Virus record (IMG/VR): IMGVR_UViG_2718217884_000001
Span: 1-37,524 of that record
Length of the DNA stretch: 37,524 nucleotides
DNA from: a virus
Lineage: Duplodnaviria; Heunggongvirae; Uroviricota; Caudoviricetes
Reading direction: 5' to 3' (one strand)
Shown here: positions 1-37,524 of the stretch, in pieces
Numbering within the stretch: the stretch's first letter is position 1
Layout: every line of letters starts with the position of its first letter
Position numbers and translations under genes: made by a program
Notes under the pieces: generated by a model
The model's database searches: none
What the model was told of the DNA's origin: nothing
Seen by the model: only the letters and a program-made list of their open reading frames with translations

Positions 1-267
1 ATGAAACGCATGCCCGAAAATGAAACAGGCTTCTGGGCAAGTCTGATAGCCTGGCTGTTCAGCCACAAAACAGAGTGGGGATATGCGGGTGTGGCGGGCA
101 TGTTCTCTCTGCTGCGCAGCGCCTATGCCCAGTCCTCATGGAGTAAACGTATTCTCGACGCCGTATCGTGCAGCGCCCTGGCATTCTTCGCCGCGCCGAC
201 GCTTCAGGTAATTGGTGGCGTACTTAACTGGAATGTCCCTGATGCTGCCGCCCAGGTATTTGCGGTG
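1..267 (+). pseudogene. Lambda S-like (class I) holin, 3' end replaced by IS1
   Basis: ORF 1..348 begins with a dual-start MKxM motif and has hydrophobic segments like lambda S; from nt 268 the frame reads into the IS1 left end (GGTAATGACTCCAACTTA...), so the native C-terminus is missing. Confidence 0.5.
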
Positions 268-282
268 GGTAATGACTCCAAC

Positions 283-786
283 TTACTGATAGTGTTTTAT
301 GTTCAGATAATGCCCGATGACCTTGTCATGCAGCTCCACCGATTTTGAGAACGACAGTGACTTCCGTCCCAGCCTTGCCAGATGTTGTCTCAGATTCAGG
401 TTATGTCGCTCAATGCGCTGAGTGTAACGCTTGCTGATAACGTGCAGCTTTCCCTTCAGGCGTGATTCGTACAGCGGCCAGCCATCCGTCATCCATACCA
501 CGACCTCAAAGGCCGACAGCAGGCTCAGAAGACGCTCCAGTGTGGCCAGAGTGCGTTCACCGAAGACGTGCGCCACAACCGTCCTCCGTATCCTGTCATA
601 CGCGTAAAACAGCCAGCGCTGACGTGATTTAGCACCGACGTAGCCCCACTGTTCGTCCATTTCAGCGCAGACAATCACATCACTGCCCGGTTGTATGCGC
701 GAGGTTACCGACTGCGGCCTGAGTTTTTTAAGTGACGTAAAACCGTGTTGAGGCCAACGCCCATAATGCGTGCACTGGCGCGACAT
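283..786 (-). CDS. insB: IS1 InsB (transposase produced as InsAB' by frameshift)
   Basis: 167-aa translation ...[58 protein letters not shown]... matches IS1 InsB; overlaps the insA 3' end as in IS1. Confidence 0.9.
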
Positions 787-980
787 CCGACGCCATTCAT
801 GGCCATATCAATGATTTTCTGGTGCGTACCGGGCTGAGAGGCGGTGTAAGTGAACTGTAGTTGCCATGTTTTACGGCAATGAGAGCAGAGATAGCGCTGA
901 TGTCCGGCAGTGCTTTTGCCGTTACGCACCACGCCTTCAGTAGCGGAGCAGGAAGGACATCTGATGGAAATGGAAGCCAC
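705..980 (-). CDS. insA: IS1 InsA
   Basis: 91-aa translation [43 protein letters not shown]... matches IS1 InsA as I recall it. Confidence 0.92.
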
Positions 981-1035
981 GCAAGCACCTTAAAATCACC
1001 ATCATACACTAAATCAGTAAGTTGGCAGCATTACC

Positions 1036-2092
1036 GAAATCCTTGCTCATTGAGAGCTGTACTTGCGATAGAACGCAAGCCATGAGAAACGAGAACACCT
1101 CCTAACCCAGCACGCTTGAGTGCTGCATTCACTGTTTGGCTGTTCATTGGCTGGGTTGGTTTGATGCGACTGGGAAAGATAAATTCTCGACCACCACTGA
1201 GGGACTTCATCATTTCCAGAATTGAGATAGCCTCATCCGATAGTGGAACCGTATGGTCTCGGTTCATCTTCATTCGAGCTGCTGGAATTTTCCATTCTTT
1301 AGCATTGAAATCGATCTCATCCCATCGTGCCTCAGCAGCTTCGGCAGGGCGGGTAATGGTGAGAAGCTGCCACATGAACAGACACCGCGTGGACACACTG
1401 ATACTTGCCGTACGCATTGTTTGCATTAACTGTGGAAGTTGATCCGGGCGGATACTTGGCATGTTTTTCTTCTGCGGTTTCTCGAATGCTTTCCCGATAT
1501 TTACACTGGGAACTGCATCAATCAGGCCTGTGTTCTGTGCATAAATCATGACTTCATTAATACGCTGACAAAGGCGGCGAACAGTCTCTAATGCCCCCCT
1601 AGCCTGAACCGGCTGAACTGCTTTAACCAGAGTATGAGCCTTAATCTCAGTGACACTGATATCACCGATTGCTGGAAAAATATCTCTCTCAAGTGAGCGC
1701 CAGATATCGTCAGCATAGTCCTCTGTTACGCTGGCTTTCCTCACATTCCACCAACGCTCAGCAACTAACAAGAAGGTATTAGTTTTGGCCTCTTGAGAAT
1801 TTCTCACCTGTTCTTTCTGATGTTCCTGAGGATCAATGTCTTTCGCCAATAAAACTTTAGATTCGGCTCTGAGTTTACGTGCATCAGAAAGCGAGACGGC
1901 AGGGTAGGCACCGAAGCTCTGTTTGGTTCGCTGCTTGGTCAGAGGCCGATAGTAACGGAATTGCCAGAGCTTACTTCCACTGGATTTGATTAACAGAGTA
2001 AGTCCGTCACCATCATACAACTGGTAATCGGCATCTTTAGGTTTAGCGGCTTTGATTTCCGTATCGGTTAACGGCTTTGTTTTTCTTGCCAT
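1036..2092 (-). pseudogene. intA: CP4-57/P4-type tyrosine integrase (IntA-like), C-terminally truncated by IS1
   Basis: Translation from ATG at 2092 (MARKTKPLTDTEIKAAKPKDADYQLYDGDGLTLLIKSSGSKLWQFRYYRP...) is typical of P4-family integrases; GGAG Shine-Dalgarno 8 nt upstream; ORF ends ...HGLRSIASTALNEQGF at the IS1 boundary, so the catalytic Tyr region is missing. Confidence 0.85.
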
Positions 2093-2214
2093 GGGGAGTC
2101 TCCATGCGTTTAGGCCCAACGAAAACAATAGAGCTTTTCGTTGGGCCTATCAATGGGCCTAAAAGGTTCGGATTTAATTAGTTCTCTTCGGACTTCGCGG
2201 GACAAATTGAAGGC

Positions 2215-2250
2215 ACAAAAAAGCCCGCAGGGCTTGCGCCGTGCGGGCTC
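2215..2250 (-). terminator. Rho-independent terminator (ancestral ssrA terminator, now behind the partial ssrA copy)
   Basis: On minus strand: hairpin GCCCGCA-N12-TGCGGGC (2223..2248) followed by TTTTTTGTG; lies about 45 nt downstream of the partial ssrA 3' end. Confidence 0.6.
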
Positions 2251-2293
2251 TTAGGACTTCATCGGATGACTCTGGTAATCACCGATGGAGAAT

Positions 2294-2340
2294 TTTGGTG
2301 GAGCTGGCGGGAGTTGAACCCGCGTCCGAAATTCCTACAT
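2294..2340 (-). repeat. attL core: 47-bp direct repeat containing the last 45 nt of ssrA
   Basis: TTTGGTGGAGCTGGCGGGAGTTGAACCCGCGTCCGAAATTCCTACAT is identical to 36463..36509 inside the intact ssrA; sequence diverges immediately after CAT. Confidence 0.9.
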
Positions 2341-2457
2341 ACCATTTTTAGCCTAATAAAAACATACATTTACTTTTAAAATCATCACGTTATTGTTTTT
2401 TGTATTTGTCGGGTTTTATGTGATTTTAAGTCTGTGCCGCCAAAGTGCCGCCATAAA

Positions 2458-3483
2458 TTAACGGTTCCAGTTGAGATTGTGAAGCGGGTTTTTTGTCACT
2501 GCATCTTCCAGGTGGTCGGGTGCGAAGTGGGCGTAAATCATTGTCATTTTAATATCGGCGTGGCCCAGAATATCGCGCAGTACCAGTATATTTCCGCCGT
2601 TCATCATAAAATGACTGGCGAAAGTATGGCGCAGAACGTGGGTGCATTGGCCCTCTGGCAAGTCAATGCTTGCCCGCTTGACTGCACGCTCAAAGGCTTT
2701 TCTGCATGGCGTGAATAACTTCCCTCGGTTCTTTGGTAACTCGTCATACAGCGCCTGAGATATAGGAACCGTTCGGTTTTTCTTGCCCTTTGTTTTGGTG
2801 TAGGTGATTCGGTATTTAGATAACTGATGGCCCTGCAGGTTTTCGGCTTCACTCCAGCGGGCGCCGGTAGCTAAGCAGATTTTTGCAATCATGAGCAGGC
2901 TGGGGTTTTCTGAATCAGCGCAGGCATCCAGCAGGCGTTTAATTTCTTCCGGCGCCAGGAACGCCAGTTCCCCCTCTGCGATTTTAAATGTTGGAAGCCC
3001 GGCGAGTGGGTTGGGGGCTGACCAGTGGCCCAGCTTTTTCAGCGTGCCAAAAACTGATGATAGGTTGCGTTGTTCAAGGTTTACCGTGCGGGGCTTAACT
3101 GGCGACATAGGCAAGCCATCTTCATTTTTGACTTCACCTTTTAGGCGTGCTTCACGGTATTTTGTAAAGTCACCGGCAGTCAGCTCCGAGGCAATGGGAT
3201 CACCCAGGCCATTACAAATAATGTTAAGTTTTGCCATCAGGCGCTTGGGGTCAGCAAGAGTCTGTCCGTAAAGTGAATGCCACTGCTTAATTACTTCTGA
3301 CAATTGGCGCCGATCATCCTTTTCGCCTAGCCATGGCTTTTTGTTCACTTCATCCATTGTGAAGTTTTCGAATGCTATGGCCTCGCCTTTCGTCGCAAAT
3401 TGCTTGCGCACGCGCTTGCCATCGCGCCCGCTAGGGTAGCACTCACACAACCATTTCCCGTTTGGCTGTTTTCTGATGGTCAT
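2458..3483 (-). CDS. int: Phage integrase (tyrosine recombinase, P2/186 Int family)
   Basis: 341 aa; C-terminal motifs HVLRHTFAS and MIYAHF (catalytic His/Arg/Tyr region); adjacent to attL; followed by GTGCCGCC direct repeats. Confidence 0.88.
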   Translation of the reverse strand: MTIRKQPNGKWLCECYPSGRDGKRVRKQFATKGEAIAFENFTMDEVNKKPWLGEKDDRRQLSEVIKQWHSLYGQTLADPKRLMAKLNIICNGLGDPIASELTAGDFTKYREARLKGEVKNEDGLPMSPVKPRTVNLEQRNLSSVFGTLKKLGHWSAPNPLAGLPTFKIAEGELAFLAPEEIKRLLDACADSENPSLLMIAKICLATGARWSEAENLQGHQLSKYRITYTKTKGKKNRTVPISQALYDELPKNRGKLFTPCRKAFERAVKRASIDLPEGQCTHVLRHTFASHFMMNGGNILVLRDILGHADIKMTMIYAHFAPDHLEDAVTKNPLHNLNWNR

Positions 3484-3484
3484 A

Positions 3485-4117
3485 TCAAAGGCTCTTAATA
3501 ACTTTTAAGACGTGGCCTACAACCTCGATATCATCCAGGCTGCACTCAAAAGATGATTCATCTTGATGAACTACCAATCTGTTTCCGGGGATACGGGTTA
3601 ACTTCACAATACTTTTTATTCCATCAATATCGACCAACCACACCCCATTTACTGGTGGTGTTTGGCTGCGATCCACTAGGTATGAATCACCACCGGTATT
3701 TACTAAGAGTAAGTTACTGGAATTGGAAGGAAGCAAGCTGCTGTCAATGATTGCTTTACCTGTATCCACCAAAGAGCCGCTAGAAAGTGTCACTTTGTCA
3801 ATTTCGGGAGAAACAAGGTCAGAAAGGTGTTTAACTTTGCCGGAGTTCACGAAATTGATATCTTTTTGCATGTCAATGTTTGAACCCGGCTCGCCTTGCC
3901 CTGTGGTAAGCCAGAGTAAAGAAACGCCTGTCTCAAGAGCGCACTGAATTACCCATTCTGCAGGGAAACTATCTCTTAAGTATCTGTTTGCCATGGTGCT
4001 TTTAGATGCGCCAAGATGGTCGCACAATTGCTGTCTTGATTTGAAATCGTAGGCTGCCATTAGCCTATGGATGGCCTCTCTACCCCCGGTGTTCTCGCCT
4101 GTCTTTACTTGTATCAT
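3485..4117 (-). CDS. cI: CI-like immunity repressor (N-terminal HTH, C-terminal S24-like domain)
   Basis: 210 aa, divergent from apl/cII operon, position between int and the lytic operon as in 186. Confidence 0.7.
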   Translation of the reverse strand: MIQVKTGENTGGREAIHRLMAAYDFKSRQQLCDHLGASKSTMANRYLRDSFPAEWVIQCALETGVSLLWLTTGQGEPGSNIDMQKDINFVNSGKVKHLSDLVSPEIDKVTLSSGSLVDTGKAIIDSSLLPSNSSNLLLVNTGGDSYLVDRSQTPPVNGVWLVDIDGIKSIVKLTRIPGNRLVVHQDESSFECSLDDIEVVGHVLKVIKSL

Positions 4118-4236
4118 TTTTTAATCCTATTGACGTATCAAATATTGGATCGTAGTATCTTTTCGTATCAACTCTTGAATCGTATAAAACAAGATAAAAC
4201 GACGTAAACCAAACCTTAACCGAGAGATACTGCACT
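4118..4236. promoter_or_regulatory. Lysis-lysogeny switch region with divergent promoters and repeated operator-like motifs
   Basis: Between divergent cI (-) and apl-like (+); four spaced copies of a (A)TCGTAT-containing motif (TTGACGTATCA 4129.., TTGGATCGTAGTAT 4145.., TTCGTATCA 4162.., TTGAATCGTATA 4175..); candidate -35/-10 TTGACG-18-TAGTAT. Confidence 0.5.
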
Positions 4237-4485
4237 ATGAGCACTGATATTTCAATTCGTGTACCAAAAGTGATAGCGACGCCAGCCGAGTTTGCTAAGT
4301 GGGAAGGGTATTCCCGTGGTTCTGTTTATCAGATGATTCATAACGGTAAATTGGCTAACTACATTGAAAAGAAAGAAAAAAACAAAGGCCGCGTATTCAT
4401 CCTTTACCTCAAGTACAAAAAAGACCAAGCAAGCAAAAACATGGACAAGTCTGCATTCAATTACAACGTTGTAGTTGGTTGTTAA
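4237..4485 (+). CDS. Apl/Cox-like excisionase and transcriptional regulator
   Basis: 82-aa basic protein, first gene of the rightward operon opposite cI, position as 186 apl / P2 cox. Confidence 0.5.
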   Translation: MSTDISIRVPKVIATPAEFAKWEGYSRGSVYQMIHNGKLANYIEKKEKNKGRVFILYLKYKKDQASKNMDKSAFNYNVVVGC

Positions 4486-4517
4486 GTTCAATTATGTGAA
4501 CTTTTGAGGTATGAAAC

Positions 4518-5027
4518 ATGTTTGATTATAAGATTTCCAAACATCCGCATTTTGATGAAGCCTGCCGGGCTTTCTCGCTGCGTCACAACATGGCGAAGCT
4601 GGCAGAACGCGCAGGAATGAATGTCCAGACGCTGCGCAACAAGCTGAACCCGGAGCAACCGCATCAACTTACCCCGCCGGAGATCTGGCTGCTGACTGAT
4701 ATCACAGAAGACTCAACGCTGGTTGACGGTTTTCTGGCTCAAATCCATTGCCTGCCGTGCGTGCCATTGAATGAAGTGGCAAAAGAGAAGCTGCCGCATT
4801 ACGTCATGAGAGCTACTGCTGAAATCGGACGTGTTGCTGCCGGTGCCGTATCGGGTGATGTGAAAACCACCGCAGGCCGCCGCGATGTTATCAGCAGCAT
4901 TAACTCTGTTACTCGTCTGATGGCACTGGCTGCCGTTTCGATGCAGGCGCGTTTACAGGCTAACCCGGCGATGGCAAGCGCGGTGGATACCGTGACGGGC
5001 CTCGGCGCTTCGTTTGGTCTGATCTGA
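4518..5027 (+). CDS. cII: 186 CII-like lysogeny establishment activator
   Basis: 169 aa; MFDYKISKHPHFDEACRAFSLRHNMAKLAERAGMNVQTLRNKLNPEQPH... resembles phage 186 CII; GAGGT RBS. Confidence 0.75.
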   Translation: MFDYKISKHPHFDEACRAFSLRHNMAKLAERAGMNVQTLRNKLNPEQPHQLTPPEIWLLTDITEDSTLVDGFLAQIHCLPCVPLNEVAKEKLPHYVMRATAEIGRVAAGAVSGDVKTTAGRRDVISSINSVTRLMALAAVSMQARLQANPAMASAVDTVTGLGASFGLI

Positions 5028-5034
5028 GGTGGTT

Positions 5035-5235
5035 ATGCTGACTAAAGAACCCTCTTTTGCGTCACTTCTCATAAAGCAAAGCCCGGCAATGCACTACGGT
5101 CACGGCTGGATCATGGGGAAGGATGGCAAACGCTGGCACCCGTGCCGCTCTCAGGATGAACTGCTGGCTGACCTGTCCACAACCAAACAGGGGAAATCAT
5201 GGCTATTGAAGGCGCTGCAGCGACTGTCCCATTAA
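5035..5235 (+). CDS. Small early protein (Fil-like by position)
   Basis: ATG at 5035 preceded by GAGGTGG; ORF track lists 5029 (GTG); follows cII as fil does in 186. Confidence 0.4.
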   Translation: MLTKEPSFASLLIKQSPAMHYGHGWIMGKDGKRWHPCRSQDELLADLSTTKQGKSWLLKALQRLSH

Positions 5236-5540
5236 GCCCCGGTAAAAGGCTGGACGCATTGAATCATATTGCGGAATTGAGAGCTAAAGTGTTTGGCCTG
5301 AATATTGAGCCGGAGCTTGAAAGGTTTATTAAAGATATGCGCGATCCACGCGACGTAAATAATAAACAGAATGAGCGGGCACTGGCAGCCATTTTTTATA
5401 TGGCAAAAATTCCGGCAGAACGTCACGGCGTCAATATTAGTGATCTGACTACTGACGAAAAGCGGGAACTGGTGAAAGCAATGAATCATTTTCGTGCAGT
5501 GGTGAGCTTATTTCCCAAACGGCTAACCATGCCGAATTAA
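5199..5540 (+). CDS. Hypothetical early-operon protein
   Basis: 113-aa ORF in the early operon, overlaps previous stop; no family recognised. Confidence 0.5.
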   Translation: MAIEGAAATVPLSPGKRLDALNHIAELRAKVFGLNIEPELERFIKDMRDPRDVNNKQNERALAAIFYMAKIPAERHGVNISDLTTDEKRELVKAMNHFRAVVSLFPKRLTMPN

Positions 5541-5607
5541 TCCACAACAGAAATTAATGGCGTAAACCCGCCGGGCTTCTTATTGCCCAAATTCAGGAGA
5601 AACAACT

Positions 5608-5841
5608 ATGCGAAATATTGAAACCCGTACCACTAAAACCGGACCAGATGATGCTGGTCTCAACCTGTTGCTGACTGAGGCACGCAAAGAAGAACGCCGG
5701 GGACGCGCAGATGTGATGGCTGCGCGTCTGGATTCTTTAGCTGCTCGTATCGTGTCACGTCAGCTTAACCACACGGAAGCGGCTGAGCTGCTGCGTCAGG
5801 AAGCTGTGAAGATTCAGAACGAAGCGCAGGAGATCCACTGA
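5608..5841 (+). CDS. Hypothetical early-operon protein
   Basis: 77-aa ORF with AGGAG RBS; stop overlaps next start. Confidence 0.5.
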   Translation: MRNIETRTTKTGPDDAGLNLLLTEARKEERRGRADVMAARLDSLAARIVSRQLNHTEAAELLRQEAVKIQNEAQEIH

Positions 5842-6068
5842 TGGCTGATTCAATGGACCTTGTACAGCAGCGCGTTGAAGAAGAACGCCCGCGCCATATC
5901 CACACCGCCCGCAATAAAACGCCGGGCGTTTCCCGTGTTCTCTGCATTGATTGCGATGCGCCGATCCCGCCAGCTCGCCGCCGCGCCATTCCGGGCGTGC
6001 AGTGCTGCGTCACTTGTCAGGAAATCGCAGAGCTGAAAGGCAAACACTACAACGGGGGTGCTGTATGA
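5841..6068 (+). CDS. TraR/DksA-type C4 zinc-finger protein
   Basis: 75 aa with CIDC...N17...CVTC four-Cys motif; common upstream of gene A in P2-like phages. Confidence 0.65.
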   Translation: MADSMDLVQQRVEEERPRHIHTARNKTPGVSRVLCIDCDAPIPPARRRAIPGVQCCVTCQEIAELKGKHYNGGAV

Positions 6069-6925
6069 GCACTATTCTGAAATGGGCGGGAAATAAAACC
6101 TCCATCATGCCGGAACTGATTAAGCATCTTCCTGCTGGCACGCGACTGGTTGAACCTTTCGCGGGTTCATGCGCTGTAATGATGGCGACAGACTATCCTC
6201 ATTATCTTGTCGCGGATATTAACCCAGACCTGATAAATCTTTTTAAGCATATTGCATTTGACTGCGAGAAATTTATTTCAAATTCAAAAGGATTCTTTTC
6301 AGGCACAAATAGCGCTGAGTCTTATTACAACATCCGTCAGGATTTTAATCATTCGGCTGAAACCACCGATTTCTGGAAAGCTGTATTTTTCCTTTATCTT
6401 AATCGCCATGGTTATCGTGGGTTGTGCCGCTATAATTTGAGCGGTCATTTTAATGTCCCTTACGGTAATTATAAAAATCCGTATTTTCCTGAAAGTGAAA
6501 TACGCGCTTTTGCAGAAAAGGCTCAACGCGCAACGTTTATCTGTGCCAGCTATGACGAAACACTGGCGCTGCTGCAGGCTGGTGATGTTGTTTATTGTGA
6601 TCCGCCATACGATGGCACATTTAGCGGTTATCACACTGCCGGTTTTACAGAAGACGATCAGTATCATCTGGCGTCTATTCTTGAGCGCCGGTCATCAGAA
6701 GGTCATCCGGTTATCGTGTCCAACAGCGACACGTCCCTGACCCGTTCGCTTTATCGTAATTTTACCCGCCATCGCATCACTGCAAAGCGCAGCATGGGTG
6801 TGGCTGCCGGCGAGAGTAAATCTGCAGCAGAAATCATCGCCACAAAATCAGCTGGCTGGTTTGGTGTCGATTTGGCGTCCGGTCCAGATATCTCGGTGGA
6901 AACTGAGGTGCGGGCGTGGCAGTGA
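6065..6925 (+). CDS. dam: DNA adenine methyltransferase (Dam family, N6-A MTase)
   Basis: [23 protein letters not shown]...FAGSCAVMM (AdoMet motif) and DPPY catalytic motif; ATGA overlap with upstream gene. Confidence 0.85.
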
Positions 6926-9324
6926 GTAAATTCACATTACATAATGCACCAACCACCGGCGGCTCGAATGAGGCCGCCGTGGCCTTTTCATGGAATAACC
7001 CCAAAAAAGCGGTTAACCCATATCTGGACCCGGCGGAAGTTGCGCCGGGGTCTGCGCTTTCAAACCTGATTGCTCTTTACGCTGCGGATAACGAGCAGGA
7101 GCAGCTGCGCCGTGAGGCGCTGAGCGATGAGGTCTGGGAACGCTATTTCTTCAATGAATCCCGTGATCCTGTCCAGCGCGAAATGGAGCAGGACCGGCTG
7201 ATTAGTCGTGCCAAAATGGCGCGCGAGCAGCAGCGTTTTAATCCCGATCTGGTCATTCTGGCTGACGTTAACGCCATGCCGTCCCATATCAGCAAGCCTC
7301 TGCTGGAGCGGATTAAATATTTCCATAGCCTGGGCAGAGCAAAAGCCTATTCCCGCTACCTGCGCGAAACAATTAGGCCCTGTCTTGAGCGGCTGGAGCG
7401 CGTGCGTGACAGTCAGGTGTCTGCCTCTTTCCGGTTCATGGCAAGTCATGACGGGCTGGAGGGGCTGCTGGTACTGCCTGAAATGAATCAGGATCAGGTC
7501 AAGCGTCTTTCCACGCTGGTTGCGGCTCATATGAGCATGTGTCTTGATGCGGCCTGCGGTGATCTGTTTGTCAGCGACGATGTTAAACCAGAAGAAATCC
7601 GCCAGGCATGGGAAAGGGTTGCAGCAGAGGCGATGCGCCTTGAGATCATCCCGCCTGCGTTTGAGCAGTTACGCCGCAAAAAGCGTCGACGCAAGCCGGT
7701 GCCCTATGAACTGATCCCACCGTCGCTGGCGCGGATGCTGTGCGCGGACTGGTGGTATCGCAAATTGTGGCAGATGCGCTGCGAGTGGCGGGAGGAACAG
7801 CTGCGTGCTGTCTGCCTGGTCAACAAAAAAGCGTCCCCGTATGTCAGCTATGAAGCCGTGATCCACAAGCGCGAGCAGCGCCGCAAATCGCTGGAGTTCT
7901 TCCGCTCACATGAGCTGGTCAACGAAGACGGTGACACGCTGGACATGGAAGACGTGGTGAACGCCAGTAACAGCAACCCGGCACACCGCCGTAATGAAAT
8001 GATGGCCTGTGTTAAGGGACTGGAGCTGATAGCGGAAATGCGCGGAGACTGCGCAGTGTTCTATACCATCACCTGCCCGTCACGCTTCCACGCAACCCTC
8101 AACAACGGCAGACCTAATCCGAAGTGGACCAGTGCCACAGTCCGGCAGAGCAGTGACTATCTGGTTGATACGTTCGCCGCTTTCCGCAAGGCAATGCACA
8201 AGGCCGGGCTGCGCTGGTATGGCGTCCGCGTTGCGGAGCCGCACCATGACGGCACAGTGCACTGGCATCTGTTGTGCTTCATGCGCAAAAAAGACCGCCG
8301 TTTCATCACTGCGATGCTGCGCAAGTTTGCCATCCGTGAAGACCGCGAGGAGCTGGGCACCAACACCGGGCCGCGCTTCAAATCCGAGCTAATCAACCCG
8401 CGCAAGGGCACGCCGACCAGCTACATCGCCAAATACATCAGCAAGAACATCGACGGGCGTGGGCTGGCTAAAGAAATCAGCAAAGAAACCGGCAGATCGC
8501 TGCGTGACAGTGCCGAGCATGTCAGCGCCTGGGCGTCACTGCACCGTGTCCAGCAATTTCGTTTCTTTGGTATTCCAGGGCGTCAGGCATACCGCGAGCT
8601 GCGCTTGCTGGCTGGTCAGGTGGCGAGAGTGCAGGGCGAACGCAAAGCGGGTGCGCCGGTACTGGATAATCCGCGTCTGGATGCGGTACTGGCGGCGGCT
8701 GATGCGGGCTGCTTTGCCACCTACATCATGAAGCAGGGCGGCGTGCTGGTTCCCCGCAAACATCACCTTGTCCGCACGGCTTATGAGCTTAACGACGAAC
8801 CGAGCGCCTACGGCGATCACGGTATCCGTATCTATGGCATCTGGTCCCCGATTGCAGAGGGCAAGATTTGCACGCACGCGGTGAAGTGGAAAAAGGTTCG
8901 TAAGGCCGTTGATGTTCAGGAGGCGGCAGCCGACCAGGGCGCTTGCGCCCCTTGGACTCGTGGCAATAACTGTCCCCCTGTTGAAAATCTGAACAAATCA
9001 GGGGGGGATTTACCCGATATTAAAACTATGGATGAGAGGGAGCTGCAGGAATATCTCCACAACATGGGCCAGAAGGAACGGCGGGAGCTGACAGCCAGGT
9101 TAAGGCTGGTAAAACCGAAGCGGAAAAAAGCATATAAACAGACTATTTCGGATCAGCAGCGCCTGCAGCTTGAGGCAGAACTGAGTTCCAGAGGGTTCGA
9201 TGGTAGCGAGTCAGAGATTGACCTGCTTCTGCGCGGCGGCAGTATTCCGTCAGGTGCCGGGCTGCGTATTTTTTACCGCAACCACCGTCTGCAGGAAGAT
9301 GACAAATGGCGTCAGTGGTACTGA
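6916..9324 (+). CDS. A: Replication initiation endonuclease (P2 gpA family, rolling circle)
   Basis: 802 aa, GTG start overlapping dam stop; contains conserved segment around HxH and tyrosine-containing YIAKYISK characteristic of gpA. Confidence 0.88.
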
Positions 9325-9420
9325 TGCCGCAGCTTTAACAATTCTTGCTCTTATTGATCCGCATCAGAGCGATCTAATTGACAGATAAAAAACGGTTTAC
9401 ATTCGCAAATTCCTACTATA

Positions 9421-9436
9421 CTGTAATTATAAACAG
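9421..9436 (+). promoter_or_regulatory. LexA (SOS) box overlapping promoter -10
   Basis: CTGTAATTATAAACAG is a perfect CTGT-N8-ACAG; -35 TTTACA (9396..9401) and -10 TATACT (9417..9422); a second degenerate half-box at 9437..9452. Confidence 0.7.
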
Positions 9437-9485
9437 TGGATATATATACAGTTGTTGTATATCCGAGGTGGTGATAGGAGGGAAA

Positions 9486-9674
9486 ATGCAGGATTATCTT
9501 TTGGAGTCGTTGAAGCTCCAGCGCATTGATTTTTTTATCAAGCTTGTAGCGGCTAGTGAGTGTAGCGACGAAGAAAAGCGGCTGGCTATCCAGTGGGTGT
9601 CCGAACTGACCGACGAGCTGATGGCGAAAATCCGCAGCCATGAATACTGCCGGTCAATGGATGTAACCAGTTAA
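9486..9674 (+). CDS. Small SOS-controlled protein (candidate antirepressor, Tum-position)
   Basis: 62 aa from ATG 9486 with GGAGGG RBS; directly downstream of LexA box; the longer 9378 start would precede the promoter. Confidence 0.5.
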   Translation: MQDYLLESLKLQRIDFFIKLVAASECSDEEKRLAIQWVSELTDELMAKIRSHEYCRSMDVTS

Positions 9675-9685
9675 GGGGAATCTGT

Positions 9686-9919
9686 ATGCGCATTGAAATA
9701 ATGATCGATAAAGAGCAGAAGATTAGCCAGGCTACACTGGACGCCCTTGAATCCGAGCTTTACCGTAATTTGCGCCCTCTGTATCCCAAAACAGCAATTC
9801 GTATCCGTAAGGGCAGCGCCAACGGCGTTGAGCTGAGCGGGTTAAAACTGGATGAAGATAAAAAGCGAGTGATGGAAATAATGCAGCAGGTCTGGGAGGA
9901 CGACAGCTGGTTACATTAG
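9686..9919 (+). CDS. DinI-family protein
   Basis: 77 aa; MRIEIMIDKEQKISQATLDALESELYRNLRPLYP...EIMQQVWEDDSWL aligns with DinI by eye. Confidence 0.75.
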   Translation: MRIEIMIDKEQKISQATLDALESELYRNLRPLYPKTAIRIRKGSANGVELSGLKLDEDKKRVMEIMQQVWEDDSWLH

Positions 9920-10052
9920 CGAACGTTGCGGACGATAAAACTGGTTTTTACCGTCCGCAAGGTTGAACAACGAGCCACGCGAGGCGTTAGCGCTGTTGTG
10001 CATGTCTATGCCGCATGAAATCGCATGATCGTTTGAGGATCGTTTTTGCTCA

Positions 10053-10078
10053 GGCCCGCCAGAACTGGCGGGCTTTTG
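10053..10078 (+). terminator. Rho-independent terminator after SOS operon
   Basis: GCCCGCCAG-AACT-GGCGGGC hairpin followed by TTTTGCTT. Confidence 0.55.
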
Positions 10079-10122
10079 CTTATGTCATGCAGGTGCATGA
10101 AAACCACTACACAAAGCGGGCA

Positions 10123-10141
10123 GGCGTGGCGGGGATACGAG
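10123..10141. other. Candidate cos (cohesive end) site
   Basis: GGCGTGGCGGGGATACGAG; first 13 nt identical to my recollection of the 186 cohesive end GGCGTGGCGGGGAAAGCAT; position near Q 3' end. Confidence 0.35.
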
Positions 10142-10240
10142 CGCGCGCTGGTTGGTTTGGGACAGCTTTCAAGAGCTATGTCTCATTTTTGCTTGGACGG
10201 ATAGATTACTCTACTCAAAACATGTGAAATGGAGATAAAC

Positions 10241-10423
10241 ATGCCGTATCAAGTTAAAGCTTATTGTCCTTGTTGTGGGGTCGCTGCAAGTGGTGATCTG
10301 AACAAAATTGAAGAGGTATTTGGTTTTAGAATGATGGAAGGGGAACGTTTGATTCCACAATCATATTGTCGCAGATGTCGTCGATTAAGATGTTCTCCAA
10401 ATGATAAAAAGTGCGGAGCATAA
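10241..10423 (+). CDS. Cys-rich zinc-ribbon protein, unknown function
   Basis: 60 aa from ATG 10241 (GGAG 6 nt upstream); CPCCG...CRRCRRLRC; AT-rich codons; 3-nt gap to next gene. Confidence 0.55.
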   Translation: MPYQVKAYCPCCGVAASGDLNKIEEVFGFRMMEGERLIPQSYCRRCRRLRCSPNDKKCGA

Positions 10424-10426
10424 AAG

Positions 10427-10696
10427 ATGGCGGTCTATTGTGTAACGTATGACTTGAAAGCTCCAGGCAAGAACTATGATGATGTTTTTACCTATCTCAA
10501 AAAGTTTGACTACTGCAAACATTTAGAATCCTTTTGGTTAATCGATACCACGCTTTCTGCAGCGCAATTGCGTGATGGACTTAAAGCAAATGTTGATAGT
10601 AACGATGTGATCTTTGTTGCTCGTTTACAAAAATCTTGGGCCTCATTAAATTATTCTTGTTCTACATGGTTAAAGGCTCCTGGTCGAAATTGGTAA
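10427..10696 (+). CDS. 89-aa protein of unknown function, co-operonic with zinc-ribbon ORF
   Basis: GGAG RBS; N-terminal beta-strand-like VYCVTYDL; AT-rich; followed by terminator hairpin. Confidence 0.55.
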   Translation: MAVYCVTYDLKAPGKNYDDVFTYLKKFDYCKHLESFWLIDTTLSAAQLRDGLKANVDSNDVIFVARLQKSWASLNYSCSTWLKAPGRNW

Positions 10697-10703
10697 ATAA
10701 ATT

Positions 10704-10730
10704 AAGGCCGCATGATTAGCGGCCTGTTTG
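10704..10730. terminator. Bidirectional terminator hairpin between small cassette and Q
   Basis: GGCCGC-ATGATTA-GCGGCC with T-rich tracts on both strands. Confidence 0.5.
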
Positions 10731-10758
10731 AATATTGTTGTTGATGAGTAGGTGATTA

Positions 10759-11805
10759 CTATTCATCACCTAAATTTAACTTGTAGGGTTCAAAGCGTAT
10801 TACATCTTCTTGTAACCAATCATTGAGTTCTTGCAGCCTTTTTTGGAGGGGGATTAGTTCGTTTCTTACAAAAACAAGGCTGGCCTTTTCCACATCCCCA
10901 AAACCCCCAACATTGCTTGGCATGATCCCCATCATCTGTGGCGGCACACGGTGCGCTGCCATCATGTCATCGCGGCTCACGTTCTTGATGTTCAGAAACT
11001 CATCCTTTGCTGCTACCTCTGATAGTGGGATTATCTGAATGCCGTCCTTCTTCCCGTTGGGCGAATACATAAACAGGTTGCGGAAGTTGCCTGGCCCTTT
11101 GGCGCTTTTCATGGCCTGGCGGATGTTGTTCACGTCCTCCTGGTTCTGCGCGGCGTCGGTCATGTACATGATAAAGCCCGCGTGGCTGCCGTTGATGTAG
11201 TACTTGCGGCGGAACAGCGTGGCGGACTCATTCAGAAGGGCGGAAGGGATAGCGGACAGGTATTCTGGTAGTCCATAAATCTCCTGGTTTAAGTCCGGCT
11301 CCATCAGGTGGAAGATGCTGCCTTTGGTGAACTCGTAGGGCTGCGTGGTCATGCCGTATTGCACAAACCAGTAAGTGTCGAGGTCGGTCCCGCGGCGGGT
11401 GTATTTCGCCAGCGATGGCTCCAGTGACAGAATGCCGCCCAGCCGGTTCGTCCGTTTCTCCAGATAGGCATTACCAAACACCAGGTAGTCCTGCACGAAG
11501 CGGCTGAATGCCTGCTGGCTCAGCAGCGGATGCGGGATAAACGTGCTGGTCAGGATGTTGCGCTTAACGGCAATCGGTGAGCTGTGATGCACGGCGGCGC
11601 GGTAGGTGCGAGCCAGGCCGTCAAAGCTCACGGGCGGCTCATACCATTTGTCCATCTGCACGCATTCCACATAGTCCAGCAGTTCGCGGCGGTCCAGTAC
11701 CGGGATAGGATCGCCAAAGCTGAATGCTTCGGCTTGAGTTGTGTTCTTCTGCTGCGCGGCTTCCTGTACTGGCGCGGTACTGGTCAGGGCGTCGTGTTCA
11801 CTCAT
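10759..11805 (-). CDS. Q: Portal protein (P2 gpQ)
   Basis: 348 aa; position and size match P2 Q; start overlaps P stop. Confidence 0.88.
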   Translation of the reverse strand: MSEHDALTSTAPVQEAAQQKNTTQAEAFSFGDPIPVLDRRELLDYVECVQMDKWYEPPVSFDGLARTYRAAVHHSSPIAVKRNILTSTFIPHPLLSQQAFSRFVQDYLVFGNAYLEKRTNRLGGILSLEPSLAKYTRRGTDLDTYWFVQYGMTTQPYEFTKGSIFHLMEPDLNQEIYGLPEYLSAIPSALLNESATLFRRKYYINGSHAGFIMYMTDAAQNQEDVNNIRQAMKSAKGPGNFRNLFMYSPNGKKDGIQIIPLSEVAAKDEFLNIKNVSRDDMMAAHRVPPQMMGIMPSNVGGFGDVEKASLVFVRNELIPLQKRLQELNDWLQEDVIRFEPYKLNLGDE

Positions 11806-13571
11806 TAAAAAATCTCCACAATATTGCTGGTATTGGCGGATTCGCCCTGCAGCGGTTCGTTAAACAGTGCGTGCATCGTTGCCCAGGCCAAATCTGCGTG
11901 GCTGGCTTCTTCGCTGCGGCTCGCTTCGTAGGTAGGGCGGTTGCCGCTGGCGGTAGTGGCACGGCGGATTGCCATAAAGGACTGCGCAATGTCAGTGTGC
12001 CCGGCGTCAAACTCCAGACGACGGTGGCTGATAATGTCGTACGCTTTGAGCACCAGGGCGTTTTTGACGTTGGGGTTGTAGACAAACTCCCGCACGGCAG
12101 GAAAGAACGCTTTTACGTTCTCATAAACACCGTGACCGACGCCGGTCGAGTCGATGCCGATATAAGTCACGTTGTACTGCTGCGTCAGCTTTTTGATGGC
12201 ATCAGCCTGGGCGCGGAAGTCCATCCCGCGCCACTGATGACGCTCCAGAATGCGGAACTTTCCGCCAGGTACAGTGGGTGGTGCCATAACCACGCAGCCT
12301 GCGCTGTCACCGTTCTGCGTACCTTTCGCTGGGTCGTAACCGATCCAGACTTCCCGCCAGCCAAACGGGCGCAGCGCCAGCGCCTGAAAATCGGTCCAGA
12401 CTTCCCAGCTGTCCACCATGCACGCCTGCAGCTCGCTGAGCGGGAATACTGACGCCAGATCGTCAATAAATTCGCACATCAGCAGGTTCTGGTATTCGTC
12501 CGGGCTGTACTCCATGCGCAGTTGGTCCAGGTCGAACAGGTTACAGCCTCCGCGCACCGCATCCTCCACGGTGACGATCTGGCGGTACTGTCCGTCAGGG
12601 CAGAGCAGGCCGCGCGCAAGGTTGCTGTGGGTCAGGTCAATATCCACCTTGTCCGCTTTGGCGCGGCCCCGATTAAACAGCGCACCGGACCAGAACGGAT
12701 AGGCACTGTGAGTCAGGCTGGACGGCGTGGAAAAGTAGGTTTGTCGCCATTTTTTGTGAATGGCCATCCCGGAGGCCACCTTGCGCAGCTCCTGGAATTT
12801 CGGTATCCAGAAATACTCATCAAGATACAGGTTGCCGTGGTAGCTCTGCGCAGTACGGGCATTGGTGCCGAGGAAGTACAAAGCTGCGCCATTGGGCAGC
12901 ACCATGGGATCGCCTTTCAGCTCAACATCCACCTCTTTGGCAAAGTCGATGATGTACTGCTTAAAAACGTGCGCCTGCGCCTTACTGGCAGAAAGGAAAA
13001 TCTGGTTGCGCCCGGTCAGCAGGGCGTCAATCAATGCTTCACGGGCAAAATAAAACGTGGCGCCAATCTGGCGCGACTTGAGCAGATTACGGATGCGGTT
13101 TGTTTTTCCGGCTTCAAACCAGTGACGCTGATAGTCGAACATTGAGGCATGGAAGACTTCTTCCAGCTTTTCGATCTGTTCGTCGGAGAAAACGTTCTTT
13201 TCCGGCTGCCTGCGCGGACCTTTGTTACGGTTGTCTACTTTCGGGTTTAAATCTGCTTCGTTCCCGCCGTCGTTAAATTTTCCGATCCGGGCGTGACGCT
13301 CTGACTGGCGCGCCAGCAGGTCAATTTCCTTGAAGTCTTTCCCTTCTTTCTGCTCCTTCATGATGAGCTGGCAGTAACGTGCGGCGGTGGTGAGCTGCAT
13401 CTGATCCAGCGGCCCATAGTCGCCCCACTTGTCGCGCTTCTTCCAGCTGTGAACGGTTGCAACTTTTTCGCCCAGCATTTCAGCAATGCGGGCTACGCGG
13501 TATCCCTGAAAGTACAGCAGCATGGCCTGCCGACGGGGATCGAGGTCTGCGGGGGTCAGTGTCGTGTTCAT
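11805..13571 (-). CDS. P: Terminase large (ATPase) subunit (P2 gpP)
   Basis: 588 aa; upstream of Q on same strand as in P2. Confidence 0.88.
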   Translation of the reverse strand: MNTTLTPADLDPRRQAMLLYFQGYRVARIAEMLGEKVATVHSWKKRDKWGDYGPLDQMQLTTAARYCQLIMKEQKEGKDFKEIDLLARQSERHARIGKFNDGGNEADLNPKVDNRNKGPRRQPEKNVFSDEQIEKLEEVFHASMFDYQRHWFEAGKTNRIRNLLKSRQIGATFYFAREALIDALLTGRNQIFLSASKAQAHVFKQYIIDFAKEVDVELKGDPMVLPNGAALYFLGTNARTAQSYHGNLYLDEYFWIPKFQELRKVASGMAIHKKWRQTYFSTPSSLTHSAYPFWSGALFNRGRAKADKVDIDLTHSNLARGLLCPDGQYRQIVTVEDAVRGGCNLFDLDQLRMEYSPDEYQNLLMCEFIDDLASVFPLSELQACMVDSWEVWTDFQALALRPFGWREVWIGYDPAKGTQNGDSAGCVVMAPPTVPGGKFRILERHQWRGMDFRAQADAIKKLTQQYNVTYIGIDSTGVGHGVYENVKAFFPAVREFVYNPNVKNALVLKAYDIISHRRLEFDAGHTDIAQSFMAIRRATTASGNRPTYEASRSEEASHADLAWATMHALFNEPLQGESANTSNIVEIF

Positions 13572-13617
13572 GGCCCAAACATACGGCCTTGGATGGCGGC
13601 TTTCCCCGGCTGCAGTT

Positions 13618-13635
13618 TGTGTGGTTTACCGTACA
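13618..13635. promoter_or_regulatory. Candidate Ogr-dependent late promoter element (TGT-N12-ACA) in P/O divergent region
   Basis: TGTGTGGTTTACCGTACA; centre about 55 bp upstream of a plausible O-operon start and of the P start. Confidence 0.45.
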
Positions 13636-13713
13636 AATACAGCGCGTTGTCTCACTCCCCCCATCACCGCAAACATAAGGCTCCAGTAAGTTATTTCTAA
13701 CGGAGCACGGCTC

Positions 13714-14547
13714 ATGACAGTGAAAGCAAAACGTTTCCGTATCGGGGTGGAAGGCGCCACTACCGACGGACGCGAAATCCAGCGTGAATGGCTGGTACAG
13801 ATGGCTGCCAGCTACAATCCGACGGTCTATACCGCGCTGATCAACATGGAACACATCAAGTCTTATTCCCCGGACAGTGCATTCAACCGTTACGGCAAAG
13901 TGACTGCGCTGGTTGCAGAAGAAATCCAGGACGGTCCGCTGGCGGGCAAGATGGCACTTTACGCCGATGTTGAACCGACGGACTCCCTGGTGGCCCTAGT
14001 GAAAAAAGGCCAGAAGCTGTTTACCTCCATGGAGGTCAGCCCGAAGTTTGCCGACACCGGCAAAGCCTATCTTGTGGGGCTGGCGGCAACAGACGATCCG
14101 GCGAGTCTCGGCACCGAAATGCTGGTATTCAGCGCCAGCGCCGCCCATAACCCGCTGGCAAACCGTAAGCAGAACCCTGAAAACCTGTTTACCGCTGCCG
14201 AAGAAACGCAGATCGAACTGGAAGAAGCCCAGGACGAAAAGCCATCCCTCTTTGCCCGCGTCACCGCGCTGTTCACCAAAAAAGAGCAGACCGACGATGC
14301 GCGATTCTCTGATGTGCATAAAGCCGTGGAACTGGTCGCCACCGAGCAGCAGAACCTGAGCGAACGCACTGATAAATCCCTGTCAGAACAGGACAAGCGC
14401 CTTTCTGAGCTGGAGTCCTCCCTGCAGGAACAACAGGCCGCCTTTGCCGAGTTACAGCAGCAGCTGAGCCGTGAAGACAGCCGCAAGGATTACCGCCAGC
14501 GCGCGCCGGGCGGTGACGCACTGGCAGGCACCCTGACCAATTGCTGA
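13714..14547 (+). CDS. O: Capsid scaffolding protein (P2 gpO)
   Basis: 277 aa, acidic coiled-coil C-terminal half; first gene of rightward late operon. Confidence 0.85.
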   Translation: MTVKAKRFRIGVEGATTDGREIQREWLVQMAASYNPTVYTALINMEHIKSYSPDSAFNRYGKVTALVAEEIQDGPLAGKMALYADVEPTDSLVALVKKGQKLFTSMEVSPKFADTGKAYLVGLAATDDPASLGTEMLVFSASAAHNPLANRKQNPENLFTAAEETQIELEEAQDEKPSLFARVTALFTKKEQTDDARFSDVHKAVELVATEQQNLSERTDKSLSEQDKRLSELESSLQEQQAAFAELQQQLSREDSRKDYRQRAPGGDALAGTLTNC

Positions 14548-14563
14548 TGGAGCATAAAACCCG

Positions 14564-15631
14564 ATGAAAAAGAAAACCCGCTTTGCCTTTAACGCTTACC
14601 TGCAGCAACTGGCGCGCCTGAACGGTGTGGAGGTTGAAGAACTGTCCAGCAAGTTTACCGTGGAGCCGTCCGTGCAGCAGACGCTGGAAGACCAGATCCA
14701 GCAGTCCGCCGCTTTCCTGACGCTGATTAACATCACGCCGGTCACTGAGCAGTCCGGTCAGTTGCTGGGGCTGGGCGTGGGAAGCACCATTGCCGGAACC
14801 ACCGATACCACCACCAAAGAGCGCGAGCCTACCGATCCGACGCTGATGGAAGATGTGGAATACAAATGCGAGCAGACCAACTTTGATACGGTGCTGACCT
14901 ACGCAAAACTGGACATGTGGGCGAAATTCCAGGACTTCCAGGTGCGTATTCGCAACGCCATCGTCAAGCGTCAGGCGCTGGACCGCATCATGATCGGCTT
15001 TAACGGCGTGAAGCGCGCCAAAACCTCCAACCGTGCTGAAAACCCGCTGCTGCAGGACGTCAATAAAGGCTGGCTGCAGAAAATCCGCGAAGACGCGCCG
15101 GATCACGTCATGGGCAGCAAAACCGCAGAAGACGGCACCACTACTGCAGAACCGGTAAAAGTAGGTCCGGGTGGTAAGTATGTAAATCTTGACGCGGTGG
15201 TGATGGATACCGTCAACGAGCTGATCGATGTGGAGTATCAGGATGATGACGAGCTGGTTGTTGTCTGCGGACGTGAACTGCTGTCTGACAAGTATTTCCC
15301 GCTGGTCAACAAAGAGCAGGACAACAGCGAGAAAATCGCCGCCGATCTGATCATCAGCCAGAAACGCATGGGCGGCCTGCAGGCTGTGCGCGCGCCTTTC
15401 TTCCCGGCAAATGCCCTGCTGATCACCCGTCTGGATAACCTGTCCATCTACTGGCAGGAAGACACCCGCCGCCGTTCAGTTATCGACAACCCGAAACGTG
15501 ACCGGATTGAAAACTTTGAATCCGTCAACGAGGCGTATGTGGTCGAGGACTACCGCTGCGCGGCGCTGGTTGAAAACATCGAAATCGGTGATTTCACCCC
15601 GCCTGCAGTAGAAACAGGAAACGGAGAGTAA
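14564..15631 (+). CDS. N: Major capsid protein (P2 gpN)
   Basis: 355 aa; MKKKTRFAFNAYLQQLARLNGV... close to P2 N. Confidence 0.9.
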   Translation: MKKKTRFAFNAYLQQLARLNGVEVEELSSKFTVEPSVQQTLEDQIQQSAAFLTLINITPVTEQSGQLLGLGVGSTIAGTTDTTTKEREPTDPTLMEDVEYKCEQTNFDTVLTYAKLDMWAKFQDFQVRIRNAIVKRQALDRIMIGFNGVKRAKTSNRAENPLLQDVNKGWLQKIREDAPDHVMGSKTAEDGTTTAEPVKVGPGGKYVNLDAVVMDTVNELIDVEYQDDDELVVVCGRELLSDKYFPLVNKEQDNSEKIAADLIISQKRMGGLQAVRAPFFPANALLITRLDNLSIYWQEDTRRRSVIDNPKRDRIENFESVNEAYVVEDYRCAALVENIEIGDFTPPAVETGNGE

Positions 15632-15634
15632 CGC

Positions 15635-16285
15635 ATGAGCCTGAGTCCCGCACGGCAACACCGCCTGCGCATTCAGGCCGAACAGGCCGCCCGTGAGGGC
15701 GGCAGTGTTCGCCATGCGTCGGGTTATGACCTGATGCTGCTGCAGCTGGCAGAAGACCGCCGCCGCCTCAAGGGCGTTCAGTCCACGGTGAAAAAGGCGG
15801 AAATCAAGGTGGAACTGCTGCCGAAATATTCCGCCTGGGCGGAGGGCGTGCTGGCTGCCGGAGGTGCGCAGCAGGATGACGTGCTGATGTACGTGATGCT
15901 GTGGCGTATCGACGCCGGTGATTATGCCGGTGCGCTGGAAATCGGACGCCATGCACTGCTCCATGGCTGGGTGATGCCGCTGGGCAACCGTAACGTGCAG
16001 ACCGTGCTGGCAGAAGAAATGGCAGACGCGGCGCAAAGCGCTCTGCTTACCGCTGCCGGTTTTGATGCTGATCTGCTTCTGCAGACGCTGGACCTGACCA
16101 CCGATCTTGATATGCCGGACCAGTCGCGGGCGCGCCTGCATAAAGCCATCGGCGCTGTACTGAGCGAAAGCAACCCGGCGTCTGCCCTGAATCACCTTAC
16201 CCATGCGCTGCAGCTTGATCCCCGCTGCGGTGTGAAAAAAGAAAAGCAGCAGCTGGAGCGCAGACTGCGCAATGACAGCCGCTAA
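15635..16285 (+). CDS. M: Terminase small/endonuclease subunit (P2 gpM)
   Basis: 216 aa, follows N as in P2. Confidence 0.8.
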   Translation: MSLSPARQHRLRIQAEQAAREGGSVRHASGYDLMLLQLAEDRRRLKGVQSTVKKAEIKVELLPKYSAWAEGVLAAGGAQQDDVLMYVMLWRIDAGDYAGALEIGRHALLHGWVMPLGNRNVQTVLAEEMADAAQSALLTAAGFDADLLLQTLDLTTDLDMPDQSRARLHKAIGAVLSESNPASALNHLTHALQLDPRCGVKKEKQQLERRLRNDSR

Positions 16286-16378
16286 CGAACGTGCCCCGCG
16301 CACGGGCGGCACGGGATGGCGAAAGGCACTGCCACATCAAAATTCCGTCCACCGCCCACTTATTCAGGAGAAAGCCGC

Positions 16379-16843
16379 ATGAAGTTTGTTGCGCCCGAAC
16401 AGGCACCGGAGCAGGCGGAGGTCATCAAAAATACGCCGTTCTGGCCTGATGTGGACCTGTCGGAATTTCGCAGTGTGATGCGAACTGACGGCACGGTGAC
16501 GCAGTCGCGTTTAAAGCAGGTTGTGCTGACGGCTATTTCTGAGGTTAACGCTGAGCTGTACGACTTCCGCAACCGCCAGCAGTTGCTGGGCTACCGGGCA
16601 CTGGCTGAGGTTCCGGCGGACATGCTGGACGGTAAAAGCGAGCGTATCCGGCACTACCATAACGCCGTTTTTTGCTGGACGCGCGCTGTGCTCAATGAGC
16701 GTTATCAGGACTATGACGCCACGGCATCAGGTGTGAAACGGGGGGAGGAGCTGGCGGAGGCCAGCGGCGATCTGTGGCGTGATGCCCGCTGGGCCATCAG
16801 CCGGGTGCAGGATGCGCCGCACTGTACGGTGGAGCTTATCTGA
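16379..16843 (+). CDS. L: Head completion/stabilisation protein (P2 gpL)
   Basis: ATG at 16379 with AGGAG RBS (ORF track extends upstream to 16316); 154 aa. Confidence 0.8.
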   Translation: MKFVAPEQAPEQAEVIKNTPFWPDVDLSEFRSVMRTDGTVTQSRLKQVVLTAISEVNAELYDFRNRQQLLGYRALAEVPADMLDGKSERIRHYHNAVFCWTRAVLNERYQDYDATASGVKRGEELAEASGDLWRDARWAISRVQDAPHCTVELI

Positions 16844-17046
16844 TGAAAGTGCGTGCGCATCAGTATGACACGGTGGACGCGCTTTGCTGGCGTCATTACG
16901 GGCGCACGCAGGGGGTCACTGAGCAGGTTCTGAAGGCAAATCCGGGGCTGGCAGAGTACGGCCCATTTTTACCGCACGGGCTGCAGGTGGAACTGCCGGA
17001 CATTACGGCGTCAACCACGGGGCAGACCGTCCAGCTATGGGACTGA
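16843..17046 (+). CDS. X: Tail protein X (P2 gpX)
   Basis: 67 aa, overlaps L stop. Confidence 0.8.
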   Translation: MKVRAHQYDTVDALCWRHYGRTQGVTEQVLKANPGLAEYGPFLPHGLQVELPDITASTTGQTVQLWD

Positions 17047-17049
17047 ATT

Positions 17050-17265
17050 ATGACGCTTGAACGAATCAGCGCCTTTATTACTTACTGCATCGCCGTGCTG
17101 CTGGCATGGCTGGGCGATCTGTCACTCAAGGATGCATCAACGGTTGGAGGCGTACTGATTGGTGTGCTGATGCTGGCTATCAACTGGTACTACAAACACC
17201 AGTCTTTCAGGTTGCTGCGCGATGGCAAAATTTCACGGGGGGAATATGAATCCTTCAATCGTTAA
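17050..17265 (+). CDS. Holin
   Basis: 71 aa with two hydrophobic helices and charged C-terminus, immediately upstream of endolysin. Confidence 0.65.
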   Translation: MTLERISAFITYCIAVLLAWLGDLSLKDASTVGGVLIGVLMLAINWYYKHQSFRLLRDGKISRGEYESFNR

Positions 17266-17758
17266 GCGCTGTCTTGTCGGGGCTGTGCTGGCTATCGCCG
17301 CCACGCTGCCCGGTTTTCAGTCGCTCAAAACTTCCGTTGAGGGGCTGAAACTGATCGCCGATTACGAGGGATGCCGCCTGCAGCCTTATCAGTGCAGCGC
17401 GGGCGCCTGGACTGACGGGATCGGCAATACGTCCGGTGTGGTGCCGGGGAAAGCTATCACGGAACGGCAGGCGGCGCAGGGGTTAATAAACAATGTACTA
17501 CTGACTGAAAAAAGGCTGGACGCCTGCCTGACGGTTAAGCCTCCGCAACATGTCTACGATGCGCTGGTGAGTATTGGTTTCAATGTGGGGACCGGCGCGA
17601 TCTGCAGGTCAACCATGGTGTCATATATCAATCGCCAGCAGTGGTGGCAGGCATGCAACCAGCTACCGCGCTGGATTTATGTTAACGGTGTGAAAAATAA
17701 AGGTCTGGAGAACCGCCGCGCGCGGGAAATGGCCTGGTGCTTAAAGGGAGCGTCCTGA
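17246..17758 (+). CDS. K: Endolysin (lysozyme-like, P2 gpK family)
   Basis: EGxxLxAYxD-type motif (LIADYEGCRLQPYQCSAGAWTDGIGNT); start 17246 or 17222 uncertain. Confidence 0.82.
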   Translation: MNPSIVKRCLVGAVLAIAATLPGFQSLKTSVEGLKLIADYEGCRLQPYQCSAGAWTDGIGNTSGVVPGKAITERQAAQGLINNVLLTEKRLDACLTVKPPQHVYDALVSIGFNVGTGAICRSTMVSYINRQQWWQACNQLPRWIYVNGVKNKGLENRRAREMAWCLKGAS

Positions 17759-17759
17759 A

Positions 17760-18134
17760 ATGAAATGGTTAAAAAGTTACTGGTTGCCGCTTTCGGTTCT
17801 GGCGTTTCTTGTAATGGTTGATGTGATTTTCCCTGCCTCCCATGCGCTTTTCCCCCTGGCGCTGATCATGTGGTTTGAGTTTGCCGCGTTTTCTCTGGTC
17901 TGCTTTGCCGGGCTTTATTCCTGCACTCTGACAGGTAATGACCGGCTAAAGGTCAGATTCCTGCTGGGGAGGGTATTAAGGATGATGGACGCAATCAATC
18001 TCACCTGGTATCTGCGTCTGGCTGTTGCCTTTGTGATGTTGCTTGCCGGGTGGAAACTGACGGGGCTGGTTTATGTATCTACCGTTGCCATTGGCCTGGC
18101 AATCAAGGATGAATTAAAGGCATTGCGGGAATGA
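17760..18134 (+). CDS. LysA-like membrane protein (lysis timing)
   Basis: 124 aa, multiple hydrophobic helices, position after endolysin. Confidence 0.55.
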   Translation: MKWLKSYWLPLSVLAFLVMVDVIFPASHALFPLALIMWFEFAAFSLVCFAGLYSCTLTGNDRLKVRFLLGRVLRMMDAINLTWYLRLAVAFVMLLAGWKLTGLVYVSTVAIGLAIKDELKALRE

Positions 18135-18559
18135 ATCGCGTACTGATTTTAGGGCTGGCGCTGGTTCTTATTGCGCTGGGCTGGCAGTCGTGGCGGCTTA
18201 ACAATGCCAGTCACATCATTGAGACGCAGGGCACGGCGCTGAAAAACAAAACGCAGGAACTGACGAAGAAAAACAGTCAGTTGGTCGGCCTGTCCATTCT
18301 GACCGAAACCAACAGCCGGGAGCAGACTCGGCTTTATGCGGCAGCGGAACAGACCACCGCACTGTTGCGAGGCCGCCAGCGCCGGATCGAGGAACTGAAA
18401 CGTGAAAACGAGGATTTGCGCCGCTGGGCTGACACTCCTTTGCCTGCTGACATTATCAGGCTGCGTGAACGTCCGGCCCTTGCCGGAGGTGCAGCTTACC
18501 GTGAATGGCTGTCCCAGAGTGACGCAGTGCCGCCTGGAAAGGTCAGCGCCGCGCAGTAA
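18131..18559 (+). CDS. i-spanin (Rz/LysB-like)
   Basis: N-terminal TM helix then coiled-coil; overlaps o-spanin gene. Confidence 0.6.
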   Translation: MNRVLILGLALVLIALGWQSWRLNNASHIIETQGTALKNKTQELTKKNSQLVGLSILTETNSREQTRLYAAAEQTTALLRGRQRRIEELKRENEDLRRWADTPLPADIIRLRERPALAGGAAYREWLSQSDAVPPGKVSAAQ

Positions 18560-18692
18560 CGGTGATCTGAATGCGGCGCTGGATGAAACAGAGGCCGCCT
18601 GGGCGGTCTGTGCTGACAAAGTCGACACGATAGTTGCGTGTCAGGAGCGAAACAGTGAACAAACCGCAGTCCCTGCGCAGCGCCCTGAATAA
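18402..18692 (+). CDS. o-spanin lipoprotein (Rz1/LysC-like), overlapping frame
   Basis: Signal peptide with lipobox LTLSGC, Pro-rich; starts inside i-spanin gene in another frame and extends past it. Confidence 0.6.
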   Translation: MKTRICAAGLTLLCLLTLSGCVNVRPLPEVQLTVNGCPRVTQCRLERSAPRSNGDLNAALDETEAAWAVCADKVDTIVACQERNSEQTAVPAQRPE

Positions 18693-19095
18693 AGCGGTGG
18701 CGTATGTCCGCAACAACCCGGATAAGCTGCACCTTTTCGTTGATAACGGCTCACTGGTGGCAACCGGTGCCAGCTCTATGTCATGGGAATACCGCTACAC
18801 CCTGAACGTTGTGATCGAGGATTTCAGCGGCGACCAGAATCTGCTGATGGCTCCCGTGTTGCTGTGGCTCAGCGAAAATCAGGCGGACGCCATCAACAAC
18901 CCGGAGCTGCGCGAAAAACTGTTCACCTTTGAAGTGGATATTCTGCGCAATGATGTGTGCGATATCAGCCTGAATCTGCAACTGACGGAGCGTGTACTGG
19001 TCAGCACTGACGGCGGTATCTCAACGGTTGAGGCGGAGCCAGAACCCGACGAGCCAGAAGAAATGTGGACGGTGAAACGTGGAAAATCTGCATAA
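18655..19095 (+). CDS. R: Tail completion protein R (P2 gpR)
   Basis: GTG start at 18655 with AGGAGCG RBS; ORF track start 18634 is TTG. Confidence 0.75.
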   Translation: MNKPQSLRSALNKAVAYVRNNPDKLHLFVDNGSLVATGASSMSWEYRYTLNVVIEDFSGDQNLLMAPVLLWLSENQADAINNPELREKLFTFEVDILRNDVCDISLNLQLTERVLVSTDGGISTVEAEPEPDEPEEMWTVKRGKSA

Positions 19096-19525
19096 AGTGG
19101 ATGAGTGGCTGACAGCGCTGCTGGCGAATCTGGAGCCGGCTGCGCGTCAGCACATGATGTGTGAACTGGCGCAGCAGCTGCGTCGAAATCAGCAGAACAA
19201 CATCCGCCTGCAGCGCAACCCCGACGGAACCGGCTACGAGCCGCGCCGGGTAACAGCCCGCAGCAAAAAGGGGCGCATCAAACGCCAGATGTTTGCAAAA
19301 CTTCGCACCACCAAATACCTGAAAGCTGCAGCGAGCGCGAACTCTGCGAGCGTGCAGTTTGTGGGACAAGTGCAGCGTATCGCTCGGGTACACCATTACG
19401 GCTTACGTGATCGTGTTAGCCGCAATGGACCATTAGTAATTTATAGAGAACGAAGGTTACTTGGATTCAATGAGAATAATGATTGCATTAAAAATATATT
19501 AATTATGTCTTTATTTAATACATAA
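19079..19525 (+). CDS. S: Tail completion protein S (P2 gpS)
   Basis: 148 aa, GTG start overlapping R; last codons are AT-rich. Confidence 0.75.
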   Translation: MENLHKVDEWLTALLANLEPAARQHMMCELAQQLRRNQQNNIRLQRNPDGTGYEPRRVTARSKKGRIKRQMFAKLRTTKYLKAAASANSASVQFVGQVQRIARVHHYGLRDRVSRNGPLVIYRERRLLGFNENNDCIKNILIMSLFNT

Positions 19526-19529
19526 TGTA

Positions 19530-19575
19530 TCGTGGTAAAAAATAGTAAAGCCAAATGGCTGGCTAATTGCCAGCC
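19530..19575 (-). terminator. Terminator hairpin between convergent S and ATPase cassette
   Basis: GGCTGGC-TAATT-GCCAGCC (19557..19575) followed on minus strand by T-rich tract. Confidence 0.5.
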
Positions 19576-19581
19576 ATAACT

Positions 19582-20439
19582 CTATGAAATTAGTGATATT
19601 TTTTGATTGTAGTAATCATAATCCGCATGTTCTTCAGTAAAGAATAATTCAAAAGCCGTTAGCATATTTGAATAAAAACTATCTTTTGATATTGCAGTTT
19701 TTCTCTCATTTTTAGCTAAGTAATTGGTTATGAATCTTAATGATGCTGAGAATAGAAAGTGCCCCTTTATCCAATGCGTTATGCAAGTGTTGGCAGGAAA
19801 TTGAATGTTGTTTTTTTCTGCTAACCCTACATTTCTGAAATCATCAGGAAGGGTTTGAATATAAGCATTTATCTTATCTTGACATGTTTTGTAAGAGTTT
19901 TTTGATTGCATAAATCTATCGCATGAATCACCTACTACGGAATAGCCACGCTGATTTAAATGATTGTAAATATCTAAGGCAATTAGGTCTTCAATATTGT
20001 TATAAAACTCTAATAGCCAGGAGTTTATATTTATTCCTTGGATTTCTTTGGCACTGTATCTTCCCATGTGTTTTAACACACGGGATAGGACTTTCTCATC
20101 GACTATAGTATTTTCAATTGAGTAACCTTTTGTATAGATGATGTTTGTATGATTTACTAAGTTGGATGAAAAATGATTCAGATCTGCATCGCGGGCAACA
20201 ATTGCGTTTATTTGTCCTGATGTGATTCGCTCAATATAAGGTTCTAATGCTTCACACCCTCCAACTTCTTGCACTTCAACACTTAGTCGACCATTTTTTT
20301 TGAAAACTATTTCCCAAAATCCAATATCATCCTCACCTTCAACATATACCATGATATCAGCATCATAAAACATGCTGATAACATTTTCCGCCTCGTCAGA
20401 CCAATTAAAGTTATCTGTTCGAATCTCATTATTGGACAT
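19582..20439 (-). CDS. TOPRIM/DUF4435-like protein (PARIS AriB-like candidate effector)
   Basis: ATG 20439 overlaps the last codons of upstream ATPase gene; conserved acidic motifs VYVEGEDD and IVARDAD spaced as in TOPRIM folds; AT-rich. Confidence 0.5.
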   Translation of the reverse strand: MSNNEIRTDNFNWSDEAENVISMFYDADIMVYVEGEDDIGFWEIVFKKNGRLSVEVQEVGGCEALEPYIERITSGQINAIVARDADLNHFSSNLVNHTNIIYTKGYSIENTIVDEKVLSRVLKHMGRYSAKEIQGININSWLLEFYNNIEDLIALDIYNHLNQRGYSVVGDSCDRFMQSKNSYKTCQDKINAYIQTLPDDFRNVGLAEKNNIQFPANTCITHWIKGHFLFSASLRFITNYLAKNERKTAISKDSFYSNMLTAFELFFTEEHADYDYYNQKISLIS

Positions 20440-21682
20440 TGACAAGTTTCTCCATGTTAAAAATTGCACTCCTGTATTTTGAAGCTACTTCTGGAGAATG
20501 TGTGGCAGCTATTACTTGTGCATTGGGATTGAGTTTTTTGATTGCTGGGATAATGTTTCTTTGCCATTGAATATGTAGGGAGAGTTCAGGCTCATCTGTT
20601 AGGAAAATATATTGTTTTTCTCTTTGTAATAGGGTTTCTATGAATAAAATAAGTAATTGCTTCTCACCTGAAGATAAATTTTCCTGAATTATTGGTCCGT
20701 AAGTATTCTTTATGGAAAGTATTCCGCCTTGAAAGTCAAATTCCTTATCAGTAATAAATTCTTTTAAAATACTTAAAAATTGTTCAATGGGAGCGAAAAC
20801 TAAAGATGTTTTTTCTTTAGATTTTAAAGACATTCTAATTATTTTTTGTGTCTTTCTTAGCGCTTCAATTGAGCGGATGTCAAAACCATCTTTTTTATTT
20901 TGTTTTAATTCTGCAATGGTGTGATCAATAGTGTCAACATGGAAATTTATTTTCCGACGGACATTCATATCAATAGCGTTTAGTTGTGTGTACGCACTTA
21001 AAAGGTTTTGTTTTTCTTCCTCCTTGTTAAATTGAATGTTGTACGCCTTATCATCAATATCATCTTTACTATATAGAATAGATGCTAAAACTTCTTTTTG
21101 AAGTTCTAATGCAATATCTCTCGCTCGTTGAGATAATTCAAGTTGATATTTTGTTAATTCCTGCATTAATTCTGATAGTTTATAATCGACAGGGTTGATA
21201 AAGCGAGAGCCGTATTTGTCTCTAACCTCAAAGTCGTCACTATTCCTTAGTCTATAGACGGATAAAGATGAGAGTGAAACCAGTTTTGCTAATTCTGCTC
21301 TTAACTCCTCAGTCTCTTCTTGTGCTCTGCGTCTATAACTGAGGGAGATTCTTCTGTCATCGGCGTTGAATAGTCGGATGGTATGTTTTTTTGATGAAAG
21401 TTGATACTCTATTTTAGAGAACGGTGATGTATCACTCTCGATTTTCTTAATTTTTATTGTCTTAGTTTTCTTTTTGTCCTTTAGTTTTATTTCGGCACTA
21501 TTGAAATCATTGTTGTTAATGCCATCAAGGTCAATTGATAAAATTGAATGCAAAATATTCATAAAAGTTGTTTTGCCGGTTCCATTCCTTCCAATGATGA
21601 TGTTTACATCATCATTAAAAGAGCAAAGAGCATTTAATCTTTGCCAAAAACCATTGATAGCGATGCTTTGTATTTTATACAT
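20429..21682 (-). CDS. ABC-type ATPase (AAA_15/OLD-N-like; PARIS AriA-like candidate sensor)
   Basis: Walker A GRNGTGKTT, ABC signature LSSGEKQ, Walker B IFLTDEPELSLH, H-loop ATHSP; AAGGAG RBS 7 nt before ATG 21682; AT-rich. Confidence 0.6.
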   Translation of the reverse strand: MYKIQSIAINGFWQRLNALCSFNDDVNIIIGRNGTGKTTFMNILHSILSIDLDGINNNDFNSAEIKLKDKKKTKTIKIKKIESDTSPFSKIEYQLSSKKHTIRLFNADDRRISLSYRRRAQEETEELRAELAKLVSLSSLSVYRLRNSDDFEVRDKYGSRFINPVDYKLSELMQELTKYQLELSQRARDIALELQKEVLASILYSKDDIDDKAYNIQFNKEEEKQNLLSAYTQLNAIDMNVRRKINFHVDTIDHTIAELKQNKKDGFDIRSIEALRKTQKIIRMSLKSKEKTSLVFAPIEQFLSILKEFITDKEFDFQGGILSIKNTYGPIIQENLSSGEKQLLILFIETLLQREKQYIFLTDEPELSLHIQWQRNIIPAIKKLNPNAQVIAATHSPEVASKYRSAIFNMEKLVNVQ

Positions 21683-21725
21683 CAACTTACTCCTTGTTTT
21701 GGTTGAGTCGAACTTATCAACTGTT

Positions 21726-21743
21726 TGTACCAGCTATAACACA
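21726..21743 (+). promoter_or_regulatory. Candidate Ogr-dependent late promoter element upstream of V
   Basis: TGTACCAGCTATAACACA fits TGT-N12-ACA; spacing to V start is shorter than ideal. Confidence 0.35.
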
Positions 21744-21790
21744 ATTATGCTGGTTCGTACGAATCATTTCAAATGTTCAATATAGGCAGT

Positions 21791-22369
21791 ATGAACACAC
21801 AACTTACCGAAATCATGCGCCTTATCACCAATCTGATCCGTACCGGCACTGTGACCGAAGTGGACCGGAAAAAGTGGCTGTGTCGGGTGAAAGTGGGCGA
21901 GCTTGAAACTAACTGGATTAACTGGCTGACGCTGCGCGCCGGTGGTGCCCGTACATGGTGGTGTCCGTCGCCGGATGAGCAGGTGGTGTTGCTGAGCATG
22001 GGCGGCAATCTGGAAACCGCTTTTGTGCTGCCCGCTATCTACTCCAATCAGTTTCCGCCACCGTCGGATTCCGTGGACGGCTGCGTGACGGAGTACCCGG
22101 ACGGGGGATGGTTTGAGTATGAACCCGCCACCGGACGGTGGCATGTCAGGGGCATCAAATCCATGGTGATCGAGGCATCAGACAGTGTCACCTACAAAAC
22201 CGGTGAGTTTGTGGTGGAGGCTGACACCACGCGCATTAACAGCGAGGTGGTGATCAATGGCGGCGTCACCCAGGGCGGCGGCGCAATGAGTTCTAACGGG
22301 ATCGTAGTTGATGACCATGAGCATACTGGCGTTCTGAAAGGCGGCGACAACACGGGGGGACCGGTATGA
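21791..22369 (+). CDS. V: Baseplate spike/assembly protein V (P2 gpV)
   Basis: Starts MNT... like P2 V; alternative ATG at 21773. Confidence 0.8.
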   Translation: MNTQLTEIMRLITNLIRTGTVTEVDRKKWLCRVKVGELETNWINWLTLRAGGARTWWCPSPDEQVVLLSMGGNLETAFVLPAIYSNQFPPPSDSVDGCVTEYPDGGWFEYEPATGRWHVRGIKSMVIEASDSVTYKTGEFVVEADTTRINSEVVINGGVTQGGGAMSSNGIVVDDHEHTGVLKGGDNTGGPV

Positions 22370-22725
22370 CGTTGTATATCGGTATGAGCAGGAATGACGG
22401 GCAGACCATTGCAGATACAGACCATCTGCGCCAGTCGGTGCGGGATATTCTGCTGACGCCGCAGGGCAGTCGTCTTGCGCGTCGGGAATATGGTTCCCTG
22501 CTGTCTGCCCTGATAGACCAGCCGCAGACCCCGGCGCTGCGCCTGCAGATTATGTCTGCGGTCTATGTGGCGCTGAACCGTTGGGAGCCGCGCCTTACGC
22601 TGGACTCCATCACCATCAACGGCAATTTTGATGGCTCTATGGTGGTTGAACTTACCGGACACGGCAATAACGGCGCACCGGTTTCCCTTTCCGTATCAAC
22701 AGGAGCAGACAATGGCAGTCATTGA
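22366..22725 (+). CDS. W: Baseplate protein W (P2 gpW)
   Basis: 119 aa, overlaps V stop. Confidence 0.8.
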   Translation: MTLYIGMSRNDGQTIADTDHLRQSVRDILLTPQGSRLARREYGSLLSALIDQPQTPALRLQIMSAVYVALNRWEPRLTLDSITINGNFDGSMVVELTGHGNNGAPVSLSVSTGADNGSH

Positions 22726-23620
22726 CCTTTCCCGGCTACCGCCGCCGCAGATTGTGGATGTGCCGGACTTTGAGGCATTGCTGGCAGAACGCAAGGCCGC
22801 CTTTGTGGCCCTCCATCCGGCTGATGAACAGGAGGCTGTTATGCGCACGTTAGCGCTGGAGTCAGAACCTGTCACCAAACTGCTGCAGGAAAATACTTAC
22901 CGCGAAATCCTGCTGCGTCAGCGAATTAATGAGGCTGCGCAGGCGGTCATGGTGGCCTATTCCATGGGAAATGACCTTGAACAACTGGCAGGTAACTGCA
23001 ACGTGAAGCGCCTGACGGTAGTCCCTGCAGATAATGACTCGGTGCCGCCGGTCGCCGCAGTGATGGAAAGTGATGAAGCATTACGCCAGCGCATTCCTGC
23101 AGCATTTGAGGGGCTGTCCGTTGCAGGGCCGACGGGAGCCTATGAGTTCCACGCCAGAAGTGCCGACGGGCGGGTGGCTGATGCCAGCGCAACCAGTCCG
23201 GCACCGGCAGAGGTGGTGCTTACCGTGCTGAGCCGTGAGGGGGACGGTACGGCAGGGGCTGACCTGCTGGCGGTGGTTGAGCAGGCGCTTAACAGTGAAA
23301 AAGTTCGCCCGGTGGCAGACCGCCTGACGGTGCGCAGCGCAGAAATTATTCCGTACAGCGTGGACGCAACGATCTTCCTTTATCCGGGGCCGGAGGCTGA
23401 GCCGGTGATGGCAGAAGCAAAAGCCAGTCTGCAGAAATACATCGCCAGTCAGACGCGGCTGGGACGCGATATCCGCCGCAGCGCCATTTATGCCGCGTTG
23501 CATGTGGAGGGCGTCCAGCGTGTGGAGCTGGCGTCCCCGCAGGGTGATGTGGTGCTGGATAAGACGCAGGCGGCATCCTGTACTGAATGGAGCATCATCA
23601 ACGGGGGCACGGATGAATAG
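22712..23620 (+). CDS. J: Baseplate protein J (P2 gpJ)
   Basis: ATG 22712 after AGGAG; 302 aa. Confidence 0.85.
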   Translation: MAVIDLSRLPPPQIVDVPDFEALLAERKAAFVALHPADEQEAVMRTLALESEPVTKLLQENTYREILLRQRINEAAQAVMVAYSMGNDLEQLAGNCNVKRLTVVPADNDSVPPVAAVMESDEALRQRIPAAFEGLSVAGPTGAYEFHARSADGRVADASATSPAPAEVVLTVLSREGDGTAGADLLAVVEQALNSEKVRPVADRLTVRSAEIIPYSVDATIFLYPGPEAEPVMAEAKASLQKYIASQTRLGRDIRRSAIYAALHVEGVQRVELASPQGDVVLDKTQAASCTEWSIINGGTDE

Positions 23621-24218
23621 CCTGTTGCCGCCGGGTTCGTCGCCGCTTGAGCGCCGACTGGCGCAGACCTGCAGCGGGATTTCCGATCTGCAGGTATCGC
23701 TGCGTGATTTGTGGAATCCGTCAATCTGCCCGGTCAGATTCCTGCCTTATCTGGCCTGGGCGTTTTCTGTTGACCGCTGGGATGAGAGCTGGACAGAAAG
23801 CGTCAAGCGCCGCGTTGTGCAGGACGCTTTTTATATCCATCAGCACAAGGGGACAACCAGCGCCGTGCGGCGCGTGGTGGAGCCGTTCGGCTTTCTGATC
23901 CGCATCATTGAGTGGTGGCAGACTGGCGAAATACCAGGGACGTTCCGTCTGGATATTGGCGTGCAGGACCAGGGCATAACAGAAGAAACCTATCTGGAGC
24001 TGGAGCGCCTGATCGGTGACGCCAAACCGTGCAGCCGTCACCTGGTTGGTATGTCCATCAACCTGCAGACAGGTGGCCCGTATTTTGTGGGCGCAGCCAC
24101 CTACACCGGCGAAGAAATCACGATCTACCCGTATATCAACGAAACCATTATTTCCGGCGGCACCGCTTATGAGGGCGGGGCGGTCCATGTTATTGACACG
24201 ATGAGAGTGAACCCATGA
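23613..24218 (+). CDS. I: Baseplate/tail protein I (P2 gpI)
   Basis: ATG 23613 overlapping J stop. Confidence 0.8.
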   Translation: MNSLLPPGSSPLERRLAQTCSGISDLQVSLRDLWNPSICPVRFLPYLAWAFSVDRWDESWTESVKRRVVQDAFYIHQHKGTTSAVRRVVEPFGFLIRIIEWWQTGEIPGTFRLDIGVQDQGITEETYLELERLIGDAKPCSRHLVGMSINLQTGGPYFVGAATYTGEEITIYPYINETIISGGTAYEGGAVHVIDTMRVNP

Positions 24219-25203
24219 GCGCAAAATTTTACACCCTGCTGACGGATATCGGCGCGGCGAAACTGGTAAGCGCCGCCGCGCTCGGTGTCCCACTAAAAAT
24301 TACCCATATGGCGGTGGGCAGCGGTGGTGGTATGCTGCCCACACCCAACGCGCAACAGACCGCGTTAGTGGCTGAGGAACGCCGCGCAGCGCTGAATATG
24401 CTGTATATCGACCCACAGAACAGCAGCCAGATTATTGCTGAGCAGGTGATCCCGGAAAATGAGGGCGGGTGGTGGATTCGTGAAGTCGGCCTGTTTGATG
24501 AAACAGGTGCGCTAATTGCTGTGGGAAACTGCCCGGAGAGCTACAAGCCGAAGCTGGCGGAGGGCAGCGGACGCACGCAGACCGTGCGAATGGTACTGAT
24601 TACCAGCAGCACGGATAACATCACCCTGAAAATTGACCCCGCTGTGGTTCTGGCAACCCGCAAATATGTGGATGATAAGGTGCTGGAACTTAAGGTGTAT
24701 GTGGATGACCTGATGGCAAAGCATCTTGCTGCGGTTGATCCTCATTCGCAATATGCACCAAAAGACAGTCCGACTCTGACAGGCATGCCTAAAACGCCAA
24801 CGCCACCGGCAGGAAACAACAGCACCCTGATTGCCAGTACAGCCTTTGTACAGGCCGCTATTCTTGCCCTGATAGGTGGCGCACCGGCAATGCTGGATAC
24901 GCTGAAAGAAATTGCGGCAGCTATCAATAATGACCCGAATTTCAGTACCACCATTAACAATGCGCTGGCACTGAAAGCACCACTGGCAAGCCCAGCCCTG
25001 ACCGGAACGCCAACGGCTCCGACTGCGGCGCAGACTGTGAACAATACGCAGATTGCCACTACAGCATTTGTGAAGGCAGCTATTGCCGGGCTGGTTGGTT
25101 CATCGCCGGAGGCGCTGGACACACTGAATGAACTGGCAGCTGCGCTGGGGAATGATCCTAACTTTGCGACAACAGTGATGAACGCGCTGGCGGGGAAACA
25201 GCC

Positions 25204-26542
25204 CATAAGCGCTAACTTAAGGGTTGAACCATCTGAAGAATGCGACGCCTCGGTGCCTCGTTAAGACGATGCCTCGCGTTCTTCAATTGCGTTTTGTAGG
25301 CTGTCAGGGATACTGTCCCACGAATGGCCACCTGTAAGCTCCAGATGACCATTTTTGTTATTCTCCACAACGAGTTAGTTCTTCTTTTCGGATCCGGCAC
25401 TTCTGGGGGGGAAATCCAGCGATGGCTGGATTATGTCGTCAATTAAAAATGCGGCGAGTAGATTAGCAAATATCCACGCTTTCGCGAGTTCAGGTTCCTT
25501 TGCACGCAAAGCATCCAGGTGCAGCAAACTTTTGAGCCGCTTAAAAGCCAGTTCAATTTGCCATCGCAGACGGTAACAATCAGCCACTTGCTCTGCTGAA
25601 TATTCATCTTCCGGTAATGATGTTAGCAATAGCACATGGCCCGCTGCTTCCAGCGTTTCCGCCTGAACTACTCGTCCTTTTCGACGATTCTCGCTGAGCA
25701 GTCGGGTTTTACTGATTAATGCTTTTTCGGGAGGAAGTGATACGGCAATGAGACGTGCCGGAAAGGGAGCTCCGGCTTTTTTATTACCTGAATTGCCTAT
25801 CATTACAGTGGTTTCACCGTTCTTACCGCAATCCAGCCCGCGCAGAAAACCCATCATGTCAAAGCGCATTCCTTCTGCAGTTAACCAGCGCAATCCTCGC
25901 CAGTGAACCCGGACGATATAATCAGCTTCTCCAAAAGCAAGTGAGCGGATACATTCGGGACGCGAACCGAATCCCCGGTCAGCAATGCGTATCTCGTCTG
26001 CCGTTTGCGCAAATCGGTCCAGCCGTTCAGCGTCTCTGCTGTCGGTTAGCTCAAAATCAGTGAACTGACAGGTATGAGGATCATATCCCATATGTAGTCG
26101 CCATTCAGCGCTGCCGCCCCCGGGCGCACTGATTGCTGTTCCATCGACAAGACGCAATCTCTTTCCGCTTGTACAACCCGTAACTGCGGCGCGTACAGCA
26201 AGTGTTTGTGCGGCAAGTATGCCAAACCAGTCGGCGGCATTCCGCAGCCGCTTCAGGAGAGCCACGTCAGATAATGTTGCAACGTCATGGAGCTGAGCCC
26301 ATGCAGTGACTTCACGTAATGACATCCCCCCGGGGCCGTAAGCCAGCCCCAGACGTAGCAGAGTTGCAGCATCACGAATTTCGCGGCGGCGGGTTAGAGC
26401 CCCGGCATTACGTGCCGAAGTATCCAGTTCTTCGGGCTTACCAATATGGGCCAGAATTGCTGACCAGTTATCGTGAGAGTAATTCATCGGCACGTTAAAT
26501 CATATCAGGCGTAATACCACAACCCTTAAGTTAGCGCTTATG
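25204..26542 (-). mobile_element. IS186 (IS4 family) insertion
   Basis: Inverted repeats CATAAGCGCTAACTTAAGGGTTG / CAACCCTTAAGTTAGCGCTTATG; direct repeat GGAAACAGCC at 25194..25203 and 26543..26552. Confidence 0.88.
25375..26493 (-). CDS. IS186 transposase (DDE, YREK motif)
   Basis: 372 aa; ...CYRLRWQIELAFKRLKSLL contains the IS4-family Y-R-E-K signature. Confidence 0.88.
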   Translation of the reverse strand: MPMNYSHDNWSAILAHIGKPEELDTSARNAGALTRRREIRDAATLLRLGLAYGPGGMSLREVTAWAQLHDVATLSDVALLKRLRNAADWFGILAAQTLAVRAAVTGCTSGKRLRLVDGTAISAPGGGSAEWRLHMGYDPHTCQFTDFELTDSRDAERLDRFAQTADEIRIADRGFGSRPECIRSLAFGEADYIVRVHWRGLRWLTAEGMRFDMMGFLRGLDCGKNGETTVMIGNSGNKKAGAPFPARLIAVSLPPEKALISKTRLLSENRRKGRVVQAETLEAAGHVLLLTSLPEDEYSAEQVADCYRLRWQIELAFKRLKSLLHLDALRAKEPELAKAWIFANLLAAFLIDDIIQPSLDFPPRSAGSEKKN

Positions 26543-26590
26543 GGAAACAGCCCCTCGATGCCACTTTGACTAACCTCAGCGGGAAAAGTG

Positions 26591-26616
26591 TTTCAGCCCT
26601 TCTACAATACCTTGGT
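26591..26616. promoter_or_regulatory. Hin/Gin-type recombination site (left crossover site of invertible tail-fibre segment)
   Basis: TTCTACAATACCTTGGTTTGGGAGAA; 12-bp half-sites around a central TT, resembles hix/gix; located in H at the constant/variable junction. Confidence 0.65.
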
Positions 26617-27083
26617 TTGGGAGAAGGCTCAGCGTTACCCGTTGGTGTACCTGTTCCGTGGTCTTCAGCCACTCCTCCAACAGGCTGGCTGAAATGCAAT
26701 GGTGCGCCTTTTTCTGCCGAAGAGTATCCGGAACTGGCAAAAGTTTATCCGACAAATGAATTGCCAGATTTACGTGGTGAGTTTATTCGTGGCTGGGATG
26801 ACGGGCGCGGTATTGACGCGGGGCGCGAAATTCTGTCTGCTCAGGGTGACGCCATTCGAAATATCGTTGGGCATATCTCATGCGTGCGTCGTGGGCCTGA
26901 AGGTTCAGACCGTGCCGATGGCGCGTTTAGATACGATAGCAACTGGTCTACAAAAATTAGATCGACTGATTTAGCAGACGACTGGGGGAGCGTAGTCTCA
27001 TTTGATGCCAGTCGCGTAGTTCCAACTGCACCAGAAAACCGTCCACGCAGTATCGCATTTAACTTCATCGTGAGGGCCGCATA

Positions 27084-27686
27084 ATGACACAGGCAAAATT
27101 AAACAGTGAATTTATTGCCACAGTAGCGGGTGATATGACCGTCTATAACTATGACAACACGACACGGGAATACATTTCATCATCAACAGAATATCTTGCC
27201 GTTGGCGTCGGTATCCCGGCATGTTCTTGTTTAGATGCACCAGTTACACATAAAGCTGGTTATGCAATCTGCCGTTCTGCAGATTTTAACTCATGGGAAT
27301 ATGTGCCAGACCATCGCGGTGAAATCATCTATAGCACCGAAACAGGAGAATCGAAAGAAATCACAGCTCTGGGTGATTACCCTGAAAATACAACCACTAT
27401 CGCCCCGTTAACGCCATATGATAAATGGGATGGTGAGAAATGGGTGACGGATACCGAGGCACAGCACGGCGCAGCAGTAGATGCAGCAGAAGCACAGCGC
27501 CAGTCGCTGATTGATACTGCAATGGCCTCCATCAGTCTGATTCAGCTGAAATTGCAGGCCGGACGTAAACTGACGCAGGCAGAAACAACCCGCCTTAACG
27601 CTGTGCTGGATTACATTGACGCGGTGACGGCAACAGATACCAGCACCGCGCCGGATGTCATCTGGCCTGAACTGCCGGAGGCGTAG
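27084..27686 (+). CDS. G: Tail fibre assembly chaperone (P2 gpG-like)
   Basis: 200 aa; C-terminal ...DYIDAVTATDTSTAPDVIWPELP typical of Tfa proteins. Confidence 0.8.
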   Translation: MTQAKLNSEFIATVAGDMTVYNYDNTTREYISSSTEYLAVGVGIPACSCLDAPVTHKAGYAICRSADFNSWEYVPDHRGEIIYSTETGESKEITALGDYPENTTTIAPLTPYDKWDGEKWVTDTEAQHGAAVDAAEAQRQSLIDTAMASISLIQLKLQAGRKLTQAETTRLNAVLDYIDAVTATDTSTAPDVIWPELPEA

Positions 27687-28110
27687 GCCATTCAATATCT
27701 GGCGCACCGGAAGTATCGACCAGCTCCAGTGCGTCCAGATAATCCAGCCACAAATTATATTGCGCCAGTTCATCATCTTTCAGACGACCAATAGCGGCTT
27801 TACCGGGCCATTGCTTACTGTTCATGTATTCGTTGGCCTGGTTAATTAGTAGCTGTCTTTCTGATTCAGTAATTTCAATAAGCTCTTCATGCGTGGGTGG
27901 AGGAATATCTGCCCACGCAGGCAGCCCATCATTTCCGGCAATACGGATTTTTCCTTGTGGCGGTTCAGCCATAAACTCACTGATAATATTTTGATTCACT
28001 TCCTTAGCATCTGATAAATCCCATCCCTCTGATTTATATTTATCAATCATATCCACAGGGAAAAAAGCATTATGCCTTGCGCTATAAACATATTCGTTCA
28101 TATAAATCAC
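27658..28110 (-). CDS. Alternative tail fibre assembly chaperone (inverted orientation)
   Basis: 150 aa; C-terminal ...DYLDALELVDTSGAPDIEWP parallels gpG; convergent with G. Confidence 0.75.
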   Translation of the reverse strand: MIYMNEYVYSARHNAFFPVDMIDKYKSEGWDLSDAKEVNQNIISEFMAEPPQGKIRIAGNDGLPAWADIPPPTHEELIEITESERQLLINQANEYMNSKQWPGKAAIGRLKDDELAQYNLWLDYLDALELVDTSGAPDIEWPTPPAVQAR

Positions 28111-28121
28111 CCTGAATAAAA

Positions 28122-28481
28122 TTACTCACCAACAGCCCACCAACTGTAATTCATCGATACAGTGTTGCTGGTTGATGACGTTCTGTAAGCAGAATTAAAG
28201 CCGGTTAACGTTGGGTCTTCTGCAGTCATCATGAACCCTCGCCCAGCGCCTAAAGGCGCACCGCCATCACCAGAATGAGTAAGCATGGCGCAGTCCGCTT
28301 TTTTGGGGAAAGGGATGCTGAATGTAATTCTCATTGTTTGCGTCGATAATGTCGGCGTAACCGCACCACGACCATATTGCAGGATTTTCCCGTTGGGTAA
28401 TTTCATCCATCCATCACCACTGGCAAAAGAGGCCATGTCCGGTATCTGATTTTCCCCTGTCCCCACATCCCGTTTTGCCGC
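28122..28481 (-). CDS. Alternative tail fibre C-terminal segment (promoterless; fused to H after inversion)
   Basis: Open frame continues from the right crossover site; after inversion would read ...YLGLGE-AAKRDVGTGENQ... in frame with H. Confidence 0.65.
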   Translation of the reverse strand, partial: AAKRDVGTGENQIPDMASFASGDGWMKLPNGKILQYGRGAVTPTLSTQTMRITFSIPFPKKADCAMLTHSGDGGAPLGAGRGFMMTAEDPTLTGFNSAYRTSSTSNTVSMNYSWWAVGE

Positions 28482-28507
28482 TTCTCCCAAACCAACATTT
28501 AGCCAAA
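28482..28507. promoter_or_regulatory. Hin/Gin-type recombination site (right crossover site)
   Basis: TTCTCCCAAACCAACATTTAGCCAAA; first 14 nt identical to reverse complement of left site inner half-site plus core. Confidence 0.65.
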
Positions 28508-28592
28508 GCCAGTATTGAATCAGTTACGTAGCAAATGATTCCAGCATCTGAAAATCATGGCATGCTGTTTACCTTTTAAGAGGTTATTTTTC

Positions 28593-29150
28593 ATGCAAAT
28601 AGGCTATGTGAGGGTGTCAACAAATGACCAGAACACTGCTTTGCAACGTGATGCACTGGAACGCTCAGGATGTGAGCTAATTTTTGAAGACAAAATGAGC
28701 GGAAAAACAGCAGACAGACCAGGGCTAAAAAGGTTGCTCAGGACGTTATCAGAGGGAGACACGCTGGTTGTATGGAAGCTCGACAGGCTGGGAAGAAGCA
28801 TGCGACACCTTGTTACCCTGATAGAAGAACTCCGGCAGCGCGGAGTTAATTTCCGTAGTCTGACTGACAGCATAGACACCAGTACACCAATGGGGCGGTT
28901 TTTCTTTCACGTTATGGGGGCACTGGCGGAGATGGAACGCGAGTTGATAGTGGAACGAACCCGTGCGGGACTGGAAGCCGCAAGAGCTAAAGGCAGGATT
29001 GGAGGGCGAAGACCAAAACTGACGCCAGAGCAATGGGCACAGGCTGGCAGGTTACTTGCTGCAGGTGAAACACGGCAGCGGGTTGCTTTAATTTTTGATG
29101 TGGGGATCTCGACGTTATACCGCAAATATCCTGCGACATTGTGTGATTAA
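28593..29150 (+). CDS. Serine DNA invertase (Hin/Gin/Pin/Cin family)
   Basis: MQIGYVRVSTNDQN...GDTLVVWKLDRLGRS...MGRFFFHVMGALAEMERELIVERT matches the resolvase/invertase catalytic domain; C-terminal HTH. Confidence 0.9.
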   Translation: MQIGYVRVSTNDQNTALQRDALERSGCELIFEDKMSGKTADRPGLKRLLRTLSEGDTLVVWKLDRLGRSMRHLVTLIEELRQRGVNFRSLTDSIDTSTPMGRFFFHVMGALAEMERELIVERTRAGLEAARAKGRIGGRRPKLTPEQWAQAGRLLAAGETRQRVALIFDVGISTLYRKYPATLCD

Positions 29151-29233
29151 CAGGACAACGCCGCGCAGCTGTCTGCGTGACGTAATCAATACAACATAGG
29201 GCGAAGCCTATTCCAATCAGGAGGTTCGCCGCT

Positions 29234-30406
29234 ATGGCTCAGGATTACCACCACGGGGTGCGCGTTGTTGAAGTCAACGAGGGCACCCGATCTATCACCA
29301 CGGTGAGCACCGCTATCGTGGGCATGGTCTGCACCGGCGATGATGCTGATGCGTCCGTGTTTCCTCTCAATAAGCCGGTTCTGCTGACGGATGTGCTGGA
29401 GGCCAGCGGTAAAGCAGGCGAGTCCGGCACGCTGGCCCGTTCGCTTGATGCGATTGCCGACCAATCAAAACCCGTGACGGTTGTTGTGCGCGTGGCGCAG
29501 GGCGAAACCGAAGCGGAAACCACCTCCAATATTATCGGTGGCGTCACGTCCGACGGTAAAAAAACGGGGATGAAAGCGCTGCTTTCTGCGCAGTCGCAGC
29601 TGAAAGTTAAGCCGCGCATTCTCGGTGTGCCGGGGCATGACACGCAGGCGGTAGCCACTGAGCTGATGAGTATTGCGCAGAGCCTGCGCGGGTTTGCCTA
29701 CCTGTCTGCCTATGGCTGCAAGACGGTGGAGGAAGCCATTGCTTACCGGGACAATTTCAGCCAGCGAGAAGGGATGCTGATCTGGCCTGATTTCATCAAC
29801 TTTGACACCGTTCTTAAAGCCGATGCGACGGCTTACGCCTCCGCACGTGCGCTCGGTCTGCGCGCCAAAATCGACGAACAGACCGGATGGCACAAAACCC
29901 TGTCCAACGTGGGTGTGAATGGCGTCACCGGTCTTTCCGCTGATGTGTTCTGGGATCTGCAGGACCCGGCAACAGACGCGGGACTGCTGAACCAGAATGA
30001 CGTCACCACGCTGATCTGCAAAGACGGCTTCCGCTTCTGGGGTTCCCGCTGCCTCAGTGACGATCCATTGTTTGCGTTTGAGAACTACACCCGTACGGCG
30101 CAGGTGCTGGCTGACACGATTGCAGAGGGGCATATGTGGGCGGTGGATAAGCCACTGAATCCGTCACTGGCCCGCGACATTATCGAAGGTATTCGCGCCA
30201 AATTACGCAGCCTGGTAAATCAGGGATACCTCATCGGGGCGGACTGCTGGCTGGATGAGTCAGTGAACGATAAAGACTCTCTGAAAGCCGGGAAGCTCAC
30301 CATCGACTACGACTACACGCCTGTGCCGCCGCTTGAAAATCTGATGCTGCGCCAGCGCATCACCGATCGCTACCTGGTCGATTTTGCCAGCCGTGTCAGT
30401 GCATAA
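29234..30406 (+). CDS. FI: Tail sheath protein (P2 gpFI)
   Basis: 390 aa, position and size. Confidence 0.88.
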
Positions 30407-30416
30407 GGGGGGATAC

Positions 30417-30932
30417 ATGGCATTACCACGCAAGTTAAAACACCTGAATCTGTTCAACGACGGGAACAACTGGCAGGGGATCGTTGAGTCCCTGACTCTG
30501 CCGAAATTCACCCGCAAGTTTGAGAAGTATCGCGGCGGCGGTATGCCGGGCGCGGTAGATGTGGATATGGGGCTGGATGACGGCGCACTCGACACGGAAT
30601 TTTCAATCGGCGGCACCGAACTGTTGTTATTCAAGCAGATGGGCAAGGCAACCGTTGATGGCATCCAGCTGCGTTTCACCGGCTCTATTCAGCGTGACGA
30701 TACCGGCGAAGTTCAGGCCATTGAGCTGGTTGTGCGGGGGCGTCATAAAGAAGTGGATTCCGGCGAGTGGAAAACCGGCGAGAGCAGCACCACCAAAGTC
30801 AGCAGCACCAACAGCTACGCGAAGCTGACCATTAACGGCGAAGTGCTCTATGAGGTTGATCTGGTCAACATGATTGAAATCGTTGACGGCGCGGACCTGA
30901 TGGAAGCACACCGTAACGCCCTTGGCCTCTGA
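30417..30932 (+). CDS. FII: Tail tube protein (P2 gpFII)
   Basis: ATG 30417; 171 aa. Confidence 0.88.
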   Translation: MALPRKLKHLNLFNDGNNWQGIVESLTLPKFTRKFEKYRGGGMPGAVDVDMGLDDGALDTEFSIGGTELLLFKQMGKATVDGIQLRFTGSIQRDDTGEVQAIELVVRGRHKEVDSGEWKTGESSTTKVSSTNSYAKLTINGEVLYEVDLVNMIEIVDGADLMEAHRNALGL

Positions 30933-30986
30933 TTTAACTTAACGGCGCGGTGATCCGCGCCAGTATCTGATTAACAGGAAACGAAC

Positions 30987-31289
30987 ATGAGCGACAAGCT
31001 GACTGAAAAAACCGTACAACTGGATACGCCCATCATGCGCGGTAAAACCCAAATCACCGAAATTGTGCTGCGTAAGCCGCAGTCCGGTGCGCTGCGCGGC
31101 ACCCGCCTGCAGGCCATTATGGATATGGACGTGGGGGCCATGATGACAGTGATCCCGCGTATTTCCACCCCAACGCTGACCGCACAGGAAATGGCTGAAC
31201 TGGACCCCGCCGATCTCACCGCGCTGTCGGTCGAGGTGGTGACTTTTTTGTTGAAGAAGTCGGTGCTTGCCGGTTTACCGACAGCCTGA
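30987..31289 (+). CDS. E: Tail assembly chaperone E (P2 gpE)
   Basis: 100 aa; contains slippery TTTTTTG near 3' end. Confidence 0.8.
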   Translation: MSDKLTEKTVQLDTPIMRGKTQITEIVLRKPQSGALRGTRLQAIMDMDVGAMMTVIPRISTPTLTAQEMAELDPADLTALSVEVVTFLLKKSVLAGLPTA

Positions 31290-31423
31290 CGATTGATGAC
31301 CTGGTGGCGGATATCGCCACCATCTTTCACTGGTCGCCGTCCATCACTGACGTTATGCCGCTGACAGAGGTGCTGGAGTGGCGGCATAAAGCGATTCAGA
31401 GAAGCGGGGCCAGCGATGAGTGA
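30987..31423 (+). CDS. E+E' frameshift-extended tail chaperone (programmed -1 frameshift at 31244..31250)
   Basis: Slippery heptamer T TTT TTG; -1 frame is open to TGA at 31421..31423, overlapping T start. Confidence 0.6.
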
Positions 31424-34400
31424 CAATAACCTGCGTCTGCAGGTGATTCTGAATGCGGTTGACAAGCTCACCCGCCCATTTCGATCCGCGCAGACCAGCT
31501 CAAAAGAGCTGGCTGCCGCCATTCAGCAAAGCCGCGCCCGGCTGAAAGAGTTAGATTCTCAGGCGGGCAGAATTGATGGCTTCCGTAAGGCCAGCGCGCA
31601 GCTAGCAGTCACAGGTAACAGCCTTAAAGCCGCCCGCGAAGAAGCGGCAAAACTCGCCACGCAGTTTACTGCGACCAACCGCCCGACGGCAGCTCAGGCC
31701 AGGCTGCTTGAGCAGGCTAAAAATCGCGTCACCGATTTACAGGGAAAATATAACGGGCTGCGTCAGTCAGTGCAGCGTCAGCGCCTTGCGCTGAATGAGG
31801 CAGGGCTTGATACAAAGAAACTGAGCAGCGCACAGCGTGAGCTACGGCAGAACGCCGATGAAACCCGACTGGCACTGGAGCGACAGCAAAAATCTCTGAA
31901 ACACCTGGGTGAACAGCAGGCGAGAATGAATGCGGTTCGTGATCAGTATTCGCGCCGTCTTGAGGTTCGGGATCGCATAGCCGGAGCCGGAGCCACCACT
32001 ACAGCTGCCGGGCTGGCAATGGGTGCGCCGGTTTTGGCTGCAGTGAAAAGCTACGCCAGCATGGAAGATGCCATGAAAGGCGTGGCAAAGCAGGTAAACG
32101 GGTTGCGGGACGATAACGGCAACCGTACAAAACAGTTTTATGACATGCAGGATGCCATTAAGGCTGCCAGTGAGCAGCTGCCGATGGAGAATGGCGCTAT
32201 AGATTATGCCGCGCTGGTTGAAGGGGGCGCGCGTATGGGCGTGACCAGCCAGGACGATCTCTTTGAGGACCAGAAACGTGACCTGCTGGCCTTTGCATCC
32301 ACGGCGGCAAAAGCTGCAACGGCCTTTGAGCTGCCCGCCGATGAGCTGGCGGAAGGATTGGGGAAAATCGCGCAGCTCTATAAAGTGCCGACGCGCAATA
32401 TTGAACAACTGGGCGATGCGCTGAACTACCTGGACGATAACGCCATGTCAAAGGGCGGGGACATTATCAACGTCCTGCAGCGTATGGGGGGCGTGGCTGA
32501 CCGCCTTGACTTCCGAAAAGCTGCTGCGCTGGGTTCAACATTCCTTTCTCTTGGGGCTGCCCCGGAAATTGCCGCCAGCGCCTCTAATGCCATGGTGCGT
32601 GAACTGTCCATTGCCACCATGCAAAGTAAGCGCTTCTTTGAAGGTATGAATCTGCTGAAACTCAATCCTGCGGAGATTGAAAAGCAGATGACCACCGATG
32701 CCATGGGCACCATTCAGCGGGTTCTGGAGAAGGTCAACAATCTGCCGCAGGATAAACGCCTGTCAGCCATGACAATGATTTTTGGTAAAGAGTTTGGCGA
32801 TGATGCGGCAAAGCTGGCTAACAACCTGCCGGAGCTGCAGCGTCAGCTGAAACTCACATCAGGCAGTGGTGCGAATGGCTCGATGCAGAAAGAATCCGAC
32901 ATTAACAAGGATTCATTGTCTGCGCAGTGGTTGCTGGTTAAGACTGGCGCGCAGAACGCTTTCAGCAGTCTGGGGGAAACGTTGCGCCAGCCGCTGATGG
33001 ATATTATGGGCATGGTTAAGGGTGTGACCGGGGCGCTGCGTCGCTGGGTGGAGCAGAATCCCGTGCTGGCTGGCACGCTGATGAAAGTGGCGGCGGCTAC
33101 GGCGGCTGTCACTGTCGGGCTGGGTACACTTGCCGTGGCAGTGGCTGCTGTGCTGGGGCCGATTGCGGTGATTCGGTTTGGCCTGTCTGTGCTGGGTGTA
33201 AAAACATTACCTTCCGTTGCTGCAGCGGTAACACGTACTGGCGGTGCCCTGTCATGGCTGGCAGGTGCGCCACTTTCCCTGTTGCGTCGGGGTATGGCGT
33301 CATCCGGTGGCAGTGTAGGGTTACTGAGTGCCCCGCTTAATTCCCTGCGTCGCTCAGCCGGAATAGCGGGTAATGCACTGAAAACGGTGGCAGGTGCTCC
33401 GCTTGCCGTGTTCCGTGTCGGTATGTCAGGCATCCGTAATGTTATCGGTATGGTGATGAACCCGCTGGCGGCGTTGCGTGGTGGGCTGACAGCTGCCGGT
33501 GGCGTATTGCGTTTTCTTGTTTCTGGTCCGCTGGCATTACTTCGCGGCGCGCTGTTTGGTATTTCCGGCCTGCTGGGTGCGCTGCTCAGTCCGATAGGGC
33601 TGGTTGTGGCTGCGCTGGCTGGTGTGGCGCTGGTTGTGTGGAAATACTGGCAGCCCATCAGTGCATTTCTGGGGGGCGTGGTGGAAGGGTTCAAAGCCGC
33701 TGCAGCGCCAATTAGCGCCGCCTTTGAGCCGCTCAGGCCCATGTTCCAGTGGATTGGTGACAGGGTGCAGGCCTTGTGGGGCTGGTTCAGCGATTTACTT
33801 TCGCCGGTTAAATCCACTTCCGAAGAACTGAACAGCGCAGCTGCAATGGGGCGCCGGTTTGGTGAGGCGCTGGCGGAAGGTCTGACTATGGTGATGCACC
33901 CGCTGGAGTCTCTTAAATCCGGTGTGTCATGGCTACTGGAAAAGCTCGGTATTGTCAGTAAGGAGGCGGCAAAGGCGAAACTGCCTGCACAGGTCACGCA
34001 GCAGCAATCCGCCACGGTGAACAGTGACGGCAAAGTGGTGCTGCCGCCAGGCGGGTTCCCGGCTTACGCAGGGATGTACGACACGGGCGGGATCATTCCA
34101 CGCGGGCAGTTTGGCATTGTTGGAGAAAATGGCCCTGAAATTGTGAACGGACCGGCAAATGTCACCAGCAGGCGGCGTACTGCTGCGCTTGCCTCTGTCG
34201 TTGCAGGCGTTATGGGGGTTGCTGCGACACCTGCAGAAGCGGTTCCGCTTCATCCGTTCAGTCTGCCTGCGAGTGCATACCAGACGCAGCCAGTGAAGGC
34301 TGACAGCCCGCCGTCAGTTATTCGTTATGAGATAAATGCGCCCATTCATATCGTCGCGCAGCCGGGACAGAGTGCGCAGGATATTGCCCGTGAAGTGGCA

Positions 34401-34481
34401 CGTCAGCTTGACGAGCGGGAACGCAGGGCCAGGGCAAAAGCGCGCAGCAATTTCAGCGATCAGGGGGGGTATGAATCATGA
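31416..34481 (+). CDS. T: Tail tape measure protein (P2 gpT)
   Basis: 1021 aa, coiled-coil N-terminus, Gly/Ala-rich hydrophobic middle with degenerate repeats. Confidence 0.9.
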   Translation: MSDNNLRLQVILNAVDKLTRPFRSAQTSSKELAAAIQQSRARLKELDSQAGRIDGFRKASAQLAVTGNSLKAAREEAAKLATQFTATNRPTAAQARLLEQAKNRVTDLQGKYNGLRQSVQRQRLALNEAGLDTKKLSSAQRELRQNADETRLALERQQKSLKHLGEQQARMNAVRDQYSRRLEVRDRIAGAGATTTAAGLAMGAPVLAAVKSYASMEDAMKGVAKQVNGLRDDNGNRTKQFYDMQDAIKAASEQLPMENGAIDYAALVEGGARMGVTSQDDLFEDQKRDLLAFASTAAKAATAFELPADELAEGLGKIAQLYKVPTRNIEQLGDALNYLDDNAMSKGGDIINVLQRMGGVADRLDFRKAAALGSTFLSLGAAPEIAASASNAMVRELSIATMQSKRFFEGMNLLKLNPAEIEKQMTTDAMGTIQRVLEKVNNLPQDKRLSAMTMIFGKEFGDDAAKLANNLPELQRQLKLTSGSGANGSMQKESDINKDSLSAQWLLVKTGAQNAFSSLGETLRQPLMDIMGMVKGVTGALRRWVEQNPVLAGTLMKVAAATAAVTVGLGTLAVAVAAVLGPIAVIRFGLSVLGVKTLPSVAAAVTRTGGALSWLAGAPLSLLRRGMASSGGSVGLLSAPLNSLRRSAGIAGNALKTVAGAPLAVFRVGMSGIRNVIGMVMNPLAALRGGLTAAGGVLRFLVSGPLALLRGALFGISGLLGALLSPIGLVVAALAGVALVVWKYWQPISAFLGGVVEGFKAAAAPISAAFEPLRPMFQWIGDRVQALWGWFSDLLSPVKSTSEELNSAAAMGRRFGEALAEGLTMVMHPLESLKSGVSWLLEKLGIVSKEAAKAKLPAQVTQQQSATVNSDGKVVLPPGGFPAYAGMYDTGGIIPRGQFGIVGENGPEIVNGPANVTSRRRTAALASVVAGVMGVAATPAEAVPLHPFSLPASAYQTQPVKADSPPSVIRYEINAPIHIVAQPGQSAQDIAREVARQLDERERRARAKARSNFSDQGGYES

Positions 34482-34963
34482 TGATGGTGCTGGGTTTATA
34501 TGTATTTATGCTGCGCACTGTCCCTTATCAGGAGCTGCAGTATCAGCGCAGCTGGCGACATGCCGCCAACAGCCGGGTGAATCGCCGCCCGTCAACGCAG
34601 TTTCTTGGCCCGGATAATGATTCACTGACACTGTCCGGGGTTCTGCTGCCGGAAGTGACCGGAGGCAGGTTGTCATTGCTGGCGCTGGAGTTGATGGCAG
34701 AGCAGGGCAAAGCCTGGCCTTTGATTGAAGGCAGCGGAACCATTTACGGCATGTTTGTTATTGAAAGTCTGAGCCAGACAAAGACGGAGTTTTTTGCCAG
34801 CGGTATGCCCAGGCGCATTGAGTTTACGATCACCCTCAAACGGGTTGATGAATCACTGTCTGACATGTTCGGGAGCCTGAGTGACCCGCTCAGCAACCTG
34901 CAGGACTCTGCTGCCTCTGCGATTGGGGGGATTAAGAACACGGTAGGAGGATTGCTGCAGTGA
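34478..34963 (+). CDS. U: Tail protein U (P2 gpU)
   Basis: 161 aa, overlaps T stop. Confidence 0.85.
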   Translation: MMMVLGLYVFMLRTVPYQELQYQRSWRHAANSRVNRRPSTQFLGPDNDSLTLSGVLLPEVTGGRLSLLALELMAEQGKAWPLIEGSGTIYGMFVIESLSQTKTEFFASGMPRRIEFTITLKRVDESLSDMFGSLSDPLSNLQDSAASAIGGIKNTVGGLLQ

Positions 34964-36060
34964 ACGTTAATTCTGATCTTCTGAATCTGAACAGCAAAAG
35001 CCCGGCTTTCAGTATCGTCATTGAAGGTAAGGACGTGACGACCGTGCTGGATACCCGCCTGATGAGTCTGACGCTGACGGATAACCGGGGCTTTGAAGCG
35101 GACCAGCTTGATCTGGAGCTGGACGACGCCGACGGGCTGATCGCCCTGCCGCGACGTGGGGCAGTGATTCAGCTGGCGCTGGGCTGGAAAGGCCAGCCGC
35201 TTTTCCCTAAAGGGGCTTTTACTGTGGATGAAATTGAACACAGCGGTGCCCCTGACCGGCTGACCATCCGGGCGCGTAGCGCAGATTTCCGTGAAACCCT
35301 CAATACACGGCGCGAAAAATCATGGCATCAGACAACGGTGGGGGAGGTGGTAAAGGAAATAGCCGCCCGGCATAACCTCAAAATGGCGCTGGGTAAAGAC
35401 CTGACGGATAAGGCGCTGGATCATCTGGACCAGACCAATGAAAGCGATGCAAGTTTTCTGATGAAACTGGCGAGACAGTATGGGGCGATTGCTTCCGTTA
35501 AGGACGGGAATCTGCTGTTTATCCGGCAGGGACAGGGAAGAACGGCGAGCGGCAAGCCGCTGCCGGTTATCACCATCACTCGCAAAGCCGGTGACGGTCA
35601 TCGGTTCACCCTTGCTGATCGTGGTGCCTATACCGGTGTTATTGCCAGCTGGTTGCATACGCGTGAACCCAGGAAAAAAGAGACAACCAGTGTTAAGCGT
35701 CGTCGAAAGAAAACCACCACACCCAAAGAGCCGGAAGCAAAACAGGGCGATTATCTGGTGGGAACGGATGAAAACGTGCTAGTTCTTAATCGTACCTACG
35801 CCAACCGGAACAATGCTGAGCGCGCAGCAAAAATGCAGTGGGAACGTCTGCAGCGTGGGGTTGCTACATTTTCCCTGCAGCTCGCTGAGGGGCGGGCTGA
35901 TCTCTATACGGAAATGCCGGTGAAGGTTACAGGGTTCAAGCAGCCGATCGATGATGCAGAGTGGACCATTACCACCCTGACGCATTCTGTCAGCCCGGAT
36001 AATGGATTTACGACCAGCATGGAGCTTGAAGTAAAGATTGGTGATCTTGAAATTGAATAA
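34960..36060 (+). CDS. D: Tail protein D / late control D family (P2 gpD)
   Basis: 366 aa, GTG start overlapping U stop. Confidence 0.88.
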   Translation: MNVNSDLLNLNSKSPAFSIVIEGKDVTTVLDTRLMSLTLTDNRGFEADQLDLELDDADGLIALPRRGAVIQLALGWKGQPLFPKGAFTVDEIEHSGAPDRLTIRARSADFRETLNTRREKSWHQTTVGEVVKEIAARHNLKMALGKDLTDKALDHLDQTNESDASFLMKLARQYGAIASVKDGNLLFIRQGQGRTASGKPLPVITITRKAGDGHRFTLADRGAYTGVIASWLHTREPRKKETTSVKRRRKKTTTPKEPEAKQGDYLVGTDENVLVLNRTYANRNNAERAAKMQWERLQRGVATFSLQLAEGRADLYTEMPVKVTGFKQPIDDAEWTITTLTHSVSPDNGFTTSMELEVKIGDLEIE

Positions 36061-36128
36061 TCGGTTCTCAATACTGAATAATGATGTATCATTATTGCGA
36101 CTACGGCAAGAGTGGTGGGATAACAGCG

Positions 36129-36347
36129 ATGATGAACTGTCCAGAGTGCGGTCATGCAGCACATACCAGAAGCAGTTTTCAGGTATCAGCTACGACAAAA
36201 GAACGTTACAACCAGTGCCAAAATATAAATTGTGGCTGTACGTTCGTTACTCATGAAACGTTTGTACGGCACATTATAAAACCGAATCTAATTTCTTCTG
36301 CGCCGCCACATCCTGGAAAAGGTGGTCAAGGCCACATGAGTTTCTGA
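36129..36347 (+). CDS. ogr: Late gene transcriptional activator (Ogr/Delta/186 B zinc-finger family)
   Basis: MMNCPECGHAAHTRSS...KERYNQCQNINCGCTF: CxxC-N22-CxxxxC zinc finger as in P2 Ogr. Confidence 0.85.
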   Translation: MMNCPECGHAAHTRSSFQVSATTKERYNQCQNINCGCTFVTHETFVRHIIKPNLISSAPPHPGKGGQGHMSF

Positions 36348-36351
36348 ACAG

Positions 36352-36377
36352 AACCCGCTTTAAAGGCGGGTTTTTTG
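36352..36377 (+). terminator. Rho-independent terminator after ogr
   Basis: CCCGC-TTTAAAG-GCGGG followed by TTTTTTG. Confidence 0.75.
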
Positions 36378-36462
36378 TTGCCGCCAGTCCGACACTCTGT
36401 CGCCATTTTGCCGCCACTACCAAAGAAAAAGGGGCTACGTTTTCACGTAACCCCTTGTTTTA

Positions 36463-36509
36463 TTTGGTGGAGCTGGCGGGAGTTGAACCCGCGTCCGAAA
36501 TTCCTACAT
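36463..36509 (-). repeat. attR core: 47-bp direct repeat (within intact ssrA 3' end)
   Basis: Identical to 2294..2340. Confidence 0.9.
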
Positions 36510-36827
36510 CCTCGGTACTACATGCTTAGTCAGTCTTTACATTCGCTTGCCAGCTGCGGACGGACACGCCACTAACAAACTAGCCTGATTAAGTTTTAAC
36601 GCTTCAACCCCAGGCAGGGCTTCCACGCGATCTCTTTTGGGTTTGACCTCTCTTGATCCCCGTCCTAAGAGCGGAGGCTAGGGAGAGAGGGCTCTAAGCA
36701 GGTTATTAAGCTGCTAAAGCGTAGTTTTCGTCGTTTGCGACTATTTTTTGCGGCTTTTTACGAGGCCAACCGCCCCTCGGCATGCACCTTGGGTTTCGCA
36801 AATCCCGTCGAATCCAGAATCAGCCCC
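36465..36827 (-). ncRNA. ssrA: tmRNA (SsrA), intact
   Basis: Reverse complement begins GGGGCTGATTCTGGATTCGACGGG and ends GGTTCAACTCCCGCCAGCTCCACCA; tag region GCAAACGACGAAAACTACGCTTTAGCAGCTTAA (ANDENYALAA) present. Confidence 0.95.
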
Positions 36828-37041
36828 AATGTGTAAAGGTAAGTATACCAGATTTATGAGCGCCATGACCAGCCTCAATGGCGTTATCGTTAAAGATTTA
36901 GCACCCATGTAGCCTGATTTTTATTCGATTAAGCAATGGGATGGCAACATTTGTGTCGGATGTGATAGCCAATAAGATGTTCATTCGCGCCGCCGGAGAG
37001 GGAGGCGCGGTGAGGAACTGGTCAATAATTGGAGTGCAGGT

Positions 37042-37524
37042 TTAACGGTGGGCGTTTTTCATGATACGCGCTTTATCCACCTGCCATTCGCGCTCTTTGA
37101 TATCTGAACGTTTATCGTGCTGTTTCTTACCTTTGGCGACGCCGATTTTCACTTTGCACCAGGCATTTTTCCAGTACAGGGAGAGCGCCACTACGGTATA
37201 GCCTTCTCGATTGACGCGACCGTACAATGAGTCCAGTTCGCGCTGGTTGAGAAGTAACTTGCGGGTACGGGTAGGATCGCACACCACATGCGTGGAGGCC
37301 ACTGCCATTGGCGTGATGTTTGCGCCAAACAGGAACGCTTCTCCGTCACGCAGAAGGACATAGCTGTCGCTGATATTGGCTTTTCCTGCGCGCAGGGATT
37401 TAACTTCCCAGCCTTGCAGGGCAAGTCCCGCTTCGAACTCTTCTTCGATAAAGTATTCGTGACGGGCGCGCTTGTTAAGCGCGATGGTCGCTGAACCAGG
37501 TTTATGTGCTTTTTTCTTCGTCAT
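37042..37524 (-). CDS. smpB: SsrA-binding protein SmpB
   Basis: 160-aa translation [56 protein letters not shown]...; start codon at window edge. Confidence 0.95.

Follow-up and report, generated by a model that had tools for sequence, protein, structure and literature searches.

A Gin/Cin/Pin-type invertible tail-fibre cassette in a P2/186-like prophage whose H gene is interrupted by IS186

We analysed a stretch of 37,524 nucleotides (the window) which, to judge from its gene order and flanks, holds a complete P2/186-like prophage inserted at ssrA in E. coli. The prophage carries a Gin/Cin/Pin-type invertible tail-fibre cassette at the end of gene H; IS186 has broken the constant part of H, and the DNA very probably still inverts with no effect on host range. 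The original prediction had described a host-range switch of the Mu G or P1 C kind; we found every element of such a switch, the enhancer as a prediction from its sequence, the comparison is apt, and the nearest relative proves to be the P segment of e14.

The invertase, encoded just outside the segment, would bind two inverted 26-bp sites, and host Fis, bound to an enhancer early in the invertase coding sequence, would assist cleavage at the identical TT cores. The DNA would then be rotated and religated, leaving a segment of 1,884 bp reversed. As the segment now lies, the constant part of H leads into a Collar-type tip, with the cognate chaperone behind it; the reverse orientation would fuse that part in frame to a Gp53-like tip, with a second chaperone next in line. 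The two tips would confer different receptor specificities, and their swap would give particles a specificity other than the present one.

In P2-type phages, integrase, repressor and replication genes precede those for portal and terminase, capsid and lysis, and these are followed by the baseplate genes and fibre gene in the order V-W-J-I-H, then sheath, tube, tape measure, D and ogr. The window follows this P2-like (Peduoviridae) order, being colinear with, and 99.95% identical to, the annotated prophage of strain LS45. Direct repeats at 2294–2340 and 36464–36509 lie beside ssrA, the flank (ssrA, smpB) is E. coli-like, and the entire right-hand match to LS45 is 99.67% identical. Outside the cassette and the insertion sequence, just five substitutions and three small indel events within the prophage separate it from that of LS45.

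Crossover sites, tips and chaperones

The two 26-bp sites, to which no strand is assigned, follow a 12+2+12 register. The left site, TTCTACAATACC TT GGTTTGGGAGAA, occupies 26600–26625, and the right site, TTCTCCCAAACC AA CATTTAGCCAAA, occupies 28482–28507, with its core at 28494–28495. The original prediction of two inverted 26-bp sites was correct for the right one and misplaced the left one by 9 bp, at 26591–26616, an interval that contains just 5/14 of the shared bases; the 12-bp half-site and 2-bp core that it held to be common to both sites are indeed present, in the register of the Gin family. An inverted-repeat search of the region returned a repeat of 15 nt at 26612–26626 and 28481–28495, with 100% complementarity. 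The cores are identical at both sites, TT on the left and AA on the right, which is TT on the other strand, and strand exchange at the left site would be expected at the TT core, 26612–26613.

Exactly two copies of the 14-mer TTGGTTTGGGAGAA are present in the window, one on each strand; when two mismatches were allowed there were four matches, compared with 0.35 expected. A scan with TTNTCNNAAACCNNGGTTTNNGANAA, allowing up to four mismatches, found just the two crossover sites in 37.5 kb, compared with a mean of 0.13 matches per window in 30 shuffles. The same scan also recovers the annotated boundaries of the Mu G segment (gix), P1 cixL together with its crossover point, and the ends of the e14 P segment (pix). 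In the proposed alignment to gix, cix and pix, our sites fit the register confirmed on these annotated positions. Multi-inversion systems such as those of p15B and EPEC have a third crossover site, of which the consensus scan found none in the window; the next best match, with five mismatches, is distant, at 19816, in an unrelated gene. The outer half of the right site (CATTTAGCCAAA) fits the consensus poorly, yet it is identical in prophages that have inverted, and indeed both left and right sites are identical in the LS45, 702/18 and L3Cip3 prophages. Experiment has placed inversion of the e14 P segment at a 16-base repeat (PMC12529663), 15 bases of which are covered by the shared arm, TTGGTTTGGGAGAAG.

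The segment between the crossover points (26612–28495, 1,884 bp) is bounded by the two cores and, like the sites, is unstranded. On its plus strand lie a variable C-terminus of H, tip A (26626–27084; Pfam Collar, E 2.4e-14, and translation), which is at present in frame with the constant part of H, and the cognate tail-fibre assembly chaperone A of 200 aa (27084–27686; Pfam Caudo_TAP, E 1.7e-32), homologues of which are annotated as tfaE or tail fiber assembly protein. On the minus strand lie a silent variable C-terminus, tip B (28122–28481; Pfam Gp53-like_C, E 4.9e-13), and its cognate chaperone B of 147 aa (27658–28101; Pfam Caudo_TAP, E 6.9e-31). The two chaperone genes are convergent and overlap by 29 bp. 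Tip B has no promoter, and its sole start of its own is a TTG within the crossover site; it would be expressed only once the segment has inverted. These Pfam domains and translations agree with the content originally read from the DNA, about 1.9 kb with a tip and chaperone on the plus strand and a promoterless tip with its own chaperone on the minus strand. Inversion in silico yielded a flipped H of 473 aa, compared with 506 aa for IS-free H in the present orientation, and verified the anticipated in-frame fusion, ...YLGLGE/AAKRDV.... The cassette is thus composed of a constant 5′ part outside the segment and two mirror-image tips with chaperones inside it, with both fusions in frame.

The serine invertase and its predicted enhancer

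Just outside the segment, where an invertase of the Hin/Gin/Pin family had been predicted, the plus strand encodes a serine DNA invertase of the Gin/Cin/Pin/Hin family (28593–29150, 185 aa), with a ribosome-binding site, AAGAGG, 8 nt 5′ of the gene. Pfam assigns residues 3–135 to a Resolvase domain (E 7.5e-53) and residues 138–181 to HTH_7, and the protein is 74.1% identical to Gin, 77.8% to Cin and 83.1% to PinE, all of which share with it the serine motif GYVRVSTNDQ. The closest solved structure is that of Mu Gin (3uj3, E 2.6e-88 over residues 1–182), whereas the match to γδ resolvase is far weaker (E 3e-31). Invertases of the Din family are about 185–195 aa long and have their serine nucleophile near residue 9–10 of an N-terminal catalytic domain. 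By its sequence, the enzyme has the characters of the Din family, being a small serine recombinase with a C-terminal HTH and close to the founding invertases. In L3Cip3, whose DNA is 100% identical over 28481–31000, a stretch that includes the gene, the product is recorded as WP_053264365.1.

A predicted recombinational (Fis-dependent) enhancer, again unstranded, lies inside the invertase gene at 28611–28682 and begins 116 bp from the right crossover point. It aligns without gaps to the annotated P1 enhancer (cin nt 19–90), with 59 of the 72 positions identical, and 53/72 agree with the corresponding part of Mu gin. Synonymous sites are unusually conserved there: within codons 7–30, 58% of pairs have identical synonymous codons, compared with 38% in the remainder of the gene. 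Two candidate Fis-type 15-mers of the form G-N13-C can be read off the sequence, at 28614–28628 and 28663–28677. The one terminator-like hairpin that turned up, at 28663–28677, was not taken as a terminator, because it sits within the coding region and the predicted enhancer. A crude scan of the 97 bp that precede the invertase gene found no sigma-70 consensus promoter above threshold; Din-family invertases are known to be weakly expressed. We infer that the invertase is expressed and that the switch depends on Fis.

IS186 in gene H and inversion in sister prophages

The constant N-terminal part of H is now divided. Its portion 5′ of the insertion (24215–25203, plus strand) contains the Pfam Phage_tail_fib N-terminal domain (E 5e-63), and its last 59 nt (...LDATLTNLSGKSVSALLQYL; 26553–26611, plus strand) are severed from that portion by IS186 (25204–26542, minus strand; 1,339 bp), which interrupts H 57 bp upstream of the left crossover site. 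The element has termini CATAAGCGCTAACTTAAGGGTTG, contains a transposase ORF with a DDE_Tnp_1 domain (25375–26493, minus strand), is 99.7% identical to K-12 IS186A and is bordered by a 10-bp target duplication, GGAAACAGCC, at 25194–25203 and 26543–26552. Members of this IS4-family type are ~1.34 kb long, with 23-bp terminal inverted repeats, a DDE transposase, a duplication of 10–12 bp and a G/C-flanked target; the target here reads GGGGAAACAGCCCC, which conforms to the reported preference of IS186. The insertion, its terminal repeats and its duplication having been located, the earlier reading of H as broken by IS186 stands.

The sister prophages LS45, 702/18 and L3Cip3 lack IS186 and have uninterrupted sequence at this position. 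The portion of H 5′ of the insertion is 99.97% identical to the intact H of the LS45 prophage, and 26542–26626 is 100% identical to 702/18 and L3Cip3. Deletion of the element together with one copy of the duplication yields a single H frame of 506 aa. The present H ORF reads into IS186 and stops at 25264 (349 aa), and a 172-aa ORF with a TTG start (26566–27084), which includes the tip, persists downstream. With H in this state, neither orientation allows a full-length fibre to be produced. The suggestion that the switch may be non-functional therefore holds for the full-length fibre, which is abolished, but probably not for the DNA switch itself, the sites, predicted enhancer and invertase gene all being intact. 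Because IS186 spares every part of the switch, flipping probably persists but would no longer alter host range. Neither the IS186/H junction nor the present junction of cassette and invertase occurs in any complete E. coli genome (0 records covering ≥80% of the query). The IS junction had no exact match in species-representative genomes, and there is no protein record for the truncated H/IS fusion protein.

Genome comparison revealed the same prophage in LS45 and 702/18 with the 1.9-kb segment in opposite orientations. The inversion breakpoints overlap within the 15-bp repeat, identity of the flanks is 100% across stretches of 3,275 and 3,820 bp, and the two prophages share protein accessions, including those of the invertase and both chaperones. 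Among seven genomes with an identical invertase flank, one tip type adjoins the invertase in four and the other in three. A related cassette, carried by another P2-like prophage, is likewise inverted between two assemblies of strain ST2747. The segment thus occurs in both orientations in this lineage, in which it inverts at these sites; the window shows one orientation only. Since the cassette here differs from those of the sister prophages, the evidence for flipping covers the sites and the enzyme, not the exact cassette. Nevertheless, since both orientations exist in a prophage that is the same in invertase, sites and flanks, the present copy is probably still able to flip. We infer that it does so in the strain from which the window derives; given switch parts that are intact and identical to those of flipped sister prophages, inversion with no effect on host range is very probable.

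Short inverted repeats are common, with 18 in the region, mostly imperfect, and one might by chance lie beside an unrelated resolvase-type gene. The repeat described here, however, fits the register of a 26-bp site at both ends, with identical cores, it falls exactly at the in-frame junction of the fibre gene and it matches the inversion breakpoints between genomes, while only ∼0.13 such sites per window are expected by chance. The site register, the breakpoints and the shuffle expectation together refute coincidence, to which we attach practically no weight. We also think it improbable that the window holds a frozen relic, which has the anatomy of an invertible segment but no longer flips, for example because the invertase is unexpressed in the lysogen, and which belongs to a module decaying after the arrival of IS186. 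A single visible orientation and the absence of a consensus promoter upstream of the invertase would fit such a relic, as would relaxed selection on the switch, H being already inactivated. Against it, the stretch 28481–31000, comprising right site, spacer, invertase and enhancer, is not only unchanged from L3Cip3 but 99.96% identical to 702/18; the left site and its surroundings are likewise unchanged in a lineage that is found in both orientations; and elsewhere the prophage has almost no mutations relative to LS45, which argues that the insertion is recent. Furthermore, other Pin-family enzymes in the cell can act in trans on the same repeat (PMC12529663; PMC4134206).

The switch might instead serve the host, if inversion yields fibre-tip fragments that mask receptors and thereby protect the cell from other phages. 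PinQ flips the e14 P segment, whose reported role is protection against other phages by receptor masking (PMC12529663), and the window cassette is of the e14 type, with the repeat described in that study; moreover, the 172-aa ORF that carries a tip remains 3′ of IS186. We nevertheless consider such a role very unlikely. The tip from which StfE2 is formed in K-12 is not the one in the window, whose Gp53-like tip is unmatched in K-12 e14, and the sister copies are intact phages for which the classical role suffices. An StfE2-type function was not carried over to the window, because the K-12 P segment shares just part of the cassette. We therefore favour a phage tail-fibre switch whose DNA still inverts and whose fibre has been lost to IS186.

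Related switches and exchange of the cassette

The e14 P segment with its invertase PinE shares with the window the inner half-site and core (TT GGTTTGGGAGAA), the mirror order of tip, chaperone, chaperone and tip, and an invertase that adjoins the segment, and its inversion at this repeat has been demonstrated experimentally (PMC4272514; PMC12529663). In the e14-like element of strain OW1E2, the P segment is 99.8% identical to the entire window segment, whereas what the K-12 P segment has in common with it is limited to the Collar tip (91%) and a single chaperone (87.5%). The carriers differ, e14 being lambdoid with Stf as the constant part and the window a P2-like myovirus prophage with a P2-type H, and so do the outer half-sites.

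Switches of P2-like E. coli prophages (EC958 Phi1/Phi2/Phi4, EPEC E2348/69 and NC_041848) contain the same parts in the same place, with H on one side and FI, the sheath gene, on the other. Their 26-bp sites are similar to those of the window, an example being that of EC958 Phi2, TCCTCAATTACC TT GGTTTAGGAGAA. Sequencing has revealed both orientations of such P2-like tail-fibre switches in one culture, in EC958 (PMC4134206) and in EPEC (PMC4272514). Position and parts are also those of the Z/fun hotspot of P2-like phages, in which DNA invertases with inversion of neighbouring genes are frequent (bioRxiv 10.1101/2024.10.15.618418). A record named ‘Escherichia phage P2’ from O157:H43 T22 (NC_041848) matches 86% of the region at 85% identity; its invertase is frameshifted and lacks the HTH domain, whereas that of the window is complete. 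The window is distinguished from these switches by its interrupted H and by a cassette unlike those of its nearest sister prophages.

More distantly, Mu G with Gin and P1 C with Cin employ the same mechanism, S providing the constant part and Sv/U and U′/Sv′ the variable ones, and, as in the window, their invertase lies outside the segment with the enhancer within its gene. The window segment is smaller, 1.9 kb compared with ∼3 kb for Mu G, P1 C being larger still; its core is TT rather than the TC of Mu; and its tips are unrelated to those of Mu and P1, with no DNA match inside the segment. The flagellar switch Hin/hix of Salmonella shares the enzyme family and the Fis/enhancer logic, the HTH domain of Hin being detectably related (1hcr), but Hin flips a promoter, not alternative coding ends. 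Fin, said to have been described by Kutsukake et al. in 2006 as an invertase of the P2-like prophage Fels-2, belongs to the same enzyme family as well. Switches in P2-like E. coli prophages have been published (EC958, EPEC), and the present one belongs to a familiar, ordinary class of phage DNA switches.

Outside its crossover sites the window is of LS45 type, and inside them of e14 type, the identity of 99.8% to OW1E2 extending over exactly 26612–28495. The junctions are confined to 26612–30 and 28470–95 (19 and 26 bp), which include the crossover cores. An otherwise clonal prophage lineage has at least three different cassettes, with nearly all divergence between the sites. That the e14-type homology ends at the crossover sites suggests that the cassette was swapped in there, and we tentatively raise the possibility, doubtful as it is, that the segment is a cassette which unrelated prophages exchange by recombining at the crossover sites of the invertase. 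The same pattern might come from ordinary homologous recombination, given a P2-like donor bearing the same flanks, or from recombination at interior points of the cassette, and one cassette boundary between 702/18 and L3Cip3 is indeed interior. If exchange does occur at the crossover sites, the part played by Din-family invertases would go beyond flipping within an element: they would move receptor-binding modules from one element to another in the same cell, for instance by two long-range events in succession that involve a resident e14-like element and a P2-like prophage.

The importance of the switch is slight beyond correct annotation. In sister genomes the silent tip is labelled ‘hypothetical protein’ and the invertase no more precisely than ‘recombinase family protein’, and the two orientations lead to assemblies and annotations that differ between prophages identical in all else. 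Complete as it looks, the prophage would produce no infectious fibre-bearing particles unless IS186 were lost. Within this nearly clonal lineage the only variable parts are the cassette and a mobile-element insertion, which marks the cassette as a fast-evolving, exchangeable host-range module.

Architecture of the tail-fibre switch

The segment that follows the constant part of the tail-fibre gene H is bounded by a perfect inverted repeat of 15 bp, with arms at 26612-26626 and 28481-28495. With half-sites and core arranged 12+2+12, as in the Gin family, this gives a left crossover site at 26600-26625 (TTCTACAATACC TT GGTTTGGGAGAA) and a right site at 28482-28507 (TTCTCCCAAACC AA CATTTAGCCAAA), with 1,884 bp between the crossover points. 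The cores of the two sites are identical (TT, or AA on the opposite strand), and strand exchange by Gin-family invertases requires identical cores. The original prediction had located the right site exactly and had recognized the 12-bp half-site and 2-bp core common to both, but it set the left site 9 bp too far left. When the consensus TTNTCNNAAACCNNGGTTTNNGANAA was scanned over the whole window, allowing up to four mismatches, it matched at the two crossover sites only; shuffled windows gave a mean of 0.13 matches. The same scan recovered known family sites: the annotated boundaries of the Mu G segment, both cixL and the crossover point as annotated in P1, and the ends of the P segment of e14.

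Within the segment, a fibre tip with a Collar domain prolongs the H reading frame on the plus strand and is followed by a Caudo_TAP chaperone. The minus strand carries a second Caudo_TAP chaperone and an alternative tip with a Gp53-like C-terminal domain, the sole start of its own being a TTG within the crossover site. The domains found thus agree with the mirrored cargo that had been proposed. Inverting the segment in silico joined ...LQYLGLGE to AAKRDV... in frame, as anticipated, giving an H of 473 aa; in the present orientation, with the IS taken out in silico, H is 506 aa. The convergent chaperone genes share 29 bp at their 3' ends (27658-27686), and an imperfect inverted repeat (27605-27622 and 27731-27748) corresponds to a C-terminal motif conserved in both chaperones, on opposite strands.

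Just beyond the right site, at 28593-29150, lies a gene for a serine recombinase of 185 aa with Resolvase and HTH_7 domains. It takes the place of the Z/fun locus of P2, with the fibre genes on one side and the sheath gene on the other. Among solved structures, Mu Gin comes closest to the recombinase (E 2.6e-88). Identity amounts to 74% with Gin, 78% with Cin and 83% with PinE, and the serine motif is retained, which bears out the assignment of the enzyme to the Hin/Gin/Pin family. The 5' part of the gene, where an enhancer was expected, contains a predicted one at 28611-28682 (nucleotides 19-90), which aligns without gaps to the annotated P1 enhancer (59 of 72 bases identical). Synonymous codons were identical in 58% of pairwise comparisons in this stretch, vs 38% in the remaining invertase gene, a level of extra conservation that a DNA element embedded in coding sequence would produce. 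We infer that the switch is Fis-dependent.

Inversion in the lineage and loss of the complete fibre

As a single window shows one orientation, evidence for inversion was taken from lineage genomes. One and the same prophage is present in strains LS45 and 702/18, with flanks 100% identical over 3,275 and 3,820 bp. The two copies share protein accessions for the baseplate, the sheath, both chaperones and the invertase (WP_053264365.1). The segment of 1.9 kb is oppositely oriented in the two, and the alignment breakpoints overlap exactly in the 15-bp repeat. Among the seven complete genomes with an invertase flank 100% identical to that of the window, the Gp53-like tip adjoins the invertase in four and the Collar tip in three. 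Thus, the lineage shows both orientations. E. coli ST2747 has two assemblies that differ by inversion of a related cassette of 1.9 kb, located in another P2-like prophage; one of them has its fibre gene annotated as partial, perhaps because a mixed population affected the assembly.

H is broken in its upstream part, as had been noted, by an IS186 at 25204-26542 that is 99.7% identical to K-12 IS186A, with the transposase on the minus strand, terminal repeats of 23 bp and a 10-bp duplication (GGAAACAGCC). About 330 codons of H precede the element, which interrupts the gene 57 bp upstream of the left site and is absent from the sister prophages; there, the H sequence is uninterrupted at this position. 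The target without the IS (25190-25203 joined to 26543-26556) reads GGGGAAACAGCCCC, a G-run, six bases and a C-run, in keeping with the reported target preference of IS186.

No part of the switch is touched by the insertion. At the left site and around it (26542-26626), the window is 100% identical to 702/18 and to the sister prophage of L3Cip3; over 28481-31000, which takes in the right site, the spacer, the invertase gene and the enhancer region, it is 100% identical to L3Cip3. The suggestion that the switch may be non-functional therefore holds for its product, the complete fibre, which is lost; the DNA switch itself, judged from its intact parts, is very probably still active.

Exchange of the cassette

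The cassette of the window differs from those of the sister prophages. In and across the segment, the window aligns to LS45 only at 26542-26804 (94%) and 27051-27810 (88%), whereas exactly 26609-28495 matches, at 99.8% identity, the P segment that an e14-like element of strain OW1E2 carries, with no similarity beyond. The flanks of 702/18 and L3Cip3 differ at three positions in about 8.6 kb; between the sites, more than 120 positions differ and one stretch cannot be aligned. The prophage lineage, clonal in other respects, contains three or more cassette types. When the segment was used as the query, matches among the top hits always ended inside the two 26-bp sites, irrespective of the carrier; the cassette is therefore the exchangeable unit.

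Exchange may proceed via the invertase sites. Followed base by base, the sequence changes from LS45 type to e14 type somewhere in 26612-26630 and back to LS45 type somewhere in 28470-28495, and both of these intervals, of 19 and 26 bp, include the crossover cores. Cassettes may also be acquired by ordinary homologous recombination with a P2-like donor not seen here; one of the cassette boundaries that set 702/18 apart from L3Cip3 lies in the interior, which shows that homologous recombination is also at work.

In K-12, inversion of the e14 P segment by PinE and PinQ takes place at a 16-base repeat (PMC12529663), with which the window repeat agrees at 15 of 16 bases. Other host Pin enzymes could therefore invert the window segment in trans, an action proposed for EC958 Phi4 (PMC4134206).

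The prophage and related systems

The window holds a whole P2/186-like prophage, bounded by direct repeats of 46-47 bp (2294-2340 and 36464-36509) and inserted at the 3' end of ssrA (tmRNA at 36465-36827). It is colinear with the annotated E. coli LS45 prophage; cassette and IS excluded, the differences between the two prophages are five substitutions, an indel of 6 bp and two further small indels. The only length differences lie at 8954 and 9503-9537: the 6-bp difference is a deletion that keeps the replication endonuclease gene in frame, and insertions of 1 and 2 bp fall in a gene annotated as frameshifted in LS45, so that the window may hold its intact version. To the left of 2294, the window and the LS45 flank do not match, and the upstream neighbourhood therefore differs between the strains; the two minus-strand ORFs there (283-786 and 1031-2128) gave no defence-system match. 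A two-gene minus-strand cargo (19582-21685), flanked by the tail-completion genes and baseplate gene V and also found in the LS45 prophage, matches AriB (DUF4435, E 9e-23) and AriA (AAA ATPase, E 2e-36), and is a predicted PARIS-type anti-phage pair.

The same layout is found in phage records such as NC_041848, pro483 and 500465-1. In NC_041848 ('Escherichia phage P2', O157:H43 T22), a published P2-like phage, the invertase (4460-4954) carries a frameshift at about residue 128, and its DNA-binding helix-turn-helix is missing, so that any inversion would need an enzyme in trans. P2-like prophages of EC958 have 26-bp sites and both orientations within one culture (PMC4134206), tail-fibre inversion in a P2-like prophage of EPEC E2348/69 was detected by sequencing (PMC4272514), and such a switch has been noted as frequent in the Z/fun hotspot (bioRxiv 10.1101/2024.10.15.618418).

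All the defining features that could be tested were found, and the window switch is, as proposed, a classical tail-fibre host-range switch of the kind known from Mu (G/Gin), P1 (C/Cin) and e14 (P/Pin), from which it does not depart. Because this kind of system is already known, and the organism well sampled, we consider its interest to be low.

Follow-up and report, generated by a model that had tools for sequence, protein, structure and literature searches.

The question raised by this locus is whether a short slippery sequence near the 3' end of a phage tail gene, E, makes some ribosomes shift into the -1 frame and produce a second, longer tail assembly chaperone, E+E', from the same start codon. 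The locus belongs to a window of 37,524 nucleotides, by which the whole analysed stretch of DNA is meant (IMG/VR virus record IMGVR_UViG_2718217884_000001, Caudoviricetes). A sequence-only reading had proposed such a programmed -1 ribosomal frameshift and had compared it with the E/E' arrangement of the P2 family. Judged on the encoded protein families, the comparison with P2 and the conservation among relatives, the site is very probably a P2/Fels-2-type programmed -1 frameshift that yields the tail chaperones E and E+E'.

Pfam matches along the tail operon cover the sheath (29234-30406), the tube FII (30417-30932), E (30987-31289), the tape measure (31416-34481), GpU (34478-34963) and GpD (34960-36060). 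The gene order is FI (sheath), FII (tube), E, E', T (tape measure), U, D, and the coordinates of FII agree with those of the annotated FII in the records of MLG42, RE-2010 and Fels-2. The features around E are given here with their strand and the basis of each assignment:

30417 to 30932, plus strand: tail tube gene FII, the upstream neighbour of E (Pfam Phage_tube PF04985, 6.4e-60)
30987 to 31289, plus strand: gene E, the zero-frame tail assembly chaperone (Phage_TAC_7 PF10109, 9.5e-18; phrog_103, 3.4e-42)
31233 to 31241, plus strand: Shine-Dalgarno-like GAGGTGGTG (predicted 16S duplex, conservation)
31244 to 31250, plus strand: slippery heptamer T_TTT_TTG, the putative -1 shift site (register, P2 alignment, conservation)
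31250 to 31289, plus strand: dual-coding overlap of the E C-terminal tail (frame 0) and the predicted E' linker (-1) (low variability)
31250 to 31423, plus strand: predicted E' extension, 57 codons and a TGA (Phage_P2_GpE PF06528, 1.6e-18; phrog_1756, 3e-22)
31304 to 31423, plus strand: 39-aa "GpE family phage tail protein" CDS from a GTG, the 3' part of E' (PGAP/GenBank annotation)
31416 to 34481, plus strand: tape measure gene T (PhageMin_Tail PF10145, 2.2e-17; tape measure in the annotation of relatives)

The heptamer TTTTTTG at 31244-31250 is read as the codons ACT|TTT|TTG when E is translated from its ATG at 30987, and so stands in the X_XXY_YYZ register, as T_TTT_TTG. E runs from this ATG to the TGA at 31287-31289 and encodes 100 amino acids, and 39 nt, or 13 codons including the TGA, lie between the end of the heptamer and the end of the gene at 31289. 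The -1 frame entered at G31250 holds 57 sense codons, VEEVGACRFTDSLTIDDLVADIATIFHWSPSITDVMPLTEVLEWRHKAIQRSGASDE (VEEVGACRF...RSGASDE), followed by a TGA at 31421-31423. Both the slippery sequence near the 3' end of E, in the register of the gene, and the 57 open codons from 31250 to the TGA that ends at 31423 are thus as the sequence-only reading had described them. Its placing of this TGA over the start codon of T stands in part: the E' ORF does overlap T, whose ATG is at 31416 (ATGAGTGA), by 8 nt, but the TGA falls in codons 2-3 of T, off the ATG. The predicted E+E' joins residues 1-88 of E to the 57-codon extension, join(30987..31250,31250..31423), and would measure 145 amino acids, with the fusion junction ...VVTFL|VEEVG... 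and the junction peptide ...EVVTFLVEEVGACR.

Both parts of the predicted fusion belong to known tail families. E matches Phage_TAC_7 ("tail assembly chaperone proteins E, or 41 or 14") at 9.5e-18, with 64.5 bits against a cutoff of 25 and an alignment that spans 78 of the 79 profile positions, and the 57-residue -1 peptide alone matches Phage_P2_GpE, PF06528, at 1.6e-18, with 66.3 bits against a cutoff of 23. In PHROGs, E falls into phrog_103, "tail protein" (3.4e-42), and the -1 peptide into phrog_1756 (3e-22), which are both tail families, and the records of relatives name E as tail protein E or phage tail assembly protein. NCBIfam holds no model matching E or E+E', a sequence search of the PDB with E+E' found no relative, and Rfam has no family at the frameshift site, the sole match in the window being the tmRNA.

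The closest well-described counterpart is that of P2. A tblastn search with the conceptual fusion matched 427 phage records, mostly as two pieces in two frames, and P2 is among them, with a match that covers the annotated "E+E'" CDS and the "site of -1 translational frameshift"; blastn with the window DNA did not find P2, the DNA identity being too low. The same join rule applied to P2 gives an E+E' of 142 amino acids, which equals the published length (PMC3091744). The fusion of the window and P2 E+E' align from end to end with 47% identity, and their heptamers share one column (FL|V.E.GA..F...L..DDL.AD.A.IFHW.PS). The heptamer of P2 lies at positions 19678-19684 of its record, adjoining the annotated frameshift site at 19685, and identity between P2 and the window in the -1 frame begins at the heptamer itself, with 9 identical residues in the 18 codons before GTG 31304.

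The two loci have in common the TTTTTTG in the same register and alignment column, the order FI-FII-E-E'-T-U-D, a -1 extension of 57 codons, an E' stop that overlaps the start of T (ATGAGTGA in the window, ATGAGTAA in P2) and the lack of a special structure downstream of the heptamer. They differ in the length of E (100 amino acids in the window, 91 in P2) and of the fusions (145 and 142), and the distance from the heptamer to the end of E is 13 codons in the window against 7 in P2, which makes the dual-coding overlap longer; the C-terminal tails specific to E, LKKSVLAGLPTA in the window and SPNSVQ in P2, are unrelated in sequence. These differences, namely the 9 additional residues of E, the overlap of 13 codons rather than 7 and the E tail, are trivial. 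The claim of a P2-like E/E' arrangement is therefore borne out by gene order, Pfam matches, the 47% identity and the shared heptamer column. The comparison with P2 E/E', which had been suggested as a check, with a lack of similarity to E' to count against the proposal, found a -1 product that is clearly E'-like. In everything that can be tested on sequence, the locus is a member of the P2 E/E+E' family. The -1 frameshift of P2 E/E+E' is attributed to Christie et al. (2002) in two later papers (PMC3091744; PMC5009743).

The element is a Fels-2/Elveevirus-like prophage at ssrA. At the DNA level it shares 99.2% identity with Yersinia phage vB_YpM_MLG42 (Elveevirus), 100% with a prophage of E. coli L3Cip3 and about 92% with Fels-2, SopEPhi, SEN8 and RE-2010, and matches of at least 80% identity are found in 960 of 5426 complete E. 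coli genomes. Over 30900-31500, Fels-2 (Salmonella LT2 STM2699/STM2697.1), RE-2010 and MLG42 have 92-99% DNA identity and an identical organisation; essentially nothing at the locus sets them apart, and the prophage of the window has in addition, elsewhere, a PARIS-like island and an IS186-like insertion. The Fels-2 record already says "forms functional gpE+E' if translational slippage occurs". The frameshift arrangement seen at this locus is already known and ordinary, and it has been annotated before in both Fels-2 and P2.

How the site and the -1 frame evolve was followed in a set of 65 unique sequences, which comprises the window and its IMG/VR and GenBank relatives of 80-99% identity. The heptamer is TTTTTTG in 64 of the 65 and TTTTTTA, which is slippery too, in the remaining one, and at its synonymous positions (31244, 31247, 31250) 64-65 of the 65 agree. 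Upstream of the heptamer, variable sites concentrate at the third positions of frame 0 (71/85, against 26/86 and 10/86 elsewhere in the codon), and past the stop of E, from 31290 onwards, they concentrate at the third positions of the -1 frame (28/44, against 11/43 and 5/44). In the 40-nt overlap that both frames share, hardly anything varies, the mean minor-allele fraction being 0.005-0.014 at all three codon positions; in E outside the overlap, this fraction is 0.164 at third positions. Purifying selection acts on the -1 frame and on the heptamer.

The same arrangement extends to distant relatives, for which 11 sequences were compared: P2, phiRSA1, Burkholderia vB_PL2b, FSL SP-004, Mannheimia 587AP1, VHML, Aeromonas LPM4, Vibrio 10N.237, Citrobacter Shae_phiSM, SEN5 and Yersinia YenM_31.17. 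The set includes phages of Ralstonia, Burkholderia, Aeromonas, Vibrio, Mannheimia, Citrobacter, Yersinia and Salmonella. In all 11, E has an in-frame X_XXY_YYZ towards its end, and a homologous -1 ORF of 51-71 codons bears an ADIAxIFHW...WR...RSG motif. The slippery sequence is T_TTT_TTG in seven of them, and T_TTT_TTC, T_TTT_TTT, G_GGA_AAG and A_AAT_TTT in the other four. Since different slippery sequences occupy the same place among relatives, selection would appear to act on slipperiness itself.

There are other ways in which E' could be expressed or explained. E' could be an independent gene of 39 amino acids that starts at GTG 31304 and requires no frameshift, and the records of MLG42, RE-2010 and E. 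coli L3Cip3 do have a separate E' CDS at corresponding coordinates; several relatives, P2 among them (DDLMADV), have a GTG or ATG there, and the Pfam PF06528 model begins at about this point. This GTG, the sole candidate start, has however no Shine-Dalgarno sequence and a dG of +0.3 kcal/mol, against -4.3 to -11.2 kcal/mol at the starts of FI, FII, E, T, U and D. Moreover, the conservation with P2 in the -1 frame already begins 18 codons upstream of it, the synonymous sites of the heptamer are invariant, and in RSA1, VHML, Vibrio 10N and Mannheimia there is no start codon at this place, yet the -1 frame is still open from an in-frame slippery heptamer. For P2, Christie and colleagues are said to have found in 2002 that the E' frame is translated as an extension of E; E' is reportedly essential, and the fusion reportedly arises at about 10%. 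An independent E' gene is very improbable in the light of these observations, and the 39-aa CDS at 31304-31423 is an annotation artefact. RNA polymerase could also add one U within the T6 run, which would bring E' into frame on some of the mRNAs. The site is a homopolymer run, and a review (PMC5009743) documents transcriptional slippage as another way of making such fusions; the length of the run is also labile at the DNA level, because T7 occurs in sister lineages and T8, with E and E' in a single frame, in one contig. A run of six T is nevertheless short for this. For bacterial RNA polymerase to slip efficiently, about 8-9 or more identical bases in a row are usually needed. The G_GGA_AAG and A_AAT_TTT that relatives have at the same place suit tandem tRNA slippage and not polymerase stuttering, and the strict X_XXY_YYZ register to the frame of E is conserved, although transcription has no need of register, which together leave slippage of the polymerase with hardly any likelihood.

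It is even harder to credit that the heptamer and the open -1 frame are a product of chance or a non-functional remnant without a role. TTTTTTG is not rare, with 16 occurrences on the plus strand of the window, a -1 run of at least 57 codons exists at 3.2% of arbitrary codon positions, and the prophage, which has an IS in its tail-fibre gene, may be defective. Among the 21 in-frame X_XXY_YYZ sequences of 35 long ORFs, however, the heptamer at 31244 is followed by a longer -1 ORF than any other (57 codons, with 39 in second place), and chance is effectively refuted by the matches of the -1 peptide to families (1.6e-18 in Pfam, 3e-22 in PHROGs), by the pattern that purifying selection has left across codon positions of the -1 frame and by the conservation across genera. 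The programmed -1 frameshift that would yield E and E+E' is the reading that is kept in what follows.

The T8 run belongs to one sequence of IMG/VR (IMGVR_UViG_2734481921_000002, entered as both L005 and L097), in which 8 T at about 1740-1760 give a continuous 145-aa E/E' frame, and eight sister contigs with the same flanks as L005 have T7 and the normal two-frame arrangement. A single-frame E+E' was considered as an alternative architecture and rejected, given a singleton T8 against T7 in these eight contigs; the T8 is likely a homopolymer sequencing error or a private mutation.

A further point is whether signals around the heptamer modulate the shift. The Shine-Dalgarno-like GAGGTGGTG at 31233-31241 ends 2 nt before the heptamer, and its predicted duplex with the 3' end of 16S rRNA has -10.5 kcal/mol; among random 30-nt coding windows, a value of -8 kcal/mol or lower is seen in only about 10%. 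GAGGTGG (31233-31239) is invariant in the 65 relatives bar one change at 31238, its synonymous sites 31235 and 31238 being invariant in 64-65 of the 65, and the neighbouring position 31232 varies freely. Similar motifs (AAGGTG or GAGGTG) are also found in P2, RSA1, YenM and FSL SP-004, and none was found 5' of the heptamer in the Vibrio or Citrobacter members. The Shine-Dalgarno-like stimulators of dnaX and IS elements sit 10-14 nt upstream of the slip site. At an unusually short spacing of about 5 nt 5' of the heptamer, GAGGTGG is a doubtful candidate for a cis-acting modulator of the -1 shift, and probably is not one; if it were, it could tune the E:E+E' ratio at a site without downstream structure.

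Downstream of the site, no stimulator was detected: the first 60 nt after the heptamer fold like shuffled sequences (z = -0.02; -0.01 in P2), and 12 diverse members have fold z-scores of -2.2 to +1.4 and no common hairpin. A hairpin at 31259-31290, which starts 8 nt past the site, was rejected, for its substitutions in the 65 relatives all break pairs and none compensates. The 146 nt of 31255-31400 do fold better than shuffles (z = -2.7; in P2, z = -3.3 over 100 nt), and a stable local hairpin, GGUGGCG-GAUAU-CGCCACC, is found at 31302-31322, about 50 nt downstream of the slip site. As stimulators, these folds farther downstream were also discarded, given that the stems differ between the window and P2 and begin about 50 nt away; the hairpin and the fold of 31255-31400 probably arise incidentally, from the conserved codons for LVADIAT. 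P2-type frameshift sites have been reported without downstream RNA structures (PMC3091744), so that the lack of one here agrees with the report for P2 and is no real objection. An intrinsic terminator formed by 31222-31241 and the T run was considered and dismissed, its stem being weak, with 3 G-C pairs, and the region having 6 hits against 8.1 expected by chance.

A 47-bp direct repeat at 2294-2340 and 36463-36509, equal to the ssrA 3' end, marks off the prophage on both sides. The gene for the tmRNA occupies 36465-36827 on the minus strand and encodes the tag ANDENYALAA, with smpB adjoining at 37042-37524. Beyond the left repeat there is a second integrase, of the P4 type (1031-2128, minus strand), a sign that islands may stand in tandem at ssrA. 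Within the late region of the prophage, an AT-rich island on the minus strand (19582-21685; GC 33-42% against about 55-60% in the flanks) contains an AAA_15/AAA_21 ATPase (20429-21685; PADLOC AriA, 2.2e-36) and a DUF4435 protein (19582-20469; PADLOC AriB, 9.4e-23), which form a PARIS-type anti-phage defence pair in a cargo hotspot of the P2 family.

An IS186-like element lies at 25202-26544, with perfect terminal inverted repeats of 25 bp (CCCATAAGCGCTAACTTAAGGGTTG) and a DDE_Tnp_1 transposase on the minus strand (25375-26493); about 10 bp of the target are duplicated (GGAAACAGCC). The element splits the tail-fibre gene H, which starts at 24215, and its excision in silico gives an ORF of about 505 amino acids. 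The prophage is probably defective for tail fibres and, owing to this insertion in gene H, may fail to form complete particles, a point that matters for the proposal of the sequence-only reading to examine induced particles by mass spectrometry. Downstream of the tail-fibre and assembly genes, there is a serine DNA invertase (Resolvase and HTH_7; 28557-29150), which the opposed ORFs 27658-28110 and 28122-28490 (minus strand) adjoin; together, 27658-29150 looks like an invertible tail-fibre segment of the Gin/Cin/Hin type.

In the proposed mechanism, most ribosomes would stay in frame and end at 31287-31289, producing the 100-aa E, and a minority would slip by -1 on U_UUU_UUG (31244-31250), with tRNA-Phe on UUU in the P site and tRNA-Leu on UUG in the A site. 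In this tandem slippage, the two tRNAs would re-pair from UUU-UUG to UUU-UUU, and the shifted ribosomes would resume at GUU 31250 and end at the UGA at 31421-31423, giving the 145-aa E+E'. By analogy with P2 and lambda G/GT, the E part common to both products would bind or coat the tape measure T, and the E' domain would recruit the tube protein FII. With E on T and E' on FII, the slippage would fix the ratio of E to E+E' and in this way support correct tail assembly. For the putative slippage at T_TTT_TTG and its efficiency we infer from homology, and for the putative chaperone contacts of E and E+E' from analogy.

Lambda G/GT-like chaperones form a class whose short form attaches to the tape measure and whose extension attaches to the major tail or tube protein, neither chaperone being present in the virion. 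In a review (PMC5009743), which summarises the work on lambda G/GT (Levin et al., 1993; Xu et al., 2004, 2013, 2014), the short form acts on the tape measure and the extension on the tube protein, which is the role that E and E' may have here by analogy. The slip site of lambda is G_GGA_AAG, with an efficiency of about 3-4% and a ratio of 30:1, as opposed to T_TTT_TTG in the window, and the lambda tail is non-contractile, whereas the operon of the window is that of a contractile tail. No sequence match to lambda G/GT came up in the searches run.

For annotation, the right gene model consists of E (30987..31289) and a ribosomal-slippage CDS, join(30987..31250,31250..31423), with no free-standing 39-aa gene. 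In PP599993.1, HM770079.1 and NZ_CP062211.1, E' is given as a free-standing 39-aa CDS from the internal GTG. Names also vary in the neighbouring genes, with the homologue of the tape measure called "tail fiber assembly protein" in the MLG42 record and FII called "head closure" in several RefSeq phage records. That many records, RefSeq E. coli genomes included, split E/E' into two CDSs is the only practical point that follows. The locus raises no new question, and it adds one more case to the frameshifted pairs of tail chaperones that are near-universal among long-tailed phages.

Follow-up and report, generated by a model that had tools for sequence, protein, structure and literature searches.

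The window, a stretch of 37,524 nt, contains the late region, with the tail genes, of a P2/Fels-2-type prophage and carries FI, FII, gpE, T, gpU and gpD in an order with which P2 and Fels-2 agree. The tape measure gene and the other genes placed by coordinate are as follows.

29234..30406, FI sheath, in the late (tail) region
30384..30932, FII tube, after the FI sheath
30987..31289, gpE-type chaperone (Phage_TAC_7), directly upstream of T
31416..34481, plus strand, tape measure gene T, an ORF of 1021 aa with PF10145 and phrog_28 matches
36081..36347, Ogr-sized ORF, 3' of the tail genes
36465..36827, minus strand, tmRNA gene
37042..37524, minus strand, ORF

T is the tail tape measure protein, as given by its family profiles and its position between the chaperone and gpU/gpD. 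PF10145 (PhageMin_Tail) matches aa 246-457 (E=2.2e-17; 64 bits, the cutoff being 33.2), and the phrog_28 family, annotated 'tail length tape measure protein', is hit with E=1.8e-209. In nucleotide sequence the window T is 91% identical to its counterparts in Fels-2 and in Yersinia phage vB_YpM_MLG42. This T type is found in 15 of 5,426 complete E. coli genomes, and the array region described below is 99.9% identical in a few E. coli chromosomes.

The middle of T contains a degenerate tandem array of six half-units, arranged pairwise into three super-units.

33240..33626, plus strand, whole array, six half-units forming three 43-aa super-units (T aa 609-737), defined by autocorrelation, super-unit scores and Fourier analysis
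33240..33368, plus strand, super-unit S1 (aa 609-651), GGALSWLAGAPLSLLRRGMASS followed by GGSVGLLSAPLNSLRRSAGIA, from in-register comparison
33369..33497, plus strand, super-unit S2 (aa 652-694), GNALKTVAGAPLAVFRVGMSGI followed by RNVIGMVMNPLAALRGGLTAA, from in-register comparison
33498..33626, plus strand, super-unit S3 (aa 695-737), GGVLRFLVSGPLALLRGALFGI followed by SGLLGALLSPIGLVVAALAGV, from in-register comparison and kept in Fels-2

Each super-unit is composed of a 22-mer and then a 21-mer, with the half-unit consensus G-G-x-L-x-x-L-x-G-A-P-L-x-x-L-R-x-G-x-x-x-x. The original prediction had described five P-L-x-x-L-R-x-G strings in T, and all five are found within 33250-33560, far above chance, with their motif prolines at aa 619, 640, 662, 683 and 705 (nt 33270-33528). 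Its unit of about 13 aa does not hold: the period is 21-22 aa, with proline spacings of 21, 22, 21, 22, 21 and 21, and the 11-13-aa strings represent only the conserved core. Its five motif copies are correct, and it missed a sixth, degenerate unit, SPIGLVVAALAGV with P726, which extends the array past 33560 to its end at 33626. The last half-unit of S3, SGLLGALLSPIGLVVAALAGV, is degenerate and transmembrane-like.

BLOSUM62 autocorrelation over T aa 600-780 peaks at lags 43 (z=8.2), 64 (z=5.6) and 21 (z=5.1), with minor peaks at lags 7, 11, 14, 18, 25, 29 and 32, so that the strongest period is 43 aa, the sum of one 22-mer and one 21-mer. Compared ungapped and in register, S1 and S2 are identical at 17 of 43 positions (40%, z=6.6), while S1/S3 and S2/S3 score z=4.8 and z=5.6, respectively; none of 2000 shuffles equals any observed super-unit pair score, and the 43-aa blocks adjoining the array on both sides show no match to the super-units. 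A half-unit HMM gives the five good units 19-34 bits, and shuffled proteins score 3.5 bits at most. The array is a statistically solid repeat, and it is evolutionarily active.

The tail-fibre protein H also contains a repeat, of two copies.

24770..24979, plus strand, H repeat copy 1 (H aa 186-255), from autocorrelation at lag 74 aa (z=12.8)
24992..25201, plus strand, H repeat copy 2 (H aa 260-329), from the same lag (z=12.8), ending at an insertion-sequence junction

The internal periodicity predicted for both proteins is therefore significant by autocorrelation (T z=8.2, H z=12.8). In H, two copies of about 47 aa had been proposed; the repeat is real, its actual unit being ~70 aa and its period 74 aa. 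The two intervals 24836..24978 and 25058..25200 share 30 of 48 residues by manual count. Pfam matches H only at its N-terminal domain (PF12571), and the insertion sequence splits H at the end of repeat copy 2.

The array is cationic. Its 129 residues include ten K/R, no D/E, one W and three F, and are rich in L, G, A and S, with L (20%), G (19%) and A (16%) together contributing 55%. Strict GxxxG occurs only twice (aa 631 and 711), alongside several small-xxx-small-xxx-small strings. The hydropathy profile confirms the predicted location in the hydrophobic middle of T and, at a Kyte-Doolittle 19-residue mean of at least 1.6, delineates two transmembrane-like segments.

33088..33203, plus strand, upstream transmembrane-like segment (~aa 558-596), Kyte-Doolittle at least 1.6 at centres 567-587, maximum 2.25
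33546..33650, plus strand, downstream transmembrane-like segment (~aa 711-745), Kyte-Doolittle at least 1.6 at centres 714-716 and 720-736, maximum 2.55

The downstream segment extends over the final one and a half half-units. In units 1-5 the Kyte-Doolittle mean is 0.50-1.43, below 1.6, with two R/K per unit, and the transmembrane threshold is passed only by unit 6 and the flanks. Fourier analysis of hydrophobicity over the entire array gives a single sharp peak at 100 degrees, corresponding to 3.6 residues per turn (z=13.4, against 7.4 for the 99th percentile of shuffle maxima). One amphipathic α-helical phase is preserved across all six units because 21.5 aa equal six turns and 43 aa equal twelve.

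Single-sequence AlphaFold2 modelling of aa 569-785 yields an all-helical structure in which aa 638-770 form one helix (model mean pLDDT 68, ~85 over aa 700-760; pTM 0.25). The full-length T model, built from a 27-sequence alignment of sequences at least 89% identical, has a mean pLDDT of 38, is uninformative on the array (~25-30 there), and is confident only in the N-terminal coiled coil (~aa 20-175). A continuous helix running through the prolines and Gly-Gly pairs is accordingly a predicted rather than an established feature of the array.

At the DNA level the units have drifted far apart. Tandem Repeats Finder detects no array with a period of 63-129, the sole long direct repeat in the array DNA is a 52-nt pair with 73% identity lying 129 nt apart, and the array lacks the high-identity head-to-tail DNA copies that a slippage-prone tandem repeat would need. 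This divergence (at most 73% identity, with nothing reported by Tandem Repeats Finder) points to old duplications. The original prediction held that the repeats are prone to slippage and length variation, and that their number should be compared across related prophages. Repeat number does vary, with 22, 43 or 86 aa absent in relatives; classical slippage on near-identical DNA does not account for it, since the copies are too diverged.

T has roughly 3,300 homologues, and the variation was surveyed in the 120 closest 90%-identity clusters. Exactly 43 aa are missing at T position 616 in eight of them, 22 aa at position 639 in P0081 (seen on 45 contigs) and 22 aa at position 691 in P0044. Fels-2 gpT (935 aa, 95% identical over the aligned part) lacks exactly aa 609-694, that is S1 and S2 (86 aa), and SopEPhi, SEN8 and RE2010 have the same 2808-nt T gene as Fels-2, with the 86 aa absent. 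All of these 22-, 22-, 43- and 86-aa gaps fall within the array, in frame and in register, and the proteins bearing them are 90-99% identical elsewhere, none with a compensating insertion. One cluster (P0086) is missing 8 aa at T position 651, out of phase. Larger length differences elsewhere come either from starts that were called differently or from an unrelated insertion at the C-terminal end.

Three of the deletions were mapped at base level, and their junctions lie at 4-10-nt microhomologies encoding the conserved residues A-G-A-P-L, A-P-L and G-L.

33259..33268, plus strand, left copy of the microhomology TGGCAGGTGC, left edge of a natural 129-nt deletion (L009, P0063, 978 aa)
33388..33397, plus strand, right copy of TGGCAGGTGC, partner copy for the 129-nt deletion (L009)
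33399-33404, CCGCTT, right junction of one natural 66-nt deletion (L010 = P0081)

The two TGGCAGGTGC copies are joined by the 129-nt deletion, two CCGCTT motifs (Pro-Leu codons) by one 66-nt deletion and two GCTG motifs by the other. The protein lacking 43 aa is otherwise 99% identical to the window T, while the identity between S1 and S2 is only 40%; the variants are therefore recent deletions from a six-unit form and do not reflect recent duplications in the window. The window T represents the commonest, long form and not a slipped variant. A scan of one genome per species found five motif units at 13 loci (Citrobacter, Enterobacter and Escherichia spp.) and a single motif unit at eight (Kluyvera, Citrobacter pasteurii, Silvania and a Klebsiella plasmid). 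IMG/VR contains 417 relatives; the 80 best-scoring loci kept from a scan of it all carry the full-length array, a selection by score that gives no copy-number distribution. Fels-2, which has the short form, is a viable phage. MLG42, which has the long form, was isolated as a plaque-forming phage (PMC11126057).

Only one part of the tblastn query (T aa 536-860) aligns with P2 gpT, at query residues 208-316.

33642..33968, plus strand, conserved KYWxPxxxFxGG...SWLLEKLG segment (aa 743-851), about half of its residues identical in P2 T (tblastn, ~50%)

P2 gpT (815 aa) occupies the same gene position and shares the PF10145 core and the KYWxP...EKLG segment with T; the array is absent from it, the half-unit HMM finds no match, and uncharged hydrophobic segments stand at the array position. 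Fels-2 gpT, with the same gene position and PF10145 core, keeps one PLxxLR unit and the degenerate unit. The HMM likewise finds no match in the SEN4 and Persinger tape measures. When solved structures were searched by sequence with T, the sole match was a weak one to 8kea_G ('tmp', E=0.023), around the KYWxP segment.

The slot is bounded by conserved LGP-x-x-x-R-F/L-x-L and SP-x-G...KYWxP segments, and other lineages fill it with different periodic inserts. In the Gilliamella tape measure P0253 (1106 aa, 33% identical), the slot prolines are spaced 22, 21, 22, 18 and 22, and the units, of a lysine type, take the form G-x-T-L-x-x-F-x-R-S-P-I-K-S-L-x-x-G; this array, detected only through autocorrelation and by eye, has 21 K/R, no D/E and a Fourier z of 15.0. 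The Pantoea tape measure P0174 contains four 18-aa units, SGGFSGL-x4-RG-x5, of five turns each (Fourier z=9.3), and in further proteins of the Pantoea type two or three units come after an acidic insert.

We interpret the array as probably a phase-preserving helical spacer that changes the length of the tape measure and, by inference, of the tail. It would constitute a modular spacer in the hydrophobic centre of a tape measure of the P2/Fels-2 family, with units of whole helical turns: half-units alternating between 22 and 21 residues average 21.5, or six turns, and the 43-aa super-unit completes twelve. Six units would then build ~129 residues of helix with a continuous hydrophobic face and an arginine-bearing face, flanked on both sides by the transmembrane-like segments. 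The array probably arose through old duplications of a single basal unit, as found in relatives such as Fels-2, Pantoea and Silvania, and whole units are lost, in in-phase steps of 22, 43 or 86 aa, by deletions between the short microhomologies that the conserved motif codons create.

An α-helix rises 1.5 Å per residue, from which we calculate ~19 nm for the array, ~3.2 nm for a half-unit and ~13 nm for the Fels-2 gap. Gain or loss of a half-unit would thus alter the tape measure by ~3.2 nm and, we infer, the tail with it, and the helix face presumed to pack against partner chains, chaperone or membrane would not be rotated by the change. This spacer reading matches experiments on TP901-1, in which deletions within the repeats and within a hydrophobic region gave proportionately shorter tails and keeping the helical periodicity was more important than the identity of the side chains (PMC5099701). 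The out-of-phase 8-aa deletion in P0086 is a point against the phase model.

The only electron microscopy figures for a long-form phage, those of MLG42 (head 128 nm, tail 234 nm), are unusable, a 128-nm head for a 31-kb genome indicating a scale problem; 186-type phages, for comparison with MLG42, have a 71-nm head and a 156-nm tail. The literature search returned no tail length for Fels-2. Rings of the tail tube rise ~4 nm each. A correspondence of one unit to one tube ring was considered by calculation and set aside, as 3.2 nm gives no integer match to this rise.

Other roles for the repeated units can be weighed against the spacer. After sheath contraction, the flanks of expelled T, together with the arginine-bearing amphipathic units, could insert in or lie on the inner membrane and form a DNA conduit, with copy number tuning the pore or its span. 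The position of the array between two transmembrane-like segments and its composition (ten K/R, no D/E, G/A/S-rich) are in keeping with such a module, as are several precedents: tape measures commonly have predicted transmembrane segments, density of T4 gp29 has been assigned to a membrane conduit (bioRxiv 10.64898/2026.03.06.709160), and glycine-zipper transmembrane motifs have been noted towards the C terminus of Burkholderia tape measures (PMC10240207, which also cites a link between the HK97 tape measure and the inner membrane). However, units 1-5 are only moderately hydrophobic (0.5-1.4, below 1.6) with two arginines each, strict GxxxG is limited to two occurrences, Fels-2 does without four of the five motif units, and 22-aa deletions would flip the topology if every unit were a membrane span. 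We therefore regard a membrane-insertion or channel module as doubtful as the principal function, while a membrane-contact role is plausible and can coexist with a spacer. A related arrangement, in which each 43-aa super-unit folds as a membrane helical hairpin, was rejected as the main reading on account of the one continuous helix in the single-sequence model, the sub-transmembrane hydropathy and the 22-aa deletions.

The units might instead be repeated sites at which the tail assembly chaperone (gpE and gpE+E') docks, one per unit, and so coats the hydrophobic stretch of T during assembly. The gpE-type gene directly upstream of T would suit this, and chaperone binding has been connected with the hydrophobic stretches and the periodic motifs of tape measures (PMC5099701). 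The upstream gpE-type gene is nevertheless 100 aa long in relatives with one motif unit and in those with five alike, giving no visible link between chaperone size and unit number, and we consider docking improbable. That an L/G/A-rich, low-complexity region generated the motifs by chance is the least credible explanation: composition-preserving shuffles never match the observed scores, the half-unit HMM separates real units from shuffled proteins (19-34 bits against 3.5 at most), and the natural indels are exact multiples of the unit. The shuffle controls exclude chance. The phase-preserving spacer remains our preferred reading of the array.

Extended to the family, this reading suggests that the slot between the transmembrane-like segments of P2-family tape measures might be a general length-tuning cassette, filled independently in different lineages by different integral-turn arrays (arginine-type units of 21.5 aa in T, lysine-type units of 22/21 aa in Gilliamella, 18-aa units in Pantoea) and shifting contractile-tail length stepwise. 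We put this forward tentatively, as possible but still on the less likely side. If true, it would go against the view, drawn from surveys, that tandem repeats are not used in myovirus tape measures; a 2026 survey found them typically without detectable ones (PMC13585406). Degenerate arrays like that of T escape repeat surveys that rely on standard detectors.

Regarding known systems, the array resembles the predicted transmembrane or glycine-zipper segments of tape measures such as T4 gp29: it too is a helical stretch, hydrophobic and rich in glycine, lying mid-protein or towards the C terminus and thought to meet the membrane during DNA delivery. It differs in that its repeated units fall below the hydropathy threshold and carry arginines, only the flanks appearing transmembrane. 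Another parallel lies with siphophage tape measures, which contain 11/18-aa aromatic-marked tandem repeats (Belcaid et al. 2011, PMC3271669; TP901-1, Mahony et al. 2016, PMC5099701). Like those repeats, the units of T are degenerate, reside in the tape measure, comprise whole helical turns (11 aa making three and 18 aa five in the siphophage units, 21.5 aa making six here), vary in copy number and are proposed to tune length. The period is distinct, 21-22/43 instead of 11/18, with lags 11 and 18 reaching only z=2.6 and 3.1 in T as helical harmonics. Whereas the siphophage units are marked by Trp/Phe at a fixed position, those of T are marked by Pro, Leu, Arg and Gly, and the array is cationic, free of acidic residues, placed between transmembrane-like segments and borne by a contractile-tailed P2-family phage. 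We found no description of this unit, chemistry, location and host-phage type in the literature searched. The array is nonetheless an ordinary expandable length module that belongs to the known phenomenon of tape-measure repeats and is no new kind of element. Such repeats are an accepted route for tail-length change, described mainly for siphophages with 11/18-aa aromatic repeats, and T offers a clean natural series in a contractile-tailed family, with 1, 4, 5 or 6 half-units in proteins that are 90-99% identical elsewhere.

The N-terminal 190 residues of the tape measure protein T are predicted by AlphaFold2 to form three long helices (aa 3-86, 92-128, and 133-191; window 31416..31990, aa 1-191), with a pLDDT of ~80-90 across roughly aa 30-170. 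This N-terminal region is the sole confidently modelled part of T.

The tail-fibre gene H is cut in two (24215..25264 and 26566..27084) by an insertion sequence, which we take to resemble IS186. The prophage can probably not make an intact fibre. The adjoining region, 27084..29150, looks like an invertible tail-fibre segment, judged by its layout of a forward gene, an opposite-facing alternative set, and an invertase. At the right end of the window, a tmRNA gene follows an Ogr-sized ORF and precedes a minus-strand ORF that is presumably smpB; the prophage appears to be integrated within ssrA or adjoining it.

Features of the tail-fibre region and the right end of the window
25202..26544: insertion sequence, 1343 bp; its terminal inverted repeats are 25 nt long and match perfectly (CCCATAAGCGCTAACTTAAGGGTTG)
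25375..26493, minus strand: DDE transposase ORF of the insertion sequence (PF01609)
27084..27686, forward: fibre-assembly gene, beside the serine invertase
27658..28110, minus strand: Caudo_TAP gene, part of the opposite-facing alternative set
28122..28490, minus strand: fibre C-terminus (Gp53-like_C), part of the same alternative set
28557..29150: serine invertase (Resolvase and HTH_7)
36081..36347: Ogr-sized ORF
36465..36827, minus strand: tmRNA gene, tag ANDENYALAA
37042..37524, minus strand: ORF after the tmRNA gene

The match H85 (NZ_CP135595.1, E. coli GDSC2227PM) covers window 33266..33900; its T match starts within the first repeat unit, and the underlying annotation names a phage portal protein next to the tape measure, which together suggest a rearranged or truncated prophage. 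Two annotation oddities were also observed: the 1021-aa T homologue of Yersinia phage vB_YpM_MLG42 (PP599993.1; L002 1501..4566) is annotated 'tail fiber assembly protein', and the record of Klebsiella phage KP12 'clone KP12_3' (OM835953.1; L004), although classified under Vequintavirinae, contains T, U, and D genes of the P2 type, with T split into two ORFs.

Elsewhere in the family, certain 1147-aa tape measures from Enterobacter and Citrobacter, among them a cluster of 2119 member sequences, hold three tandem ~47-aa copies of the NGPANVT-x-R-x-RTA-x-LA-x-VAA segment, located at residues ~918-1050 of the homologue P0113 (loci L017, L018, and L022). T of the window has a single copy (aa ~911-945; nt ~34146..34250). 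The triplication is a second repeat expansion in the tape measure family, independent of the array in the slot between the two transmembrane-like segments. At the homologous slot, two distant tape measures possess periodic arrays of their own, composed of 22/21-aa lysine-rich units in P0253 (Gilliamella sp., aa 575-715) and of 18-aa SGGFSGL units in P0174 (Pantoea, aa 575-670), both with a sharp 3.6-residue hydrophobic periodicity.
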